Source of the DNA: Obrimoposthia wandeli
Lineage: Eukaryota
Reading direction: 5' to 3'
Assembly: GCA_977020255.1 (NCBI GenBank)
Contig: CDROCS010006174.1
Location: 62,001 to 126,000 of the forward strand
DNA: 64,000 nucleotides
Shown: positions 1 to 64,000 of the stretch, one piece after another
How positions within the stretch are numbered: position 1 is the stretch's first letter
Layout: every line of letters starts with the position of its first letter
Notes under the pieces: generated by a model
Told to the model about the DNA's origin: nothing
Seen by the model: the letters and a program-made list of their open reading frames with translations, nothing else
The model's database searches: none
Program-made: the position numbers and the translations under genes

Positions 1-43
<43 letters not shown>

Positions 44-123
44 GCGCGAAGCTTGGCTCAGCACGGTCGGACATCGTACGGTTAGTACAATGGCATAAGC
101 CAGCTTAACTGCGAGACAGACAC

Positions 124-222
<99 letters not shown>

Positions 223-251
223 ACCGCCCAAGAGTTCATATCGACGGCGGT

Positions 252-294
<43 letters not shown>

Positions 295-296
295 TC

Positions 297-329
<33 letters not shown>

Positions 330-498
330 TGGTACGCGAGCTGGGTTTAGAACGTCGTGAGACAGTTCGGTCCCTATCTGCCGTGGGCGTTTGAGAATTG
401 AAGAGGGCTGCTCCTAGTACGAGAGGACCGGAGTGGACGAACCGCTGGTGTTCGGGTTGTTATGCCAATAGCATTGCCCGGTAGCTACGTTCGGAACT

Positions 499-529
<31 letters not shown>

Positions 530-665
530 AGGCTTTGAGATGAGTTCTCACTGGAGCTTTAAGCTCCCTAAAGGGTCGTTGGAGACTACAACGTTGATAG
601 GCAAGGTGTGGAAGTGCTGCGAGGCATTGAGCTAACTTGTACTAATTACCCGTGAGGCTTAACCA
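1..665 (+). rRNA. rrl: 23S rRNA, 3' portion (partial; begins before the window)
   Basis: Recognisable domain V/VI sequence: GGATAACAGGCTGATACCGCCCAAGAGTTCATATCGACGGCGGTGTTTGGCACCTCGATGTCGG, sarcin-ricin loop CTAGTACGAGAGGACCG, and 3' end CCGTGAGGCTTAACC. Confidence 0.98.
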
Positions 666-843
666 TACAACACCCAAGTAGTTTTACTGAAAAGTGACTA
701 TGAAGTGAATTGTAGGTAAGTTTGACTAACACTCGCAAGAGTGACACGTACATAAAGAATTGAATAAGAATTCGAACAAAAAACGTATTTATCATCACTG
801 AGACAAGGTCTCACTGATACAGCTTTCAAGATTGTACCCTTTT

Positions 844-960
844 TGTCTAGCGACAATAGCGACATAGTCCCACCTGATCCCATTCCGAACTCAGAAGTGA
901 AATGTGTTAGCGCCGATGGTAGTGTGGGAGTTCCCATGTGAGAGTAGGACATTGCTAGGC
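844..960 (+). rRNA. rrf: 5S rRNA
   Basis: TGTCTAGCGAC...CCCACCTGATCCCATTCCGAACTCAGAAGTGAAA...GCCGATGGTAGTGTGGG...GAGAGTAGG...GCTAGGC; the ends pair, and it follows the 23S gene. Confidence 0.97.
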
Positions 961-970
961 TTCTATTTAG

Positions 971-1001
971 AAAAGCCCGTTACGAAAGTGACGGGCTTTT
1001 T
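971..1001 (+). terminator. rrn operon terminator T1
   Basis: AAAAGCCCGTTAC-GAAA-GTGACGGGCTTTTT hairpin with T tract, 10 nt after the 5S gene. Confidence 0.9.
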
Positions 1002-1034
1002 GCTGTCTGTTGTATTAAAAAATACAGCAAAGGT

Positions 1035-1114
1035 AGCTATCAGTTTTGAGCTATCCGCTATCATTTTGAGGCATGAGAGACTTGCCGCTGACAGCTTTGA
1101 ACTTAAAAGTTTTC
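1035..1114. repeat. Imperfect heptamer tandem repeats forming loose inverted arms
   Basis: AGCTATC/AGTTTTG/AGCTATC/CGCTATC, a central GGCA..TGCC stem, then GCTGACA/GCTTTGA/ACTTAAA. Confidence 0.45.
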
Positions 1115-1133
1115 GTTTAGACTCAATTTATAG

Positions 1134-1162
1134 AAACCCATAGCTGATGCTAGGGGTTTTTT
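1134..1162 (+). terminator. rrn operon terminator T2
   Basis: AAACCCATAGC-TGAT-GCTAGGGGTTTTTT, one mismatch, followed by a T tract. Confidence 0.7.
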
Positions 1163-1646
1163 GCTTTCTGGCGTTTAAGAAACCACGTGCTTCATTGAAA
1201 GATTACTGACGTCGGTAATACAGCTTATGTGATTTAAATCATGCGAGATCAGGGCTTAACCCATTGCTATACATGTTCGTTCGAATATTTTAGCTAATAC
1301 TATGAGAGGTAGATCTGATAATTGATGTGGTGGTATCACTTATAAAAATATTATCGTCTTAACAAATATTTCAAAAAATTACTATGATGACACCTGATCG
1401 AGAGTGTATGTCACTAGTTTTTTGTATACGGCTACTATTCCACTTATGTTGTTCTTATTACATCCATATGCCGTATGTAATGAGAACAGTGAATATCTAA
1501 AAATGTTATCTATCTGATGTGTACTATAACTTGACTGCTATTTTTATTAAATACAACTGTGTGGTATTTGTATTGGTGAAAGGGTAGTAATAAAACGGAA
1601 CAAGATTAATATTCGTACTTGCTTGTTTAAATGATCTATTCAGGTG

Positions 1647-2342
1647 TTATAAAACTTTGTTTTTATTTGCTAAGTAGTTATTCGCTATGTAAACAAAATC
1701 ATTAATCGAACTATTCAAATTGCTAGCAGCAATAAAAAGATGTGCACCAAGAGCTTGGTGAAGTACCTCACTATGATGTAGAAAAGCGGCTAATGGACCT
1801 TTAATTATTTCGCCACTCTTTAAAACATAAGGTTCAAAATTTAAAATACCTTGTTCGAATGTCAGTAATTGGTGCTTAATACAGTATTGAATTAATGGCT
1901 TTTGTTCGTGGATCATGCGATTTGCTAAGCGCAGAGATATATTGTTGGCAAGAGCTTCTATAGAATTTAACTTAATACCAACGTAGTTGAGCTCTTCACG
2001 AGTGACACCTACGGTATTTGTCACGCTGTGTATGTTGCGGATTTGATGCCAGCTGAATTGCCAACTGCCGTGGCGATGGCTAAATATTAACGTTTTAGGG
2101 CTCAGTATTAAACTATGTATGGGTTCCGCTAATTTTAGTAAGCCGATAAAAATAGTGACTAAGCAAGCGAGAACCATAAATAGCAAAGGAAACCGTGCTT
2201 GCTGCCAATAGTGGCTACAGCACCAAGCCACGAAAATTAAAGCAAAAAATCCGGTTAGAGTGATAAATAAACCATGATGCCTGGCAATGGCTTTAATTCT
2301 TATAGGCGTATTATTAATTGTCATAATAGTTACTTGGAGCAA
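1647..2342 (-). CDS. DUF2982-like membrane-anchored protein (likely start ATG at 2324)
   Basis: Two N-terminal TM helices, then WQFSWHQI and YVGIKL...ISLRLA motifs resembling DUF2982; family assigned from memory. Confidence 0.65.
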   Translation of the reverse strand: MLQVTIMTINNTPIRIKAIARHHGLFITLTGFFALIFVAWCCSHYWQQARFPLLFMVLACLVTIFIGLLKLAEPIHSLILSPKTLIFSHRHGSWQFSWHQIRNIHSVTNTVGVTREELNYVGIKLNSIEALANNISLRLANRMIHEQKPLIQYCIKHQLLTFEQGILNFEPYVLKSGEIIKGPLAAFLHHSEVLHQALGAHLFIAASNLNSSINDFVYIANNYLANKNKVL

Positions 2343-2512
2343 TAAATAATTTAATTGTTACATTTTTACGGCTTGTTAAAGTCTAGTGACTAAATGCTAT
2401 GAAATAAGTTTGAAAATCTTATTCCATAGCTGTCAACCGCTTCTACTGTAGTTTTTTACTTACCGATAGATTAGACAACTGTTGTCTATGTTCAATAAAA
2501 TTTATCTATATG

Positions 2513-3700
2513 TTATAGATGAATTTTTCGTAATACTTGATTCGCTTTTTCAAATTGATTTTGATGTTCAAGTACCTGTGAAAAAGCCAGTAAATCGACA
2601 TTATCGTATTGCTTTATTTCTAGGTTCACTAAGCTGTTAAAGGCTTTTTCTGCTAACGGCCATTGCTGAGAACGAGTTGCAAAGTGAGCAACTAATGACA
2701 ACCAAAGTGCATTGTGTGGATCGTTGTGTAGGTGCTTTTGCGCTGCAGCGATTAATTTATCTGCTTGCATGATCGGTAATGACCTGACAGCTTTTAGTAG
2801 ATCAACCGCGACACCTTTTTTTATTATGGGTAATAACAATAGTGCTAAGGGTTCGTTAACTTGATTCTCTGCCAGTACTTGGCAATAGATCAGTACTATA
2901 TTTTCAGCTTGCCTAGTTTTCTTTGGTAGTTGCTGCCAATATTCCATTAGTACTGTCTGGTCATGTTGTTTAATTCTGCTATTAAAGGCGCCGTAAAATG
3001 CTTGTTGTTGCCATTCATTAACAGATTGTAATGAAATAGTTTTTTGTTTTTGGGCTGAACTTAGTAATTTAATGACATGGTCAAAACGTTTTTCAATTAA
3101 GCTCAATTCTATTTCTAAAGACAGTAGTCGTGCGTCATGACCAATATGTTTATGATGTTCATCAATGATATGTCGTGCCTGTGAATAATTTTGTTGACCG
3201 ATCAGTAATTTAATCTTAATTAAAACTGCTTCCAGACCCGCAGCTTTTAGTGTGTTCGTTTTCTGCTCGAGTAAGGCTAGGTAATGCTCGGTGTTTGGCT
3301 TTAACGCTTGTTTTTGTGCAGCATCTGCGGCAACAAGATAAGCGATATGCTCCAAAGAAGATGCTTCAGCAGATTTAGCTAATAAATGCTCTGCCTGTTT
3401 ATAATCACCCAAGACGTAAGCGGCGATACCTTTGTTGAGATCTTTAAGCGCTCTGCGACGACTAGCAAAGGCTATTTTATTCCAAGCTGCGAAACTAAAA
3501 TTAAGTCCACCACGGAAAAATTTAAGAGTGAGTAGTAACGTAATGAATACTAGCGTTAGCATAATAGTTGCGGTTACTACTGTTGATTCAATTGTTAGGT
3601 CACCCATGGCGATCAAAATATAACCTTTCTCTCCAATAAGTATTGGACTGATAGCGACAGCAGTAAGAAATAAAATTACTATTAATATAAGTCGTTTCAT
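2513..3700 (-). CDS. hemY: HemY-family heme biosynthesis-associated TPR membrane protein
   Basis: N-terminal TM plus KGYILIAMGDLTIESTV (HemY_N), TPR-like helices, last gene of hemCDXY. Confidence 0.9.
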   Translation of the reverse strand: MKRLILIVILFLTAVAISPILIGEKGYILIAMGDLTIESTVVTATIMLTLVFITLLLTLKFFRGGLNFSFAAWNKIAFASRRRALKDLNKGIAAYVLGDYKQAEHLLAKSAEASSLEHIAYLVAADAAQKQALKPNTEHYLALLEQKTNTLKAAGLEAVLIKIKLLIGQQNYSQARHIIDEHHKHIGHDARLLSLEIELSLIEKRFDHVIKLLSSAQKQKTISLQSVNEWQQQAFYGAFNSRIKQHDQTVLMEYWQQLPKKTRQAENIVLIYCQVLAENQVNEPLALLLLPIIKKGVAVDLLKAVRSLPIMQADKLIAAAQKHLHNDPHNALWLSLVAHFATRSQQWPLAEKAFNSLVNLEIKQYDNVDLLAFSQVLEHQNQFEKANQVLRKIHL

Positions 3701-5178
3701 TACGCGCCCCCTTCCTGCTCAGAGCTCTCTAGTTCGCTAGTTGATTCAAGAGCTGACTCAGAAGTTGGTTTAACAACTGGCTTAGCAATAGGTTGCGTTG
3801 TTACTTTAGTGTTATTTTTTGGCTCTGAGATCGTCGTTGTAGTTTTTTTATTATCTGACAATAATTGACGAATCACCTTTAATGCCGAAATATTGTTAGG
3901 GTAGTTAACTTCAACGGTAGCCATTTTCAACGTGCTAATGACATTAGAAAAATTTTGATTCGCTTGATCTGTTACATCAAAATAATCTTTAACCCAGTTT
4001 TGGACATCATTAAGAGCTTTACGGTAAATTTCACTGTTAGCTTGGTTTGCTGCCCATATGGCTGTTTGTAATTTTAGATTTAAATTTTCACGTAAGTTTT
4101 GTTGAAACTGTGGTGACATTAAAGGCTCAGCGTCAGCCGTTTTCCGGTTAATGGTAATAAAATCTGCAATAAACTTACGCCATGTTTTAGCTAGGTTTTC
4201 TTGCCAATCGCTTATATTATCTGTTAATTCTAAATCAGTAGCGCTGTCATTGCCTTTTGGCATATTTGCTGACTTTAGCGTTAGTTGGTTTGTTTGCTGT
4301 GCAAGTGCCATAAGTTTTAAAATCACGTCGTCAGTTTCTAGCGTTGGCAATAACTGTAATTTAGCAATATCTTGTTGAATAGTTTGGCGTAATGCCAAAA
4401 ATTGAGGATCATTCAACTCTTGAATACGTAAGTCTGCGTCGTTGAGTAAACTCAGCGCTGTGCGTGTATCTTGTTCTAGCCATAAGCTTCTTGCTGCGAT
4501 ACGAATAAGGTACTCAGCTTCTTGCAATAACCAATCGCTTGGTTGGTCTTGGCGTAAGTTTGCCATTTGTTGAGTCAGTAGTGCTATCTGCTGTTCAAAC
4601 TTAGCTATTTGTGACGCCGAATTCTTTTCAACAGTGGCAATAACAGCTTTCAGTTGAGCATTACTCTGCTGTGTTTGCTGTTGTAATAGTCCTGTAACTT
4701 GGTTTTGGCCTTGCTTTAATTCTTGTTGTAGCTGCAGCTGAAATTTTTCGCTCAACTGTTGAGAAAATTGTACTTTTTGTTGTTCATTCCAATAATAATG
4801 ACCAGCACTGGCTGCAAGAGCTAATAGTGCTATAAAAAATGCTAACAGAGCCATTTTAGATATTTTACTTTTCTGGTTATTACTGGTCTTAGTATTTAGC
4901 GGTGATTTTTTAGCAGAGGGTGTTGTTGGTGCTATCGAAGCTTTATCTTTCACTGTGGTTGCGCTCTTGTCTGGTTTTGATTTAGTAGATGATTGAGTTT
5001 TGCTCGTGCTATTTTTAGTCGAAGGTTTTTCAGTGCTAGAGGCTTCACTTGACGGTGATAAGGGCGGCGAGCTAATGTCGATTGACGCAGATAAATCCGT
5101 TGGACTTTCCGCACTATGACTAGACGTTGTAATATCGCCATTAGGTTTTTTTTGCTCGGCTTGCTTTTTATCGCTCAT
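3700..5178 (-). CDS. hemX: HemX-family protein (annotated uroporphyrinogen-III C-methyltransferase) with long low-complexity termini
   Basis: TM, coiled coil, DWLLQEAEYLIRIAARSLWLEQD and PLMSPQFQQNLRENLNLKL motifs; lies between hemD and hemY. Confidence 0.9.
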   Translation of the reverse strand: MSDKKQAEQKKPNGDITTSSHSAESPTDLSASIDISSPPLSPSSEASSTEKPSTKNSTSKTQSSTKSKPDKSATTVKDKASIAPTTPSAKKSPLNTKTSNNQKSKISKMALLAFFIALLALAASAGHYYWNEQQKVQFSQQLSEKFQLQLQQELKQGQNQVTGLLQQQTQQSNAQLKAVIATVEKNSASQIAKFEQQIALLTQQMANLRQDQPSDWLLQEAEYLIRIAARSLWLEQDTRTALSLLNDADLRIQELNDPQFLALRQTIQQDIAKLQLLPTLETDDVILKLMALAQQTNQLTLKSANMPKGNDSATDLELTDNISDWQENLAKTWRKFIADFITINRKTADAEPLMSPQFQQNLRENLNLKLQTAIWAANQANSEIYRKALNDVQNWVKDYFDVTDQANQNFSNVISTLKMATVEVNYPNNISALKVIRQLLSDNKKTTTTISEPKNNTKVTTQPIAKPVVKPTSESALESTSELESSEQEGGA

Positions 5179-5220
5179 GAACTGATCCCATCTCTACATG
5201 TTGGCGTTAGGCACTTTGAT

Positions 5221-5994
5221 TTACTTTACTGAGGTACTGCCCATGCCATTTGATATTTCTGCTTGTGTAAGTGCTGATATAATGGCGTTAGTATTGGCGC
5301 CATTGGCATTTATTACGTGGTTAAAACCCCTATTTTTAGCATTACTAGCAATTCTTTCACTGGCTACAATCCACAGACATTGTTCTTTCCAGTAACTATC
5401 CGAATGCTGCATTAAGTTTACTATGAATTCTAATAAAGCGTTACTAGTGATTAAGATACAATTTATCTGCTGTTGATGCCATGTTTTGATGACATCAAGT
5501 GAGTAATTTCGCCAAACACGTCGGTAACTTTCAAAATAATGCACTAGAGCGCCACGACGTCGAAGACCTTCAGCTATAAGCTCTCTACCGCCATCACCAC
5601 GAATAATGAGTATCTCTTTTGCTTGCACATTTTGTAAGGGAGCCAAAGTCAGTAGCCCTTCACTGTCATGTTTTTCTGGCACTAAAGCCGTAATTCCTAA
5701 TGCTTTTAGCGCTTGGCAAGTAGCATTACCCACGGCAATATATGTTTGTGTCTGCCATGTCGAAATAGGGATTAATTTATTGGCAAACTCTACAGCAGCA
5801 ACGCTAATAAAAATAACGATAGGATGATTCAATGGTTGCTGTATAGCGAATAGTTGCTTGGTGTCGGCGTTACCTTGATAGTCAAAGAGCGGCTGACAAT
5901 AGCTTTGATAGCCTCTGCTGTTCAGGCATTGTTGTAGCTCGCGCCCTGCTTTTTCAGGGCGCGTTATTAATAACTTCAGCTTATACTTGCTCAT
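5221..5994 (-). CDS. hemD: Uroporphyrinogen-III synthase
   Basis: [39 protein letters not shown] motifs. ATG at 5994 overlaps the hemC stop and is preferred over the track start at 6021. Confidence 0.93.
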
Positions 5995-6913
5995 AAACCT
6001 GGCGAAGAATTTTGTCGGCACCTTTAGCGAGTAATTGCTCTGCTAATTGGTTGCCTAATTCTGCAGCATCGTTAATGCTGCCGCGAACGTCACTGGTGAG
6101 TATCTCACTACCGTCAATAGCACCCACTAAGCCTCTCAAGTGAATTTGTTGACCTTCAAGTACGGCATAGCTACCAATAGGAACTTGACAGCCACCTTCA
6201 AGAGCGCGATTCATGGCACGTTCAGCAATCACGCGAATACGTGTTTCTTCACAACCAAGCGGAGCTAATAATGCTTTTATTGTTTCATCGTCACTGCGGC
6301 ACTCAATACCGACAGCGCCCTGGCCATTGGCAGGTAACATAACTTCTGCAGCAATATATTCACGAATACGCTCAGGCATTTCTAAACGGATAAGGCCAGC
6401 CGCCGCGAGAATAATCGCATCGTATTCACCATTGTCGAGCTTTTTAAGGCGCGTGTTAACATTACCGCGCAGGTCTCGAATGATTAGGTCTGGACGCATT
6501 GCTTTAATTTGGCACTGACGACGTAAGCTTGACGTGCCTACAACGGCACCTTGCGGTAATTCAGCCAAGCTATTAATGGTATTAGAAACAAAAGCGTCTC
6601 TGGGATCTTCACGCGGACAAATAATTTCTAACCCTAAACCTTCAGGAAACTCTACCGGCACGTCTTTCATTGAATGCACAGCAATATCGGCACGATCTTC
6701 TAACATTGCTACTTCAAGTTCTTTAACAAATAAGCCTTTGCCGCCAACTTTCGCTAATGGCGTGTCTAGAATGATGTCACCTTTTGTGGTCATCGGTACT
6801 AGCTCAACGTTGATACCTGGATGAAAGTGCTCAAGTTGCGCTTTTACATATTCTGCTTGCCATAGTGCTAAGGCGCTTTTTCGCGTTGCAATACGTACGG
6901 TTTGTTGCGTCAT
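5981..6913 (-). CDS. hemC: Hydroxymethylbilane synthase (porphobilinogen deaminase)
   Basis: [55 protein letters not shown]. Confidence 0.98.
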
Positions 6914-6934
6914 TTCAATTACCTTATTTAATAT

Positions 6935-7255
6935 TTATTGCGCAGAAAGCACGATGTTTTCGTCTGCTTGTTTACTGACTGCGTTAGATAAAAACTGCCA
7001 CAATTCCCCGCCGCCACGTTTATCAAACCACTGATCATTTTCGAAATGAAAGTGATGACCGTTAAATTTTGTCGCTACCCAAATTTCATGTAAAGGGGCT
7101 TGTTTGTTAATAATGATTTTACTGCTATTTTTAAATGTCAGCGTTAATAATCCGCCAACACCTTCGTAATCGATATCGTAACCGCACTCTTCAATGGCTT
7201 CTTCTACCGCAAGTAAGATATTTTCTGCGGCGATATTGTATTGACTATCATTCAT
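6935..7255 (-). CDS. cyaY: Frataxin-like iron donor CyaY
   Basis: GGLLTLTF, IIINKQAPLHEIWVATKFNGHHF. Confidence 0.95.
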   Translation of the reverse strand: MNDSQYNIAAENILLAVEEAIEECGYDIDYEGVGGLLTLTFKNSSKIIINKQAPLHEIWVATKFNGHHFHFENDQWFDKRGGGELWQFLSNAVSKQADENIVLSAQ

Positions 7256-7365
7256 TAACTGTTCCTTTATACCCTAGCTTTAAGATTGTGTAATCTTTGC
7301 TTGGTAATTGTTGGTCAAGGGATTATAAAACGTCTATCATGGGAAAAAAATCGAATAAATCAATT

Positions 7366-7536
7366 ATGCGTAAACAAATTGCAATTATTTTCATCTGTTT
7401 GCTTAGTTTAACAACTATAACAGGCTGTGGCATTAAAGGTCCTTTATACCAAACTCCTGAGCAACAGCAAGAAAACTTACCGAAAACAAGCGAAGAAACT
7501 GATAAAAGTAGTGATAAAACCCGTTTAGAACCGTAG
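7366..7536 (+). CDS. lptM: Small lipoprotein LptM/YifL family
   Basis: Signal peptide and lipobox ITGC followed by GIKGPLY (CGxKGPLY motif); directly upstream of lysA-dapF. Start taken at ATG 7366. Confidence 0.85.
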   Translation: MRKQIAIIFICLLSLTTITGCGIKGPLYQTPEQQQENLPKTSEETDKSSDKTRLEP

Positions 7537-7547
7537 GAATAAATGCA

Positions 7548-8798
7548 TTGGACTTTTTCAATCGTAAACAACACTCATTATATGCCGAACAATGTCCTGT
7601 TACTGAGCTAGCAAAGGAATACGGCACACCTTTATATGTCTATTCTCGGGCTACCATTGAACGACATTGGCATGCTTTTGACCAAGCCGCAGGAGAGCGA
7701 CCTCATCTTGTTTGTTATGCGGTGAAAGCCAATAGTAACATTGCGGTATTAAATGTCATGGCCCGACTTGGCTCTGGTTTTGATATTGTCTCTAAAGGCG
7801 AGTTGATGCGAGTGATCGAAGCCGGTGGCGATCCTAAAAAAGTCGTATTTTCAGGGGTTGGGAAAACATCTGAAGAGATTGCTTATGCGCTTAATCTCGA
7901 TATTTATTGTTTTAATGTTGAATCATCGGCTGAATTAGAACGTATTCAATCTGTAGCTCAAGCGCTAAATAAAGTTGCCCCTATTTCATTGCGGGTTAAC
8001 CCTGATGTTGATGCCGGCACACATCCTTATATTTCAACGGGTTTAAAAGAAAATAAGTTTGGTATCAGTATCGAGCAAGCTCCTGAGTTATATCAATATG
8101 CGACAACGTTATCGCATATTAATATTCAGGGGGTCGATTGTCACATTGGTTCACAGTTAACCGAAGTTTTACCTTTTTTAGATGCGCTTGACCGAGTATT
8201 AAAGTTAGTAGATCAACTTGCTGAACAAGGCATAAAGTTATCCCATATTGATGTTGGCGGTGGTTTAGGTGTTTGTTACGATGATGAAAAGCCGCCACAC
8301 CCTAATGAGTATGCAAAAGCCATTGCAGAAAAATTAGTCGGTCGCGATCTAAAGCTTATCTATGAACCAGGCCGTGCCGTAATGGCAAATGCCGGTATTT
8401 TGGTTACCGAAGTTGAATATCTAAAAATTAGTGAAGAACGAAATTTTGCTATTGTTGATGCGGCAATGAATGATTTGATCAGACCAGCGTTATACCAAGC
8501 TTGGCAAGCGATCATTCCTGTTGAACAACGTGATGATGTTGTCAGCGAGCAATATGATGTCGTTGGTCCTATTTGTGAAACCGGTGACTTTTTGGGTAAA
8601 GAACGTATGCTTGCCATACGTGCGGGTGACTTACTCGCCGTACGCAGTGCTGGTGCTTATGGTTTTACTATGAGCTCTAATTACAATAGTCGCCCACGTG
8701 CTGCCGAAGTGATGGTAGACGGTGATGAAAGTTATTTGATCAGAGAACGTGAAGCTTTAAGCCAATTATGGCAAGGCGAAAGCTTATTACCTTTATAG
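7548..8798 (+). CDS. lysA: Diaminopimelate decarboxylase
   Basis: YAVKANSN (PLP lysine), SLRVNP, HIGSQ, EPGRA, GPICETGD, MSSNYNSRPR; TTG start with AGGAA RBS. Confidence 0.98.
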   Translation: MDFFNRKQHSLYAEQCPVTELAKEYGTPLYVYSRATIERHWHAFDQAAGERPHLVCYAVKANSNIAVLNVMARLGSGFDIVSKGELMRVIEAGGDPKKVVFSGVGKTSEEIAYALNLDIYCFNVESSAELERIQSVAQALNKVAPISLRVNPDVDAGTHPYISTGLKENKFGISIEQAPELYQYATTLSHINIQGVDCHIGSQLTEVLPFLDALDRVLKLVDQLAEQGIKLSHIDVGGGLGVCYDDEKPPHPNEYAKAIAEKLVGRDLKLIYEPGRAVMANAGILVTEVEYLKISEERNFAIVDAAMNDLIRPALYQAWQAIIPVEQRDDVVSEQYDVVGPICETGDFLGKERMLAIRAGDLLAVRSAGAYGFTMSSNYNSRPRAAEVMVDGDESYLIREREALSQLWQGESLLPL

Positions 8799-8815
8799 TG
8801 TGAGACGAAGTGTAG

Positions 8816-9646
8816 ATGTTAGTAAATTTTTCTAAAATGCACGGTTTAGGTAACGATTTTCTCGTGCTCGACAACGTGACTCAAAATGTTTATTTGTCGA
8901 ACGAGCAGATTAAGCAACTTGCTGATCGACACTATGGTGTTGGTTTTGATCAAGTGCTTGTTGTTGAACCTCCGTATGATCCCGAGCTAGATTTTCACTA
9001 CCGCATTTTTAATGCTGACGGTAGTGAGGTTGGGCAATGTGGCAATGGCGCTCGTTGCTTTGCTAAGTTTGTCCGTTTAAAAAGCTTAACGAATAAGCAT
9101 AAAATTAAAGTATCAACACAATCGGGGAAAATGACCTTATTTATTGAGCGAGACGGTAATGTTTCGGTCAATATGCCGGTACCACAATTTGAACCCGCTA
9201 AAATTCCGTTTACGGCGCAAAAAGCAGAAGGCACTTATATTTTGCGTAGCGAAGAAGAAACGGTACTTTGTGGTGTGGTTTCTATGGGTAATCCACATTG
9301 TGTTTTAACCGTTGATGATGTGACAGAAGCGCCAGTAGCTCGCTTGGGTGAAGCCTTATCATTACATGAACGCTTTCCTCAACAAGCCAACATCAGTTTT
9401 ATGGAAGTTGTTTCTCCTGAATATATTAAATTGCGTGTTTATGAGCGCGGTGCCGCAGAGACACTGGCTTGTGGTAGTGGTGCCTGCGCTGCTGTTGTTA
9501 TCGGTCAGATGCAAAAAAAGCTCAATCGACAAGTGTTAGTTGATTTACCTGGTGGCCAATTAAAAATATTTTGGAAAGGCCCTGGGAATTCAGTGAAAAT
9601 GACCGGCCCTGCCGTTCATGTTTTTGATGGTCAGATAAATCTATGA
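8816..9646 (+). CDS. dapF: Diaminopimelate epimerase
   Basis: [38 protein letters not shown]. Confidence 0.98.
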
Positions 9647-10353
9647 ATCAAGATAATAATAACTCTATGCAAGGCAGCGACCAAACCCCAATGTTAGATG
9701 ACGATATACAGTTAACCGATGAATTAATCGCTAGCTATTTACGAGAGCACCCTGAATTTTTTAATCGCCAAGCAGAGCTTGTGACCAACTTACGATTACC
9801 CGATCGTCATCGCGGTACTATTTCTTTAGTTGAACGTCAGTTGTCACAACAACGACAAAAAATTCATAGCTTGGAAGAAGAAATTACACAATTAATGGTC
9901 GTGGCAAATCACAATGAGCAACTCTTTGCTTTATACAGTGATCTCTATTTACGCCTACTTGATTGTACTGCAGCAGAAGAATTACTGGACTGCTTACATC
10001 AGGCTACAACACAATTATTGTCGTTAGAGTCATTAAAAGTTTGGTTAGTAAAGCCGACTAATATTAAGCATAGCGCTTTAATTACTGAAGATTGCAGCGT
10101 TATTATTGAAAACAGATTAAGTAAAGACGAATACTATTTTGGTCGTTTACAACAAAGTGAACAAGAGCTGATTTTTGCTGAATCGGTTTCGGGCTCGGTA
10201 GTTTTAGTACGCTTGAGTCATCAACAAGAAGATATTGGATTTTTGGTTATTAGTAGCCGAGATGCAGAACATTTTGATCCGCGTATGGATACCCTCTTGC
10301 TAGGCCAATTTAAAAAATTGGTGGCAAAACTTCTACACCAACACCTTTATTAA
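9643..10353 (+). CDS. yigA: DUF484 family protein (YigA)
   Basis: [27 protein letters not shown]; overlaps the dapF stop. Confidence 0.9.
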
Positions 10354-10364
10354 GGGATGACATT

Positions 10365-11093
10365 GTGAGATTTTATCGTCGACTATTGCCTTTTCGTGCT
10401 ATCAGCTTTGATTTAGACGATACTTTGTATAGCAATCATCCTATTATGTTAGCGGCCGATAAAAAAATGGCGGCTTATTTTGAAAAGATACTTAGTAACT
10501 ATGTTGTTGATAAGCAATTACAGGGAGCTTTTAATTTTCGTTTTTGGTTACCTTTTCGTCAGCAAGTTATCGCCCGGTCACCAGAAATAAAGCATGATAT
10601 TGGCCTATTGCGACAACAAAGTTATTTTGTTGGAGCCTTGTCATTGGGGTTAACCGACAGTGAGGCGACGTTATTTGCTGATAGCGCTTTAGCTTATTTT
10701 ACTGAACAGCGTAGCAATTTTACCCTACCGCAACAGACTCATGACTTTTTGAGTTATCTTAAAAGTAGAGTGCCATTAGTCGCCATCACCAATGGTAATG
10801 TTGATACCGATAAAATCGGTATTGCACAGTATTTTAGTCATCACTTTCACGCCTCGACTGATAACAAACTCAAGCCCGATCGCGATATGTTTAATAAAAC
10901 TTGTTTGGCGCTAAATATTGCACCAGAGCAGTTATTGCATGTTGGTGACTGTGGTAAAAACGATGTTTTTGGCGCCATTAATGCGGGTTGTCAAACTGCG
11001 TGGCTAAATCCATATCAAGTCGGAAAAGCACTGAAAGTTTTACCTACTATTGCGCTTGATCATATTGAGCAACTGACAAAAGTTTTACCATAA
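10365..11093 (+). CDS. yigB: HAD-IA hydrolase (YigB-like)
   Basis: MRFYRRL...AISFDLDDTLY, AITNGN, KPDRDMF, HVGD...DVFGA; GTG start. Confidence 0.88.
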   Translation: MRFYRRLLPFRAISFDLDDTLYSNHPIMLAADKKMAAYFEKILSNYVVDKQLQGAFNFRFWLPFRQQVIARSPEIKHDIGLLRQQSYFVGALSLGLTDSEATLFADSALAYFTEQRSNFTLPQQTHDFLSYLKSRVPLVAITNGNVDTDKIGIAQYFSHHFHASTDNKLKPDRDMFNKTCLALNIAPEQLLHVGDCGKNDVFGAINAGCQTAWLNPYQVGKALKVLPTIALDHIEQLTKVLP

Positions 11094-11290
11094 AGGTAAC
11101 TATCCCCAGAATATTTGAAGGTATCGTTTCTACATTCACTCTTTGTGGGCTTAGCTTTATTCTGGAACGGTGAGACCTTACCTCTAAAGTTTTTAAGTTT
11201 CACTGAGCGGGAAAATACTTAGTGAAATTGGTGTTAAATAGACTATTGCTTCTTTGCATCATCAAATACTTTCAGCATCATAAATACTCT

Positions 11291-11306
11291 CTGTATCATA
11301 AAATAG
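11291..11306. promoter_or_regulatory. Possible degenerate LexA (SOS) box upstream of uvrD
   Basis: CTGT-ATCATAAA-ATAG versus consensus CTGT-N8-ACAG (one mismatch); uvrD is LexA-regulated in E. coli. Confidence 0.35.
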
Positions 11307-11411
11307 TCGTTGGACGAATTTAGTCATCGATTCAACATAATGATAGCATTATCAAAATAGTGCTTAATTTGCTATGATAGTGCTATGTTTTTCTTTTGAT
11401 TTTACCTTGCT

Positions 11412-13586
11412 ATGGATGTTTCTGAATTACTTGATTCGTTGAACGATAAACAACGAGATGTTGTTGCTGCGCCACTACAAAATATGTTGGTGCTTGCTGG
11501 TGCTGGTAGTGGTAAAACGCGAGTGTTAGTGCAGCGTATTGCCTGGCTAATGAAGGTTGAACACGCCTCTGCGCACAGTATTTTGGCGGTTACGTTTACC
11601 AATAAAGCTGCGGCTGAAATGCGAGCCCGTGTAGAGCAGACCGTTGACGGTAACGTGCACGGCATGTGGGTAGGCACTTTCCATGGTTTAGCACATCGTT
11701 TACTACGTATGCACTTTCAAGAAGCAAAACTGCCACAAGCTTTCCAAGTACTTGATTCTGATGATCAGCTGCGCATGGTTAAGCGTATTGTTCGCTCATT
11801 AGAATTAGATGAAAAACGCTGGCCAGCGAAACAATTTCTTTGGTATATCAATGGTAAAAAAGACGAAGGTTTACGACCGCAACATATTGATACTCATGAT
11901 GATGTTACTGAAGAAACCTTTGTTAAAGTTTATCGCGTTTATCAAGACACTTGTGATCGTGCGGGCTTAGTCGATTTTGCTGAGCTATTACTTAGAGCTC
12001 ACGAACTTTGGTTGAATAACCCTGAATTATTACAGCATTATCAGCAGCGTTTTTCTCATGTATTAGTCGACGAGTTTCAAGATACTAACGCTATTCAGTA
12101 TGCTTGGTTAAATATGCTCGGCAAAAAAAGTGGCAATGTCATGATTGTTGGTGACGATGACCAATCTATTTACGGCTGGCGTGGCGCAAAAATAGAAAAT
12201 ATTCAACGTTTTCTAGAAGATTTTGATGGCGCTAAAACCATTAAACTTGAGCAAAATTATCGCTCAACAGCCAACATTCTTAATGCCGCGAATCAACTTA
12301 TTAGTAATAATAACAATCGCCTAGGTAAAGATTTGTGGACTGAAGATGATGCGGGCGAAAAAATATCTATTTATACCGCTTTCAACGAAATAGATGAAGC
12401 ACGTTTTATTGCTGGGCGTATTGCGGAGTGGCGTAAAAAAGATGGCTCGCTCGACGATGTTGCTATTTTATATCGCAGTAATGCACAGTCCCGTTTGATG
12501 GAAGAAGCATTAATTCAAGCAAAATTACCTTATAAAATTTATGGTGGTTTACGATTTTTTGAACGCCAAGAAATCAAAGATGCACTCGCATATTTACGCT
12601 TATTAAATAATCGTGACGATGATGCGGCATTTGAGCGTGTGATAAACACACCAACACGCGGTATTGGTAATCAAACGTTGAGCATAGTGCGCGACGCAGC
12701 AAGAAGCTTAGAGTGTACCTTGTGGCAAGCATGCCAGCACATGATGAAAAGTGAGCAGCTTAAAGGTCGCAGCGCTAAAGTTATTCAGCAGTTCATTAAT
12801 GTTATTGACCAGTTAGAAGACGATTCAAATACCCTGAACCTTGATCAACAAGCAAACTATGTTATTCAACATTCAGGTTTAAAAGCAATGTACCAAGCCG
12901 AAAAAGGTGAGCGTGCAGAAGCGAGAATAGAAAACTTAAATGAGTTAGTTACTGCTTGTCAAACTTTTGAAGTTGACCCTGAACTTGAAGAAGAACAAAG
13001 TCCACTGACCGCATTTTTAACTCACGCTGCATTAGAGTCAGGTGAATCGCAAGCTGATGAACATGAATCAGCGGTGCAATTAATGACGATGCATTCAGCG
13101 AAAGGTTTAGAGTTTCCATTAGTCTTTATTGCTGGTTTGGAAGAAGGAATGTTTCCTTCACAGCAATCGGTTGAAGATTTGAGCCGTTTAGAAGAAGAAC
13201 GTCGTTTATGTTACGTCGGCATGACTCGAGCAATGCAAAAGTTATATTTATGTCATGCAGAAAGCCGTCGCTTGTACGGTCAAGAGAAAAACCATAAGGC
13301 GAGTCGTTTTTTGAAAGAGTTGCCTGAAACTTGTGTCGAAGAAATTCGTATCCAAAATCAAGTGAAAAAACCAGTAACTACCGGGCGTTTCTCCTCAACA
13401 TTAACACTAGAGACCTTTGGTAACTCAGGTTTTAAATTAGGCCAAAATGTTCGCCATAAAAAGTTTGGTGACGGTGTGGTATTAAATTACGAAGGTAGTG
13501 GGCCACAAAGTCGTATTCAAGTTAATTTTGCCGATGTTGGTTGTAAATGGCTCGTTGTTGCCTATGCTAATTTAGAAACTCTGTAA
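11412..13586 (+). CDS. uvrD: DNA helicase II
   Basis: [59 protein letters not shown]-terminal Tudor-like domain. Confidence 0.98.
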   Translation: MDVSELLDSLNDKQRDVVAAPLQNMLVLAGAGSGKTRVLVQRIAWLMKVEHASAHSILAVTFTNKAAAEMRARVEQTVDGNVHGMWVGTFHGLAHRLLRMHFQEAKLPQAFQVLDSDDQLRMVKRIVRSLELDEKRWPAKQFLWYINGKKDEGLRPQHIDTHDDVTEETFVKVYRVYQDTCDRAGLVDFAELLLRAHELWLNNPELLQHYQQRFSHVLVDEFQDTNAIQYAWLNMLGKKSGNVMIVGDDDQSIYGWRGAKIENIQRFLEDFDGAKTIKLEQNYRSTANILNAANQLISNNNNRLGKDLWTEDDAGEKISIYTAFNEIDEARFIAGRIAEWRKKDGSLDDVAILYRSNAQSRLMEEALIQAKLPYKIYGGLRFFERQEIKDALAYLRLLNNRDDDAAFERVINTPTRGIGNQTLSIVRDAARSLECTLWQACQHMMKSEQLKGRSAKVIQQFINVIDQLEDDSNTLNLDQQANYVIQHSGLKAMYQAEKGERAEARIENLNELVTACQTFEVDPELEEEQSPLTAFLTHAALESGESQADEHESAVQLMTMHSAKGLEFPLVFIAGLEEGMFPSQQSVEDLSRLEEERRLCYVGMTRAMQKLYLCHAESRRLYGQEKNHKASRFLKELPETCVEEIRIQNQVKKPVTTGRFSSTLTLETFGNSGFKLGQNVRHKKFGDGVVLNYEGSGPQSRIQVNFADVGCKWLVVAYANLETL

Positions 13587-13637
13587 ATAAACTTTATTGG
13601 CGATCAATAGTGTTATTTAACGGTTTACTCATTATAA

Positions 13638-13671
13638 ATTTATTACTAATAACTAGTTATTGGTAATAAAT
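13638..13671. repeat. 34-bp near-perfect AT-rich palindrome
   Basis: ATTTATTACTAATAACT|AGTTATTGGTAATAAAT: 17-nt arms, no spacer, one T/G mismatch. Confidence 0.8.
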
Positions 13672-13828
13672 AGGCTCTGATAAATATGAGAACGTTAGTT
13701 TGATCTGAAAATGAATAGTAAAAATAACCCTTTAAGAATACTTGTTTATTAACCTGAATTAATTGAGGCTTTCTCTTTGATTAAGCTTAATTTTAGTCAA
13801 ATAGTTTGTCAAAAACTAGGAGCATATA

Positions 13829-15085
13829 ATGTCAAAGAAGTTACTGGTGGTTGAAGACAGTCGCCCAATAGCGCGCGTGATTAAGCAAATAGGTGAGTCA
13901 CTTAACTATCAAGTTACTATTGCCGCTAGCCTAGCGGAAGTTGAAGCTTTGTTGCAAGGAGGTGATAACAAATTTTTCGCAGCGACTATTGACTACACCT
14001 TACCTGATGCACTTAACGGTGAAGCGATTAGTTGTGTGTTATCTCATGGAATTCCTGGTGTTGTTTTGACTGGAAAAATGGATGAAGCTACCCGTCAACA
14101 GATTTTATCTTATCCAGTGATCGACTATATTCCAAAAGAAAATAGCCAAGCATTTTTGTACTTAAAGCGCATTTTACATTGGCAACTAAGCAATCAAGGT
14201 AATGGTGTGTTAGTGGTCGATGATTCTTTATCGGCACGAAACCATGTGGTTGAGTTACTTAAGCGTCGTAACTTTAATGTTTATATTGCTGAAAATGGCC
14301 AATTGGCTTTAGATGTATTACAGCAACATAGTGATATAAAAATGGTTATTACTGATCTTGAAATGCCTGTCATGGATGGTATCGAATTAACCAATGAAAT
14401 ACGTAAAATATATAGCCGTGATCAACTCGCTATTATTGGTGTTTCAGGGGCAACTAATGGTATGCATTCAGCTCGTTTTATAAAAAACGGTGCCGATGAT
14501 TTTTTAAGAAAACCTTTTTGTCCAGAAGAGTTCTATTGTCGTATTACGCAAAACATTGAAAACTTAAGTAATATTGAACAAATTCAAAAAGCTGCTAATA
14601 CCGACTACCTAACTGATTTGCCTAATCGCCGTGCTTTTATTCGAGATGCAGAAGCTTTTATTAGTGACTGCATTAGCCAGCAGGCAATTTATGCATTAGC
14701 TATATTGGATATTGATTATTTCAAAAAGGTTAATGACAATTATGGTCATGAAGCTGGTGATCATACATTGAAAGTATTAGCCTTGTACATGCGCAAACAT
14801 TTTGGTGCTGGTTTAATTTCTCGCTTAGGTGGTGAAGAGTTTGCCATATTAATGAAGGGCTTAGATGAAGATCAATTATATACCCGTTTAGATGATTTCC
14901 GTCGTTCTATTTCTGTTGCACAAATAGCGTTTGAAGAACAGCAAATCAACTTTTCGGTCAGCTTAGGCATGATCTACAATAGCCAAGAGTCATTAGCTAA
15001 ACAAATGAGCTTAGCTGATGGTGCATTGTATTACGCAAAAGAAAATGGCCGAAATCAGATCAGTATCTCTGGGGCCGACGAGTAA
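13829..15085 (+). CDS. REC-REC-GGDEF response-regulator diguanylate cyclase
   Basis: LLVVED..IDY first receiver; VLVVDD..ITDLEMP second receiver; DYLTDLPNRR, DIDYFKKVNDNYGH, RLGGEEF; no RxxD I-site. Confidence 0.92.
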   Translation: MSKKLLVVEDSRPIARVIKQIGESLNYQVTIAASLAEVEALLQGGDNKFFAATIDYTLPDALNGEAISCVLSHGIPGVVLTGKMDEATRQQILSYPVIDYIPKENSQAFLYLKRILHWQLSNQGNGVLVVDDSLSARNHVVELLKRRNFNVYIAENGQLALDVLQQHSDIKMVITDLEMPVMDGIELTNEIRKIYSRDQLAIIGVSGATNGMHSARFIKNGADDFLRKPFCPEEFYCRITQNIENLSNIEQIQKAANTDYLTDLPNRRAFIRDAEAFISDCISQQAIYALAILDIDYFKKVNDNYGHEAGDHTLKVLALYMRKHFGAGLISRLGGEEFAILMKGLDEDQLYTRLDDFRRSISVAQIAFEEQQINFSVSLGMIYNSQESLAKQMSLADGALYYAKENGRNQISISGADE

Positions 15086-15117
15086 TTTTATCAATAATTT
15101 TACTGAGATTATGAAAC

Positions 15118-15147
15118 ATAAAGCGTGTTACTTATAACACGCTTTAT
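15118..15147. terminator. Bidirectional intrinsic terminator between convergent DGC and rarD
   Basis: ATAAAGCGTGTTA-CTTA-TAACACGCTTTAT, perfect 13-bp stem. Confidence 0.8.
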
Positions 15148-15165
15148 TTGTTTTCTGCCTTACCT

Positions 15166-16080
15166 TTACTGTGTTACAACCACGTTCTTAGCGCGTTTTC
15201 TTGCCTTTATTGAATCAACACTATATATGGCTAATGCCGTCCATAGACAAGCGAAAGTAATTAGCTTTGCAGCGTAGAGCGGCTCTTGGTAATAAAACGT
15301 TGCTAACAGAAACATAATGCTTGGACCAATATATTGAAAAAATCCTAAAGCTGATAAGGTCATACGCTTTGTTGCAGCCGTAAAACAAAGTAAAGGTGCT
15401 GTGGTGACAATACCTGCACAAATAAGTAATACATTCAATGTTATAGGATTCTCTTGCATATTACTGGTGCTGGTTTTTAAAAATATTATCCAATAAATCA
15501 AAGCGATTGGTAGCATCATCAATGACTCGATTAGTAAACCAACAAAAGAATCTAACGGCATTTTCTTGCGTAATAAACCATAGATACCAAAGGTAGCAGC
15601 CAGTGCTAGTGAGATCATCGGCAGTGAGCCAACCATAAATAGTTGAATCATAACGCCAACAAACGCTAAGCCAACAGCAAAGAGTTGCCATGGTCGTAAA
15701 CGTTCACCTAAAAATACAACCCCGAGTGCAACACTGAACAGTGGATTAATGTAATAACCTAAACTGGCATCAAGTAAATGATCGTTATTGACCGCCCAAA
15801 TGAACATAAACCAATTGACCGCTAAAAATGCGGCTGAAATGGTTAAGCGTATAACTATTTTAGGCTGAGTAATTGTGGTGATAAAAGTCTGCCAGCGTTT
15901 GGTGAGTAATACGACAAGTAGTAGCAGTAGGGTTGACCAGACAACGCGATGAACAAGAATTTCATCAGCATTTATATGATCAATCAGTTTAAAATAAAGC
16001 GGGGCAACTCCCCACATAGCATAGGCGCTAATTGCGCTAATAATACCGCCGCGTAAGGCTGTTTTTTGAGATGTCGGCAT
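15166..16080 (-). CDS. rarD: EamA/DMT transporter RarD
   Basis: AYAMWGVAPLYFK, ASLGYYINPL, LGFFQYIGPS; multiple TM helices. Start taken at ATG 16080. Confidence 0.93.
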   Translation of the reverse strand: MPTSQKTALRGGIISAISAYAMWGVAPLYFKLIDHINADEILVHRVVWSTLLLLLVVLLTKRWQTFITTITQPKIVIRLTISAAFLAVNWFMFIWAVNNDHLLDASLGYYINPLFSVALGVVFLGERLRPWQLFAVGLAFVGVMIQLFMVGSLPMISLALAATFGIYGLLRKKMPLDSFVGLLIESLMMLPIALIYWIIFLKTSTSNMQENPITLNVLLICAGIVTTAPLLCFTAATKRMTLSALGFFQYIGPSIMFLLATFYYQEPLYAAKLITFACLWTALAIYSVDSIKARKRAKNVVVTQ

Positions 16081-16254
16081 GAGATAGGTTCGTTGCTCAT
16101 ATTTTTTAGAGGCGGCGATAATACCACTAATAAGCACATGGCATGCTAACAATTGTTCATCAATAATTGCTCATCAGTCATTCACCACTCATCTATCCGT
16201 AATGGGTCGAGAACAAACCATCAACGAGTCATGAGTCACACTTAAATGGTCAAT

Positions 16255-16710
16255 TTATCCCACCATGTATGTGCCTGTTCCAAAAGCAATGTGATCGCCT
16301 TTTTCGTTATGCATTTCCATACGCGCTACCGCGACTTTGCTACCGCTGCGAATAATTTTTGCAGTGGCAACAAATTTCTCTCCACGACCTGGCCTTAAAA
16401 AATCAGTACGTAAATCGATAGTGCTTAAGCGACTTAAACTCTGTGCTATTATTTCCGGCGTTAATTCAGGTAGTTGCGACAACATATTTGCAGCGGCTAC
16501 TACGCCACCAACAAGATCGAGTGCTGACGCTGTTACACCACCGTGAAGAATTTTTTGCTCAGGATTACCAATGAGCTTATCTTGCCAAACAATGCTAACT
16601 TCAGATTCTTGGCTATTAAATTTCGTCACTTCTAGCCCCAATAACTTATTAAAAGGCATTGCTTGGCTCCAATAGTGAGCTAGCTGCTTAAACGACTCTT
16701 CATGTGTCAT
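16255..16710 (-). CDS. yigI: Hotdog-fold thioesterase (YigI-like)
   Basis: MPFNKLLG, ILHGGVTASALD, STIDLRTDFLRPG, GTGTYMVG; upstream of rarD as in E. coli. Confidence 0.85.
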   Translation of the reverse strand: MTHEESFKQLAHYWSQAMPFNKLLGLEVTKFNSQESEVSIVWQDKLIGNPEQKILHGGVTASALDLVGGVVAAANMLSQLPELTPEIIAQSLSRLSTIDLRTDFLRPGRGEKFVATAKIIRSGSKVAVARMEMHNEKGDHIAFGTGTYMVG

Positions 16711-16838
16711 AAACTTTCCTGTTAGGTCTATTGAAATAAAAGAATAACAATAATTGCTACTATATTGAAAATAAATCTCCGCACCAAGCTGTTACTGCGC
16801 TAAAATGTCGACTGATTTCATCGACTGAAGATTTTCTC

Positions 16839-18638
16839 TTGCAAGCCACTTCCTCTACGACATTAACTGAAGCGCTTAAACATCATTTTGGTTATCAAAC
16901 GTTTCGTTCCGGCCAAGAAGAAATTATTAATCATGCGCTTCAGGGCAGAGACAGCCTAGTGTTAATGCCTACAGGTGGCGGTAAATCTATGTGTTACCAA
17001 CTGCCTGCAACCTTATTACCAGGTGTTACTATTGTTGTTTCGCCGTTAATTGCCTTGATGAAAGATCAAGTTGATGGTTTGGTAAGACAAGGAATTTCAG
17101 CCGCTTATGTTAACTCTTCACTTGATGCTGATACCATTAATGATATTTTTAAGCGCTTAGGTCAAGGTGAAATAAAATTACTTTATGTTGCCCCTGAACG
17201 CCTGAAAAATTACTATTTTATTCAAGGCTTATCGCAATTAACCGTTAGTCTTTTTGCCATTGACGAAGCTCATTGTATTTCGCAATGGGGGCATGACTTT
17301 CGCCCTGCCTATACTCAACTACATATGCTGAAGCAAAATTTTCCACATGTACCCGTGATGGCACTAACCGCAACAGCTGATGTGACAACACGTCGCGATA
17401 TATTGCAGCAGTTAGCTTTGCATGACCCCTACATTCATCTTGATAGTTTTGACCGACCTAATATTCGCTTTACCCTTGCAGAGAAATACCAAGGTGAACA
17501 ACAAGCCATTGGTTACATCAAAAAACGTAAAGATGAATGTGGCATCATTTATTGTAATAGTCGTTGGCAAGTCGAAAAATTAGCGAAGCGCTTGGCGGAA
17601 TCGGGTATCAACTGTTCTGCCTATCATGCCGGCTTAGAGTCAGAAATCCGTAATATTATTCAAGATAAATTTGCTAAAGATGACATACAGATTGTCGTTG
17701 CTACGGTTGCTTTTGGGCTTGGTATTAATAAATCTAACGTGCGTTTTGTTATTCACTACGAGCCACCCAGAACTTTAGAGTCATACTACCAAGAAATTGG
17801 TCGTGCTGGTCGAGATGGTTTACCTGCTGAAGCACTTTTTCTTTATGATGAGAAAGATGTTGAGCGCATTAGTAAGCGTATCTCTGAAGGTGAAAATGAG
17901 CAACGAGTCAATGTTGAGCTACAACGTTTTCAAGCCATGCGCGGCTTTGTTGATGCGCAAACCTGTCGACGTCGAGTCGTGTTAAATTACTTTGCCGAAT
18001 TTACGGAAAAGGGCTGTGGTAACTGTGATATTTGCTTAGATCCTCCTAGCCAATTTGATGCAACAGAGGCCGCTCAAAAAGTACTGTCTTGCGTCTATCG
18101 TATTGAAGGCAATGGTGACGTAGAACATGTTGTTGCTGTGCTTCGGGCTGAAGTGAATGAAAAAATTGTGCAACTTGGCCATGACAAAGTTTCTACCTTT
18201 GGTATCGGTAAAGACAAAACACCGGGTTATTGGTTCTCGATTGTGCGACAGTTGATTCATTTAGGTTATTTACAACAAGATATTGCTGCCCAGTCTAACT
18301 TATGCCTCACACAGGCCGCGGGTGGTGTTTTAAAAGGTCAGGAGCCCTTGATGTTAGCGGCACCTCGTCTGCAAAAGGCAAGTTATTGGCAACGTAATAA
18401 ACGTGAGAAAGTTTACGACAGAGCGCTATTTTCTAAGTTAAGATCATTACGTAAAGAAATAGCTGCGCTAGAAGATATAGCACCTTTTATTGTGTTCAAT
18501 GATGCAACATTAGCAGAATTGGCGAGAGTAAAACCCTTAACATCAAGACAGATGCTAAATGTCAGTGGTATTGGTGATACGAAATTAGCGCGTTATGGCG
18601 AACCGTTTTTGTCTTTGATTAAACAACATCAAAACTAG
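16839..18638 (+). CDS. recQ: ATP-dependent DNA helicase RecQ
   Basis: [42 protein letters not shown] zinc site, HRDC domain (FIVFNDATL). Confidence 0.96.
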
Positions 18639-18690
18639 ACGTTGTTATCATTACTGATAGTAAAAACATATTCTGTTCTAGCAGAGACAA

Positions 18691-18714
18691 AAAAAGCGCT
18701 AAATAGCGCTTTTT
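18691..18714. terminator. Bidirectional terminator between recQ and cytochrome c gene
   Basis: AAAAAGCGCTA-AA-TAGCGCTTTTT. Confidence 0.8.
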
Positions 18715-18731
18715 ACAATAATAATTTAAGG

Positions 18732-19031
18732 CTACTTAAGGCTTGCGTAGTAAGCTGCAACGTTTGCAACATCTTCATCAGATAAAGTCATCGCCATTGG
18801 AGCCATTACTGGATCTTTACGATTGCCAGATTTAAAATCTCTTAATTGCTTAGCAAGGTAAGCTTCTTTTTGGCCAGCAAGGTTAGGATACATAGGAACA
18901 GCCGAAATACCTGCCGCGCCGTGACATGCTGCACACATAGCCGTTTTAGCTTTACCTGCCGCAGCATCGCCAGCGAATACAGGTGAGGTCATCATAACAG
19001 TAGCAGCAAGAGCTAAAGTAAGTTTTTTCAT
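18732..19031 (-). CDS. Periplasmic monoheme class I cytochrome c (c553/c4-like)
   Basis: Signal peptide, CAACH heme motif, [16 protein letters not shown] axial Met region. Confidence 0.92.
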
Positions 19032-19201
19032 AATATTACTCTCTTTGATAAATAATTTTAAAGGATCCTTGCTTGATTATATGTAAAAAGTTAAGCATTG
19101 TCGTTGCTTTTTTTATGATCATGCCAGTATGAAAACTTATCTATTAATTTGTTGCGCTCGCACAAGTTTTAAACAATTAATTTAATTGAAGAAGAAAAAA
19201 T

Positions 19202-19507
19202 ATGTTAAGAACAAACCCTATAGAGATTATTAGCTTTGAAGAAATTGACGGAAAAGTACTACAGTTTCAACTCGATGTTGATTGGACCATAGATGATGCT
19301 AGCGTGATTACACAGCAAATATTGTCAAAAATATCTGTGCAAGCTATTGAAACTATCCAAGGTGCAGACATTTATTGTGTAAGATTTAAATATGGTATAA
19401 ATGAATTGCTATTAAATATCGAAGAATATAGCCATGCTTGTTGGTTGGAGTGTGTCACAGAGCAAGATATTGCAGCCTTGCAGGCAATAAAAGTGCTTTT
19501 ATCTTAG
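19202..19507 (+). CDS. DUF3630-like protein
   Basis: QGADIYCVRF...EEYSHACWLE pattern; family assigned from memory. Confidence 0.55.
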   Translation: MLRTNPIEIISFEEIDGKVLQFQLDVDWTIDDASVITQQILSKISVQAIETIQGADIYCVRFKYGINELLLNIEEYSHACWLECVTEQDIAALQAIKVLLS

Positions 19508-19569
19508 TTCATTAATGTTTGTTGGCGGATAGTCTTGTCATTACGCTCAGTTATCTAAGGTAAAATCCG

Positions 19570-20052
19570 ATGGAAAAAATTTTAATCAGCAGTTGCTTTT
19601 TGGGTAATAAAGTTCGCTATGATGGCGGAGATAACTTAATTGAAAACGAGACAATAGAACGTTGGCGCAGAGAAAAGCGTTTAGTTGTTATTTGTCCTGA
19701 ATTGGCTGGCGGTTTATCGACACCGAGGGCACCAGCTGAAATCCAAATCAGTGATATGAGTATTGCCGTTAAAACTATTGTTGGTGAGGATGTTACAGCA
19801 GCATTTGAACGAGGTGCTCAACAGGCGTTACAGCTCTGTGAAAAATATAATATTCGCTATGCTTTATTAAAAGAGTCTAGTCCTTCGTGTGGTAGTTCAA
19901 GCGTATATAATGGTGAATTCAATCAACAAAAAATCCCTGGGCAGGGGATAACCACGGCGGCATTACGAGCAAACGGAGTTAACGTGTATTCGGAAAAAAA
20001 CTTATCTATCTTAATTAATGAATTTAGGTTGCTCGAGCTTGCGCAACATTAA
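19570..20052 (+). CDS. DUF523 / 2-thiouracil desulfurase family Fe-S protein
   Basis: SSCFLGNKVRYDG, ICPELAGGLSTPR, LKESSPSCG cysteine motifs. Confidence 0.88.
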   Translation: MEKILISSCFLGNKVRYDGGDNLIENETIERWRREKRLVVICPELAGGLSTPRAPAEIQISDMSIAVKTIVGEDVTAAFERGAQQALQLCEKYNIRYALLKESSPSCGSSSVYNGEFNQQKIPGQGITTAALRANGVNVYSEKNLSILINEFRLLELAQH

Positions 20053-21046
20053 CGTGATTAGTTAACGTTTTAGAAATATTACTGAGTAATTCACGAGTTT
20101 GACTGATGATGTTATTCGCACTCGTTGATACCACATAATCACTGACACCCATGCTCAGAGTTACAGGCGGTAATCTAGCTCCAGATTTACTACTGACAAA
20201 CCTTAACTTCTCTACACTTTGTCGGATTTTTTCGGCAATTTCACCTGCTACATCACGTTCAATATCAGGTAGCAAGATTAAAAATTCATCACCTGCTGAT
20301 CTTATAGGTAAGCCACTCTCACCAACATAGCTGCTAACTTTATTGGCAATTTTTGTTAAAAGCACATCACTAATTACTGGACCAAAACGATCATTCAAAC
20401 CAGAGAAGTGATCAATATTGACCACTATTGCTGCGATCTGCTTAGATGGATCGTCAGATAGCCACATCTCTAAATGCTTACTCATGGCTTTACGATTATA
20501 AAGGCCCGTTAGCGGGTCTAAATAAATTTCTTTTTTAACATCGTCTAATTCGCCACGCAGCGCATCAGTTGATTGTTGCGATAGGCGTAATTTTTCAGCT
20601 AGTTTTTCTTGTTCAAGTTTAAAGCGCTGTGTCGTTTGACGTATTTGTTTAATCGCGTTAATGACTTCACGTTTATCAGTAGACTTTAAACTCGAAATGT
20701 TATTGTCTAACTGGTTAACCATACGATTGGTGCAAACAGAAGAGTGTTCACTGTTAGTTTGTAAATCGAACAATACCTCATCGAGATCATCAATTAACTC
20801 GCCACGAAAAGCGCTCTGTCCTAAAACATATTGTTGATAGATCTCTTCTAAAAAAAAGTTATCGAGCTTTTTTACCGTAGCGAGTTGCTTTTCAATTGCG
20901 GTATTAAGTGCGGGTGAATTTTTGCTGAGATAATTGTAACTAACGGCATAATTAATTGGCGTCGCAGGGATATGCCATAACTGTAATTGTTTTATGGCGA
21001 CATGCATTTTTTGCTCAGCTTGCGCTATGGAATCATGGTATTTCAC
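20024..21046 (-). CDS. Cytoplasmic helical-domain plus degenerate GGDEF (AGDEF) protein
   Basis: DPLTGLYNRK, NIDHFSGLNDRFG, RSAGDEF; convergent 29-nt overlap with DUF523. Confidence 0.85.
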   Translation of the reverse strand: MKYHDSIAQAEQKMHVAIKQLQLWHIPATPINYAVSYNYLSKNSPALNTAIEKQLATVKKLDNFFLEEIYQQYVLGQSAFRGELIDDLDEVLFDLQTNSEHSSVCTNRMVNQLDNNISSLKSTDKREVINAIKQIRQTTQRFKLEQEKLAEKLRLSQQSTDALRGELDDVKKEIYLDPLTGLYNRKAMSKHLEMWLSDDPSKQIAAIVVNIDHFSGLNDRFGPVISDVLLTKIANKVSSYVGESGLPIRSAGDEFLILLPDIERDVAGEIAEKIRQSVEKLRFVSSKSGARLPPVTLSMGVSDYVVSTSANNIISQTRELLSNISKTLTNHVNVAQARAT

Positions 21047-21265
21047 TATCCAACCTTTACTCTATGGTATTTGATAATAATAGCTAGTGAACCATTCTGT
21101 AGTAATTTTAGCGAAAGTGCTATAGCGAAAAGTATTTAATACAGTAATAAAATGAATAAACAGAGCAAGCAATTAATGAAAAGTATTTCCTTTATAAATC
21201 TTTTTGTTTTGTTATGGTGTTCACTCTACAACGACCTTGTTTAAATTAACCTTTGAGATCTTGCC

Positions 21266-23038
21266 ATGAAAGTATTTTCAGTTGCTATGTGTGTTTTATT
21301 TTTTGTTATGGCTTGCCAATCTCCTCAACCTCAAGAGTTATCAATTAACAAGAAGCTCGAGCAGATTATTACCGATTATCAATATTATAAAGAGCATCAA
21401 AGTCCATTCAACCAAGATATTTCTGGTGATACTAATGCTCAACTTCCTGATTTATCACCTAGTAATCTTGAGCAACAGTATCTAGCTTTAAAGGCCACTT
21501 ATCAGCGCTTGGCAAAAATTGATGTTGACAAACTCAGTCAAGATGAAGCGATTAACCATGCTGTTTTGTCGTATACGATTAAAAATCAACTTGATAATTA
21601 TACTAATCACGAACATTACATGCCGTTAACTGCAGAGTCAGGTTTTCATGTTTGGATCAGTCGTATCAACGGTCAAGTCAGTTTTAAAACTGAGCAAGAT
21701 TATCGTGACTATTTAGCGAGGTTAACAGCCTTACCTAAGTACTTTTCTCAACAAATGTTTTGGATGGATAGAGGTATTGAAGAAGGGATCACTCAGCCAA
21801 AGATAGTCTTACAAGGTTTTGAAGAGTCTATTAAAGCATTTATAAAAACTGATGTGACTGCAAGCACTTATTATCAGCCATTTTCGAATATGCCAGCATA
21901 CTTTTCTGAGTCACTTAAATCACAATTAAAAGTTCAAGCAGTGGCTACCATTGCAGAGTTTGTTATACCAAGCTACCAGAAATATTATGATTATATGGTG
22001 CAGCGTTACCAACCTAATGCACGAGATAACATTGCTGCGAGTTCTTTACCTAATGGTGATGAATATTACTCAAATCGTTTGCAACATTATACAACACTGC
22101 CGATCTCAGTTGACGATGTGCATGAAATGGGCCTAGCTGAAGTCGCACGGATCAGACTTGAGATGAACGACATTATTACTCAATTAGCTTTTTCTGGAAG
22201 TTTTGCTGATTTTGTAAATTTTTTACGAACCGATAAACAATTTTATGCCACAAGCCCTGAAGGATTACTAAAAGAAGCTTCATTTATTGCCAAAAAAATG
22301 GATGCGCAATTACCTAAATTTTTTAAAGTGCTACCACGAACGCCTTATGGGGTTATTGAAGTGCCAGCAAATATTGCGCCTAAATACACGACAGGAAGAT
22401 ATTCAGGCCCTTCACGTGATGATCAGGCGGGTAACTATTGGGTCAATACATATCGCTTAGATCGTCGTCCCTTGTATGTACTAGAAGCGTTAACATTGCA
22501 CGAAGCGGTACCGGGGCATCACTTACAAGGCTCATTAGCGCGAGAAATGAAAAATGTGCCTAAATTTAGAAATAATACTTATATTTCGGCATTTGGCGAG
22601 GGGTGGGGACTTTACTCTGAATATTTAGGTATAGAGGCTGGCTTTTATCAGAATCCTTACAGTAACTTTGGCCGCCTAACTTATGAAATGTGGCGTGCTT
22701 GTCGCTTAGTGGTTGATACCGGAATGCACGCTAAGGGTTGGAGTCGAGAGCGAGCGATGAACTTTCTAGCAGATAACACTGCTTTATCTCTGCACAATGT
22801 GAAAACCGAAATCGATCGTTATATTTCTTGGCCAGGACAAGCCTTGTCTTACAAGATGGGTGAACTTACCATCAAAAAATTGCGTAATATGGCGGAAAAA
22901 GCATTGGGTGAAAATTTTGACTTAAGAGAATTTCATGATCAAGTATTAAAAAACGGTTCAATGCCCTTATCAATGCTTGAAACTATCATTATTGATTATG
23001 TAGAAAAGAAGAAAATCGTATTAAAAGAAGAAGAGTAA
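21266..23038 (+). CDS. DUF885 family lipoprotein (putative metallopeptidase-like)
   Basis: Lipobox-like VMAC, LTLHEAVPGHHLQ, AFGEGWGLYSE, RACRLVVDTGMH, PGQALSYKMG. Confidence 0.9.
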   Translation: MKVFSVAMCVLFFVMACQSPQPQELSINKKLEQIITDYQYYKEHQSPFNQDISGDTNAQLPDLSPSNLEQQYLALKATYQRLAKIDVDKLSQDEAINHAVLSYTIKNQLDNYTNHEHYMPLTAESGFHVWISRINGQVSFKTEQDYRDYLARLTALPKYFSQQMFWMDRGIEEGITQPKIVLQGFEESIKAFIKTDVTASTYYQPFSNMPAYFSESLKSQLKVQAVATIAEFVIPSYQKYYDYMVQRYQPNARDNIAASSLPNGDEYYSNRLQHYTTLPISVDDVHEMGLAEVARIRLEMNDIITQLAFSGSFADFVNFLRTDKQFYATSPEGLLKEASFIAKKMDAQLPKFFKVLPRTPYGVIEVPANIAPKYTTGRYSGPSRDDQAGNYWVNTYRLDRRPLYVLEALTLHEAVPGHHLQGSLAREMKNVPKFRNNTYISAFGEGWGLYSEYLGIEAGFYQNPYSNFGRLTYEMWRACRLVVDTGMHAKGWSRERAMNFLADNTALSLHNVKTEIDRYISWPGQALSYKMGELTIKKLRNMAEKALGENFDLREFHDQVLKNGSMPLSMLETIIIDYVEKKKIVLKEEE

Positions 23039-23111
23039 AGTAAAGGGGGAAGCAAAGATTACCTGATATTAAGAAAGTGAATCGATCAATAAAGTTAAGC
23101 CCCTACTGTAT

Positions 23112-23197
23112 CTAAATTTTGCAGTTCCGCTATCACAGCTTTCCCCTTAGAACGGTAACTTTGCGTCTCTAGCTTTAACTGGATTTGCCCTTATTGA
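23112..23197 (-). ncRNA. c-di-GMP-I (GEMM) riboswitch-like aptamer
   Basis: Minus strand reads AAUAA GGGCAAA UCCAGU UAAA GCUAGA GACGCAAA GUUACCG UUCUAAG GGGAAAG CUGUGAUAG CGGAACU GC. It is collinear with the Vibrio Vc2 aptamer as recalled (GGGCAAA-stem-GACGCAAA-P2-CUAA...UAGCGG), keeps positions equivalent to G20/A47/C92 and C44-G83, and has compensatory pairs in P2. Confidence 0.85.
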
Positions 23198-23326
23198 GCT
23201 TTAAAAACTCAGTACGAATTATGGGCAAAGCATTTCATTTCTAAACTATTTTTAATGTTATTGATGAGTAATCTACGTTAATATATTAAACCATAGCTGA
23301 ATTACCTATCTTGTTATTATGAGGCT

Positions 23327-23374
23327 ATATACCCAAACCACTTGAAGGCGCATCTTCAAGTGGTTTGGGCATAT
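23327..23374. repeat. 21-bp inverted repeat hairpin (REP/collapsed MITE-like)
   Basis: ATATACCCAAACCACTTGAAG-GCGCAT-CTTCAAGTGGTTTGGGCATAT, 20 of 21 pairs, TA-rich ends. Confidence 0.75.
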
Positions 23375-23448
23375 GACAGCTTGTTGAATCCGTTTAAATT
23401 TTACATAGTCGATAACCTCACACTTTATAACATGGCAATTAACGTTCA

Positions 23449-25278
23449 ATGAAACAAACGCTGTTTGGCATATTAATCAGTCTTTTCCTCATGCTCAGCA
23501 CTGATGCTCAAGCTTTTGTCAGCGATAAAAGCTATCGACAGCTACTCAATGGCTATTATCTTCAAGATAACGAGTCACTGCTCTCTCAAGATATTGTTGA
23601 CGCTGCGCAAGCGGTGGTTAGTAATCGCAATGACTACAGCCAGAAAGTGGTGGCACGAGCATTTTCTCTCTTATCAGATGTCGCTTTTAACCGGGGTAAC
23701 TTACTCGCCGCATTCCAATTTGCGCAATATGGAATCGAAATAGAAGAAACTGATGCACTTATACAGCTAGATTTATTACTAAAGCTTGCTAGGGGCTATT
23801 ATGCGCAAGGAAAATATATTCAATTACGTGATACCTCACAAAAGGCGGCTTGGTTAGCAGAGCAAGCAAAAAATATGGATTATCATTTGCAGGCGCTAGC
23901 TTATTCAGCCGTTGCCTATGCGTTAAGTGCGGATTACGCTTTAGCGATAACAGAGTTGATAAAAGTTGAGAATTTACTGAATCAAAATAGGCAAAGTGTT
24001 GATCAAATTACGTTATTAGAAATTATTGCTGAAGCTCACTTTAATCTAGCTGAATATGAAAATACCGTAGAGCTACTTAACCGCGTACTTAAGTTACGCA
24101 CTGATATGTCAAGAACACAAGGCATTGCAAGAACTTATCACTTAGTGGCCAAAGCTTACTATCAGTTACAACAATACGATGATGCCTTTAATATGTTTTG
24201 GCAGTCATTACAATTTTCTCAACAATATAAATTATATATTCGCAGTGCCTATGCTGAATTAGGTTTAGGGCAAGTGTTGTTTCAACAACAGCAATTCATC
24301 ATGGCAAAAGAACGACTACTCAGTGCCCAGAAAATATTTAACCAACACAACGTCGTACGAATGAAGTTATCGGCGCAAATAGCTTTAGCGAAAGTGATGT
24401 ATGCTTTAGATCAGGATGAGCAAGCTGATATCATTCTACTTTCTGCGCAGTCCTTAGCAGAAAAATTAGTGTTATCACCACAACAAATCGAGTTGTATTT
24501 GTTATTAACCGATTATTATCAAAGACAAAATAAACTTAAGTTGGCAATCAAAACGCAAAAACGTTATCTCAGTTTATATCAAGAGTTATACCCTAATGTG
24601 AATGTGAAAAACTCACTAGTCACAGCAGCTATCACAAGTAATAAGGTTAAAAAATTAGCCTTAAGCTTAGCTGAAAAAAGTGAGCTAAGTTTAGAATTCA
24701 GTGCGAAATATTATCGACAAAAAACCTTAATAATTTTACTTTCACTTGCTTTATTTTGCAGCTTGTTTTTTGCTATTCTTTGGCGTTTTAAGTTGTATCA
24801 TCAAAGGCTTCATCGGGGTTATGAAGCAGTTGAATTACTGAAAAATAAAGTGGCTCAACCGACTCAAACCAAACGTTGGTATCAACAGCAATACAAGATG
24901 GCAAGAAAATATCAATATAGCATTTCTGTTGCCTATTTAGTGATTGAAAATTGGCAAGAGCTTAGCTTTCATTTCAACACTAAAGTGCTAGCAGATGTCA
25001 GTAAAGCCTTAGCTATTATAATTAATGAAAATATTGATGAGGAAGATTTTGCTGGGGAGATTAGTGCTGGCGAATATCTGTTTTTGTGTCCACACCAAAC
25101 ACTAGAGCAAGTATTGAACAAGTTTACCGATATAGAGCAGGCAATAAAAACTAGATTTTTTGCTAACTTAGGCGACTATTCAGTTAAAGTCAGATTCTCA
25201 GTTGATTCACCAAGTATTCAAGATATCGATCCTTATGTTTTTCTTTCTCGCTTGAGTGAGAGCACCGAAGCCAAGTAG
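23449..25278 (+). CDS. Exported TPR-repeat domain, TM helix and degenerate GGDEF-like cytoplasmic domain
   Basis: Signal peptide, TPR-like helices, one TM (LIILLSLALFCSLFFAILW); C-terminal domain has GGDEF topology but reads EISAGEYLF. Confidence 0.75.
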   Translation: MKQTLFGILISLFLMLSTDAQAFVSDKSYRQLLNGYYLQDNESLLSQDIVDAAQAVVSNRNDYSQKVVARAFSLLSDVAFNRGNLLAAFQFAQYGIEIEETDALIQLDLLLKLARGYYAQGKYIQLRDTSQKAAWLAEQAKNMDYHLQALAYSAVAYALSADYALAITELIKVENLLNQNRQSVDQITLLEIIAEAHFNLAEYENTVELLNRVLKLRTDMSRTQGIARTYHLVAKAYYQLQQYDDAFNMFWQSLQFSQQYKLYIRSAYAELGLGQVLFQQQQFIMAKERLLSAQKIFNQHNVVRMKLSAQIALAKVMYALDQDEQADIILLSAQSLAEKLVLSPQQIELYLLLTDYYQRQNKLKLAIKTQKRYLSLYQELYPNVNVKNSLVTAAITSNKVKKLALSLAEKSELSLEFSAKYYRQKTLIILLSLALFCSLFFAILWRFKLYHQRLHRGYEAVELLKNKVAQPTQTKRWYQQQYKMARKYQYSISVAYLVIENWQELSFHFNTKVLADVSKALAIIINENIDEEDFAGEISAGEYLFLCPHQTLEQVLNKFTDIEQAIKTRFFANLGDYSVKVRFSVDSPSIQDIDPYVFLSRLSESTEAK

Positions 25279-25305
25279 CACCTTGGATAAATAACAGGTA
25301 ACACC

Positions 25306-25803
25306 ATGATTTTTGTTTTAACTATTATCGCTATGTTCGTCGCAGTCAGTATTTATTTTTTCTTTAAAGCTGAAAATTTACAACGTGAAATTATTTTGAT
25401 GAAAAGAGATGTTTCAGCCACTAAAAAAGAGAATAAAAGCTATGTTGAGTTAATGGCTATTATTGCTCAGCGCTACGAAGATATTTCAAAGCAACGTTTT
25501 ATTGAATTAAGAGCCGCAGCTACGTCAGCTGAAGAGACTGAAAAGTTTGATATTATAGCGCCAATAATAAACAATTACGGCGCCATTTTTAATGGCACCC
25601 TTAAGGGAAAAGGCAAGTTGCAATCGACGGTGAAGAAGATTTATGAAGGCCACCAAAAGGGGACTTTTAAGATCTTAAGTAACTATATTACTCAGGCAGA
25701 TAAAGAAATAAAAAGAGCCTGGTCGAGTAATAATCTTAATGGTTTTATTTTACTGGTTGAAGCTTTTTTACAAGTGAAAAAAGCTAAGAAAAAAGACAAC
25801 TAA
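25306..25803 (+). CDS. Hypothetical single-TM, coiled-coil protein
   Basis: 165-aa ORF, N-terminal hydrophobic helix, ACAGG RBS, 27 nt after the upstream gene. Confidence 0.75.
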   Translation: MIFVLTIIAMFVAVSIYFFFKAENLQREIILMKRDVSATKKENKSYVELMAIIAQRYEDISKQRFIELRAAATSAEETEKFDIIAPIINNYGAIFNGTLKGKGKLQSTVKKIYEGHQKGTFKILSNYITQADKEIKRAWSSNNLNGFILLVEAFLQVKKAKKKDN

Positions 25804-25826
25804 AAAAGCCGCTATGATGAGCGGCT
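25803..25826 (-). terminator. Intrinsic terminator
   Basis: AGCCGCT-N6-AGCGGCT stem with an A run on the + side (T tract on minus), between convergent genes. Confidence 0.6.
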
Positions 25827-25851
25827 GTATATAATTTTGATAACTTTCTAA

Positions 25852-26106
25852 TTAAGGTCTAATGATAATATTTGGTGATGTATCTATTTCACCGTCATCA
25901 GAGATGGTCGCGGTATTACTATCACATCGTAAAATAGCGACTTTGCCAGCCTTACTGTTGCGAATAAAAGCAAGATCATAGCCAAACTGCGTTAAGCTAC
26001 TGGTGGCAAATTTCTGTGCTAATGACAATTTATCCCAAAGATTAGACTGTTCAGATGTATATTGGCGTCTCTCTAGTAAAACTTCTCGTTCAAAAACTGC
26101 GTGCAC
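25852..26106 (-). CDS. Small hypothetical protein
   Basis: 84 aa, GTG start with AAGAGG RBS; LWDKLSLAQKFATSSLTQFGYDLAFIR reads as a real folded protein. Confidence 0.75.
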   Translation of the reverse strand: MHAVFEREVLLERRQYTSEQSNLWDKLSLAQKFATSSLTQFGYDLAFIRNSKAGKVAILRCDSNTATISDDGEIDTSPNIIIRP

Positions 26107-26330
26107 AACGGCCTCTTTATAAAGTATTTTATGATGTAAAAAGTTACTAAGAGAACATATATTAGATGTTTGTTAATATCAACAATTAAGAGTAGATTTA
26201 TGCGGATTAGAGGCTAGTAGATTTTTTAATCGCTTCAAAAATAGGTTTTAAGCAATTAGTGCATTATTTTTAATACGATAGCACGTTATACTATTTTTAA
26301 TTTGTTATAGGTAATTAGAGTAAAATTTAT

Positions 26331-27188
26331 ATGAGTCAGGTATTAAATGATCTTTCTGCGCTATTGAAGCTAGAAGTCATCGAGCAAGGTATTTATCGAG
26401 GTGAAAGTCAAGATTTAGGTTTTAAGACTTTATTTGGCGGTCAGGTTATGGGTCAAGCGCTATCGGCAGCACAAGAAACCGTCGCAGCAACGCATAATGT
26501 TCACTCTTTGCATTCTTATTTTTTAAGACCAGGTGATGCCACTATGCCTGTAGTTTATCAAGTTGAAAATATTCGCGATGGTCGCAGCTTTAATACTCGA
26601 CGTGTTAATGCTATTCAAAATGGTCAGGCTATTTTCTACATGACGGCCTCATTTCAGCAACGTGAAGTGGGCTTTGATCACCAAGATGTGATGCCTCAGG
26701 TGCCAGGACCTGAAGAACTAAAGTCATATGCTGATTTTATTTTCGAAAACCAAGAGCATATACCAGACGATATTCGAGGTAAATTTCTCTCTGAAAAACC
26801 GATAGAGATGAGGCCCGTTCAGCAATATAACTGGCTTAAGCCTGAAAAAACTGAAGCTAAGTGCTACATGTGGATTAAATCTAATGGTAGTTTGCCTGAT
26901 GATCTTCGTATTCATACCTATTTATTAGCTTATATCTCTGACTTTTCTTTTTTACCCACGGCTTTGTTTCCACATGGCGTGAGCTATTGGCAGCCGAATT
27001 TTCAATTAGCAACCATTGACCATTCTATGTGGTTTCATCGACCTTTTCGAATGGACGAATGGCTGCTTTATAGTATTGATAGCCCGTCAGCAAGTGGTGG
27101 CAGAGGCTTAGTTAAAGGGCAAATATTTAACCGCAAAGGGTTATTAGTTGCCTCTACCATGCAAGAAGGTGTTATGCGTCAGCGCTAG
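26331..27188 (+). CDS. tesB: Acyl-CoA thioesterase II
   Basis: LFGGQVMGQAL, HSLHSYFLRPGD, RDGRSFNTRRV, AYISDFSFL, ATIDHSMWFHRPF, QEGVMR. Confidence 0.97.
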   Translation: MSQVLNDLSALLKLEVIEQGIYRGESQDLGFKTLFGGQVMGQALSAAQETVAATHNVHSLHSYFLRPGDATMPVVYQVENIRDGRSFNTRRVNAIQNGQAIFYMTASFQQREVGFDHQDVMPQVPGPEELKSYADFIFENQEHIPDDIRGKFLSEKPIEMRPVQQYNWLKPEKTEAKCYMWIKSNGSLPDDLRIHTYLLAYISDFSFLPTALFPHGVSYWQPNFQLATIDHSMWFHRPFRMDEWLLYSIDSPSASGGRGLVKGQIFNRKGLLVASTMQEGVMRQR

Positions 27189-28437
27189 TTTTTGCGCTTT
27201 GCCAGTCGTAGCCGCTTGGGTGTTGAAAAACTCTCAGATCAAACAGTGGTGCGACGGCATAAAGGTGGTCAAAAATGTCGGCTTGTATGGTTTCGTAATT
27301 GACCCAGTTTTGATCGTTACTGAAAAAATAAAGTTCAAGCGGCAAACCAACCTCGGTGGCGGGTAATTGCCTAACCATACAGGTCATATCGTGATGAACC
27401 TTAGCATGCTGCTTTAAATAAGCGCCAATATAAGCCCTAAAGGTACCAATATTAGTTAACTGTCGGGTATTAATGGTTGCAACAGTCAGTGGGCCTTCAG
27501 CTTCTACTTTCGAACTTTCTTTTGCTATTTCACTTTGTTTACTAGCGATATAATCACTAATCAGTTGCACTGATTTTAGTGCTTCTAGTTGTTCTTGGTT
27601 ATAAAATCGAATACTAGCGACATCAATGACAATAGCGCGTTTAACTCTTCGCCCACCAGAATTAAGCATACCACGCCAATTTTTGAACGAACCACTAGTT
27701 AAGGCATAGGTAGGAACAGTAGTAACCGTATTATCAAAATTCTTAACCTTAACGGTATTTAATCCTATTTCAATTACGTCGCCATCGGCACCATACTTAG
27801 GTAGTTCAATCCAATCACCAGGAGCGACCATTTTATTTGCTGAAATTTGAATACTCGCTACCAATCCTTTAATCGTATCCTGAAAAACTAAGAGTAATAC
27901 GGCGGTTAAAGCGCCTAAACCACTGAGTAAATAAAGTGGGGAGCGATCTAATATCTGTGAAACAGCCAGTATTGTTGCGACCAAATAAACGGCTAGTTTA
28001 ATGACTTGTAAGGTTGAGTTTAATGGTAAGTATCGCTCAGTGGCGGTTTGTCGATAAAGGCTATTAATGACGTTCAATACTGAACTAATACTGCGAGCTA
28101 CTTGAAAGCAAAGACCTATTTTAGCAAAAACAATAAGTACCTTGGCGAGTAGAGAGTCGGTATCGACTAATAATGGCGTTAGTAATAACAGTAAAACTAG
28201 AGGGAACAGCAAAGATATACGCGAAAACACTTGGTGATCAAATAAAAGATCATCCCAAGTATTTTTTGATGCGATAGTTAATTTATGAATAAACAGCAGG
28301 ACATAGTTTCTGGCGATATAAAAGCTGAGACTGCAAAATAATAAAATTAGCACTAGGCCGATAATACTAACACCTAACGAACTATATGCTGCCGGCAAAC
28401 CTTGTTCAGTTAACCATAACGCGATTATTTCCTGCAT
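27172..28437 (-). CDS. ybdG: MscS-family mechanosensitive channel (YbdG-like)
   Basis: LSGLGALTAVLLLVFQDTI, GDWIELPKYGADGDV, VKNFDNT, SFKNWRGM, GGRRVKR, GLPLELYFF. Confidence 0.9.
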   Translation of the reverse strand: MQEIIALWLTEQGLPAAYSSLGVSIIGLVLILLFCSLSFYIARNYVLLFIHKLTIASKNTWDDLLFDHQVFSRISLLFPLVLLLLLTPLLVDTDSLLAKVLIVFAKIGLCFQVARSISSVLNVINSLYRQTATERYLPLNSTLQVIKLAVYLVATILAVSQILDRSPLYLLSGLGALTAVLLLVFQDTIKGLVASIQISANKMVAPGDWIELPKYGADGDVIEIGLNTVKVKNFDNTVTTVPTYALTSGSFKNWRGMLNSGGRRVKRAIVIDVASIRFYNQEQLEALKSVQLISDYIASKQSEIAKESSKVEAEGPLTVATINTRQLTNIGTFRAYIGAYLKQHAKVHHDMTCMVRQLPATEVGLPLELYFFSNDQNWVNYETIQADIFDHLYAVAPLFDLRVFQHPSGYDWQSAKTSADA

Positions 28438-29342
28438 TAGTTTTCCTTGTTGGCTTGTTCTTCAAGCTGTAGCATTTTTTTATCTTTATCGAGCCACAAT
28501 TGGTTGACCCATTGTTGAAATTGAATTTTATAGGCACGATCGTTAACGTAATCACCTTTAAGTGAATCGTCAATATCTTGTGTTTCAATGTCAATGTTTA
28601 CACGCTTTACTTTGCCTGATAGAAAATCGAAAAAACTGGGTATGCCATCAGGATAATAAATAGTGACGTTTACCACTTTACTTAAATTGCCCTTCATCGC
28701 TTGTAATACAAAACCAATACCACCAGCCTTCGGCTTTAATAGTCGTTGAAATGGTGAGTTCTGCTTATCATGCTTCTGTTGAGTGTAACGCGTACCTTCA
28801 ATGAAGTTCATCACGCTGACTGGCTTATGTTTAAACTTCTCACAAGCTTTTTTTGTCGTTTCGATATCTTTACCTTTTAACTTAGGGTTTTTTTTCAAAA
28901 AAGCTTGGCTATAGCGTTTCATAAAAGGAAAGTCGAGTGCCCACCAAGCTAACCCTAACAGGGGAACGTAGATTAATTCTTTTTTCAGGAAAAACTTTAA
29001 AAAAGGAATTTGGCCATGTAAAACGCGTTGTAATACCACGATATCAACCCAGCTTTGGTGATTACTTACCACTAAATACCAGTCTTTTATTTTTAATTTT
29101 TCTAAACCGCTAACTTGTATTTTTGTTTTGGTGAATAGCTGTTGGTTGAAGGTATTGAATAACACCCAATTACTTGCCATTTGATCTAATAGATAACTAA
29201 AAAACTTTTGCCAGAGAGCCAAAGGCACTAGAGCTTTTAGTAATGAGAATATTAATATCGGTACTAACCATAGAATGGTATTTACAATATATAATAACAG
29301 TGAGAGACAGCCAATCAGGACGCTAGGTAAAAAATTTAACAT
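28437..29342 (-). CDS. yihG: PlsC-superfamily acyltransferase (YihG-like)
   Basis: NHQSWVDI (HxxxxD), FLKFFLKKEL, FIEGTR, LLKPKAGG; TAATG coupling to the MscS gene. Confidence 0.88.
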   Translation of the reverse strand: MLNFLPSVLIGCLSLLLYIVNTILWLVPILIFSLLKALVPLALWQKFFSYLLDQMASNWVLFNTFNQQLFTKTKIQVSGLEKLKIKDWYLVVSNHQSWVDIVVLQRVLHGQIPFLKFFLKKELIYVPLLGLAWWALDFPFMKRYSQAFLKKNPKLKGKDIETTKKACEKFKHKPVSVMNFIEGTRYTQQKHDKQNSPFQRLLKPKAGGIGFVLQAMKGNLSKVVNVTIYYPDGIPSFFDFLSGKVKRVNIDIETQDIDDSLKGDYVNDRAYKIQFQQWVNQLWLDKDKKMLQLEEQANKEN

Positions 29343-29785
29343 AAAAAAACCAAAATTATATCAACACAAATTCTGCTAACAATATTAATGGGTTTCTGCT
29401 TATTTTTCAGTAAAAATCGTTAAAAAAAATAGCTTTAAAAAATGTCTGTTGAATTTATGTTTATTGGTGGTGATGGCGTTAATTGTCATGAAAGTTATAA
29501 AAGGCTTAGTTTTATAGTCATTTTTTTACAGTCATTGATTGATTATATAGATGTGTTGGTGTATTCAAACGATAAATGACATTGGATAAAAACGCATCAT
29601 TAATTTATTGCTAGGTGCTGTCACCGAACAAATGTAAAAATTAGCATAGTAAAATAATCACTTAGTGATGTTAATGCTATTAAGTGTCAGAAAAGTATAA
29701 GTAGGTCTATATATAGCGCAAAAGATGGTTGCAAAGTAGACACTTTTCGAGGCAAGCTAAACGAATATAAAAGAAGGAAATCGCT

Positions 29786-30886
29786 ATGAAGTTTAATCGT
29801 GTGGTAATAAAAGTAGGCAGCGCCTTAGTTTCACCAGATGCTCAAGGCTGTAGTGGTAAATACATCTTAGCTATCGCCCGTTTTATTACGCAATGCCAAC
29901 AAGCAGGTAAAGAGGTTATTTTAGTGTCATCAGGCAGTGTTGCTGCCGGTAGAGGCTTGATTGCCCATGGTTCTCCCAACCCTTCTATCCCCACTAAGCA
30001 AGCAATGGCAGCTGTTGGGCAAATGAAAATGATGGCCAACTGGCAGCGTTTTTTTGATGTACCTTGCAGTCAATTATTGATAACACACGGTGATTTAAAA
30101 GATCGTCAGCGCTATATTAATATTAAAAACACTTTAAGAATATTGTTAGCCAATGGTGTTATTCCTATCGTTAACGAAAATGACACGGTTGCGACAGATG
30201 AATTGAAAGTAGGCGATAATGATAATTTAGCGGCGTTAGTCGCTTTGGTGAGTGAGGCCGATAGTTTATTTATTCTCAGTGATGTCGATGGTGTTTTCGA
30301 AGAAGATCCACGTTTAAACCCGCAAGCTAAGTTAATTCCAACCATCGCCAAAATTGATCAAACTATTTATGCAATGGCAGGAGCGACCAACAATCACATT
30401 GCCACGGGTGGCATGAAAACAAAGATTCAAGCAGCAGAAAAAGCGACAGAGAATGGCATCGAAACTTATATTTTAAATGGTAGTTCTGGTGACGTTTTTG
30501 AAAAACTATTACGGGGTGAAAATCCAGGGACTCATTTTGTTGCGCAACAAGGAGCCACTCGGGCGCGTAAACATTGGTTAAAGCATACTTTAAAGAGTAC
30601 AGGCAAAGTGTTACTTGATGCAGGCGCTGTCAATGCGTTAACAAAAAAAGGGGCATCACTATTACCCTCGGGCATCATCGAGGTTGATGGTGACTTTACT
30701 GCAGGTGATTGTATTGATATTTATGATGGTAAACACGAGCAACCTATCGCTAAGGGGATCAGTCAATATAGTTGCCATGATCTCACTCGTATTAAAGGCT
30801 GCAAAAGTGATGATATTGCCAATTCGCTTGGTTACTGCCCAAGTAAGGTGGTTATTCATCGTGATGATATGGTTGTATTATCTTAA
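29786..30886 (+). CDS. proB: Glutamate 5-kinase with PUA domain
   Basis: RVVIKVGS, LVSSGSVAAG, NENDTVATDELKVGDNDNLAA, TGGMKTK, SLLPSGI, VIHRDD. Confidence 0.96.
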   Translation: MKFNRVVIKVGSALVSPDAQGCSGKYILAIARFITQCQQAGKEVILVSSGSVAAGRGLIAHGSPNPSIPTKQAMAAVGQMKMMANWQRFFDVPCSQLLITHGDLKDRQRYINIKNTLRILLANGVIPIVNENDTVATDELKVGDNDNLAALVALVSEADSLFILSDVDGVFEEDPRLNPQAKLIPTIAKIDQTIYAMAGATNNHIATGGMKTKIQAAEKATENGIETYILNGSSGDVFEKLLRGENPGTHFVAQQGATRARKHWLKHTLKSTGKVLLDAGAVNALTKKGASLLPSGIIEVDGDFTAGDCIDIYDGKHEQPIAKGISQYSCHDLTRIKGCKSDDIANSLGYCPSKVVIHRDDMVVLS

Positions 30887-31081
30887 ATAACCTGAACTCT
30901 GGATAATGAGTGCTTGATACTCAAGTGGATCAAAAGCTTAGGTGGCAAAGTAAATGCTATAGCAAGGTGAACTATAATATTTTGGAGCGAACAGCGCTGG
31001 CAATTGAAAGTTTCGTCGTCTTAGGTAATGGACAAATTAGACATTAACACTCATATTGGTTTATAAAAAATATAGGTAGAC

Positions 31082-32950
31082 ATGATAATGAAGTTTAGAT
31101 TACTAGTTTTATTGAATTTTATTTACCTATCTTATTCATCTGGCGTACTTAGTCAGACAATGTCGAATGTTGAGCAACAGCTAAAATCATTATCTAGCCC
31201 AGAAAAACTATTATATTTACAGTCAATAAATTCTGATTTCTCTGCTGCTTCGCCTAATGTTTCGATTATTGAGCAAGCAAAATATCAGCATGAACTTGCT
31301 TTGGTTTTGGAAGAAAATGAACAGTTAACCTTGGCTTTAAAGGCCTTTAGCAAATCAGTTGATATATTGTCTCCGGCCAGTACTGACTCTACACGCACCA
31401 TGCTGGTAAAAAGTTTACTTGAGCGCTCTTATATAAATTACCTTATTAACTTTGAAGTAGAATCTTACTGCCCTGATCGCAAATTAGCTGTAGCGGTGGC
31501 AGAAGATATTATTGATGTTGATGTGAAAATCAGAGCATTAGTACAATATGCCTTTTGTTTTAAAGAAAAAAAAATGCAACTGCCAGAAGGTCTTGCTTTA
31601 CTCGATGAGGCTTTAGCTTTAGCACAAAAAAATCAGTTGCCTGCTAACACCTTAGGTATGATCTATAACGCCTCAGGTAGCCTTTACCGAAATCATCAAC
31701 TTTATGATCAAGCCAGTCAATATCTCTCTAATGCTTATGAACAATGGGCAAGTGTCAATGACTATCAAGACATGTTTAATATGTTACATGGCCTAGTTGC
31801 TACTTCTATAGAGCGTTTAGAGCTATTGCAGGCACAACAACACGTTGATGAAATGTTTCAGCTAGCCAAGCAACAACCTACTTTTAAAGACTTTACCTTT
31901 TTTGCTTATTACAATGCAGGTTTATTGGCTAATGCCAATAAACAATGGTTGGAAGCCATCAGCTATTTTGAAAAAGCACAACAGCTGCAAAATAATACGC
32001 AAGAGACATTTTTTATTAAGCAAAGTTATCAGCAGTTAATATTACTTTATTTAAGAAATAATGATGCTGAAAAAATATTGCTCACTTACAAGGAACTCAA
32101 TCACCTATTTCCCGATCATGTTATTAAACCTGCCGATGTACTAGCGGCGATAGCTTATGCAAATGGCGATCATACTGAAACAAGTAAACAGCTTTTATTG
32201 CAGCTAGATCATGAAGTCGCTGAGCGCCGCTTATTTTTAAAGCATACCATGCATGTGAATACCTTATTAAATCGTCAAAACACCAGCGAATTAGACAAAA
32301 AACTATTGAACCAAACGATTGAGATTCAACAGTTGCAGTTAGCAAGCCAACAAGCAGCTCAAAAACGAAGTGTTCAACTTTTAGTGGCTAGTGCAGTTGT
32401 TTTAAGCTTGATGCTGATACTTATTAGGCATTTATCTAGCAATAGGCGTAAATTTCAAAAACTAGCACGTACTGACGTACTAACGGACATTGCTAATCGA
32501 CGCTATATCCTAGAGAAGGGCGATTTATTATTGAAACAAGCGAAAGCTAAATCAGAGCACTTAGCGATATTACTGTTTGATATCGATAATTTTAAGTTAG
32601 TAAACGATTGTCAGGGGCATCATGTGGGGGATCAAGTGATTAAATTTATTGTTGATCAAACACAAAGCTGCTTAATTAAAGATTGTGAATTTGGTCGCTT
32701 GGGTGGTGATGAATTTATTGTCATTGCGAAAGGTTTGTCGATTTCTTCAGCTAGGACGCTCGCAGAAGAAATAAGAGTGAAGGTTGAGCAAAATGCTAAG
32801 GCACTCTTTATTGATTTCTCCGTCAGTATTAGCATTGGAGTCGTAAGCGCTGAAAACTTTGAAAGCTTAGCTTTGGCTGTTGCAGAGGCGGATACTATGC
32901 TTTACGAAGCGAAAGACTCAGGTCGTAACTTAGTTGTTTGTCAAAACTAA
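31082..32950 (+). CDS. TPR-repeat, TM, GGDEF diguanylate cyclase
   Basis: Signal peptide, helical repeats, TM, TDVLTDIANRR, DIDNFKLVND, RLGGDEF, GRN. Confidence 0.9.
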   Translation: MIMKFRLLVLLNFIYLSYSSGVLSQTMSNVEQQLKSLSSPEKLLYLQSINSDFSAASPNVSIIEQAKYQHELALVLEENEQLTLALKAFSKSVDILSPASTDSTRTMLVKSLLERSYINYLINFEVESYCPDRKLAVAVAEDIIDVDVKIRALVQYAFCFKEKKMQLPEGLALLDEALALAQKNQLPANTLGMIYNASGSLYRNHQLYDQASQYLSNAYEQWASVNDYQDMFNMLHGLVATSIERLELLQAQQHVDEMFQLAKQQPTFKDFTFFAYYNAGLLANANKQWLEAISYFEKAQQLQNNTQETFFIKQSYQQLILLYLRNNDAEKILLTYKELNHLFPDHVIKPADVLAAIAYANGDHTETSKQLLLQLDHEVAERRLFLKHTMHVNTLLNRQNTSELDKKLLNQTIEIQQLQLASQQAAQKRSVQLLVASAVVLSLMLILIRHLSSNRRKFQKLARTDVLTDIANRRYILEKGDLLLKQAKAKSEHLAILLFDIDNFKLVNDCQGHHVGDQVIKFIVDQTQSCLIKDCEFGRLGGDEFIVIAKGLSISSARTLAEEIRVKVEQNAKALFIDFSVSISIGVVSAENFESLALAVAEADTMLYEAKDSGRNLVVCQN

Positions 32951-33070
32951 TCATTTTTGCGAATAAAATAGAATAGCAGGCAGAATAATAAAAAGACCCC
33001 CGTACATTGAATGCTTAAGAGTCTTGCTGACTAGGTTTTCTGGCTGATTTTCAGACTTACTTTGCTGTAT

Positions 33071-33388
33071 TTACTGAGTGATATATGAACAGCAGTAGTC
33101 AGCCAAGGTAATAACTTTAATTTTAAAGGATGAATTAGCAGGAACCTCAAATGCTTGATTGGCTGTGAATGTTTGCCAAGTGTCACTATTAGGTAATAAT
33201 ACACTGACATTACCTTGTTGAATTTCCATTAATTCTTCTTCAACGGTTGAAAAAGTGTATTCTCCGGGCATCATAATACCCAAGGTTTTCACTGAGGCAT
33301 CGGAAAAAGTCACCTTTCTGCTCGTTACTTGGCCATCGAAATAAACATTGGCTACTGCTGAAATCGTAACATTGTTGAATTCTTTCAC
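33071..33388 (-). CDS. ppnP: Pyrimidine/purine nucleoside phosphorylase (DUF1255)
   Basis: ANVYFDGQVTSR, KTLGIMMPGEYTFST, YCCSY; GTG start with TAAGGA RBS. Confidence 0.9.
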   Translation of the reverse strand: MKEFNNVTISAVANVYFDGQVTSRKVTFSDASVKTLGIMMPGEYTFSTVEEELMEIQQGNVSVLLPNSDTWQTFTANQAFEVPANSSFKIKVITLADYCCSYITQ

Positions 33389-33509
33389 TAAATTTCCTTA
33401 CTTTATGTTTAGCTATATTGAATGTAAACCACCATAAAAGCGATATTGGCTCAAAATGCCGATACCGCTGCTTGGTGGTGACTAATCATTTTTGATTAAC
33501 GATTAACGA

Positions 33510-34994
33510 TTAACCGTTGGCTTCAACAATACGTTTCATATCGGTCATGTAACCGCGTAGTTTTTTACCCACAATTTCTACTTGATGACTACGAATGGCT
33601 TCATTCACCGCGATTAAACGCACATTATCAACACCGTTATCAGTTGATGACAGACCTTCACCTAATTGCTCTAAGGTCAGGTTGTTAGCGTACTCTGTAA
33701 GTAACGGCACTGCAGCATGAGTGAATAAATAATTACCGTATTCAGCTGTGTCAGAGATTACCACGTTCATTTCATACAATTTATTACGAGCAATACAGTT
33801 AGCAATTAACGGTGTTTCATGTAGTGACTCATAATAAGCTGACTCTTCAATGATGCCTGCAGCAACCATAGATTCAAAAGCAAGCTCAACACCGGCTTTG
33901 ATCATGGCTACGATAAATATACCTTTATCGTAATACTCCTGCTCGCTAATGTCTGTTGGGCAATCTGCGGCTAATTCAAATGATGTTTCTGCCGTTTCTG
34001 CACGCCATTTAAGTAGGTTTTCGTCGTCATTAGCCCAATCGGCCATCATAGTTGAAGAAAAATGGCCTTCAATGATGTCGTCCATATGCTTTTCAAATAA
34101 CGGGCGTAAAATGACTTTTAACTCTTCGGCCATATCAAACGCTTTTACTTTTGCTGGGTTTGAAAGTCGATCCATCATGTTGGTAATGCCACCATGCTTT
34201 AAGCCTTCGGTGGTGGTTTCAATGCCGTATTGCAATAACTTACGTGCATATGCTGCATCCATACCTTGTGCAATTAGCTGCTTGTGGCCTAACACTGCGG
34301 CTGTTTGTAGCATGCCACAAAGAATGGTTTGCTCGCCCATCAAATCAGACTTCACTTCAGCAATAAAAGATGACTCTAATACGCCGGCGCGATCGCCGCC
34401 GGTAGCTGAAGCATAAGCTTTAGCGATGGCTAACCCATTACCTTGTGGGTCGTTTTCAGGATGTACAGCAATCAGTGTTGGCACGCCAAAGCCACGTTTG
34501 TATTCTTCACGTACTTCCGTACCAGGACACTTAGGAGCGACCATAACAACAGTAATATCAGGGCGAATTTGCATGCCTTCTTCCACAATATTAAAGCCAT
34601 GCGAATAAGATAAGGTTGCGCCTTTTTTCATTAATGGCATAACCGCAGTAACCGCAGAAGTATGCTGTTTGTCTGGCGTTAGGTTTAACACTAAATCAGC
34701 GTGCGGAATTAATTCTTGGTAATTGCCAACAGTAAAACCATTTTCTGTGGCCCATTGATAAGATTGGCGTTTTTCTGCAATGGCAGCATCACGTAAAGCA
34801 TAGGAGATATTCAAACCAGAATCGCGCATATTTAAGCCTTGATTTAGGCCTTGTGCGCCACAACCGACAATAACGATATTCCAATCTTTAATGAAATTAC
34901 AACCATCACTAAACTCTTCGCGTTGCATAAAGCGACATTTGCCTAATTGCGCTAATTTTTCACGCAAACTTAAAGTATTGAAATAGTTACCCAT
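33510..34994 (-). CDS. ilvC: Ketol-acid reductoisomerase (long form)
   Basis: [47 protein letters not shown]; ATG 34994 has an AGGAG RBS. Confidence 0.98.
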
Positions 34995-35114
34995 CTTGCT
35001 CTCCTGTACTTGGCTAGTGGCCAAGAAAATATAATGATTTGGTCAGATTGTTGACCGTGAAAACATCATAGCTAAAAACATACGTTGCTTAAAATGATAT
35101 ATATGCATTGTGGT

Positions 35115-35131
35115 GTTGCATTATTTGCAAT
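35115..35131. promoter_or_regulatory. Putative IlvY operator
   Basis: GTTGCA-TTATT-TGCAAT inverted repeat (TTGCA-N5-TGCAA) in the divergent ilvC/ilvY spacer. Confidence 0.55.
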
Positions 35132-35166
35132 ACTATTTCACTTGTTACTCAATTGCAGGAGCTGGT

Positions 35167-36042
35167 GTGGAATTAAAATCTTTGCGTATGTTTGTCGATT
35201 TAGCTAAATCATTGCACTTTGGTAAAACTGCTGAACTACACCATGTCAGTCCTTCAACGCTGAGCCGTATTATTCAGCGCCTAGAGCTTGAAGTTGGTGA
35301 TTCGTTATTGCACCGAGACAATAGAACTGTGGTGTTAAGTGAGGCGGGTAAGCAATTTTATCAGTTTGCTCAGCAGCAGCTAGAACAGTGGCAATTACTG
35401 AAGCTTTCATTGAGCCAAAAGCAAGCTGACCTTCAAGGTAAGCTACATATTTTTTGTTCTGTGACGGCAGCTTATAGTCATTTACCGCCATTGCTAGAGC
35501 GCTTTCGTCAGCAACATCCGATGGTCGAAATTATGTTAACGACCGGCGATGCGGCGGATGCGTTAGAGCAAGTTGAAAAGCAAGCGGTTGATTTTGCTAT
35601 TGCCGCCAGACCAGAGCAATTGTCGAGGATCTTTACTTTTCACCATCTCGCTGAGATCCCGTTAGCTGTTATCGCGCCGACCATGGTTTGTCGAGTTCAG
35701 CAACAAATCCAGCAAGATTTTCTTTGGTCTGATGTGCCGATCATTTTGCCGGAGCATGGCCCGGCCAGAAAACGTTTCGAGTATTGGTATCGCAAAAAGC
35801 AACAAGGTAAAGCCAATATCTACGCAACGGTTTCAGGTCACGAGGCACTGGTTAGCATGGTGGCTTTAGGGTGTGGTGTTGGTATTGTACCGCGAGTCGT
35901 TGTTGAAAACAGTCCAGTGAAAGAGCGTGTGCAATATCTAGAAAACGCTGGTGAAATAGCGCCGTTTGATCTCGGTGTTTGCTGCTTGAACCAGCGAAAA
36001 GAGCAGCCCTTAATTCAAGCTTTTTTTGACGCGATTAAATAA
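35167..36042 (+). CDS. ilvY: LysR-type activator IlvY
   Basis: LHFGKTA..HVSPSTLSR, IFCSVTAAYSHLP, YATVSGHEALVSMVALGCG; divergent from ilvC; GTG 35167 with CAGGA RBS. Confidence 0.95.
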   Translation: MELKSLRMFVDLAKSLHFGKTAELHHVSPSTLSRIIQRLELEVGDSLLHRDNRTVVLSEAGKQFYQFAQQQLEQWQLLKLSLSQKQADLQGKLHIFCSVTAAYSHLPPLLERFRQQHPMVEIMLTTGDAADALEQVEKQAVDFAIAARPEQLSRIFTFHHLAEIPLAVIAPTMVCRVQQQIQQDFLWSDVPIILPEHGPARKRFEYWYRKKQQGKANIYATVSGHEALVSMVALGCGVGIVPRVVVENSPVKERVQYLENAGEIAPFDLGVCCLNQRKEQPLIQAFFDAIK

Positions 36043-36060
36043 CTTAATCGAATGGAGGGA

Positions 36061-37578
36061 TTATATAGCGTCGGTCAAATGACGTAGAATTCTATCCATC
36101 GCTCGGTAAGACAGTGCCTCGATTAAGTGCTTACGTTCGATATGCTCAACCGCTTCCATGTCAGCCAGTGTTCTAGCTATTTTGAGTATTTTATGATGTG
36201 CTCTGGTCGACAAATTGAGCTTTTCAATGGCGAGTTCTAAAAACTCATTATCATCAGCTGAAAGTTGACAGTAGCTTCTAACTTCAGCGCTGCCAAGCTG
36301 CGCATTCGCTTTCCCTTGGCGCGCTATTTGTTTTTGGTGACAAATGCTTACCCGCTTTTGAATGGTACGGCTCGATTCTCCGTTGCCTGTGTCATTAGCC
36401 CACATACCCCTTGGCAATCGTGTCACTTCAATTTGAATATCAATTCGATCAAGAAAAGGTCCAGAAAGACGATTCAGATAACGTAAAACTTGCTCTGGCG
36501 TACTGCGTTTGTCATTGTAAAATCCTGTGGGACTTGGGTTCATGGCGGCGACAAGTTGAAATTGTGCAGGGAAAGTTTGTTTGAGCAGAGCACGCGAAAT
36601 TGTCACCTCACCAGACTCCATGGGTTCACGTAGTACGTCGAGCACTTTGCGTTCAAACTCAGGTAATTCATCAAGAAAAAGTACGCCGTTATGAGCCAAT
36701 GAAATTTCACCGGGTTGCGGGTGACTACCACCACCAACCAAAGCTGCTGACGAGGCAGTATGGTGCGGAGCACGAAAAGGTCTGGTTAGCCATGATTCAG
36801 GGTTGATATCTTTATGACAAATAGACTGAATGGCAGCGCTTGATAACGCCTCTTGCTCGGTCATGGGCGGTAAAATACCGGGTAGCCGACTAGCTAGCAT
36901 GGTTTTCCCCGTGCCTGGCGGGCCAATAAATAGAAGATTATGACCACCGCTAGCGGCAATTTCTAATGCTCTTTTCGCTAACGGTTGACCAACAACGTCA
37001 GCAATATCATGCTCACTTTTTGTTTCGTATTCTTGTAAGGTTTTGGTGGCAATAAGCGGTAAACTTTTTTGTCTTAAAAAATGCGGAAATAATTGGCTCA
37101 AGTGAGACAAGCTCAATATTTTTACCTGCGGTACCCAGCTTGCCTGCTCGGCGTTGTCATTCGGGATAATCAATGTACGGCCGCTTTGTTGGCACGCCAT
37201 CGCCATGGGGATTTCGCCAATAATTGCTCGTAGCTCGCCAGATAAAGCAAGTTCTCCAGCAAATTCATATTGGCTTAAATCTGTTTCGGGTAATTGTGCC
37301 GCGGCGACAAGAATACCGATAGCAATGGGCAAGTCGAAGCGGCCACCTTCTTTGGGTAAATCTGCGGGTGCTAAATTCACGGTAATACGTTTGGCAGGAA
37401 ATTCGTAACCGCAATTGATAATCGCGCTACGCACACGATCTTTTGCTTCTCGAACCGACGTTTCAGGTAAGCCAACAATATTAAATGCAGGTAAGCCGTT
37501 GGCTAAATGCACTTCTACTGTCACTAACGGCGATTCGAGCCCGACACGAGCTCGGCTGAAAACACAGGCTAAGGCCAT
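36061..37578 (-). CDS. comM: ComM/YifB Mg-chelatase-like AAA+ ATPase
   Basis: IVGLPETSVREAKDRVRSA, NLAPADLPKEGGRFDL, GPPGTGKT, RAPHHTAS, LFLDELPEF. Confidence 0.95.
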   Translation of the reverse strand: MALACVFSRARVGLESPLVTVEVHLANGLPAFNIVGLPETSVREAKDRVRSAIINCGYEFPAKRITVNLAPADLPKEGGRFDLPIAIGILVAAAQLPETDLSQYEFAGELALSGELRAIIGEIPMAMACQQSGRTLIIPNDNAEQASWVPQVKILSLSHLSQLFPHFLRQKSLPLIATKTLQEYETKSEHDIADVVGQPLAKRALEIAASGGHNLLFIGPPGTGKTMLASRLPGILPPMTEQEALSSAAIQSICHKDINPESWLTRPFRAPHHTASSAALVGGGSHPQPGEISLAHNGVLFLDELPEFERKVLDVLREPMESGEVTISRALLKQTFPAQFQLVAAMNPSPTGFYNDKRSTPEQVLRYLNRLSGPFLDRIDIQIEVTRLPRGMWANDTGNGESSRTIQKRVSICHQKQIARQGKANAQLGSAEVRSYCQLSADDNEFLELAIEKLNLSTRAHHKILKIARTLADMEAVEHIERKHLIEALSYRAMDRILRHLTDAI

Positions 37579-37805
37579 AAAAATCCATTTTTATTCTCAT
37601 TAAGACTGTGTTTAGTGTAGTTACTGAATAACTTTTGCGCGAAAAATAAGCCAACAAAATTGTCAGTAATAACAAAGACTGCAATGCAAATAAAAAAAAG
37701 ACTAGTAAAAACACTTGCGCTTGATATTAGAGCTATGGTACTAATTTAAATAGGCTGGAAACAGCAGAACTTAAATTTATAAACTTACAGAAAATACTAT
37801 TAAAC

Positions 37806-37874
37806 ATGCAAAATTATAGCTTAGTGATTATTGAAATTCTCGTCGTGGTGATTATTAAATCGTCGCGGGGGTAA
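37806..37874 (+). CDS. ilvL: ilv operon leader peptide (22 aa; below the ORF-track cutoff)
   Basis: MQNYSLVIIEILVVVIIKSSRG*: 11 Ile/Val/Leu codons, immediately upstream of the attenuator hairpin. Confidence 0.9.
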   Translation: MQNYSLVIIEILVVVIIKSSRG

Positions 37875-37950
37875 TTGTTGAGCTAAAGAAAATTAAAAAA
37901 TCTTAAAATAACAAACCCCCCGCTCCGAAAGGACCGGGGGGTTTGTCGTT
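37862..37950 (+). promoter_or_regulatory. ilv transcription attenuator (antiterminator and terminator)
   Basis: Terminator ACAAACCCCCCGCTCC-GAAA-GGACCGGGGGGTTTGT at 37911-37946, very close to the E. coli ilv attenuator; GCGGGGGT in the leader can pair with ACCCCCCGC as antiterminator. Confidence 0.9.
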
Positions 37951-38086
37951 ATATAAACTATTTAAATAGCGCCATGCGCATTATCTATCTTTGGGAGAAT
38001 ACTGACTAAATTACAAAAACAGTTAACCATTCTGGCAAAAGTGAATGGTTAATGAATAAACTGTAATTTGAAAGTAAAATTAAAAC

Positions 38087-39751
38087 ATGACAACTGATAA
38101 AAAATTAACCGGCGGCGGCTTATTATTTAACGTGCTAGAGCAGCATGGCGTTGAACATGTTTTTGGCTACCCAGGTGGGGCAATAATGCCAATCTACGAT
38201 GCGTTATACGATAGTGATGTTGAACACTTTTTATGTCGGCATGAACAAGGCGCTGCTTTCTCGGCTGTTGGCTATGCTAGAGCATCGGGTAAAGTGGGGG
38301 TTTGTTTAGCCACATCAGGACCTGGTGCAACTAATTTGATCACCGGCCTTGCTGATGCCTTAGCCGATTCTATTCCTGTTGTTGCGATAACAGGACAGGT
38401 AGCAACTGCGTCGATGGGCTCTGATGCTTTCCAAGAAATAGATATTTTTGGTTTATCGCTGGCGTGTACTAAACACTCCTTTCAAGTGACTGACATTAAT
38501 GATTTAGCTCAAGTCTTACATCAAGCCTTTGCCATTGCACTTGAAGGTAGGCAAGGGCCAGTACTAGTTGATATTCCTAAAGATATTCAACTAGCAGAAG
38601 TCAACGGTTGCTTAGATGATTTAGTTAATCTAGAGAATAAAGTGAAGTTACCACCGGCTAATGTTGGCAGTGCTATCGCATTATTGAATCAAGCAAAACA
38701 GCCGATTTTATATGTTGGTGGTGGCGTTGGTATGGCTAATGCTATTGATGAATTAAGAGCTTTCGCTGAAATCACAGGTGTACCGAGTGTTTCTACCCTT
38801 AAAGGTTTAGGCGCTGTAAACCCCGAAGATGAAAACTATTTAGGCATGCTGGGTATGCACGGTACTAAAGCAGCAAACTTAGCGGTACAAGAGTGTGATT
38901 TATTAATTGCGGTCGGTGCGCGTTTTGATGATCGAGTGACGGGTAAATTAAATGAATTTGCTCCACACGCAAAAGTCATTCACTTTGATATTGATACCGC
39001 TGAAATAAATAAACGCCGCATTGCTGATGCGGCAATATTAGGTGACTTAAAGGTTAACTTGCCGGCTTTAGCTATCCCATTATCTATCGGGCCGTGGCAA
39101 GAAAAATGCCAGAGCATGAAAACCGATTTTGGCTGGGATTATAACCACCCAGGCGAGACAATTTTTGCCCCCGCAGTATTAAAAGAAATTAGCGATAATA
39201 TGCCCAAAAACACCTGTGTAACTACCGATGTGGGTCAGCATCAAATGTGGGCGGCACAGCATATGTTATTTGATGACCCAAGCAACTTTTTAACCAGTGG
39301 AGGTATGGGGACTATGGGCTTTGGTGTGCCAGCGGCTGTTGGCGCACAAGTGAGTCGCCCAACCGATTGTGTTATTGCGGTGTCGGGTGATGGTTCATTT
39401 ATGATGAATGTACAAGAGCTTTCAACGATTAAGCGCTTTCAATTACCGGTAAAAATAGTGCTTATTGATAACGCTAAACTTGGCATGGTGCGTCAATGGC
39501 AAGACTTATTTTTTAATGGTCGTTTAAGTGAGACTGACTTGGCTGATAATCCTGATTTTGTCATGTTAGCCAATGCCTTTGATATTAAAGCAAAATTAAT
39601 TACCAGTAAGTCAGAAGTTAGTGGTGCCATTGAGGAAATGCTTGAGCATGACGGACCTTACCTACTACAAGTTAAAATTGATGCCCAAGACAATGTGTGG
39701 CCACTAGTGCCACCGAATACCGCGAACGATAAAATGATGGAGAGCACTTAA
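38087..39751 (+). CDS. ilvG: Acetolactate synthase II large subunit
   Basis: [60 protein letters not shown]. Confidence 0.97.
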
Positions 39752-40008
39752 TGAATAACTATCAATTAATGATCAAAGCGGATGATAAGCAAGTGGTACT
39801 TGAGCGCATTCTACAAGTGGCTCGTTATCGTGGTTTTTTAATCAGCGGTATCAACGCGAGAGTCAATACGGGTACGAGTATCGGCACGATAGAGTTATGG
39901 GTCAGAAGTGAGCGTCCGATTGAACTTTTAGTCGATCAAATTAATAAACTGATCGACATCAAAGAAGTCAAGGTAGACAATAGCGCATCACAGCAATGCA
40001 ACGCATAA
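39751..40008 (+). CDS. ilvM: Acetolactate synthase II small subunit
   Basis: LERILQVARYRGF, RPIELLVDQINKL; TAATG coupling to ilvG. Confidence 0.9.
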   Translation: MNNYQLMIKADDKQVVLERILQVARYRGFLISGINARVNTGTSIGTIELWVRSERPIELLVDQINKLIDIKEVKVDNSASQQCNA

Positions 40009-40112
40009 TGCTGGGTTAAAACCTACGACAACAAGTAATAAAAATCACATCAAAAAACGCAGAAAAATTGAGCGTTATTTGGTTGAGACAAAATAAAAAT
40101 TTAGGAATAAAA

Positions 40113-41039
40113 ATGGCTAAAGTTAATGCAGAACTAATTTGGTTTAACGGTGAACTCATGCCGTGGCAGAACGCTACAGTACACGTAATGAGTCATGCGC
40201 TACATTACGGTTCTTCAGTATTTGAAGGTATCCGTGCTTACAATACCCATAAAGGTACATGTATTTTCCGTTTAGAAGAGCACATTAAGCGCTTATTTGA
40301 ATCGGCAAAAATATATCGTATGAACATTCCTTTTACCGAAGCCGAAGTGGTTCAAGCGTGTAAAGATGCGGTAGCAAAAAATAATTTAAAATCAGCCTAT
40401 TTACGTCCATTGGCATTTTTAGGCGATATTGGTATGGGACTTCGTCCACCCATTGACGCCGTAGCCGATGTGATGATTGCCGCCTTTAGCTGGGAAGCAT
40501 ATTTAGGTGCTGATGCGATTGAAAACGGCGTTGAAGTAGGTGTGTCGAGCTGGAACAGACTTGCGCCGAATACCATGCCTACTGCCGCAAAAGCGGGTGG
40601 TAACTATTTGTCTTCACAACTAATTTCTACTGAAGCTGCTCGTCATGGCTATGCGGAAGGTGTTGCTTTAGATATTAATAATATGGTCAGTGAAGGTGCG
40701 GGCCAGAACTTATTTTTAATCCGTAAAGGTGTACTTTATACACCACCAGGTACGGCTTCAATTCTTCAAGGCTTGACTCGTGATACGGTATTCTTCCTTG
40801 CTAAGCAACTAGGTTACGAAGTACGTGAAGAGCCAATTTCTCGCGAATCTTTATACTTAGCTGACGAGTTCTTCATGTGTGGTACCGCGACTGAAGTTGT
40901 TCCAGTGAAATCGGTAGACGGTATTTTGGTTGGTAATGGCTCTCGTGGTCCTATCACTGAAGCTATTCAAGGTGCCTTCTTTGGTATTTTTGATGGTACT
41001 ACTACGGTGCCAGAAGGTTGGTTAGACCCAGTTTTATAG
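40113..41039 (+). CDS. ilvE: Branched-chain amino acid aminotransferase
   Basis: HVMSHALHYGSSVFEGIR, AKAGGNYLSS, EGAGQNLF, CGTATEV; ATG 40113 with AGGAA RBS. Confidence 0.97.
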   Translation: MAKVNAELIWFNGELMPWQNATVHVMSHALHYGSSVFEGIRAYNTHKGTCIFRLEEHIKRLFESAKIYRMNIPFTEAEVVQACKDAVAKNNLKSAYLRPLAFLGDIGMGLRPPIDAVADVMIAAFSWEAYLGADAIENGVEVGVSSWNRLAPNTMPTAAKAGGNYLSSQLISTEAARHGYAEGVALDINNMVSEGAGQNLFLIRKGVLYTPPGTASILQGLTRDTVFFLAKQLGYEVREEPISRESLYLADEFFMCGTATEVVPVKSVDGILVGNGSRGPITEAIQGAFFGIFDGTTTVPEGWLDPVL

Positions 41040-41309
41040 GTCTGATAATACCTTTTCGCTAAATTATCGTTGGAAGTGCGACTTATCATCATAAGTGACG
41101 TGCTTTCAGCGCTAAATTTAGCGCTATTAACACCCAATTAGATTAGCGGTAAACAACGTATTTCTACCGCATTATTTTTAAAACATATTTTCAAAGAACA
41201 TTTTTACAATACAGTAAAAATACATTGTAAAAGCATCGCCAGTGAGTATTTTTTCAAAATAATTCAGCCCACAATTAATAATAATTTCAACGCACTTAGG
41301 AACTTTGTC

Positions 41310-43178
41310 ATGCCAAAATTACGCTCAGCAACTTCTACTCAAGGCCGAAATATGGCGGGCGCTCGTGCGCTCTGGCGTGCAACAGGTATGACAGATGGCG
41401 ATTTTGGTAAGCCTATTATTGCGGTGGTTAACTCTTTTACTCAGTTTGTGCCGGGTCATGTGCATTTAAAAGATATGGGTCAACTCGTTGCTGGCGCTAT
41501 TGAAGAAGCCGGCGGTGTCGCAAAAGAATTTAATACTATCGCAGTAGATGATGGTATTGCCATGGGTCACAGTGGCATGCTTTATAGCTTACCTTCGCGT
41601 GACTTAATCGCGGACTCTGTTGAATATATGGTTAACGCCCATTGTGCTGATGCCATGGTCTGTATTTCTAACTGTGACAAAATCACCCCCGGCATGTTAA
41701 TGGCAGCAATGCGTTTAAATATTCCGGTTGTTTTTGTTTCTGGTGGTCCAATGGAAGCGGGTAAAACTAAGCTTTCTGATCAAATTATCAAACTTGATTT
41801 AGTGGATGCCATGATCCAAGGCGCTGATCCTAAAGTGTCTGATGCACAAAGCGACCAAGTTGAGCGTTCTGCTTGCCCAACATGTGGTTCGTGTTCGGGT
41901 ATGTTTACCGCAAACTCGATGAATTGTTTAGCCGAAGCTTTGGGTTTAGCACTGCCGGGTAACGGCTCAATGTTGGCCACTCATGCTGATAGAGAACAGT
42001 TATTTTTAGATGCAGGGAAACAAATAGTCGCACTGACTAAACGTTATTATCAAGATAACGATGAATCAGCACTGCCGCGTAATATTGCCAGTAAAAAAGC
42101 CTTACACAATGCGATGTGTTTAGATATTGCCATGGGCGGCTCAACGAATACCATTTTACATTTGTTGGCTACCGCACAAGAAGCTGAAATAGATTACACC
42201 ATGGAAGACATGGATAAGCTCTCACGCATTGTACCGCAGCTCTGTAAAGTTGCGCCATCAACGCCTAAATACCATATGGAAGATGTCCATCGCGCTGGTG
42301 GTGTCATCGCTATTCTAGGTGAATTGTCACGTGCCGGTTTATTACACACCGATGTACCCAACATTTTCGGTACTACACTCGCTGATGTTATTGCCAAGTA
42401 CGATATTAAAGTTACTGATGATGAAGACGTGAAAAAATTCTACCGCGCAGGCCCAGCAGGTATTCGCACGACTAAAGCGTTTAGCCAAGATTGTCGTTGG
42501 GACACCTTGGACGATGACAGAGCTAATGGCTGTATTCGTAGTCTTGAGCATGCTTTCTCAACCGAAGGCGGTTTAGCAGTACTTTCAGGGAATATTGCCG
42601 TAGACGGTTGTGTGGTTAAAACGGCGGGCGTTTCTGATGATAATTTAGTTTTCACTGGCCCCGCACATATTTTTGAAAGCCAAGACGCTGCGGTCGCGGG
42701 TATTTTAGATAAAAAAGTTGTGGCAGGCGAAGTCGTGGTTATTCGTTATGAAGGGCCTAAAGGTGGACCAGGTATGCAAGAAATGCTTTACCCAACCACT
42801 TACTTAAAATCTATGGGCTTAGGTAAAGCATGTGCTTTGCTCACTGATGGTCGTTTCTCTGGTGGTACTTCAGGTTTATCTATTGGTCATGTCTCTCCCG
42901 AAGCGGCTGATGGCGGTACTATTGCACTCGTAGAACAAGGCGATATCATTCATATTGATATTCCTACGCGTGAAATAACCTTACAAGTATCGGAAGAAGA
43001 ACTTGCAGCGCGCCGCGTAGCAATGGATGCGAAAGGCAAACAAGCTTGGAAGCCCCTTGATCGTGTACGCCCTATTAGTTATGCACTTAAAAACTATGCC
43101 ATGTTAGCAACGAGCGCTGACAAAGGCGCTGTACGCAACCGAGACTTACTTGATGGCATAGTTGATGGCATCGAGTAA
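41310..43178 (+). CDS. ilvD: Dihydroxy-acid dehydratase
   Basis: [60 protein letters not shown]. Confidence 0.99.
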
Positions 43179-43190
43179 CGGAGAAATATA

Positions 43191-44768
43191 ATGACTGAAG
43201 CTGAACAGCAAGCCTTAGTGCTTGCTAAAGCGACGCAAGAACAAGCACTTGATTACCTGCGAAGAATATTATTAGCACCGGTTTATGATGTTGCCATTGA
43301 ATCTGACTTAACGCCTTTAACTAAGTTGTCTGCTCGTTTAGGTAATCAGATATTCCTTAAACGCGAAGACCAGCAACCCGTGCACTCTTTTAAGTTACGT
43401 GGTGCGTATAACAAATTAATAAACTTGTCAGAGCAGCAATGTTTACATGGTGTTATGGCCGCCTCTGCGGGCAATCATGCGCAAGGGTTGGCATTGGCAG
43501 CACATAAGTTGGGTATTAAAGCGACGATAGTTATGCCAATCACCACGCCCGATATAAAAGTAGATAATGTCAGACGTTATGGTGCAGAAGTGCGCTTAGT
43601 GGGTAAGAGTTTTAATGAAGCACAGCAAGCTTGTGTAGAATACGCTAACGCTGAACATAAAACCTTGATTCATCCTTTTGATGACCCTGATGTTATTGCG
43701 GGTCAAGGTACAGTGGCTAAAGAACTATTACAGCAGCGCCCTAATATTGATGTGGTCTTTGTGCCTGTTGGTGGCGGTGGTCTATTGGCCGGTATAGCGG
43801 TGTATTTAAAGCAACTACAGCCCAATATTAAAGTTATCGGCGTTGAAGCTGAAGATTCTGCTTGTTTAAAAGCCGCATTCAGCGCAGGAAAACCAGTTGA
43901 TTTAGCACAAGTGGGATTGTTTGCTGATGGCGTGGCGGTTAAGCGCATTGGTGAACACACTTTTGATTTGATCAAACACTATTGTGATGAAGTGATCACC
44001 GTATCTACTGATGAAATTTGTGCGTCGATAAAAGATATTTTTGAGCAAACTCGAGTGATTTCTGAACCTGCCGGGGCATTATCGCTAGCAGGGTTACAAA
44101 AGTATTGTCAGACAAGCCAAGGTGATGAGTCATTGGTTGCTATTCTTTCTGGCGCGAATATGAACTTTCATACTTTACGTTATATTTCTGAGCGTTGTGA
44201 ATTAGGCGAACAAAAAGAAGCGGTTTACGCCGTTAAAATTCCAGAAGAAAAAGGCAGCTTTAGAAAATTTTGCCATGCGCTTTCGGGTCGGGTGATCACC
44301 GAATTTAATTATCGTTATGCGGATAAAAGTGAGATGTTATCATCAGCGCAAGCGAACATTTTTGTTGGCGTTAGGCTCGGTGGTGAAGCTAATGCACGCG
44401 AGCAGTTAACCGAAAGCTTGCAGCAGCAGAATTATGAGTTAACAGATTTCACCGAAAATGAACTAGCGAAGCTGCACGTTAGATACATGATCGGCGGTAA
44501 AAACCAATTATCAGCGCAGGAACGCATCTTTCGCTTTCAATTTCCAGAGTACCCTGGTGCATTGGAGAAGTTTTTAGACACTCTTGGTGAGCATTGGAAT
44601 ATTACTTTATTTCATTATCGCAACCATGGCGCGGCATTTGGCCAAGTGTTAGCGGGTTTTGAAGTGAAATCAGCGCATGAAAGTGATTTTTTCAACCATC
44701 TCGAAGCATTAGGCTATGAGTGGCAAGAAGAAACCGCTAATAAGGCTTATCAAACTTTTCTGACCTAA
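43191..44768 (+). CDS. ilvA: Biosynthetic threonine ammonia-lyase
   Basis: KREDQQPVHSFKLRGAYN, ASAGNHAQG, VGGGGL, SGANMNF, two ACT domains (FPEYPGAL, FHYRNHG). Confidence 0.98.
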   Translation: MTEAEQQALVLAKATQEQALDYLRRILLAPVYDVAIESDLTPLTKLSARLGNQIFLKREDQQPVHSFKLRGAYNKLINLSEQQCLHGVMAASAGNHAQGLALAAHKLGIKATIVMPITTPDIKVDNVRRYGAEVRLVGKSFNEAQQACVEYANAEHKTLIHPFDDPDVIAGQGTVAKELLQQRPNIDVVFVPVGGGGLLAGIAVYLKQLQPNIKVIGVEAEDSACLKAAFSAGKPVDLAQVGLFADGVAVKRIGEHTFDLIKHYCDEVITVSTDEICASIKDIFEQTRVISEPAGALSLAGLQKYCQTSQGDESLVAILSGANMNFHTLRYISERCELGEQKEAVYAVKIPEEKGSFRKFCHALSGRVITEFNYRYADKSEMLSSAQANIFVGVRLGGEANAREQLTESLQQQNYELTDFTENELAKLHVRYMIGGKNQLSAQERIFRFQFPEYPGALEKFLDTLGEHWNITLFHYRNHGAAFGQVLAGFEVKSAHESDFFNHLEALGYEWQEETANKAYQTFLT

Positions 44769-44786
44769 AGGTTAATATTTTGTTAT

Positions 44787-44814
44787 AAAAAAGCAGCTTT
44801 AAGCTGCTTTTTTT
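44787..44814 (+). terminator. ilv operon terminator
   Basis: AAAAAAGCAGCTT-T-AAGCTGCTTTTTTT. Confidence 0.88.
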
Positions 44815-44895
44815 ATGAAATGCTTTATCTTTATGTCGCTAAGCAAAAACGCTAAGTAGAACGTTAAATAGAAAATTATAATAAAAGGATGTTTT

Positions 44896-46467
44896 ATGTC
44901 AGATTTGTCCCCTGATTTACACAATTCAGCTCCTAGCCCTAAGCTTATAAACCTGAGCCCTATCAGCATTAAGCAACGACTTATCGCTATGGATATTCTC
45001 AGAGGTTTAGCATTAATTGGTATTTTACTGATGAACATAGAGTGGTTTAACCGCGCTATTTCTAGTTTAGGTAGCCAAGATAAAAGCTTAAGCGGTTTAG
45101 ATCATGCTGTAGGTTGGCTGATACGTTGTTTTGTCGAGGGCAAATTTTATACGCTATTTTCACTATTATTTGGTATGGGCTTTGCCGTTATGTTGATCCG
45201 AGCTAAGGAGGCAGAGCGGCCTTTTGGTGCTTGGTTTTCACGCCGTATGATTGCCTTAATTGTTTTCGGTTTGTTGCATATGATTTTCTTATGGGGCGGA
45301 GATATTTTACAAAGTTATGGCGTTGCAGGCTTACTATTATTGGCCTGGATAACGCTACTTAAAAAGCCCCGTTTCGCTCAATATGATAACCCTAAGTCAT
45401 TTTTTAAATTAGCTGTAGTATGGTTATCAGTACCCATTATGATCACTGTCGTTAGTGGGATTGGCTTCGGAGTAAGCTATGATAATGCCGCTTTGCTAGA
45501 GCAATGGCATGAAGAAATAGCCGTCACTGAACGAGTTGATGCCATTAACTTGGCAAACGAAAACAGTCTAAAAATCGTAGAAAATAACGCTGAATCAATA
45601 ACTGACGAACTCGCTGAAAACACAAACAATGAGGCTGCGAACACAGAGTCAGAAAATAAATTAGCGAATAATTTAATGGGCATTGCAACCGAAGACCTTG
45701 CTGATGAAGATATCGAAGCATCAATTGCACAGTACACAGCGGCAATCATAGAAATGCAGGCGCAAGCTGTCGTCGACCAACAACAAGAAATACGTGCGGA
45801 TGAAGCCGCCGAAATGAAAGCTTTTACCCAAGGCAGTTATTGGCAAGCGACTGAGTTTCGTTTTGATTTTGCCTTATTTATGCTGATGTTTACTATTCCA
45901 TTTTCACTTACTGTGCTCGTGCCAATATTCATCTTAGGTTACTGGTTAGTATCAAGTGGTATTATGCAAAATTATCAACAACATGCTCGTGCTTTTAATG
46001 TTACAGCATGGCTTGGTATTAGCTTAGGTTTGATAATAGAAAGCAGCGGGTTATTAGTGTCTCAGCACCCCGTGGCGAATCAAGTGATCTTATTGCAAGC
46101 CGTAGGCGAAGGGTTATTTTACGTAGGTCAATTCGTCATGAGCGCAGGTTATTTTGGTTTAATCATGTATTTACTCAGTGATGAAAAATGGCGCAAGCGT
46201 TTTGCAATATTTACTCCTATGGGCAGAATGGCACTCACCAATTACATTATGCATTCTGTTATTTTAAGTTCTATTTTCTATGGTTATGCAGGCGGTTATT
46301 TTGGTGAAATATCAAGAGCACCACAAATGCTGATTGTTGCGGCGATTATTATCTTCCAGTTGCAGTTTTCGCGTTGGTGGCTAAATAATTATGCCTTTGG
46401 ACCTTTAGAGTGGTTATGGCGTTGTTTGTCTTATAATAAAATACAAGCAATGCGCAAATCATCATAA
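44896..46467 (+). CDS. DUF418 (YeiB-like) membrane protein with acidic insert
   Basis: RLIAMDILRGLALIGILLMN, KFYTLFSLLFGMGF, GRMALTNY, FGPLEWLWR. Confidence 0.9.
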   Translation: MSDLSPDLHNSAPSPKLINLSPISIKQRLIAMDILRGLALIGILLMNIEWFNRAISSLGSQDKSLSGLDHAVGWLIRCFVEGKFYTLFSLLFGMGFAVMLIRAKEAERPFGAWFSRRMIALIVFGLLHMIFLWGGDILQSYGVAGLLLLAWITLLKKPRFAQYDNPKSFFKLAVVWLSVPIMITVVSGIGFGVSYDNAALLEQWHEEIAVTERVDAINLANENSLKIVENNAESITDELAENTNNEAANTESENKLANNLMGIATEDLADEDIEASIAQYTAAIIEMQAQAVVDQQQEIRADEAAEMKAFTQGSYWQATEFRFDFALFMLMFTIPFSLTVLVPIFILGYWLVSSGIMQNYQQHARAFNVTAWLGISLGLIIESSGLLVSQHPVANQVILLQAVGEGLFYVGQFVMSAGYFGLIMYLLSDEKWRKRFAIFTPMGRMALTNYIMHSVILSSIFYGYAGGYFGEISRAPQMLIVAAIIIFQLQFSRWWLNNYAFGPLEWLWRCLSYNKIQAMRKSS

Positions 46468-46544
46468 GCTTTTAATGTCAGGCCTATTTAATCCCTGTAG
46501 CTGGTTATTACTGCTGAACAGGGATATCTTAAGGCCTGGATTTT

Positions 46545-46796
46545 TTAAGATGTTAGTAATTTAGCTTCTAATTCTGCAACTTTCGCTTCAAGATCGCTCA
46601 ACTTAGCCCGTGTTTTGATTAATACTTGTGTTTGTACATCAAACTCTTCACGGGTAACCACGTCTAATTGTGACAGCTTGCGCTGTAAAACAACCTTAGT
46701 TTTATCTTCCATTTCATTAGCGAAGTCTTTTAATCCAGCAGGGATTGAATCAGTGACTTGTTTAGCTATTTCTTCTATTTTTTTAGCGTTAATCAT
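46545..46796 (-). CDS. ubiK: Ubiquinone biosynthesis accessory factor UbiK
   Basis: MINAKKIEEIAKQ, LDVVTREEFDVQTQVLIKTR, C-terminal coiled coil. Confidence 0.92.
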   Translation of the reverse strand: MINAKKIEEIAKQVTDSIPAGLKDFANEMEDKTKVVLQRKLSQLDVVTREEFDVQTQVLIKTRAKLSDLEAKVAELEAKLLTS

Positions 46797-46980
46797 TGCA
46801 ATGCTCTTAATTGATAAGCGATGGCGTTATTGTAACCAATCCAAGCGCTATTGATAATGATATCTTCGCTAAAGCTGAGAAGAAATTTCCCTAGATGCTG
46901 AAAGTTGATGTAGTCTTGTGATAAAAGCAGGTAAAATCGACGGCCGATTTTCATATCCATCAATTGAGTTAAACGCAGCG

Positions 46981-48999
46981 ATGAAATTAAACCCAGGTCA
47001 AAATGAAGCAAAAAAATATGTTGATGGCCCTTGCTTGGTCTTAGCAGGAGCTGGCAGTGGTAAAACTGGGGTTATTTGTCAGAAAATAGCGTATTTAATT
47101 CAAAACTGTGGCTATAAAGCCAAAAATATTGCTGCGGTTACTTTTACCAATAAAGCCGCTCGTGAAATGAAAGAACGTGTCGTTAAAATGATGGATAAGT
47201 CACTGACGCGTGGCTTAACGGTTTGTACCTTTCACTCTTTAGGCTTGGATATTATTCGCAAAGAACTAAAAACGTTAGGTTATAAACCAGGCTTTACTTT
47301 GTTTGATGACCAAGACAGCTTAGCGTTATTGAAAGAGCTTACACAGGATGAGTTGGAAGGCGATAAAGACTTATTAAGTAAACTACAAATGATGATTTCT
47401 AGTTGGAAAAATGAATTGTTATTACCTGATGACGCCATGAAACAAGCGAGTGACGCTGATGCCCAACAGTACGCTGAGTTTTATGGCATGTATCAAAAGC
47501 ATATGAAAGCCTATAACGCCTTAGATTTTGATGATTTAATTTTAATTCCGACATTGCTGATGCGTAATTTTCCCGAAGTACGTGCGCGCTGGCAGAAAAA
47601 AATTCAATATATGTTAGTCGATGAGTATCAAGATACCAATGCCAGCCAATATGAGCTCGTTAAGCAAATTACTGGCGAACAAGGCTTACTTACCGTGGTA
47701 GGTGATGACGATCAGTCGATCTATTCCTGGCGTGGCGCTAAGCCTCAAAACTTAGTGTTATTAGGACAAGACTACCCTAACCTTAAGTTGATTAAGCTTG
47801 AGCAAAACTATCGCTCTAGTGGCCGTATTTTAAAGTGTGCCAATATCTTAATCGCGAACAACCCCCACGTTTATGATAAAGCCTTATTTAGTGAGCTTAA
47901 TTACGGTGTGGAACTGCGCGTTTTACAAACCAAAAATGAAGAGCATGAAGTTGAACGCGTTGTGGGAGAGTTGATCGGTCATCGCTTTTTAAATAAAAGT
48001 AAATTTAAAGATTATGCTATTTTGTATCGAGGTAATCATCAATCGAGATTACTTGAAAAGGCATTAATGACCAACAGAATTCCCTATAAAATTAACGGCG
48101 GCACTTCGTTTTTCTCGCGCTCAGAAATTAAAGATATGATGGCGTTTTTACGGGTATTAGTTAATCCTGACGATGATAATGGTTTTCTTCGTATCGTTAA
48201 TGTACCACGTCGAGAAATAGGCCCTACCACACTAGAAAAGCTCGGCAGTTACGCCAACATGCGTCAAATTAGTATGTTCGCGGCAAGTTTTGAATTAGGT
48301 TTAGAGCAGCATCTTACCGGGCGCGGTTTGGTCAGTGTACAACGATTTACCCGCTGGTTGGTTGAAACGGCAGATCATGCCGAGCGTGGTGATACCTCAG
48401 CTGTGTTACGGGCTATGGTGCGTGAAATTAACTACGAAGATTGGTTATACGATACCTCTCCGAGTGCAAAAGCCGCTGAAATGCGCATGAAAAACGTCAC
48501 GCAATTATTTAGCTGGGTCACGCAAATGCTAGAGGGTGACGACGACGAAGAACCGATGACCTTAGCACAAGTGGTCACTCGATTGACGCTACGTGACATG
48601 ATGGAGCGTAACGAAGATGAAGAAGAAACTGACCAAGTACAGTTAATGACTTTACATGCATCGAAAGGGCTAGAGTTTCCTTATGTTTTCCTTATCGGCA
48701 TGGAAGAAGGTATTTTACCGCACCAAACCAGTATGGATGAAGGTAATGTGGAAGAAGAGCGCCGCTTAGCTTATGTGGGTATTACACGTGCTCAGAAAGA
48801 GCTGATTTTCACTTATGCTCGTGAACGACGTCAGTACGGTGAAGTATCGAGGACTGAAGCCAGTCGATTTTTACATGAATTGCCACAAGATGATTTAAGT
48901 TGGGAGTTAACCCAAACCAAGCAAAGCATAGAAAAAAAACAAGCAACAGCAAAAATGGGCGTAGCAAATTTACGTGAGATGTTAAAAAATAAAAATTAA
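46981..48999 (+). CDS. rep: DNA helicase Rep
   Basis: [62 protein letters not shown]; ATG at 46981. Confidence 0.97.
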
Positions 49000-49237
49000 T
49001 TTTATTAGCGCTAATCTTAAAGCCAATAATATTTACTGTCTGAAATGCAACACTAAGCTGATTTTATTAACTTTACGTGGAGAGTTCATACTGACCATCA
49101 CAAGAAATTACTAGCGATAGTGCTTTTAACGTGACTTGATTACTGCGTTGAATGATAAGTTAACTTTTTCTTTATTGTCGACTAATATTTAAACAGTAAA
49201 TATTGGTTTTAATGACTTTTAGTAAGGAAATAAGGCA

Positions 49238-50206
49238 ATGATAAAGCGGACGCAGTCAGAAGTAATGCTATTGGTTTTAAGCGCTATATCTGCCCTGTTC
49301 ATTTCTCCTTTTGTCTATTTTCGTTATATTGATGGTGACTTGATTGTCGCCTTTGTCGATACCTTAATTATCTTAGCGTTAGGCATCTTTTTTATTTTTG
49401 TTTATAAAACTAGAAAAATAGCCACAGCTAAAATGGTGTTAGCCATTTTTTTAGCGATTGCTATTGTTTTGGCAGTGTCTATTAGAGGTCAGTCACATTT
49501 GTACTGGCTATATCCCGCCATTATTGCTTTCTATTACACCTTACCTGAACGCTCAGCAGGTATAATTTGTTTAATTGCCATTACCATGATTGCTCTACAA
49601 ATTTCGCCAATACTCAGTCATATAGATTTTTTTACTATTGTTATGTCTTTATTACTCACGACTATTTTTTCTTATACAATATTTAGTAATTACCGTCAAA
49701 CTAATGAAAAACTTGCCTTATTGGCAACGATTGATCCGCTAACATTTAGTGGCAATCGTCGAGCGTTAAATATTAAACTCTCAGATATTCTTGCCGATCA
49801 GCAACGTCAAGCCTCTGATGTTTCATTACTCTTACTTGATTTGGACCTATTCAAGCGCGTTAATGATCAACATGGTCATGCGGTAGGTGACCAAGTACTT
49901 GTGGAGGTAACTCAAGTACTGAGAAGTAATACTAGAGCATTAGATACTTTGTTTCGTTATGGTGGTGAAGAATTCGTTATTGTGCCGCTGAAAGTCGACT
50001 TGGCATCAGGGATGATCGTTGCAGAAAAACTAAGATTGTTAGTAGCGCAGCATCAGTATGTTAATGATCTTAAAATAACGATATCAATCGGTGTGGCGCA
50101 ATATCGTGTCGGGGAAACTGCTGAGGCATGGGTCGCTCGTGCTGACGCTGCCCTCTACAAGGCAAAAGATGCCGGGCGAAATAAGGTTATGTCAGCCATG
50201 GTTTAA
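49238..50206 (+). CDS. Multi-TM diguanylate cyclase
   Basis: About six TM helices, DPLTFSGNRR, DLDLFKRVND, RALD I-site and RYGGEEF. Confidence 0.9.
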   Translation: MIKRTQSEVMLLVLSAISALFISPFVYFRYIDGDLIVAFVDTLIILALGIFFIFVYKTRKIATAKMVLAIFLAIAIVLAVSIRGQSHLYWLYPAIIAFYYTLPERSAGIICLIAITMIALQISPILSHIDFFTIVMSLLLTTIFSYTIFSNYRQTNEKLALLATIDPLTFSGNRRALNIKLSDILADQQRQASDVSLLLLDLDLFKRVNDQHGHAVGDQVLVEVTQVLRSNTRALDTLFRYGGEEFVIVPLKVDLASGMIVAEKLRLLVAQHQYVNDLKITISIGVAQYRVGETAEAWVARADAALYKAKDAGRNKVMSAMV

Positions 50207-50234
50207 TAGGGGTATATGTAAAAGTCTTAGTTTT

Positions 50235-51002
50235 TTATAAATTATATTTAGTTAAGATACTCTGATAAAAACCTGATTTTTTAATTTCAGACAAGGCGAC
50301 AGATAACTTTTCTACCGTGACTGCAGGAGTTGTTAATCCCGTTGCTATATGGAGTTTATTAGGAAAGTTGGCTAATGATAGGTAAGGCTTAATATTATTA
50401 GCGTCAAAGCCCGCTTTATTAATATCACGATCTAATGCCATATAATTGGTTAATACCAAATCTATACGCTTATTAAAAAGCATGGCCCATAAGTGTTTAC
50501 TGGTGACGCTTAATGATAAGTTTTTATTCTCTACATAGCCATTTTTACGTAGAAAGTGCTCTGAATGATAGCCTCTCACCGTCCCTATCATATAGGGTTT
50601 AGCACTCTCCAGTGAAGTCAATTCAATCTCTGGCCGATTATCAAGCCCAACCAGTACAGCATGGCTTTCATACATTTGCCCAACCCATTGAAAATTATCT
50701 TCGCGATTAGGTGTTTTCAATAGCGATAGCATAAAAGTATTACTGCGCTCTTTAGTTGCTTTAAAAGTTCGCGCGAAAGGCTGAATTGCAATTTTTCCAG
50801 ATAGATTAGCCTGCACAAGTGTGGCTTGTATTATCTCAACGAAAGCGCCTGCGACTTCACCATTGCTATCAATAAAATGATAAGGCGGTAATTCTTCGGT
50901 CAGAAACAGTAGAGGTTTTTCTTGGGCATGGCTAAGCACTACGCAACATAAATACAGCGCTAAAGATATCAAAGATAAAGCTATTGTTTTTATAACCGAC
51001 AT
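50235..51002 (-). CDS. Stand-alone periplasmic substrate-binding protein (family 3-like)
   Basis: Signal peptide, TEELPPY, PFAR, RTxxR-like KTPNRE, IGTVRG, RIDL motifs; no ABC permease adjacent. Confidence 0.8.
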   Translation of the reverse strand: MSVIKTIALSLISLALYLCCVVLSHAQEKPLLFLTEELPPYHFIDSNGEVAGAFVEIIQATLVQANLSGKIAIQPFARTFKATKERSNTFMLSLLKTPNREDNFQWVGQMYESHAVLVGLDNRPEIELTSLESAKPYMIGTVRGYHSEHFLRKNGYVENKNLSLSVTSKHLWAMLFNKRIDLVLTNYMALDRDINKAGFDANNIKPYLSLANFPNKLHIATGLTTPAVTVEKLSVALSEIKKSGFYQSILTKYNL

Positions 51003-51225
51003 TTAATCACAGTATTAAGTTTTTATTACCAATAATATAACGTAAGGGCAAGATAACGTAAACTAATCTGACGTTTACCTTAGTTAATGAATAGATAATA
51101 TTTACTTAATCTTGGTGTTTATGTGATTTTTCATGGCATAAAAGGTAAGAGATTAAAATTGCTATAGCCAAGCCATTTCACTGCATTAAATTATGCATTA
51201 AAAGTCGCTTGGCTATGAGTAGATG

Positions 51226-51705
51226 CTATTCTTTTATTTCTTTCACTTCTTGTCTGTTTTTTAAGTGTAAGCCGTTAAAAAACTTCAATAAAGTGTCATC
51301 ATTACAGGCACGAAAATGCTTGTGATCAGGTTTGCGGAAAAAAGCACTCAGTTCATGTTTGCTTAATGTTAACTCTGCCGACTCAAGTAAAGTAATAATA
51401 TCTTCAGCTTTTAAAGCTAATGCGATTTTTACTTTGTTAAAAACAATGTTGTTATTTACGGCTTGGTCTAACTGAGCTTGTGAACCTTCTTTTGCACCAC
51501 GGCACTCGATGATTAAGCCGTCTAAAAAGCTTGCAAGTACGTTGTCAGCTATACGTGTAAATGAAGTTTCGCCATTTTTACGTAAAAAATCGTTAATTTC
51601 ATCATCTGTTTTTGGGCATTCGCCAAGCTGGAAAATAGCCGATGTTTGGTCATTATTTAAATCAAATATATAACGAATATGATGTAAAACTTCGTTGTTA
51701 GTCAT
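51226..51705 (-). CDS. yehS: DUF1456 (YehS) family protein
   Basis: MTNNEVL..IRYIFDL, NNNIVFNKVKIAL, SKHELSAFFRKPDHKHFR. Confidence 0.88.
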   Translation of the reverse strand: MTNNEVLHHIRYIFDLNNDQTSAIFQLGECPKTDDEINDFLRKNGETSFTRIADNVLASFLDGLIIECRGAKEGSQAQLDQAVNNNIVFNKVKIALALKAEDIITLLESAELTLSKHELSAFFRKPDHKHFRACNDDTLLKFFNGLHLKNRQEVKEIKE

Positions 51706-51792
51706 GTTTTTTCCTGTTGAATAAATCTGTTTTTTTATTACTTAATATTTAACGTTAAGAACGGGGCTTTTTAGCGCCTGTTTTTAATGCTA

Positions 51793-53358
51793 TCAAGTAA
51801 AGCTAATGGTCAAGCAAATGGCGAGCGTGGCGATAACGGCCAGTATTGTTTTTTGCTTGTTGTTTTGTTGCTGTTGTAGCTGCATTTGTTGCAATGCCAC
51901 TAGTTGCTGGCGTTGTGCTTCGCGATTGGTTTTTAAGTAATCGTAGACTAAATCAGGAATTTCAGGCAGTTTTTCATTCCAAAAAGGCAAGTTGTCTTTT
52001 ATCTTATTAAAAACGGCCTTAACGCCCATTTGTTCTTTAACCCAATTCTCTAAAAACGGTTTGGCTGTTTGCCAAAGATCTAAGGCAGGGTAGAGTTGAC
52101 GGCCTAAACCTTCAATGTAGAGTAATGTTTTTTGTAGTAAAACCAGTTGTGGTTGTACTTCCATATTAAAACGGCGTGCGGTGTTAAAAAGATTCACTAA
52201 TACTTGGCCAAAAGATATTTCCGATAGCGGCTTGTTGAATATTGGTTCGCACACCGTACGAATAGCAAATTCAAACTCATCGACACTAGTGTTGCTAGGT
52301 ACCCAGCCTGAATCGACATGTAGTTGGGCAACTTTACGGTAATCACGATTGAAAAAGGCAACAAAGTTTTCCGCTAAATAACGTTTGTCTTCACGATTTA
52401 ATGTGCCGACAATACCGCAGTCAATGGCAATCCAGGTTGGATCCGCTGGCGTAGTCGCATCAACAAAAACATTGCCAGGGTGCATGTCCGCATGAAAGAA
52501 GCTATCACGGAATACTTGGGTAAAAAATACTTCTACGCCGCGTTCTGCTAGTAGTTTCATATCAACATTGTTTGCTTGTAATATTTCAATTTCACCAACG
52601 CCAATACCGTAAATTCGCTCCATTACCATCACGTTCTTTGAACAGTATTCACTATAGACTTCAGGTACGTAGAGTACGTTATCGCTATCATGTCCTTGGC
52701 TAAAATTACGTTTTAGCTGAATGGCATTACTCGCTTCACGGTTTAAATCTAATTCTTCTATGATGGTTTTTTTGTATTCACCAACAACTTCAACAGGTCG
52801 TAAGCGCTTTCCGTCGGGTAACCAACGAGCAACAATTTTGGCAAATACTGACATGACATCGATATCGGCTAAAATAATTTTTTCAATGTCTGGTCGTAAT
52901 ACTTTTAGCACAACTTCTTGCTCGCCATTCGGCTGTAGCATCGTTGCCGTATGCACCTGCGCGATTGAGGCCGATGCCAGAGGCGTTAAGTCGAAGTCTT
53001 TAAATTGTTCAGCAAACAGTTCTGCGCCAATTGCCGCTATAATTATTTTCTCGGCTTCTTCGCCTGAAAACGCGGGTACTTTATCTTGTAATAACGCGAG
53101 CTCTCTAGCAAAGTCATCTGGTAGTAAATCTCGACGGGTTGATAGCATTTGTCCGAACTTTACAAATACCGGCCCTAATGATTCTATTGCTAAGCGAAAG
53201 CGCTGTGCTTTGGTTTTATCACTGTGTTTATTACGTAACCAAAATAAACAGCTGCGGGCGATTTTTACGTACCAAGGTAGGTATTTTTTCGGTAAAACCT
53301 CATCAAGTCCAAACTGAAGAAAAGTTTTTACTATTTTGTATAAACGTTTGCTACTCAC
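51793..53358 (-). CDS. ubiB: Ubiquinone biosynthesis kinase-like protein UbiB
   Basis: [57 protein letters not shown]. Confidence 0.97.
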
Positions 53359-53367
53359 AGTATGGCC

Positions 53368-54009
53368 TTATGGTAATGTATTTTGTTGAGCAATTAATCG
53401 CTCAATACGTTGTGTTAAAACTGAAGTTTTTTGTTCTGCGGTTGTAACGCCTTGACTAAAAGAATCTAATTCTGCGGCTGTAACTACCAAGCGTTTCTCA
53501 TGTATTAGCCATTCACTGGCATCAGCTTGGATCTGGCTGCTGGCAAATTTTAGCTTATTTAATAAATTACGGCCTATTTGGCCTAATTTGTAGGTAGGAA
53601 CATCACCAATGCGCTTTGCTAGTTCACTTTGCCAATCAATATCGAGAGTTTCGGCTATATTGGCAAAGCGTTGAGCTACTCTTAAATCGCCCTGCAAATC
53701 TAACTTATCATTTTTAATTAAATCAGTGAGTTGCTGCTTTTTATTCAACTCAATTAATGCACTGATACTGGTCGTTAAACAACAATCGTTGTGTTCATCA
53801 TTGGTGTTGACCAGAATTTTCTCATTGCTTATCGTAAAGCTTAATGGAAAGGGTAATTCCGCTAGCTTTACGGTTAATGTTTTCTCAGATAAAGGCTTTA
53901 GGGCCAGCGTGCCATGTAAGTTATAGCGTAGAAACTGATTAATGGCGGTTTCGAGTATGGCACTTAAGGTTTGAGCAAACATGAGTTGCTGGCTGATAGG
54001 CTCGCGCAT
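53368..54009 (-). CDS. ubiJ: Ubiquinone biosynthesis accessory factor UbiJ (SCP2 domain)
   Basis: DKLDLQGD, DIDWQSELAKRIGDV; lies between ubiE and ubiB. Start at 54009 or 53982. Confidence 0.88.
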   Translation of the reverse strand: MREPISQQLMFAQTLSAILETAINQFLRYNLHGTLALKPLSEKTLTVKLAELPFPLSFTISNEKILVNTNDEHNDCCLTTSISALIELNKKQQLTDLIKNDKLDLQGDLRVAQRFANIAETLDIDWQSELAKRIGDVPTYKLGQIGRNLLNKLKFASSQIQADASEWLIHEKRLVVTAAELDSFSQGVTTAEQKTSVLTQRIERLIAQQNTLP

Positions 54010-54013
54010 AGGG

Positions 54014-54805
54014 CTAAAATTTATAACCTTTATGCAATGCGACCACGCCACCGGTTAAATTTTTAAAGCTGGTTTGCTCAAAACCTGCTGCGTCCATCAT
54101 GCTTTTCAAGGTTTCTTGATCCGGATGCATGCGAATAGATTCTGCTAAATACTGATAACTTTCACCATCTTTTGCTACCAATTCACCCATTTTAGGTAAA
54201 ATGTTAAAAGAATAGAAATCATAGGCTTTGTTAACTAGCTCATGTTCTGGTTTAGAGAACTCTAATACTAATAAACGCCCACCTGGCTTTAATACACGAT
54301 ACATCGAACGCAACGCCATGTCTTTATCGGTAACATTACGCAAACCAAAAGCTATGGTGATAATATCAAAGGTATTATCTTCGAAGGGCAAATACTGTGC
54401 ATTAGCTTGTACGTATTCGATATTTTGCACTAATCCGCGATCGCGCAATTTATCGCGACCAACATTGAGCATGGAGCTATTGATATCGGCTAATATCACT
54501 TTACCTTCACGACCAACAAGCTGTGAAAACTTTGCCGTTAAATCGCCGGTACCACCGGCTAAATCTAATACTTTGTTGCCGGGACGAACGCCACTGGCAT
54601 CGATAGTAAAGCGTTTCCATAATCGATGAATACCAAATGACATCAAGTCATTCATCACATCATATTGCTGAGCGACTGAATGAAAAACACTAGCAACTTT
54701 CGACTCTTTTTCATTTTTTTCGACAGTTTGAAAGCCAAAGTGAGTCGTTTTTTCGTCACTATTATCGTTGTTAACTTGATGATTTTGATCGTGTGCTGAC
54801 ATCAT
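54014..54805 (-). CDS. ubiE: Ubiquinone/menaquinone C-methyltransferase
   Basis: [58 protein letters not shown]. Confidence 0.98.
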
Positions 54806-54974
54806 GGTTTCGCTATTAACTAAAATTATTGCTAGTTTACCCCATTTTATAAAATTAATTAACACTTGAGATCAAGCAGGTAAGTAATAGCGACCTTGTC
54901 ATGCTAAATAAGTGCTAAAAGAGTGAGTGCTCGCGGATTTTTAGTTAAGTTTATGGCGATATATTTTATCAATA

Positions 54975-57062
54975 TTAAGCATTCGAATATTTTTCACGAT
55001 TTGCTAGCCAGCGGTCAATCAGTGCATTAGCTTTTTCAGGGTGTTTTTGCCATATCAGGCGAGCATGCTGCTGTACTTCAGGAATTAAATGAGCGTCTCG
55101 TTGGAGGTCGGCAATCTTGAGGTCAGCAAGTCCTGTTTGTTTAGTTCCTAGCAATTCCCCTGGTCCTCTGATTTCGAGATCTTTTTGCGCGATGACAAAA
55201 CCATCGTTACTTTCTCTGAGTACTTTCAGGCGTTTAGTCGCTGTTTTTGTTAAGGGCGCTTTGTACATTAATACACAGTGTGAAGCGACTGAGCCTCGGC
55301 CAACACGGCCGCGAAGTTGATGCAGTTGTGCTAGCCCTAAACGCTCAGGGTTTTCAATCACCATTAAACTTGAATTGGGTACGTCGACACCAACCTCAAT
55401 AACGGTTGTAGCGACTAATAAGTCGAGCTCGGCAAGTTTAAAGCGCTCCATTACCGCTTGTTTTTCGTCAGCTTTCATACGACCGTGTACTAAGCCAATT
55501 TTTAGTTCAGACAACTGCGCTTGTAAATATACTGCGGTATCTTCAGCCGCTTGGCATTGCAATACTTCAGACTCTTCAATGAGCGTACAAACCCAATAGG
55601 CTTGACGATTGTCATTCGTACAACCTTGTCGAATGCGTTCAATGACATCGTCACGACGAGAATCTGGCAGGGCAATGGTGGTGATCGGTGTTCGGCCCGG
55701 TGGTAATTCGTCAATAACTGAAGTGTCTAAATCTGCATAAGCTGTCATGGCTAACGTGCGAGGAATAGGTGTGGCGGTCATAATTAATTGATGTGGATAA
55801 TTTCCCTGCCATGCGCCTTTTTCACGTAATGACAAACGTTGATGAACACCAAATTTATGCTGCTCATCAATCACAATAAGTGCTAATTTGTTAAATATGA
55901 CTTGTTCTTGGAATAAAGCATGGGTACCAATCACCATTTGCATATCGCCATTAGCGATAGCTTCTAATGCTTCTCTTCGCGCTTTTGCTTTTGTTTTGCC
56001 CACCAACCAGCCGACAGAAATATTCAGTGGTTCAAACCACTTTTTAAAGTTAATCGCATGTTGCTCAGCCAGTATTTCTGTTGGTGCCATGAGCGCTACC
56101 TGAAAACCTTGCCCTAAAGCCGATAGTGCCGCTAAAGCTGCTACTAGCGTTTTACCTGAGCCAACATCACCTTGCACTAAGCGCATCATTGGCATGTGCT
56201 TGAGTAGGTCTTGGCGGATTTCTTTCGTTACCCTTGCTTGTGCACCTGTTGGTGAGAACGGCAAACTGGCTAAAAATTTTTCCTCAAGCGCTTCGTTTAT
56301 CGCTAAAGAAACAGCGGGGTGGTCATCGCTTGACGCGCGTAATTTTAGCATACTGAGATTGTGCGCTAGTAGCTCTTCTTTGATTAGTCTTAGCTGAGCA
56401 GGGTGCTTGCCCTCTTCCATTAACACCACTGAAGTGTCTGGCGGTGGCCGATGAATCAATGCTAATGCTTGGGCTAAGCTATAGTGAAATTGACTTATAT
56501 CCGCAGGTAATAACTCTTCAACTTGACCGCGTTGTAAACGAATAAGGGCTTGTTCAGTGAGGTTACGTAATGAAATCTGACGTAAGCCATCGGTGGTTGA
56601 GTAAACGGGTGTTAAGGTTTCTTCAACAGGGCTTAGGGGTTGATCTTGTTCAAGAGCCTTGTATTCAGGGTGCACCATTTCATAGCCGCGCATGCCGCGA
56701 TTAACTTCACCATAACAACGAATACTAAGGCCAACAGCAAGGCTATTTTTTTGACTGGCTGAAAAATGAAAAAAACGCAGATTAATACTACCGGTACCAT
56801 CGTTAATGGTGACTAGCATCATTCTGCGCTTACCTTGTACTATCTCGTTTTGCGTGACCTCACCAATAATATTTGTGTACATGCCGGGCATAAGGCTACG
56901 CACATCCGTAATGCGTGTCCGGTCTTCATAGCGTAGTGGTAAATGAAAGAGCAAATCTTGCACTGACACTAAACCTATTTTTTCCAATTTACTCGCCATA
57001 CCGGGCCCAACGCCTTTTAACGTGGTGACAGGAACTTGGGCTAAATTAGTTAATGTTTCCAT
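54975..57062 (-). CDS. recG: ATP-dependent DNA helicase RecG
   Basis: HLPLRYEDRT, QGDVGSGKT, DEQHKFG, MTATPIPRT, QLHQLRGRVGRG, DLEIRGPGE. Confidence 0.98.
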   Translation of the reverse strand: METLTNLAQVPVTTLKGVGPGMASKLEKIGLVSVQDLLFHLPLRYEDRTRITDVRSLMPGMYTNIIGEVTQNEIVQGKRRMMLVTINDGTGSINLRFFHFSASQKNSLAVGLSIRCYGEVNRGMRGYEMVHPEYKALEQDQPLSPVEETLTPVYSTTDGLRQISLRNLTEQALIRLQRGQVEELLPADISQFHYSLAQALALIHRPPPDTSVVLMEEGKHPAQLRLIKEELLAHNLSMLKLRASSDDHPAVSLAINEALEEKFLASLPFSPTGAQARVTKEIRQDLLKHMPMMRLVQGDVGSGKTLVAALAALSALGQGFQVALMAPTEILAEQHAINFKKWFEPLNISVGWLVGKTKAKARREALEAIANGDMQMVIGTHALFQEQVIFNKLALIVIDEQHKFGVHQRLSLREKGAWQGNYPHQLIMTATPIPRTLAMTAYADLDTSVIDELPPGRTPITTIALPDSRRDDVIERIRQGCTNDNRQAYWVCTLIEESEVLQCQAAEDTAVYLQAQLSELKIGLVHGRMKADEKQAVMERFKLAELDLLVATTVIEVGVDVPNSSLMVIENPERLGLAQLHQLRGRVGRGSVASHCVLMYKAPLTKTATKRLKVLRESNDGFVIAQKDLEIRGPGELLGTKQTGLADLKIADLQRDAHLIPEVQQHARLIWQKHPEKANALIDRWLANREKYSNA

Positions 57063-57092
57063 CTGGCGAGGTACCGCAGGTAAAGTTGAAAT

Positions 57093-57800
57093 TTATTGCT
57101 TACTATCGTTCCAAGCACTTTGTGTCATTTGCATTTGTTGCCACCACTGTTCTGATGCAACAATTTCCCCTAATTCATTGATTTCTGGATAAGGTAGTCC
57201 CTTGCGTTGACAAGCACTGGCAAAAATAGGATGACCACCTTCAAATAGTATACGTTGACGGCGTGCATGACTTATTCTAGCTTGCTGGTACAAACCTGCC
57301 GCTTGACGCTGGCGTTGAGCTTCATACAATACAACAGAACAAGCGACAGAAACATTTAATGACTGCACCATGCCTACCATAGGAATAACGATATCTTGGT
57401 CGGCCATTTCAAGTGCTTTTTCTGAGGCACCAAACTTTTCTTGGCCAAGAATAATGGCCGTTGGCTTAGTATAATCAATTTCACGAAAATCGACGGCGGT
57501 ATCTGATAAATTTGTTACTAGCACTTGCATGCCTTGCCTTTTTAATTCATTGATCGCGTCTTCGGTCTTACTGTAATCGTGAACATCTATCCAATTTTGA
57601 CTGCCTGCAGCGCTACCACCAGAAAGGCGCATGGTTTCATTTTTCCATACCGCATGTACGTCGCTAACACCCACAGCATCAGCTGTACGCACAACGGCTG
57701 CTAAATTATGGGTTTTGTGTACACCCTCCATACATACCGTTAAATCAGGTTGGCGTTGATCTAACATACTGTTAATTCGTTGTAGTCTATCGGGCGTCAT
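57093..57800 (-). CDS. trmH: tRNA (guanosine-18-2'-O)-methyltransferase
   Basis: MTPDRLQRI, HNLAAVVRTADAVG, GQEKFG, IPMVGMVQSLNVSVA. Confidence 0.96.
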   Translation of the reverse strand: MTPDRLQRINSMLDQRQPDLTVCMEGVHKTHNLAAVVRTADAVGVSDVHAVWKNETMRLSGGSAAGSQNWIDVHDYSKTEDAINELKRQGMQVLVTNLSDTAVDFREIDYTKPTAIILGQEKFGASEKALEMADQDIVIPMVGMVQSLNVSVACSVVLYEAQRQRQAAGLYQQARISHARRQRILFEGGHPIFASACQRKGLPYPEINELGEIVASEQWWQQMQMTQSAWNDSKQ

Positions 57801-57873
57801 ATAAGCGTTCTAAAGTTGGTTGAATGTTGGTAAGTTTATAATAACTTACCGATAAAAATGTTATTACTCAGTA

Positions 57874-58263
57874 TTAGCTGTAGTTTGGTAATTCCATAAT
57901 GCCGTCAATTTCAATAGCAACATCTTTTGGCAATCTTGCTACTTGCACTGCGGCTCTTGCTGGATATGGCTGTTTAAAATACTGACTCATAATTTCGTTT
58001 ACTGTCGCAAAATTAGTCAGGTCTTGTAAAAATATATTCACTTTTACCATGTCATTAATGTTGCCACCAGCCGCTTCACATACCGCGACTAGATTTTTAA
58101 ATACTTGTTGAGTTTGCTCAGTAAAGTCTTCAGAAATAACCTCCATAGTTTCAGGAACTAGAGGGATTTGGCCTGATAAATAAACCGTGTTATTAACTTT
58201 AACTGCTTGGCTATAAGTACCAATTGCACTTGGTGCGTTGTCTGTACTGATAATAGTTTTCAT
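57874..58263 (-). CDS. ridA: RidA-family enamine/imine deaminase
   Basis: [32 protein letters not shown]. Confidence 0.9.
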
Positions 58264-58281
58264 AATCTTTCCTAAATGATG

Positions 58282-60390
58282 TTATTTATTACGAACAACG
58301 CGCTGAACGTCGATCATCACTTTAATTTTGCGAATAATGTCGGCAAGATGAACTCGATTGCGACAGGTAATTTCCATATCAATAAGATACAGGCCAGAAT
58401 CCTTTTCACCAGAATTGAGGGTGTGAACATTTGAGCCACAACGAGCCACAACATTAGTTAATGCGGCAAGCGCACCTTTATGATTGATAATTTCGATGCG
58501 CAGTTTGGCAATAAAGTCACGATCAATATCGGTATCCCATTTCACAGGGAAAAGGCTACCTTGCTCATGACCTTTGTTATTTCTACAACCATGCTGGTGA
58601 ACCATTAGCCCTTTACCTGGGCTTAGATAAGCCAAAATGGAATCACCTGGGATAGGTCGGCAACATTTACCATAGCTTACCATCATACCTTCAGTGCCTT
58701 TGATTGGCATTTTGGCTTTAGTTGTGGTCGGTTGTAGATCTGACTCTTCAGTAAACTCATCTTTCAAGCGTTTAGCAATACCGATACTTAGTGCATTGCC
58801 TAAGCCAATATTGATCAGCAGCTCTTCAATCGTTTTATTACCGGTGTCTTTCACCACTTGCGTCAGTTTTTCTTCAGCAATATTTTCTAGCTTAGTGGCA
58901 CCTAAAGCATGACTCAGTAAACGTCGACCTAAGGCTAATGATTCTGTTTTTTCTTGTGAACGTAAGTAAGTACGAATTTGTAAACGTGCTTTTGAGGTGA
59001 CAACAAAGTTCAGCCATGTCGCATTAGGTCTTGCCGCACTTGACGTTACAACCTCAATCGTTTGGCCTGAATCTAATGGCTGGTTAAAAGGGAATGGCTT
59101 ACGATCGACCTTTACACCGACACAAGAGTTACCAACATCGGTATGAACGGCATAAGCGAAATCGACAGCAGTTGCTCCCATTGGCAATTCGATAATACGA
59201 CCATCAGGCGTGAAAACGTAAATCTCTTCTGGAAAAAGATCTGATTTTACATTTTCGATAAACTCAAATGAGCTACCGGCACTTTGTTGTAATTCTAATA
59301 AGCTTTGCATCCAACGGCGTGCTTTCATTTGTGCTGTTGTGCCGTTGTCTTCACCATCTTGTTTATATAGCCAGTGGGCTGCAACACCTTTATCCGCCAT
59401 TTGATCCATATCGTTGGTACGGATCTGAATTTCAACGGGAATACCGTGCGGACCAATTAATGAGGTATGTAACGACTGATAACCGTTGGTTTTAGGAATG
59501 GCAATATAATCTTTAAAGCGTGATTCAATGGGTTTAAATAAGTTATGGGCCGCGCCCAAAGCACGGTAGCAATCATCAATTTTATCGCCAACAATAATTC
59601 TAAAAGCGTAAATGTCCATGACTTCGTTGAACATTAATTCTTTGTTTTGCATTTTACGATAGATAGAATAAAGATGTTTTTCTCGACCGATAACTTGCGC
59701 AGTAATGCCACTTTCAGCCAAACGGCTAGTGACTTCACTTTGAATGTTATTGATAATTTCTTTACGATTTCCCCGAGCTTGCTTTACGGCCGATTTTAAT
59801 GCCCGCGCACGCATCGGGTAAAGTGCTTCAAAACCAAGAGATTCGAGTTCGTTTTTAACATCATGAATACCAAGACGGTTAGCAATCGGAGCATAAATCT
59901 CAAGGGTTTCGCGCGCAATACGTCGACGCTTGTCTGGTCTTAATGAACCTAAAGTACGCATGTTATGGGTTCGATCAGCCAGTTTAATTAAGATAACGCG
60001 AATGTCTTGCACCATGGCTAAGATCATTTTACGGAAGTTTTCCGCTTGCATTTCTTCTTTATTATCGAATTTTAACTTGTCGAGTTTACTCACACCTTCA
60101 ACAAGTTCAGCTACGGTATGACCAAACAGTTCAGCGAGCTCATCTTTTGTTGTTGCGGTATCTTCAATCACGTCATGTAGCAAGGCCGCCATTAAAGTCT
60201 CGTGATCTAAGTGCATTTTTGCGAGATTAAGTGCTACAGCTACCGGATGGGTAATATAGGGTTCACCACTGGAGCGCATTTGGCCATCGTGTGCTTCACG
60301 CGCGACAATATAGGCCTGCTTTAACAGGTCAATCTGTACTTTTGACAGATAACTTGAGACATGTTCTTTTAGTGGTTCAAAGAGGTACAC
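58282..60390 (-). CDS. spoT: Bifunctional (p)ppGpp synthase/hydrolase
   Basis: GEPYITHP, LLHDVIED (intact HD), KLADRTHNMRTL, KTNGYQSLHT, TGS and ACT domains. Confidence 0.98.
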   Translation of the reverse strand: MYLFEPLKEHVSSYLSKVQIDLLKQAYIVAREAHDGQMRSSGEPYITHPVAVALNLAKMHLDHETLMAALLHDVIEDTATTKDELAELFGHTVAELVEGVSKLDKLKFDNKEEMQAENFRKMILAMVQDIRVILIKLADRTHNMRTLGSLRPDKRRRIARETLEIYAPIANRLGIHDVKNELESLGFEALYPMRARALKSAVKQARGNRKEIINNIQSEVTSRLAESGITAQVIGREKHLYSIYRKMQNKELMFNEVMDIYAFRIIVGDKIDDCYRALGAAHNLFKPIESRFKDYIAIPKTNGYQSLHTSLIGPHGIPVEIQIRTNDMDQMADKGVAAHWLYKQDGEDNGTTAQMKARRWMQSLLELQQSAGSSFEFIENVKSDLFPEEIYVFTPDGRIIELPMGATAVDFAYAVHTDVGNSCVGVKVDRKPFPFNQPLDSGQTIEVVTSSAARPNATWLNFVVTSKARLQIRTYLRSQEKTESLALGRRLLSHALGATKLENIAEEKLTQVVKDTGNKTIEELLINIGLGNALSIGIAKRLKDEFTEESDLQPTTTKAKMPIKGTEGMMVSYGKCCRPIPGDSILAYLSPGKGLMVHQHGCRNNKGHEQGSLFPVKWDTDIDRDFIAKLRIEIINHKGALAALTNVVARCGSNVHTLNSGEKDSGLYLIDMEITCRNRVHLADIIRKIKVMIDVQRVVRNK

Positions 60391-60523
60391 CCAGTAATTC
60401 CTTGATGATGATTTAGAGTTTATTGAAAGATTAGAATACGATTATTTTGCCGCTATGCCAATGTTTAAGCGTACTAGAATAGATTTTTGTTATCAATTTG
60501 CTAAAAAAATGAGCAGAAAAGAA

Positions 60524-60561
60524 AAAACGCGTAAATCACAGTGATGTAATTTACGCGTTTT
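60524..60561 (-). terminator. Intrinsic terminator downstream of rpoZ
   Basis: AAAACGCGTAAAT-N12-ATTTACGCGTTTT with T tract on the minus strand. Confidence 0.75.
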
Positions 60562-60595
60562 CAGTATTGCGACTAACGTTAGACGTTAGTGAGAA

Positions 60596-60871
60596 TTATT
60601 GGTTACCACCAACAATTGCAGCAATAGCATCTAATTCATCAGAATCTTGTTTTACTTTTTCATGCTTATCTGAACTGTCCATTACTTCAGTAGTAATAAG
60701 GCCAGCTTCGATTTCACGTAAAGCAATTACTGTTGGTTTGTCATTTTCAGGTTCAACCAATGGTTCTTTACCGCCCGTAGCAATTTGACGAGCACGACGA
60801 GATGCAATTAACACCAAGTCAAAACGATTACCGACTTTATTTACGGCATCTTCAACAGTTACGCGAGCCAT
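60596..60871 (-). CDS. rpoZ: RNA polymerase omega subunit
   Basis: [37 protein letters not shown]. Confidence 0.98.
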
Positions 60872-60945
60872 TTGGTCACTCCAACAATAGAATTTATAAA
60901 ATAGTGGCGTAGTTTACTTGATCCACACCTAAGTAAGCAAGCGCT

Positions 60946-61569
60946 CTACGCTAATAATTGTGCAAATATATTGTGATGTGCGCTGACTTGTTGGCTGCAC
61001 TTTAAACGTTGGCTTTGTACTACCGTGGTTAGGTCTGCCAATGCCTGTTCAAAATTGTCATTAATGATGATGTAATCAAACTCATGGTAATGTGAGCACT
61101 CAGCTTGAGCTTGAGCCATTCTTTGTTGGATAACCTCTTCGCTGTCTTGACCTCGACCACGTAAACGGTTTTCTAATTCTTGCTTTGAAGGCGGACTAAT
61201 AAATATCGTTGTTACGTCAGGCTTTTTCATTCTAACTTGTTGTGCACCTTGCCAATCAATATCAAGAAAAACGTCAATTCCTTGAGCAAGCTGTTGATCT
61301 ATCGCAACTTCACTGGTGCCATAAAAATTACCAAATACTTCTGCATATTCATAGAAATGCTTCTGGGTAATCGACTGCTTAAACTGGTCTTTGGTGACAA
61401 AGTGATAGTGTTCACCATGGTTTTCACCTGGACGAGGGTTGCGCGTGGTATGAGAAACAGAAACTTGCATAGATCTCGGCGATACCTGCTTAAGTAAAGC
61501 GGTAATTAAGCTCGACTTACCTGCGCCACTAGGAGCAGATAGAATGAAAAGGTTGCCTTTAATTGTCAC
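60946..61569 (-). CDS. gmk: Guanylate kinase
   Basis: [22 protein letters not shown]-like [22 protein letters not shown]. Confidence 0.98.
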
Positions 61570-61676
61570 AGTTTATCCTTGATGGCGGAGTCAATATTAA
61601 TGGCGCGCACTATACCTAAACTTTGGTACTTTTCCCATTCATTTATCCGCACAAAGCTTGATGTTTTTTATCTAAA

Positions 61677-62654
61677 TTAAACCGTGTCAAGCGAAGTGCT
61701 TTGCGCGGTTTGCGTTAATTCTAGAAGGCTAACTGCGTTGCGAGTGCCTTTTTTAATGAGATACAATTGTTCGTCTGCTTGTTGCATTGTTTGTTCTATC
61801 GATGTTTTTTCATCAGGAATGACTTCCACTGCGCCAATGCTGACGGATACATAGCTATTGCTGTTAATCGCCTCGTGTGGAATGGCGAGTTTAGTAACAC
61901 TGTTTAAACAAGCCGTTAATACATTGTTTGCCTTGTAGCCGTTGCCAATCGAAAAATAAAAATAAAACTCTTCTCCACCACAGCGAAAAATAGCGCCACC
62001 GTAGTGATATAAGCTTCTTCTGATTATATTAGCCACTTTTCGTAGCACCAAATCACCTTGCTGGTGACCATAGTGATCATTGTATTTTTTAAAATAGTCG
62101 ACATCGATAATGCCGTAAACTACGGGGCTTTTAGTTTCAATAGCTGAGCGCCAATGATTAACGCTGTCTTGTTGCCATTTTCGGCGATTAGGCAACTCAG
62201 TCAAGCTATCGAATAAGGCAAATTTTTCTAATAAATTGCGTTGACGAATAATTTCTAAGTGAGTGTTAACGCGAGCGCGAACAATACCGTAATTAAACGG
62301 TTTTTGAATATAATCGCAAGCGCCTAGCATTAGACCTTTCTCTTCGTCTTCAGCATCTTGTAAGCCGGTGATAAAAATAACCGGTATTTGCGATAACTCC
62401 GAATGCTTTTTTAACTTTTCCATGAGCTCAAAGCCACTTTCTTCGGGCATCAATACATCAAGTAAAATAATGTCAGGACTTTCTTGTAAAGCATATTGAA
62501 AACCTTGCTTAGCACTCTTACAAGCGACCACGTTGTAGTGATCTTTAAAGATGGATGCTAATACTTTCAGGTTGACACTTTCGTCATCTATACACAGTAT
62601 TGTGCAGTTTTTTTCACTGGTACGACGGCGTTCTTCCTTGTTGAACGGTTGCAT
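61677..62654 (-). CDS. REC-GGDEF response-regulator diguanylate cyclase
   Basis: ILCIDD..ILLDVLMP receiver, DSLTELPNRR, DVDYFKKYNDHYGH, RCGGEEF. Confidence 0.92.
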   Translation of the reverse strand: MQPFNKEERRRTSEKNCTILCIDDESVNLKVLASIFKDHYNVVACKSAKQGFQYALQESPDIILLDVLMPEESGFELMEKLKKHSELSQIPVIFITGLQDAEDEEKGLMLGACDYIQKPFNYGIVRARVNTHLEIIRQRNLLEKFALFDSLTELPNRRKWQQDSVNHWRSAIETKSPVVYGIIDVDYFKKYNDHYGHQQGDLVLRKVANIIRRSLYHYGGAIFRCGGEEFYFYFSIGNGYKANNVLTACLNSVTKLAIPHEAINSNSYVSVSIGAVEVIPDEKTSIEQTMQQADEQLYLIKKGTRNAVSLLELTQTAQSTSLDTV

Positions 62655-62679
62655 TGTTACTTCCTTTGTCGAGAGTTAG

Positions 62680-64000
62680 CTACTTGGCGTCGATTATTGT
62701 TTGCTCTAAGATTAATAATTCAGCCAATGCATCATCAAATTCGAAATCGTTGACCATGTCTTGTATGGATTTTATCTGTTGGTGATAGGGTGTTTCGTAG
62801 CCTATTTTCATTAATTTTCCAACGACTTCTTCTGCTTGTATATTAGCTGAAATTAAGCAGGGCATTAGATTTTTTATAATTTTTCTTGCACCTTTAACAT
62901 CAAGTTTTTGCTTAATGTTAGTCGAGGTAGCATGATGATAAATACGATTGAGCTGCGCGATAATAAAATCTAAACAGGTAGCCACTTCATTTAGTTTTAA
63001 TTCGATATACAACCCTTGATGATGAATTTCATTTTCGAGAACTCTGGCAGAAGTAGCCAACTCGTAAGCGCCAATATACTGAGCTGTTGATTTTAATGAA
63101 TGGGCATGGCGATATAAGCACTCAGCTTGTCCTGATTTGTAAGCTTGCATCATTTGTTGTGACAGCATTTGATATTTCGACCAAAAATCATGAATCAACT
63201 CAGTATAGAGCACCTCTTTACCTTGTAGTCTTTTTATGGCTTCGTCAACGGCCAGAACAGTTTCTTGGCGTAGGGTCGCTAATGTTTGCTTGGTGTTATT
63301 AGAGCTTGTCGAGGAGGCTGATTGATCGCGTAAACTTCCCTTGGGCTTTTCCAAATATAGGCTGAGAGTTTTGTATAATAATCCGGGCTCAATGGGTTTA
63401 GTTAAATGCTGATTCATGCCAGCAATAATACTTTTTTCTACATCGCCAGCCATCGCATGTGCAGTCATAGCAATAATCGGTAAATCTTGTAATTGTAATC
63501 TTTGGCGGATTTCTTTTGTTGCCGTTAAGCCGTCCATTTCAGGCATTTGAATATCCATCAATACTAGGTCAAAAGCTTCTGTAGCGAGTATTTCTAATGC
63601 AATTAAACCATTTTCTGCACACTCAATGCTAATACCTGTATCCGCTAAAAATTCTTTAGCAACTTGTTGGTTGATCAAGTTATCTTCAACTAACAAAACT
63701 TTATAGGCACTTAAATCAGGTATGTCGAGTACCGAAGGGGCATAATCTAGTGCAACTTCTTCGCTTTTTTTACTTAATAGCTTAATCATGGCATCCACTA
63801 GTGCTGATTGATTGATTGGCTTTTCAATAAATTGATCAATATCAGCAGCTAGGGCTAGTGTTTGCGCTTCGCTTTTGTCGTAAGCCGACACCATTAAAAG
63901 ACTCGGATATTGCCTTTTCGCTTGTGCACGAATTTTCTTTGCGGTCTCAATACCGTCCATTTTAGGCATTTTCCAATCCATCAAGACAACATCATAAGGA
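62680..64000 (-). CDS. C-terminal part of hybrid sensor kinase (REC-REC-HPt); continues beyond window end
   Basis: The frame is open to the window edge (PYDVVLMDWKMP), second receiver LVLMDIQMPEMDG, HPt motif AHSLKS. Confidence 0.9.
   Translation of the reverse strand, partial: PYDVVLMDWKMPKMDGIETAKKIRAQAKRQYPSLLMVSAYDKSEAQTLALAADIDQFIEKPINQSALVDAMIKLLSKKSEEVALDYAPSVLDIPDLSAYKVLLVEDNLINQQVAKEFLADTGISIECAENGLIALEILATEAFDLVLMDIQMPEMDGLTATKEIRQRLQLQDLPIIAMTAHAMAGDVEKSIIAGMNQHLTKPIEPGLLYKTLSLYLEKPKGSLRDQSASSTSSNNTKQTLATLRQETVLAVDEAIKRLQGKEVLYTELIHDFWSKYQMLSQQMMQAYKSGQAECLYRHAHSLKSTAQYIGAYELATSARVLENEIHHQGLYIELKLNEVATCLDFIIAQLNRIYHHATSTNIKQKLDVKGARKIIKNLMPCLISANIQAEEVVGKLMKIGYETPYHQQIKSIQDMVNDFEFDDALAELLILEQTIIDAK

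Follow-up and report, generated by a model that had tools for sequence, protein, structure and literature searches.

c-di-GMP riboswitches are known as leaders of genes under their control. The locus described here raises the question of what such an element does where no gene follows it on its own strand and where it points into the 3' end of a DUF885 gene lying on the opposite one. A sequence-only reading of this DNA had taken the aptamer for the sensor of an antisense or small RNA acting on the DUF885 mRNA, and had named as its alternative a relic whose target gene was deleted. In what follows, the window is the whole stretch of DNA that was analysed, 64 kb in length.

The aptamer and its genomic setting

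The whole 64-kb window was searched with cmscan, the gathering score of RF01051 (c-di-GMP-I, GEMM-I) being 35 bits. The minus strand from 23199 to 23117 matches this family with 60.9 bits (E 1.9e-9) over the model in full (positions 1-87), 26 bits above the gathering threshold, and this is the sole riboswitch match within the window. RF01051 is the best member of clan CL00126 at the site; two lower-scoring overlapping matches of the clan, at loci that the output leaves unnamed, were dropped window-wide. A search with RF01051 was the check that the sequence-only reading had proposed for its minus-strand GEMM-like aptamer, and the result bears the claim out. The P2 pairing that it described is also found in the cmscan alignment, as GUUACCG with CGGAACU. 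The blocks GGCAAA, GACGCAAAG, CUAA and AGC (AGC...GC) are all kept in the window aptamer and align to upper-case positions of the cmscan consensus, and the conserved junction blocks, which according to the family model would contact the ligand, are present. Judged by its sequence, this is a genuine c-di-GMP-I aptamer. The aptamer and its neighbours are the following:

20024..21046, minus strand: GGDEF gene (diguanylate cyclase domain), sharing the strand of the RNA and lying beyond DUF885 (Pfam PF00990)
21266..23038, plus strand: DUF885 gene, 590 aa, convergent neighbour with an HEAVPGHH motif (Pfam PF05960, E 1e-170)
23117..23199, minus strand: c-di-GMP-I (GEMM-I) aptamer, with UAAA for the GAAA tetraloop and three helix mismatches (RF01051 at 60.9 bits and family covariation)
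23449..25278, plus strand: TPR/membrane protein gene, 609 aa, divergent from the RNA promoter (Pfam TPR_12)

The DUF885 product is probably a secreted or lipoprotein metallopeptidase-like protein, the lipoprotein reading coming from the N-terminal sequence only. Pfam searches with the C-terminus of the TPR protein and with a 165-aa ORF returned nothing significant.

The 3' end of the aptamer is separated by 79 nt from the stop codon of DUF885 (23036-23038), and this interval is free of minus-strand ORFs of at least 20 aa, in agreement with the earlier description, in which no sense gene lies downstream and the RNA reaches the DUF885 stop codon after about 80 nt. The aptamer could in principle be the ordinary 5' leader of a small protein gene that was missed on the minus strand, and the G-rich loop GUGGGGG of the hairpin behind it does resemble a ribosome-binding site. 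Besides the lack of an ORF in the window, no conserved ORF or start codon follows the loop in the alignment described below, and the open frames of the two main clades differ in register relative to an invariant CUUUGCG. We consequently rejected a small ORF behind the aptamer and consider it highly improbable that the element is such a leader.

Architecture and predicted switching of the conserved unit

With the DUF885 protein as query, we collected 38 Colwelliaceae loci (Colwellia, Cognaticolwellia and Thalassotalea; 61-83% identity), the window being the 39th. RF01051 was found at the matching place and on the matching strand in eight of the ten relatives scanned, with 73-85 bits. A nhmmer profile of the whole element matched at full length in 33 of the 39 loci, window counted, and detected a remnant in L008, L009 and L013 and no match in L004, L005 and L007. 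Pairs were counted on an alignment of 33 sequences, composed of the window and 32 relatives. Read from 5' to 3', the conserved unit of about 210 nt opens with a promoter and a 5' hairpin, continues with the aptamer, a hairpin whose invariant loop reads UAGUGGGGGCU and a small hairpin, and closes with an anti-aptamer strand and a pyrimidine-rich tail. Conservation of the unit ends at the tail, beyond which only ordinary coding constraint is seen, within DUF885. In the window, the parts other than the aptamer are placed as follows:

23240..23245, minus strand: -35-like hexamer TTTAGA, TTTACA in relatives (promoter scan and alignment)
23218..23223, minus strand: -10-like hexamer CATAAT after a 16-nt spacer, TATAAT after 17 nt in relatives (promoter scan and alignment)
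23196..23210, minus strand: 5' hairpin P0, GAGUUUUUAAAGCUC, directly before the aptamer (alignment of 33 sequences)
23090..23116, minus strand: post-aptamer hairpin P4 with a G-rich loop, its 3' arm degraded and its loop CAGUAGGGGCU in the window (alignment)
23074..23085, minus strand: position of the small hairpin P5, with pairs 154:164 and 156:161 mismatched and 155:162 a G-U wobble in the window (alignment)
23052..23065, minus strand: anti-aptamer strand CAGGUAAUCUUUGC, complement of the aptamer's GCAAAGUUACCG at 23153-23164 (RNAalifold and pair counts)
23040..23051, minus strand: pyrimidine-rich tail UUCCCCCUUUAC, able to pair with the aptamer's 5' flank AAUAAGGG (alignment and folding)

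The promoter of the relatives, TTTACA-N17-TATAAT, is a near-consensus sigma-70 site that was invariant in nine and then in 33 relatives, and in the window transcription is predicted to start near 23211. Among the 33 orthologues, the aptamer has changes on both sides in all six pairs of P1b and in two of P2, with 97% of cells paired; the two adjacent hairpins have compensatory support in the family, and the three mismatches belong to the window copy itself. P0 is paired in 91% of cells across the 33 sequences, with mainly one-sided changes. P4 has the form UUUAGAUA, loop UAGUGGGGGCU and UAUCUAAA in the relatives, its pair 129:141 being split between A-U (19 sequences) and G-C (14), and three of the four P5 pairs covary in the family.

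The anti-aptamer strand of the family, CGGUAUACUUUGCGU, is complementary to the core of the aptamer, ACGCAAAGUUACCG. RNAalifold picks the resulting helix unprompted, and it is paired in 92.9% of cells in the 33 sequences, with pair 54:180 occurring as UA (12), AU (8) and UG (6). The minimum-energy folds printed for four sequences are a closed rod in which the 3' domain is paired with the 5' half of the aptamer. Fold energies range from -39 to -74 kcal/mol unconstrained and from -27 to -51 kcal/mol with the aptamer forced, and over the 33 sequences the mean unpaired probability of the anti-aptamer strand rises from 0.11 unconstrained to 0.45 with the aptamer forced. The closing helix formed by the 5' flank and the tail has matching variants, GAAAAGG with CCUUUUC and AACAAAG with CUUUGUU. 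Own partners pair better than those of other copies in 69 of 107 cases, by a difference of -0.84 kcal/mol, so that covariation of this helix is weak and only suggestive.

As modelled by these folds, the RNA is a two-state switch. Without ligand it would stay in the closed rod, its 3' domain paired with the 5' half of the aptamer; c-di-GMP would lock the aptamer and release about 45 nt of the 3' domain. The output would then be this domain, either released or sequestered. It could set the end of transcription, giving a short RNA or read-through into the downstream region, which here would be antisense to the 3' end of DUF885, or it could be exposed as a pairing surface for targets in trans. No canonical intrinsic terminator was found after the tail in any context, and in the window no minus-strand stem-loop with a U-run was found; there is an anti-aptamer helix with a pyrimidine- and U-rich tract behind it. 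The gap between tail and DUF885 stop codon is 3-50 nt in most genome loci; it reaches 89-316 nt and is repeat-filled in Thalassotalea.

Neighbour contexts and candidate targets

Since loci collected through DUF885 are a biased sample, we searched metagenomes with a pattern made from the RNA itself, which required the P4 loop and so sampled copies with that platform. The search gave 120 contigs or loci, 107 with enough flank and 13 cut by contig ends. Seventy-five of the 107 copies converge on DUF885. A further 24 lack DUF885 and precede the orthologue of the window's GGDEF gene, which is on their strand, by 150-270 nt; five converge on a thiouracil desulfurase gene, the whole GGDEF/DUF885/TPR block being missing. 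The last three have other neighbours (an unrelated 253-aa same-strand ORF, a convergent oligoribonuclease-like ORF, and nothing recognisable). DUF885 is thereby absent next to 32 of the 107 copies, and no target is constantly associated with the RNA. Placement in a 5' UTR before a gene that could be controlled is seen only in the 24 relatives with GGDEF behind the RNA, the window having none. For ten copies from the alternative contexts, RF01051 gives 74-84 bits. The genome loci include intact RNAs in the absence of GGDEF alone (L012, L025) and of GGDEF together with TPR (L034, L035, L039). Altogether the unit is kept in at least six downstream contexts.

In a GGDEF protein tree, built only with FastTree and rooted at the midpoint, the DUF885-less loci occupy at least five positions, some of them nested inside DUF885-bearing clades. 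The simplest account is that the convergent arrangement is ancestral and that DUF885 was lost repeatedly, the RNA staying in place. Its conservation across Colwelliaceae agrees with this; the convergent DUF885 arrangement looks ancestral in the family, which argues against a relic of a recent deletion. If the window were a deletion scar, as the sequence-only reading had allowed, relatives should all have a sense gene here. Most of them instead share the convergent DUF885 arrangement, and the DUF885-less loci are scattered on the GGDEF tree, so we rejected this candidate. A recent insertion of DUF885 between the riboswitch and a GGDEF target is not favoured either, as it needs repeated insertions at one place and in one orientation. 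A link to the divergent TPR gene was rejected because the RNA persists in loci without that gene.

Retention of the RNA does not depend on any one neighbour; this speaks most strongly for an autonomous function and against a role dedicated to antisense control of DUF885. We consider it fairly probable that the element represents in the window a conserved c-di-GMP-I riboswitch RNA of Colwelliaceae that is transcribed independently and is about 175-190 nt long, and that it is not a leader that has lost its gene. As a stand-alone RNA it is probably independent of DUF885.

The element might, however, be a dedicated regulator of DUF885 in cis, c-di-GMP setting the extent of transcription into the 3' end of the gene and acting through interference or an RNA duplex. 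The element has a promoter-like site of its own and lies downstream of and opposite to DUF885, the geometry of an antisense riboswitch, and this geometry is conserved, the tail lying close to the stop codon in most genome loci with no terminator in between. The preponderance of DUF885 among the RNA-anchored copies and the apparently ancestral arrangement point the same way, and the case has been listed as a candidate antisense-acting riboswitch (PMC9943018). Against it, intact copies occur in at least five independent DUF885-less lineages, one of them a 12-member clade, the gap has grown and filled with repeats in Thalassotalea, and conservation does not extend beyond the tail except as ordinary coding constraint. 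We regard a dedicated role of this kind as unlikely, but since most copies converge on DUF885 in what looks like the ancestral state, a cis-antisense effect may occur wherever DUF885 is present. Of the earlier proposal of a riboswitch-gated RNA acting on the DUF885 mRNA, the class of non-coding RNA is supported, and DUF885 as the target is weakened by the intact copies in lineages that lack it.

Public sequencing runs give some information on transcription. The sole run that contains the sequence of this genome looks like DNA and not RNA. The element of a central relative, L023, occurs in many metatranscriptome runs, and contigs from four such runs, belonging to four separate studies, cover related copies of the element when aligned to the L023 locus. 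In one run, contig depth is higher over the element than over contigs of DUF885 coding sequence. Two contigs end about 10 nt past the predicted start site, although these contigs are strandless and may simply stop at branch points of the assembly graph. One contig, likewise strandless, joins the 3' coding sequence of DUF885 to the aptamer, as antisense transcription into DUF885 would have it. These data indicate that related copies are present in RNA libraries, and they speak to presence only.

A different target for the stand-alone RNA could be the neighbouring GGDEF gene, whose initiation region would pair with the released 3' domain, giving c-di-GMP feedback on its own synthesis. The 24 loci with the RNA directly upstream of GGDEF fit this idea, and the predicted duplex averages -20.6 kcal/mol, compared with -11.5 to -13.6 kcal/mol for seven other genes of the locus. 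In the window, the predicted duplex between 23068-23035 of the RNA and 21065-21031 reaches -26.0 kcal/mol, ranks second among 67 initiation regions and beats 100 of 100 shuffles (z -3.7), and in L023 it reaches -46 kcal/mol over about 50 nt (z -3.9). However, with shuffled GGDEF initiation regions as the control, z for the whole family is only -0.5, with 10% of loci below -2, which indicates that most of the pairing signal is purine-rich composition, and partners from one clade pair no better than partners from different clades. Moreover, the RNA persists in loci without GGDEF, and GGDEF has a conserved upstream block of its own, TAGCACTTT...TTACTAGAAAATGGTC (at about 21100-21135 in the window), which is kept in both arrangements and argues for GGDEF as a separate transcription unit. 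Regulation of GGDEF by this RNA is in our judgement distinctly improbable. Specific pairing with the GGDEF initiation region was rejected as a family-wide feature, being strong against other genes and mostly gone against shuffled controls. A long antisense transcript serving as GGDEF mRNA, in the manner of an excludon, is not favoured, in view of the same persistence without GGDEF and the same upstream block.

With DUF885 in between, the RNA would have to pair with GGDEF in trans; with the RNA directly upstream, the pairing would be in cis.

The search for a trans target found none, the sole candidate being the GGDEF initiation region, with significance in the window and a few loci and not family-wide. 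We accordingly give little credence to a c-di-GMP-gated small RNA in which the ligand would free the anti-aptamer strand and tail for pairing with purine-rich initiation regions, notably that of GGDEF. If true, it would amount to an all-RNA feedback loop on c-di-GMP synthesis, still working after DUF885 had separated the two genes.

State of the window copy and comparison with known systems

The window holds the most damaged of the full-length copies, and its RF01051 score is the lowest of all copies scored (60.9 as against 73-85 bits). Its P1b tetraloop is UAAA, compared with GAAA in 32 of 32 aligned relatives, and thus departs from the GNRA tetraloop common in type-1 architecture. Docking of a GNRA tetraloop into a receptor in the second hairpin defines a subtype of c-di-GMP-I aptamers and not the whole family. 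Three helix mismatches (C.A, U.U and G.G) lie at pairs 30:41, 59:106 and 67:99, which are paired in relatives, often through compensatory changes. There are further changes from CUUUGCGUG to CUUUGCUUC, from G to A in the invariant loop, in the 3' arm of P4, which is degraded, and in the small hairpin, which is broken. Both promoter hexamers are off the invariant consensus and hence weaker. In all, the window has nine private substitutions at sites whose conservation among the remaining 32 sequences is 95% or more. The ten other full copies of the Cognaticolwellia clade, to which the window belongs, carry 0-4 such changes on end branches of 0.09-0.32, the window's being 0.22. This clade has undergone at least three independent losses or pseudogene formations (the clade of L005, L007, L008 and L009; L004; L013), and a pseudogene series is visible in L005, L007, L008, L009 and L013.

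These observations raise the question of whether the window copy is a non-functional remnant of a family that functions elsewhere, selection having lapsed in this lineage. The excess of private substitutions, the broken aptamer pairs and altered tetraloop, the degraded P4 and P5, the weakened promoter, the low score and the repeated losses in the clade are all in line with such a remnant. On the other hand, the score is still well over the threshold, and the ligand-pocket blocks, an anti-aptamer strand with 11 predicted pairs and a promoter-like site that could be used are retained. In addition, L012 has four changes of the same kind, and L006, L011 and L012 share GCA for GCC at the 3' end of the aptamer. 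In Vc2, mutants of the tetraloop-receptor contact lose affinity and keep binding. We therefore see the remnant as a serious possibility, though not as our expectation. The window copy is probably weakened and may be heading to the pseudogene state of its sister lineages. The relic alternative of the sequence-only reading does not hold for the family, with its conserved convergent arrangement and no recent deletion, and is partly supported for the window copy, where constraint appears relaxed.

A unit with its own promoter, kept over long evolutionary periods whatever follows it, suggests that the output is not control of the neighbouring gene but something else, possibly a signal-gated small RNA or a ligand-set length or stability of the transcript. 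The family offers natural experiments, with copies with and without DUF885, GGDEF and TPR and a graded series from intact element to pseudogene, and the question can be tested in cultivable Colwellia strains. For the window itself the significance is more modest, the arrangement having been catalogued already and the copy being a weakened family member.

Riboswitch-derived RNAs that act in trans include SreA/SreB (SAM, Listeria) and EutX/Rli55 (B12, Enterococcus and Listeria). The former are terminated leaders of real operons and the latter sequesters a protein; the likeness to the Colwelliaceae RNA would lie in a riboswitch that decides which form or length a non-coding RNA takes, this RNA acting away from its own locus. 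The S-box/ubiG and B12/AspocR switches have recognisable terminators and a fixed partner gene. Unlike them, the Colwelliaceae RNA has no visible canonical terminator and outlives the loss of its partner gene. PMC9943018 names these two as experimentally shown antisense riboswitches, S-box (SAM)/ubiG-mccBA in Clostridium acetobutylicum and B12/AspocR-pocR in Listeria monocytogenes. Together with the Vc2-containing small RNAs described below, they come nearest to the predicted working of the Colwelliaceae RNA. As they are presented there, the likeness is that of a riboswitch with its own promoter, placed downstream and on the opposite strand, whose ligand-controlled transcription would run antisense.

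The occurrence of c-di-GMP-I riboswitches opposite the 3' ends of COG4805/DUF885 genes has been listed computationally (Serrano-Gutierrez and Merino 2023, PLoS One, PMC9943018), in Colwellia psychrerythraea 34H (CPS_4378), Cognaticolwellia beringensis and Pseudoalteromonas tunicata D2, in Colwellia sp. PAMC 21821 (A3Q33_07785, the example of their Fig 3C), MT41, Arc7-D and Arc7-635, and in Thalassotalea sp. HSM 43 and PS06. These entries belong to the same locus family as the window element. In that computational catalogue, the case stands under 'uncharacterized ORFs', with DUF885 assumed as the target and no mechanism offered; the catalogue is silent on the promoter, the expression platform, the DUF885-less copies and the decayed copies, which are described in the present analysis.

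Small RNAs containing Vc2 in Vibrio cholerae have a c-di-GMP-dependent abundance and 3' ends without a classical terminator (Pursley and Waters 2019, bioRxiv 10.1101/617340). They share with the predicted Colwelliaceae RNA a c-di-GMP-I aptamer within a non-coding RNA. In Vc2, however, the small RNA carries its aptamer at the 3' end, and this aptamer doubles as the tfoY leader, whereas the Colwelliaceae RNA has it at the 5' end, ahead of a conserved domain of about 95 nt, and in this genome no sense gene comes behind it. Beyond both reports, the present analysis adds three things: a conserved promoter, a platform with an anti-aptamer strand, and the finding that the unit persists across unrelated downstream contexts.

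Genes facing or predicted to pair with the RNA

The strongest predicted duplex in the window was obtained between the pyrimidine tail of the riboswitch RNA and the initiation region of a 395-aa ORF, GAGCAGGAAGGGGGCG...AUG, with an energy of -27.5 kcal/mol, a strength that may be a mere effect of the G-rich ribosome-binding site. The beginning of the window (1-960, forward strand) is occupied by rRNA genes.

1-666, forward strand: 23S rRNA gene, 3' end
846-960, forward strand: 5S rRNA gene
2513-3700, reverse strand: 395-aa ORF

The breakdown product of c-di-GMP, pGpG, is a substrate that Orn degrades. At L086, a locus from a metagenome contig, the RNA element is convergent on an oligoribonuclease-like ORF, a single case that may be a coincidence.

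L086, 616-1194, forward strand: oligoribonuclease-like ORF
L086, 1644-1438, reverse strand: riboswitch RNA element

Sequences flanking the RNA and the GGDEF gene

In three Colwelliaceae loci (L019, L035 and L039), short tandem repeats are expanded directly 3' of the RNA tail. The tail motif CUUCCUUUAU is present as four repeats in L019 (about 7776-7829), and the repeat tracts of L035 and L039 separate the tail from the stop codon of DUF885. In Thalassotalea the repeats are of the TTCTCGT type.

About 21100-21135, reverse strand: conserved block TAGCACTTT...TTACTA(G/C)A(A/G)AATGGT, upstream of the GGDEF gene
23332-23369: perfect 16-bp inverted repeat, CCCAAACCACTTGAAG / CTTCAAGTGGTTTGGG, 6-nt loop

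The block is shared by distant relatives with or without DUF885, and is probably either an operator or the promoter of the GGDEF gene. The inverted repeat lies between the TPR gene and the RNA promoter; it is followed by a U-run on neither strand and is missing in the aligned relatives. It might have arisen as a REP-like insertion, or might serve as an insulator.

The TPR protein and its neighbor

23449-25803, forward strand: 609-aa TPR protein, then 165-aa ORF

This pair is kept beside the RNA in most loci. The 609-aa protein contains TPR repeats at its N-terminus and a membrane segment, and ends in a C-terminal domain for which no match was found in Pfam. In its layout, TPR repeats plus an unknown C-terminus, it is reminiscent of RcbA, which belongs to the rcbAB c-di-GMP module of Vibrio vulnificus (PMC12282931).
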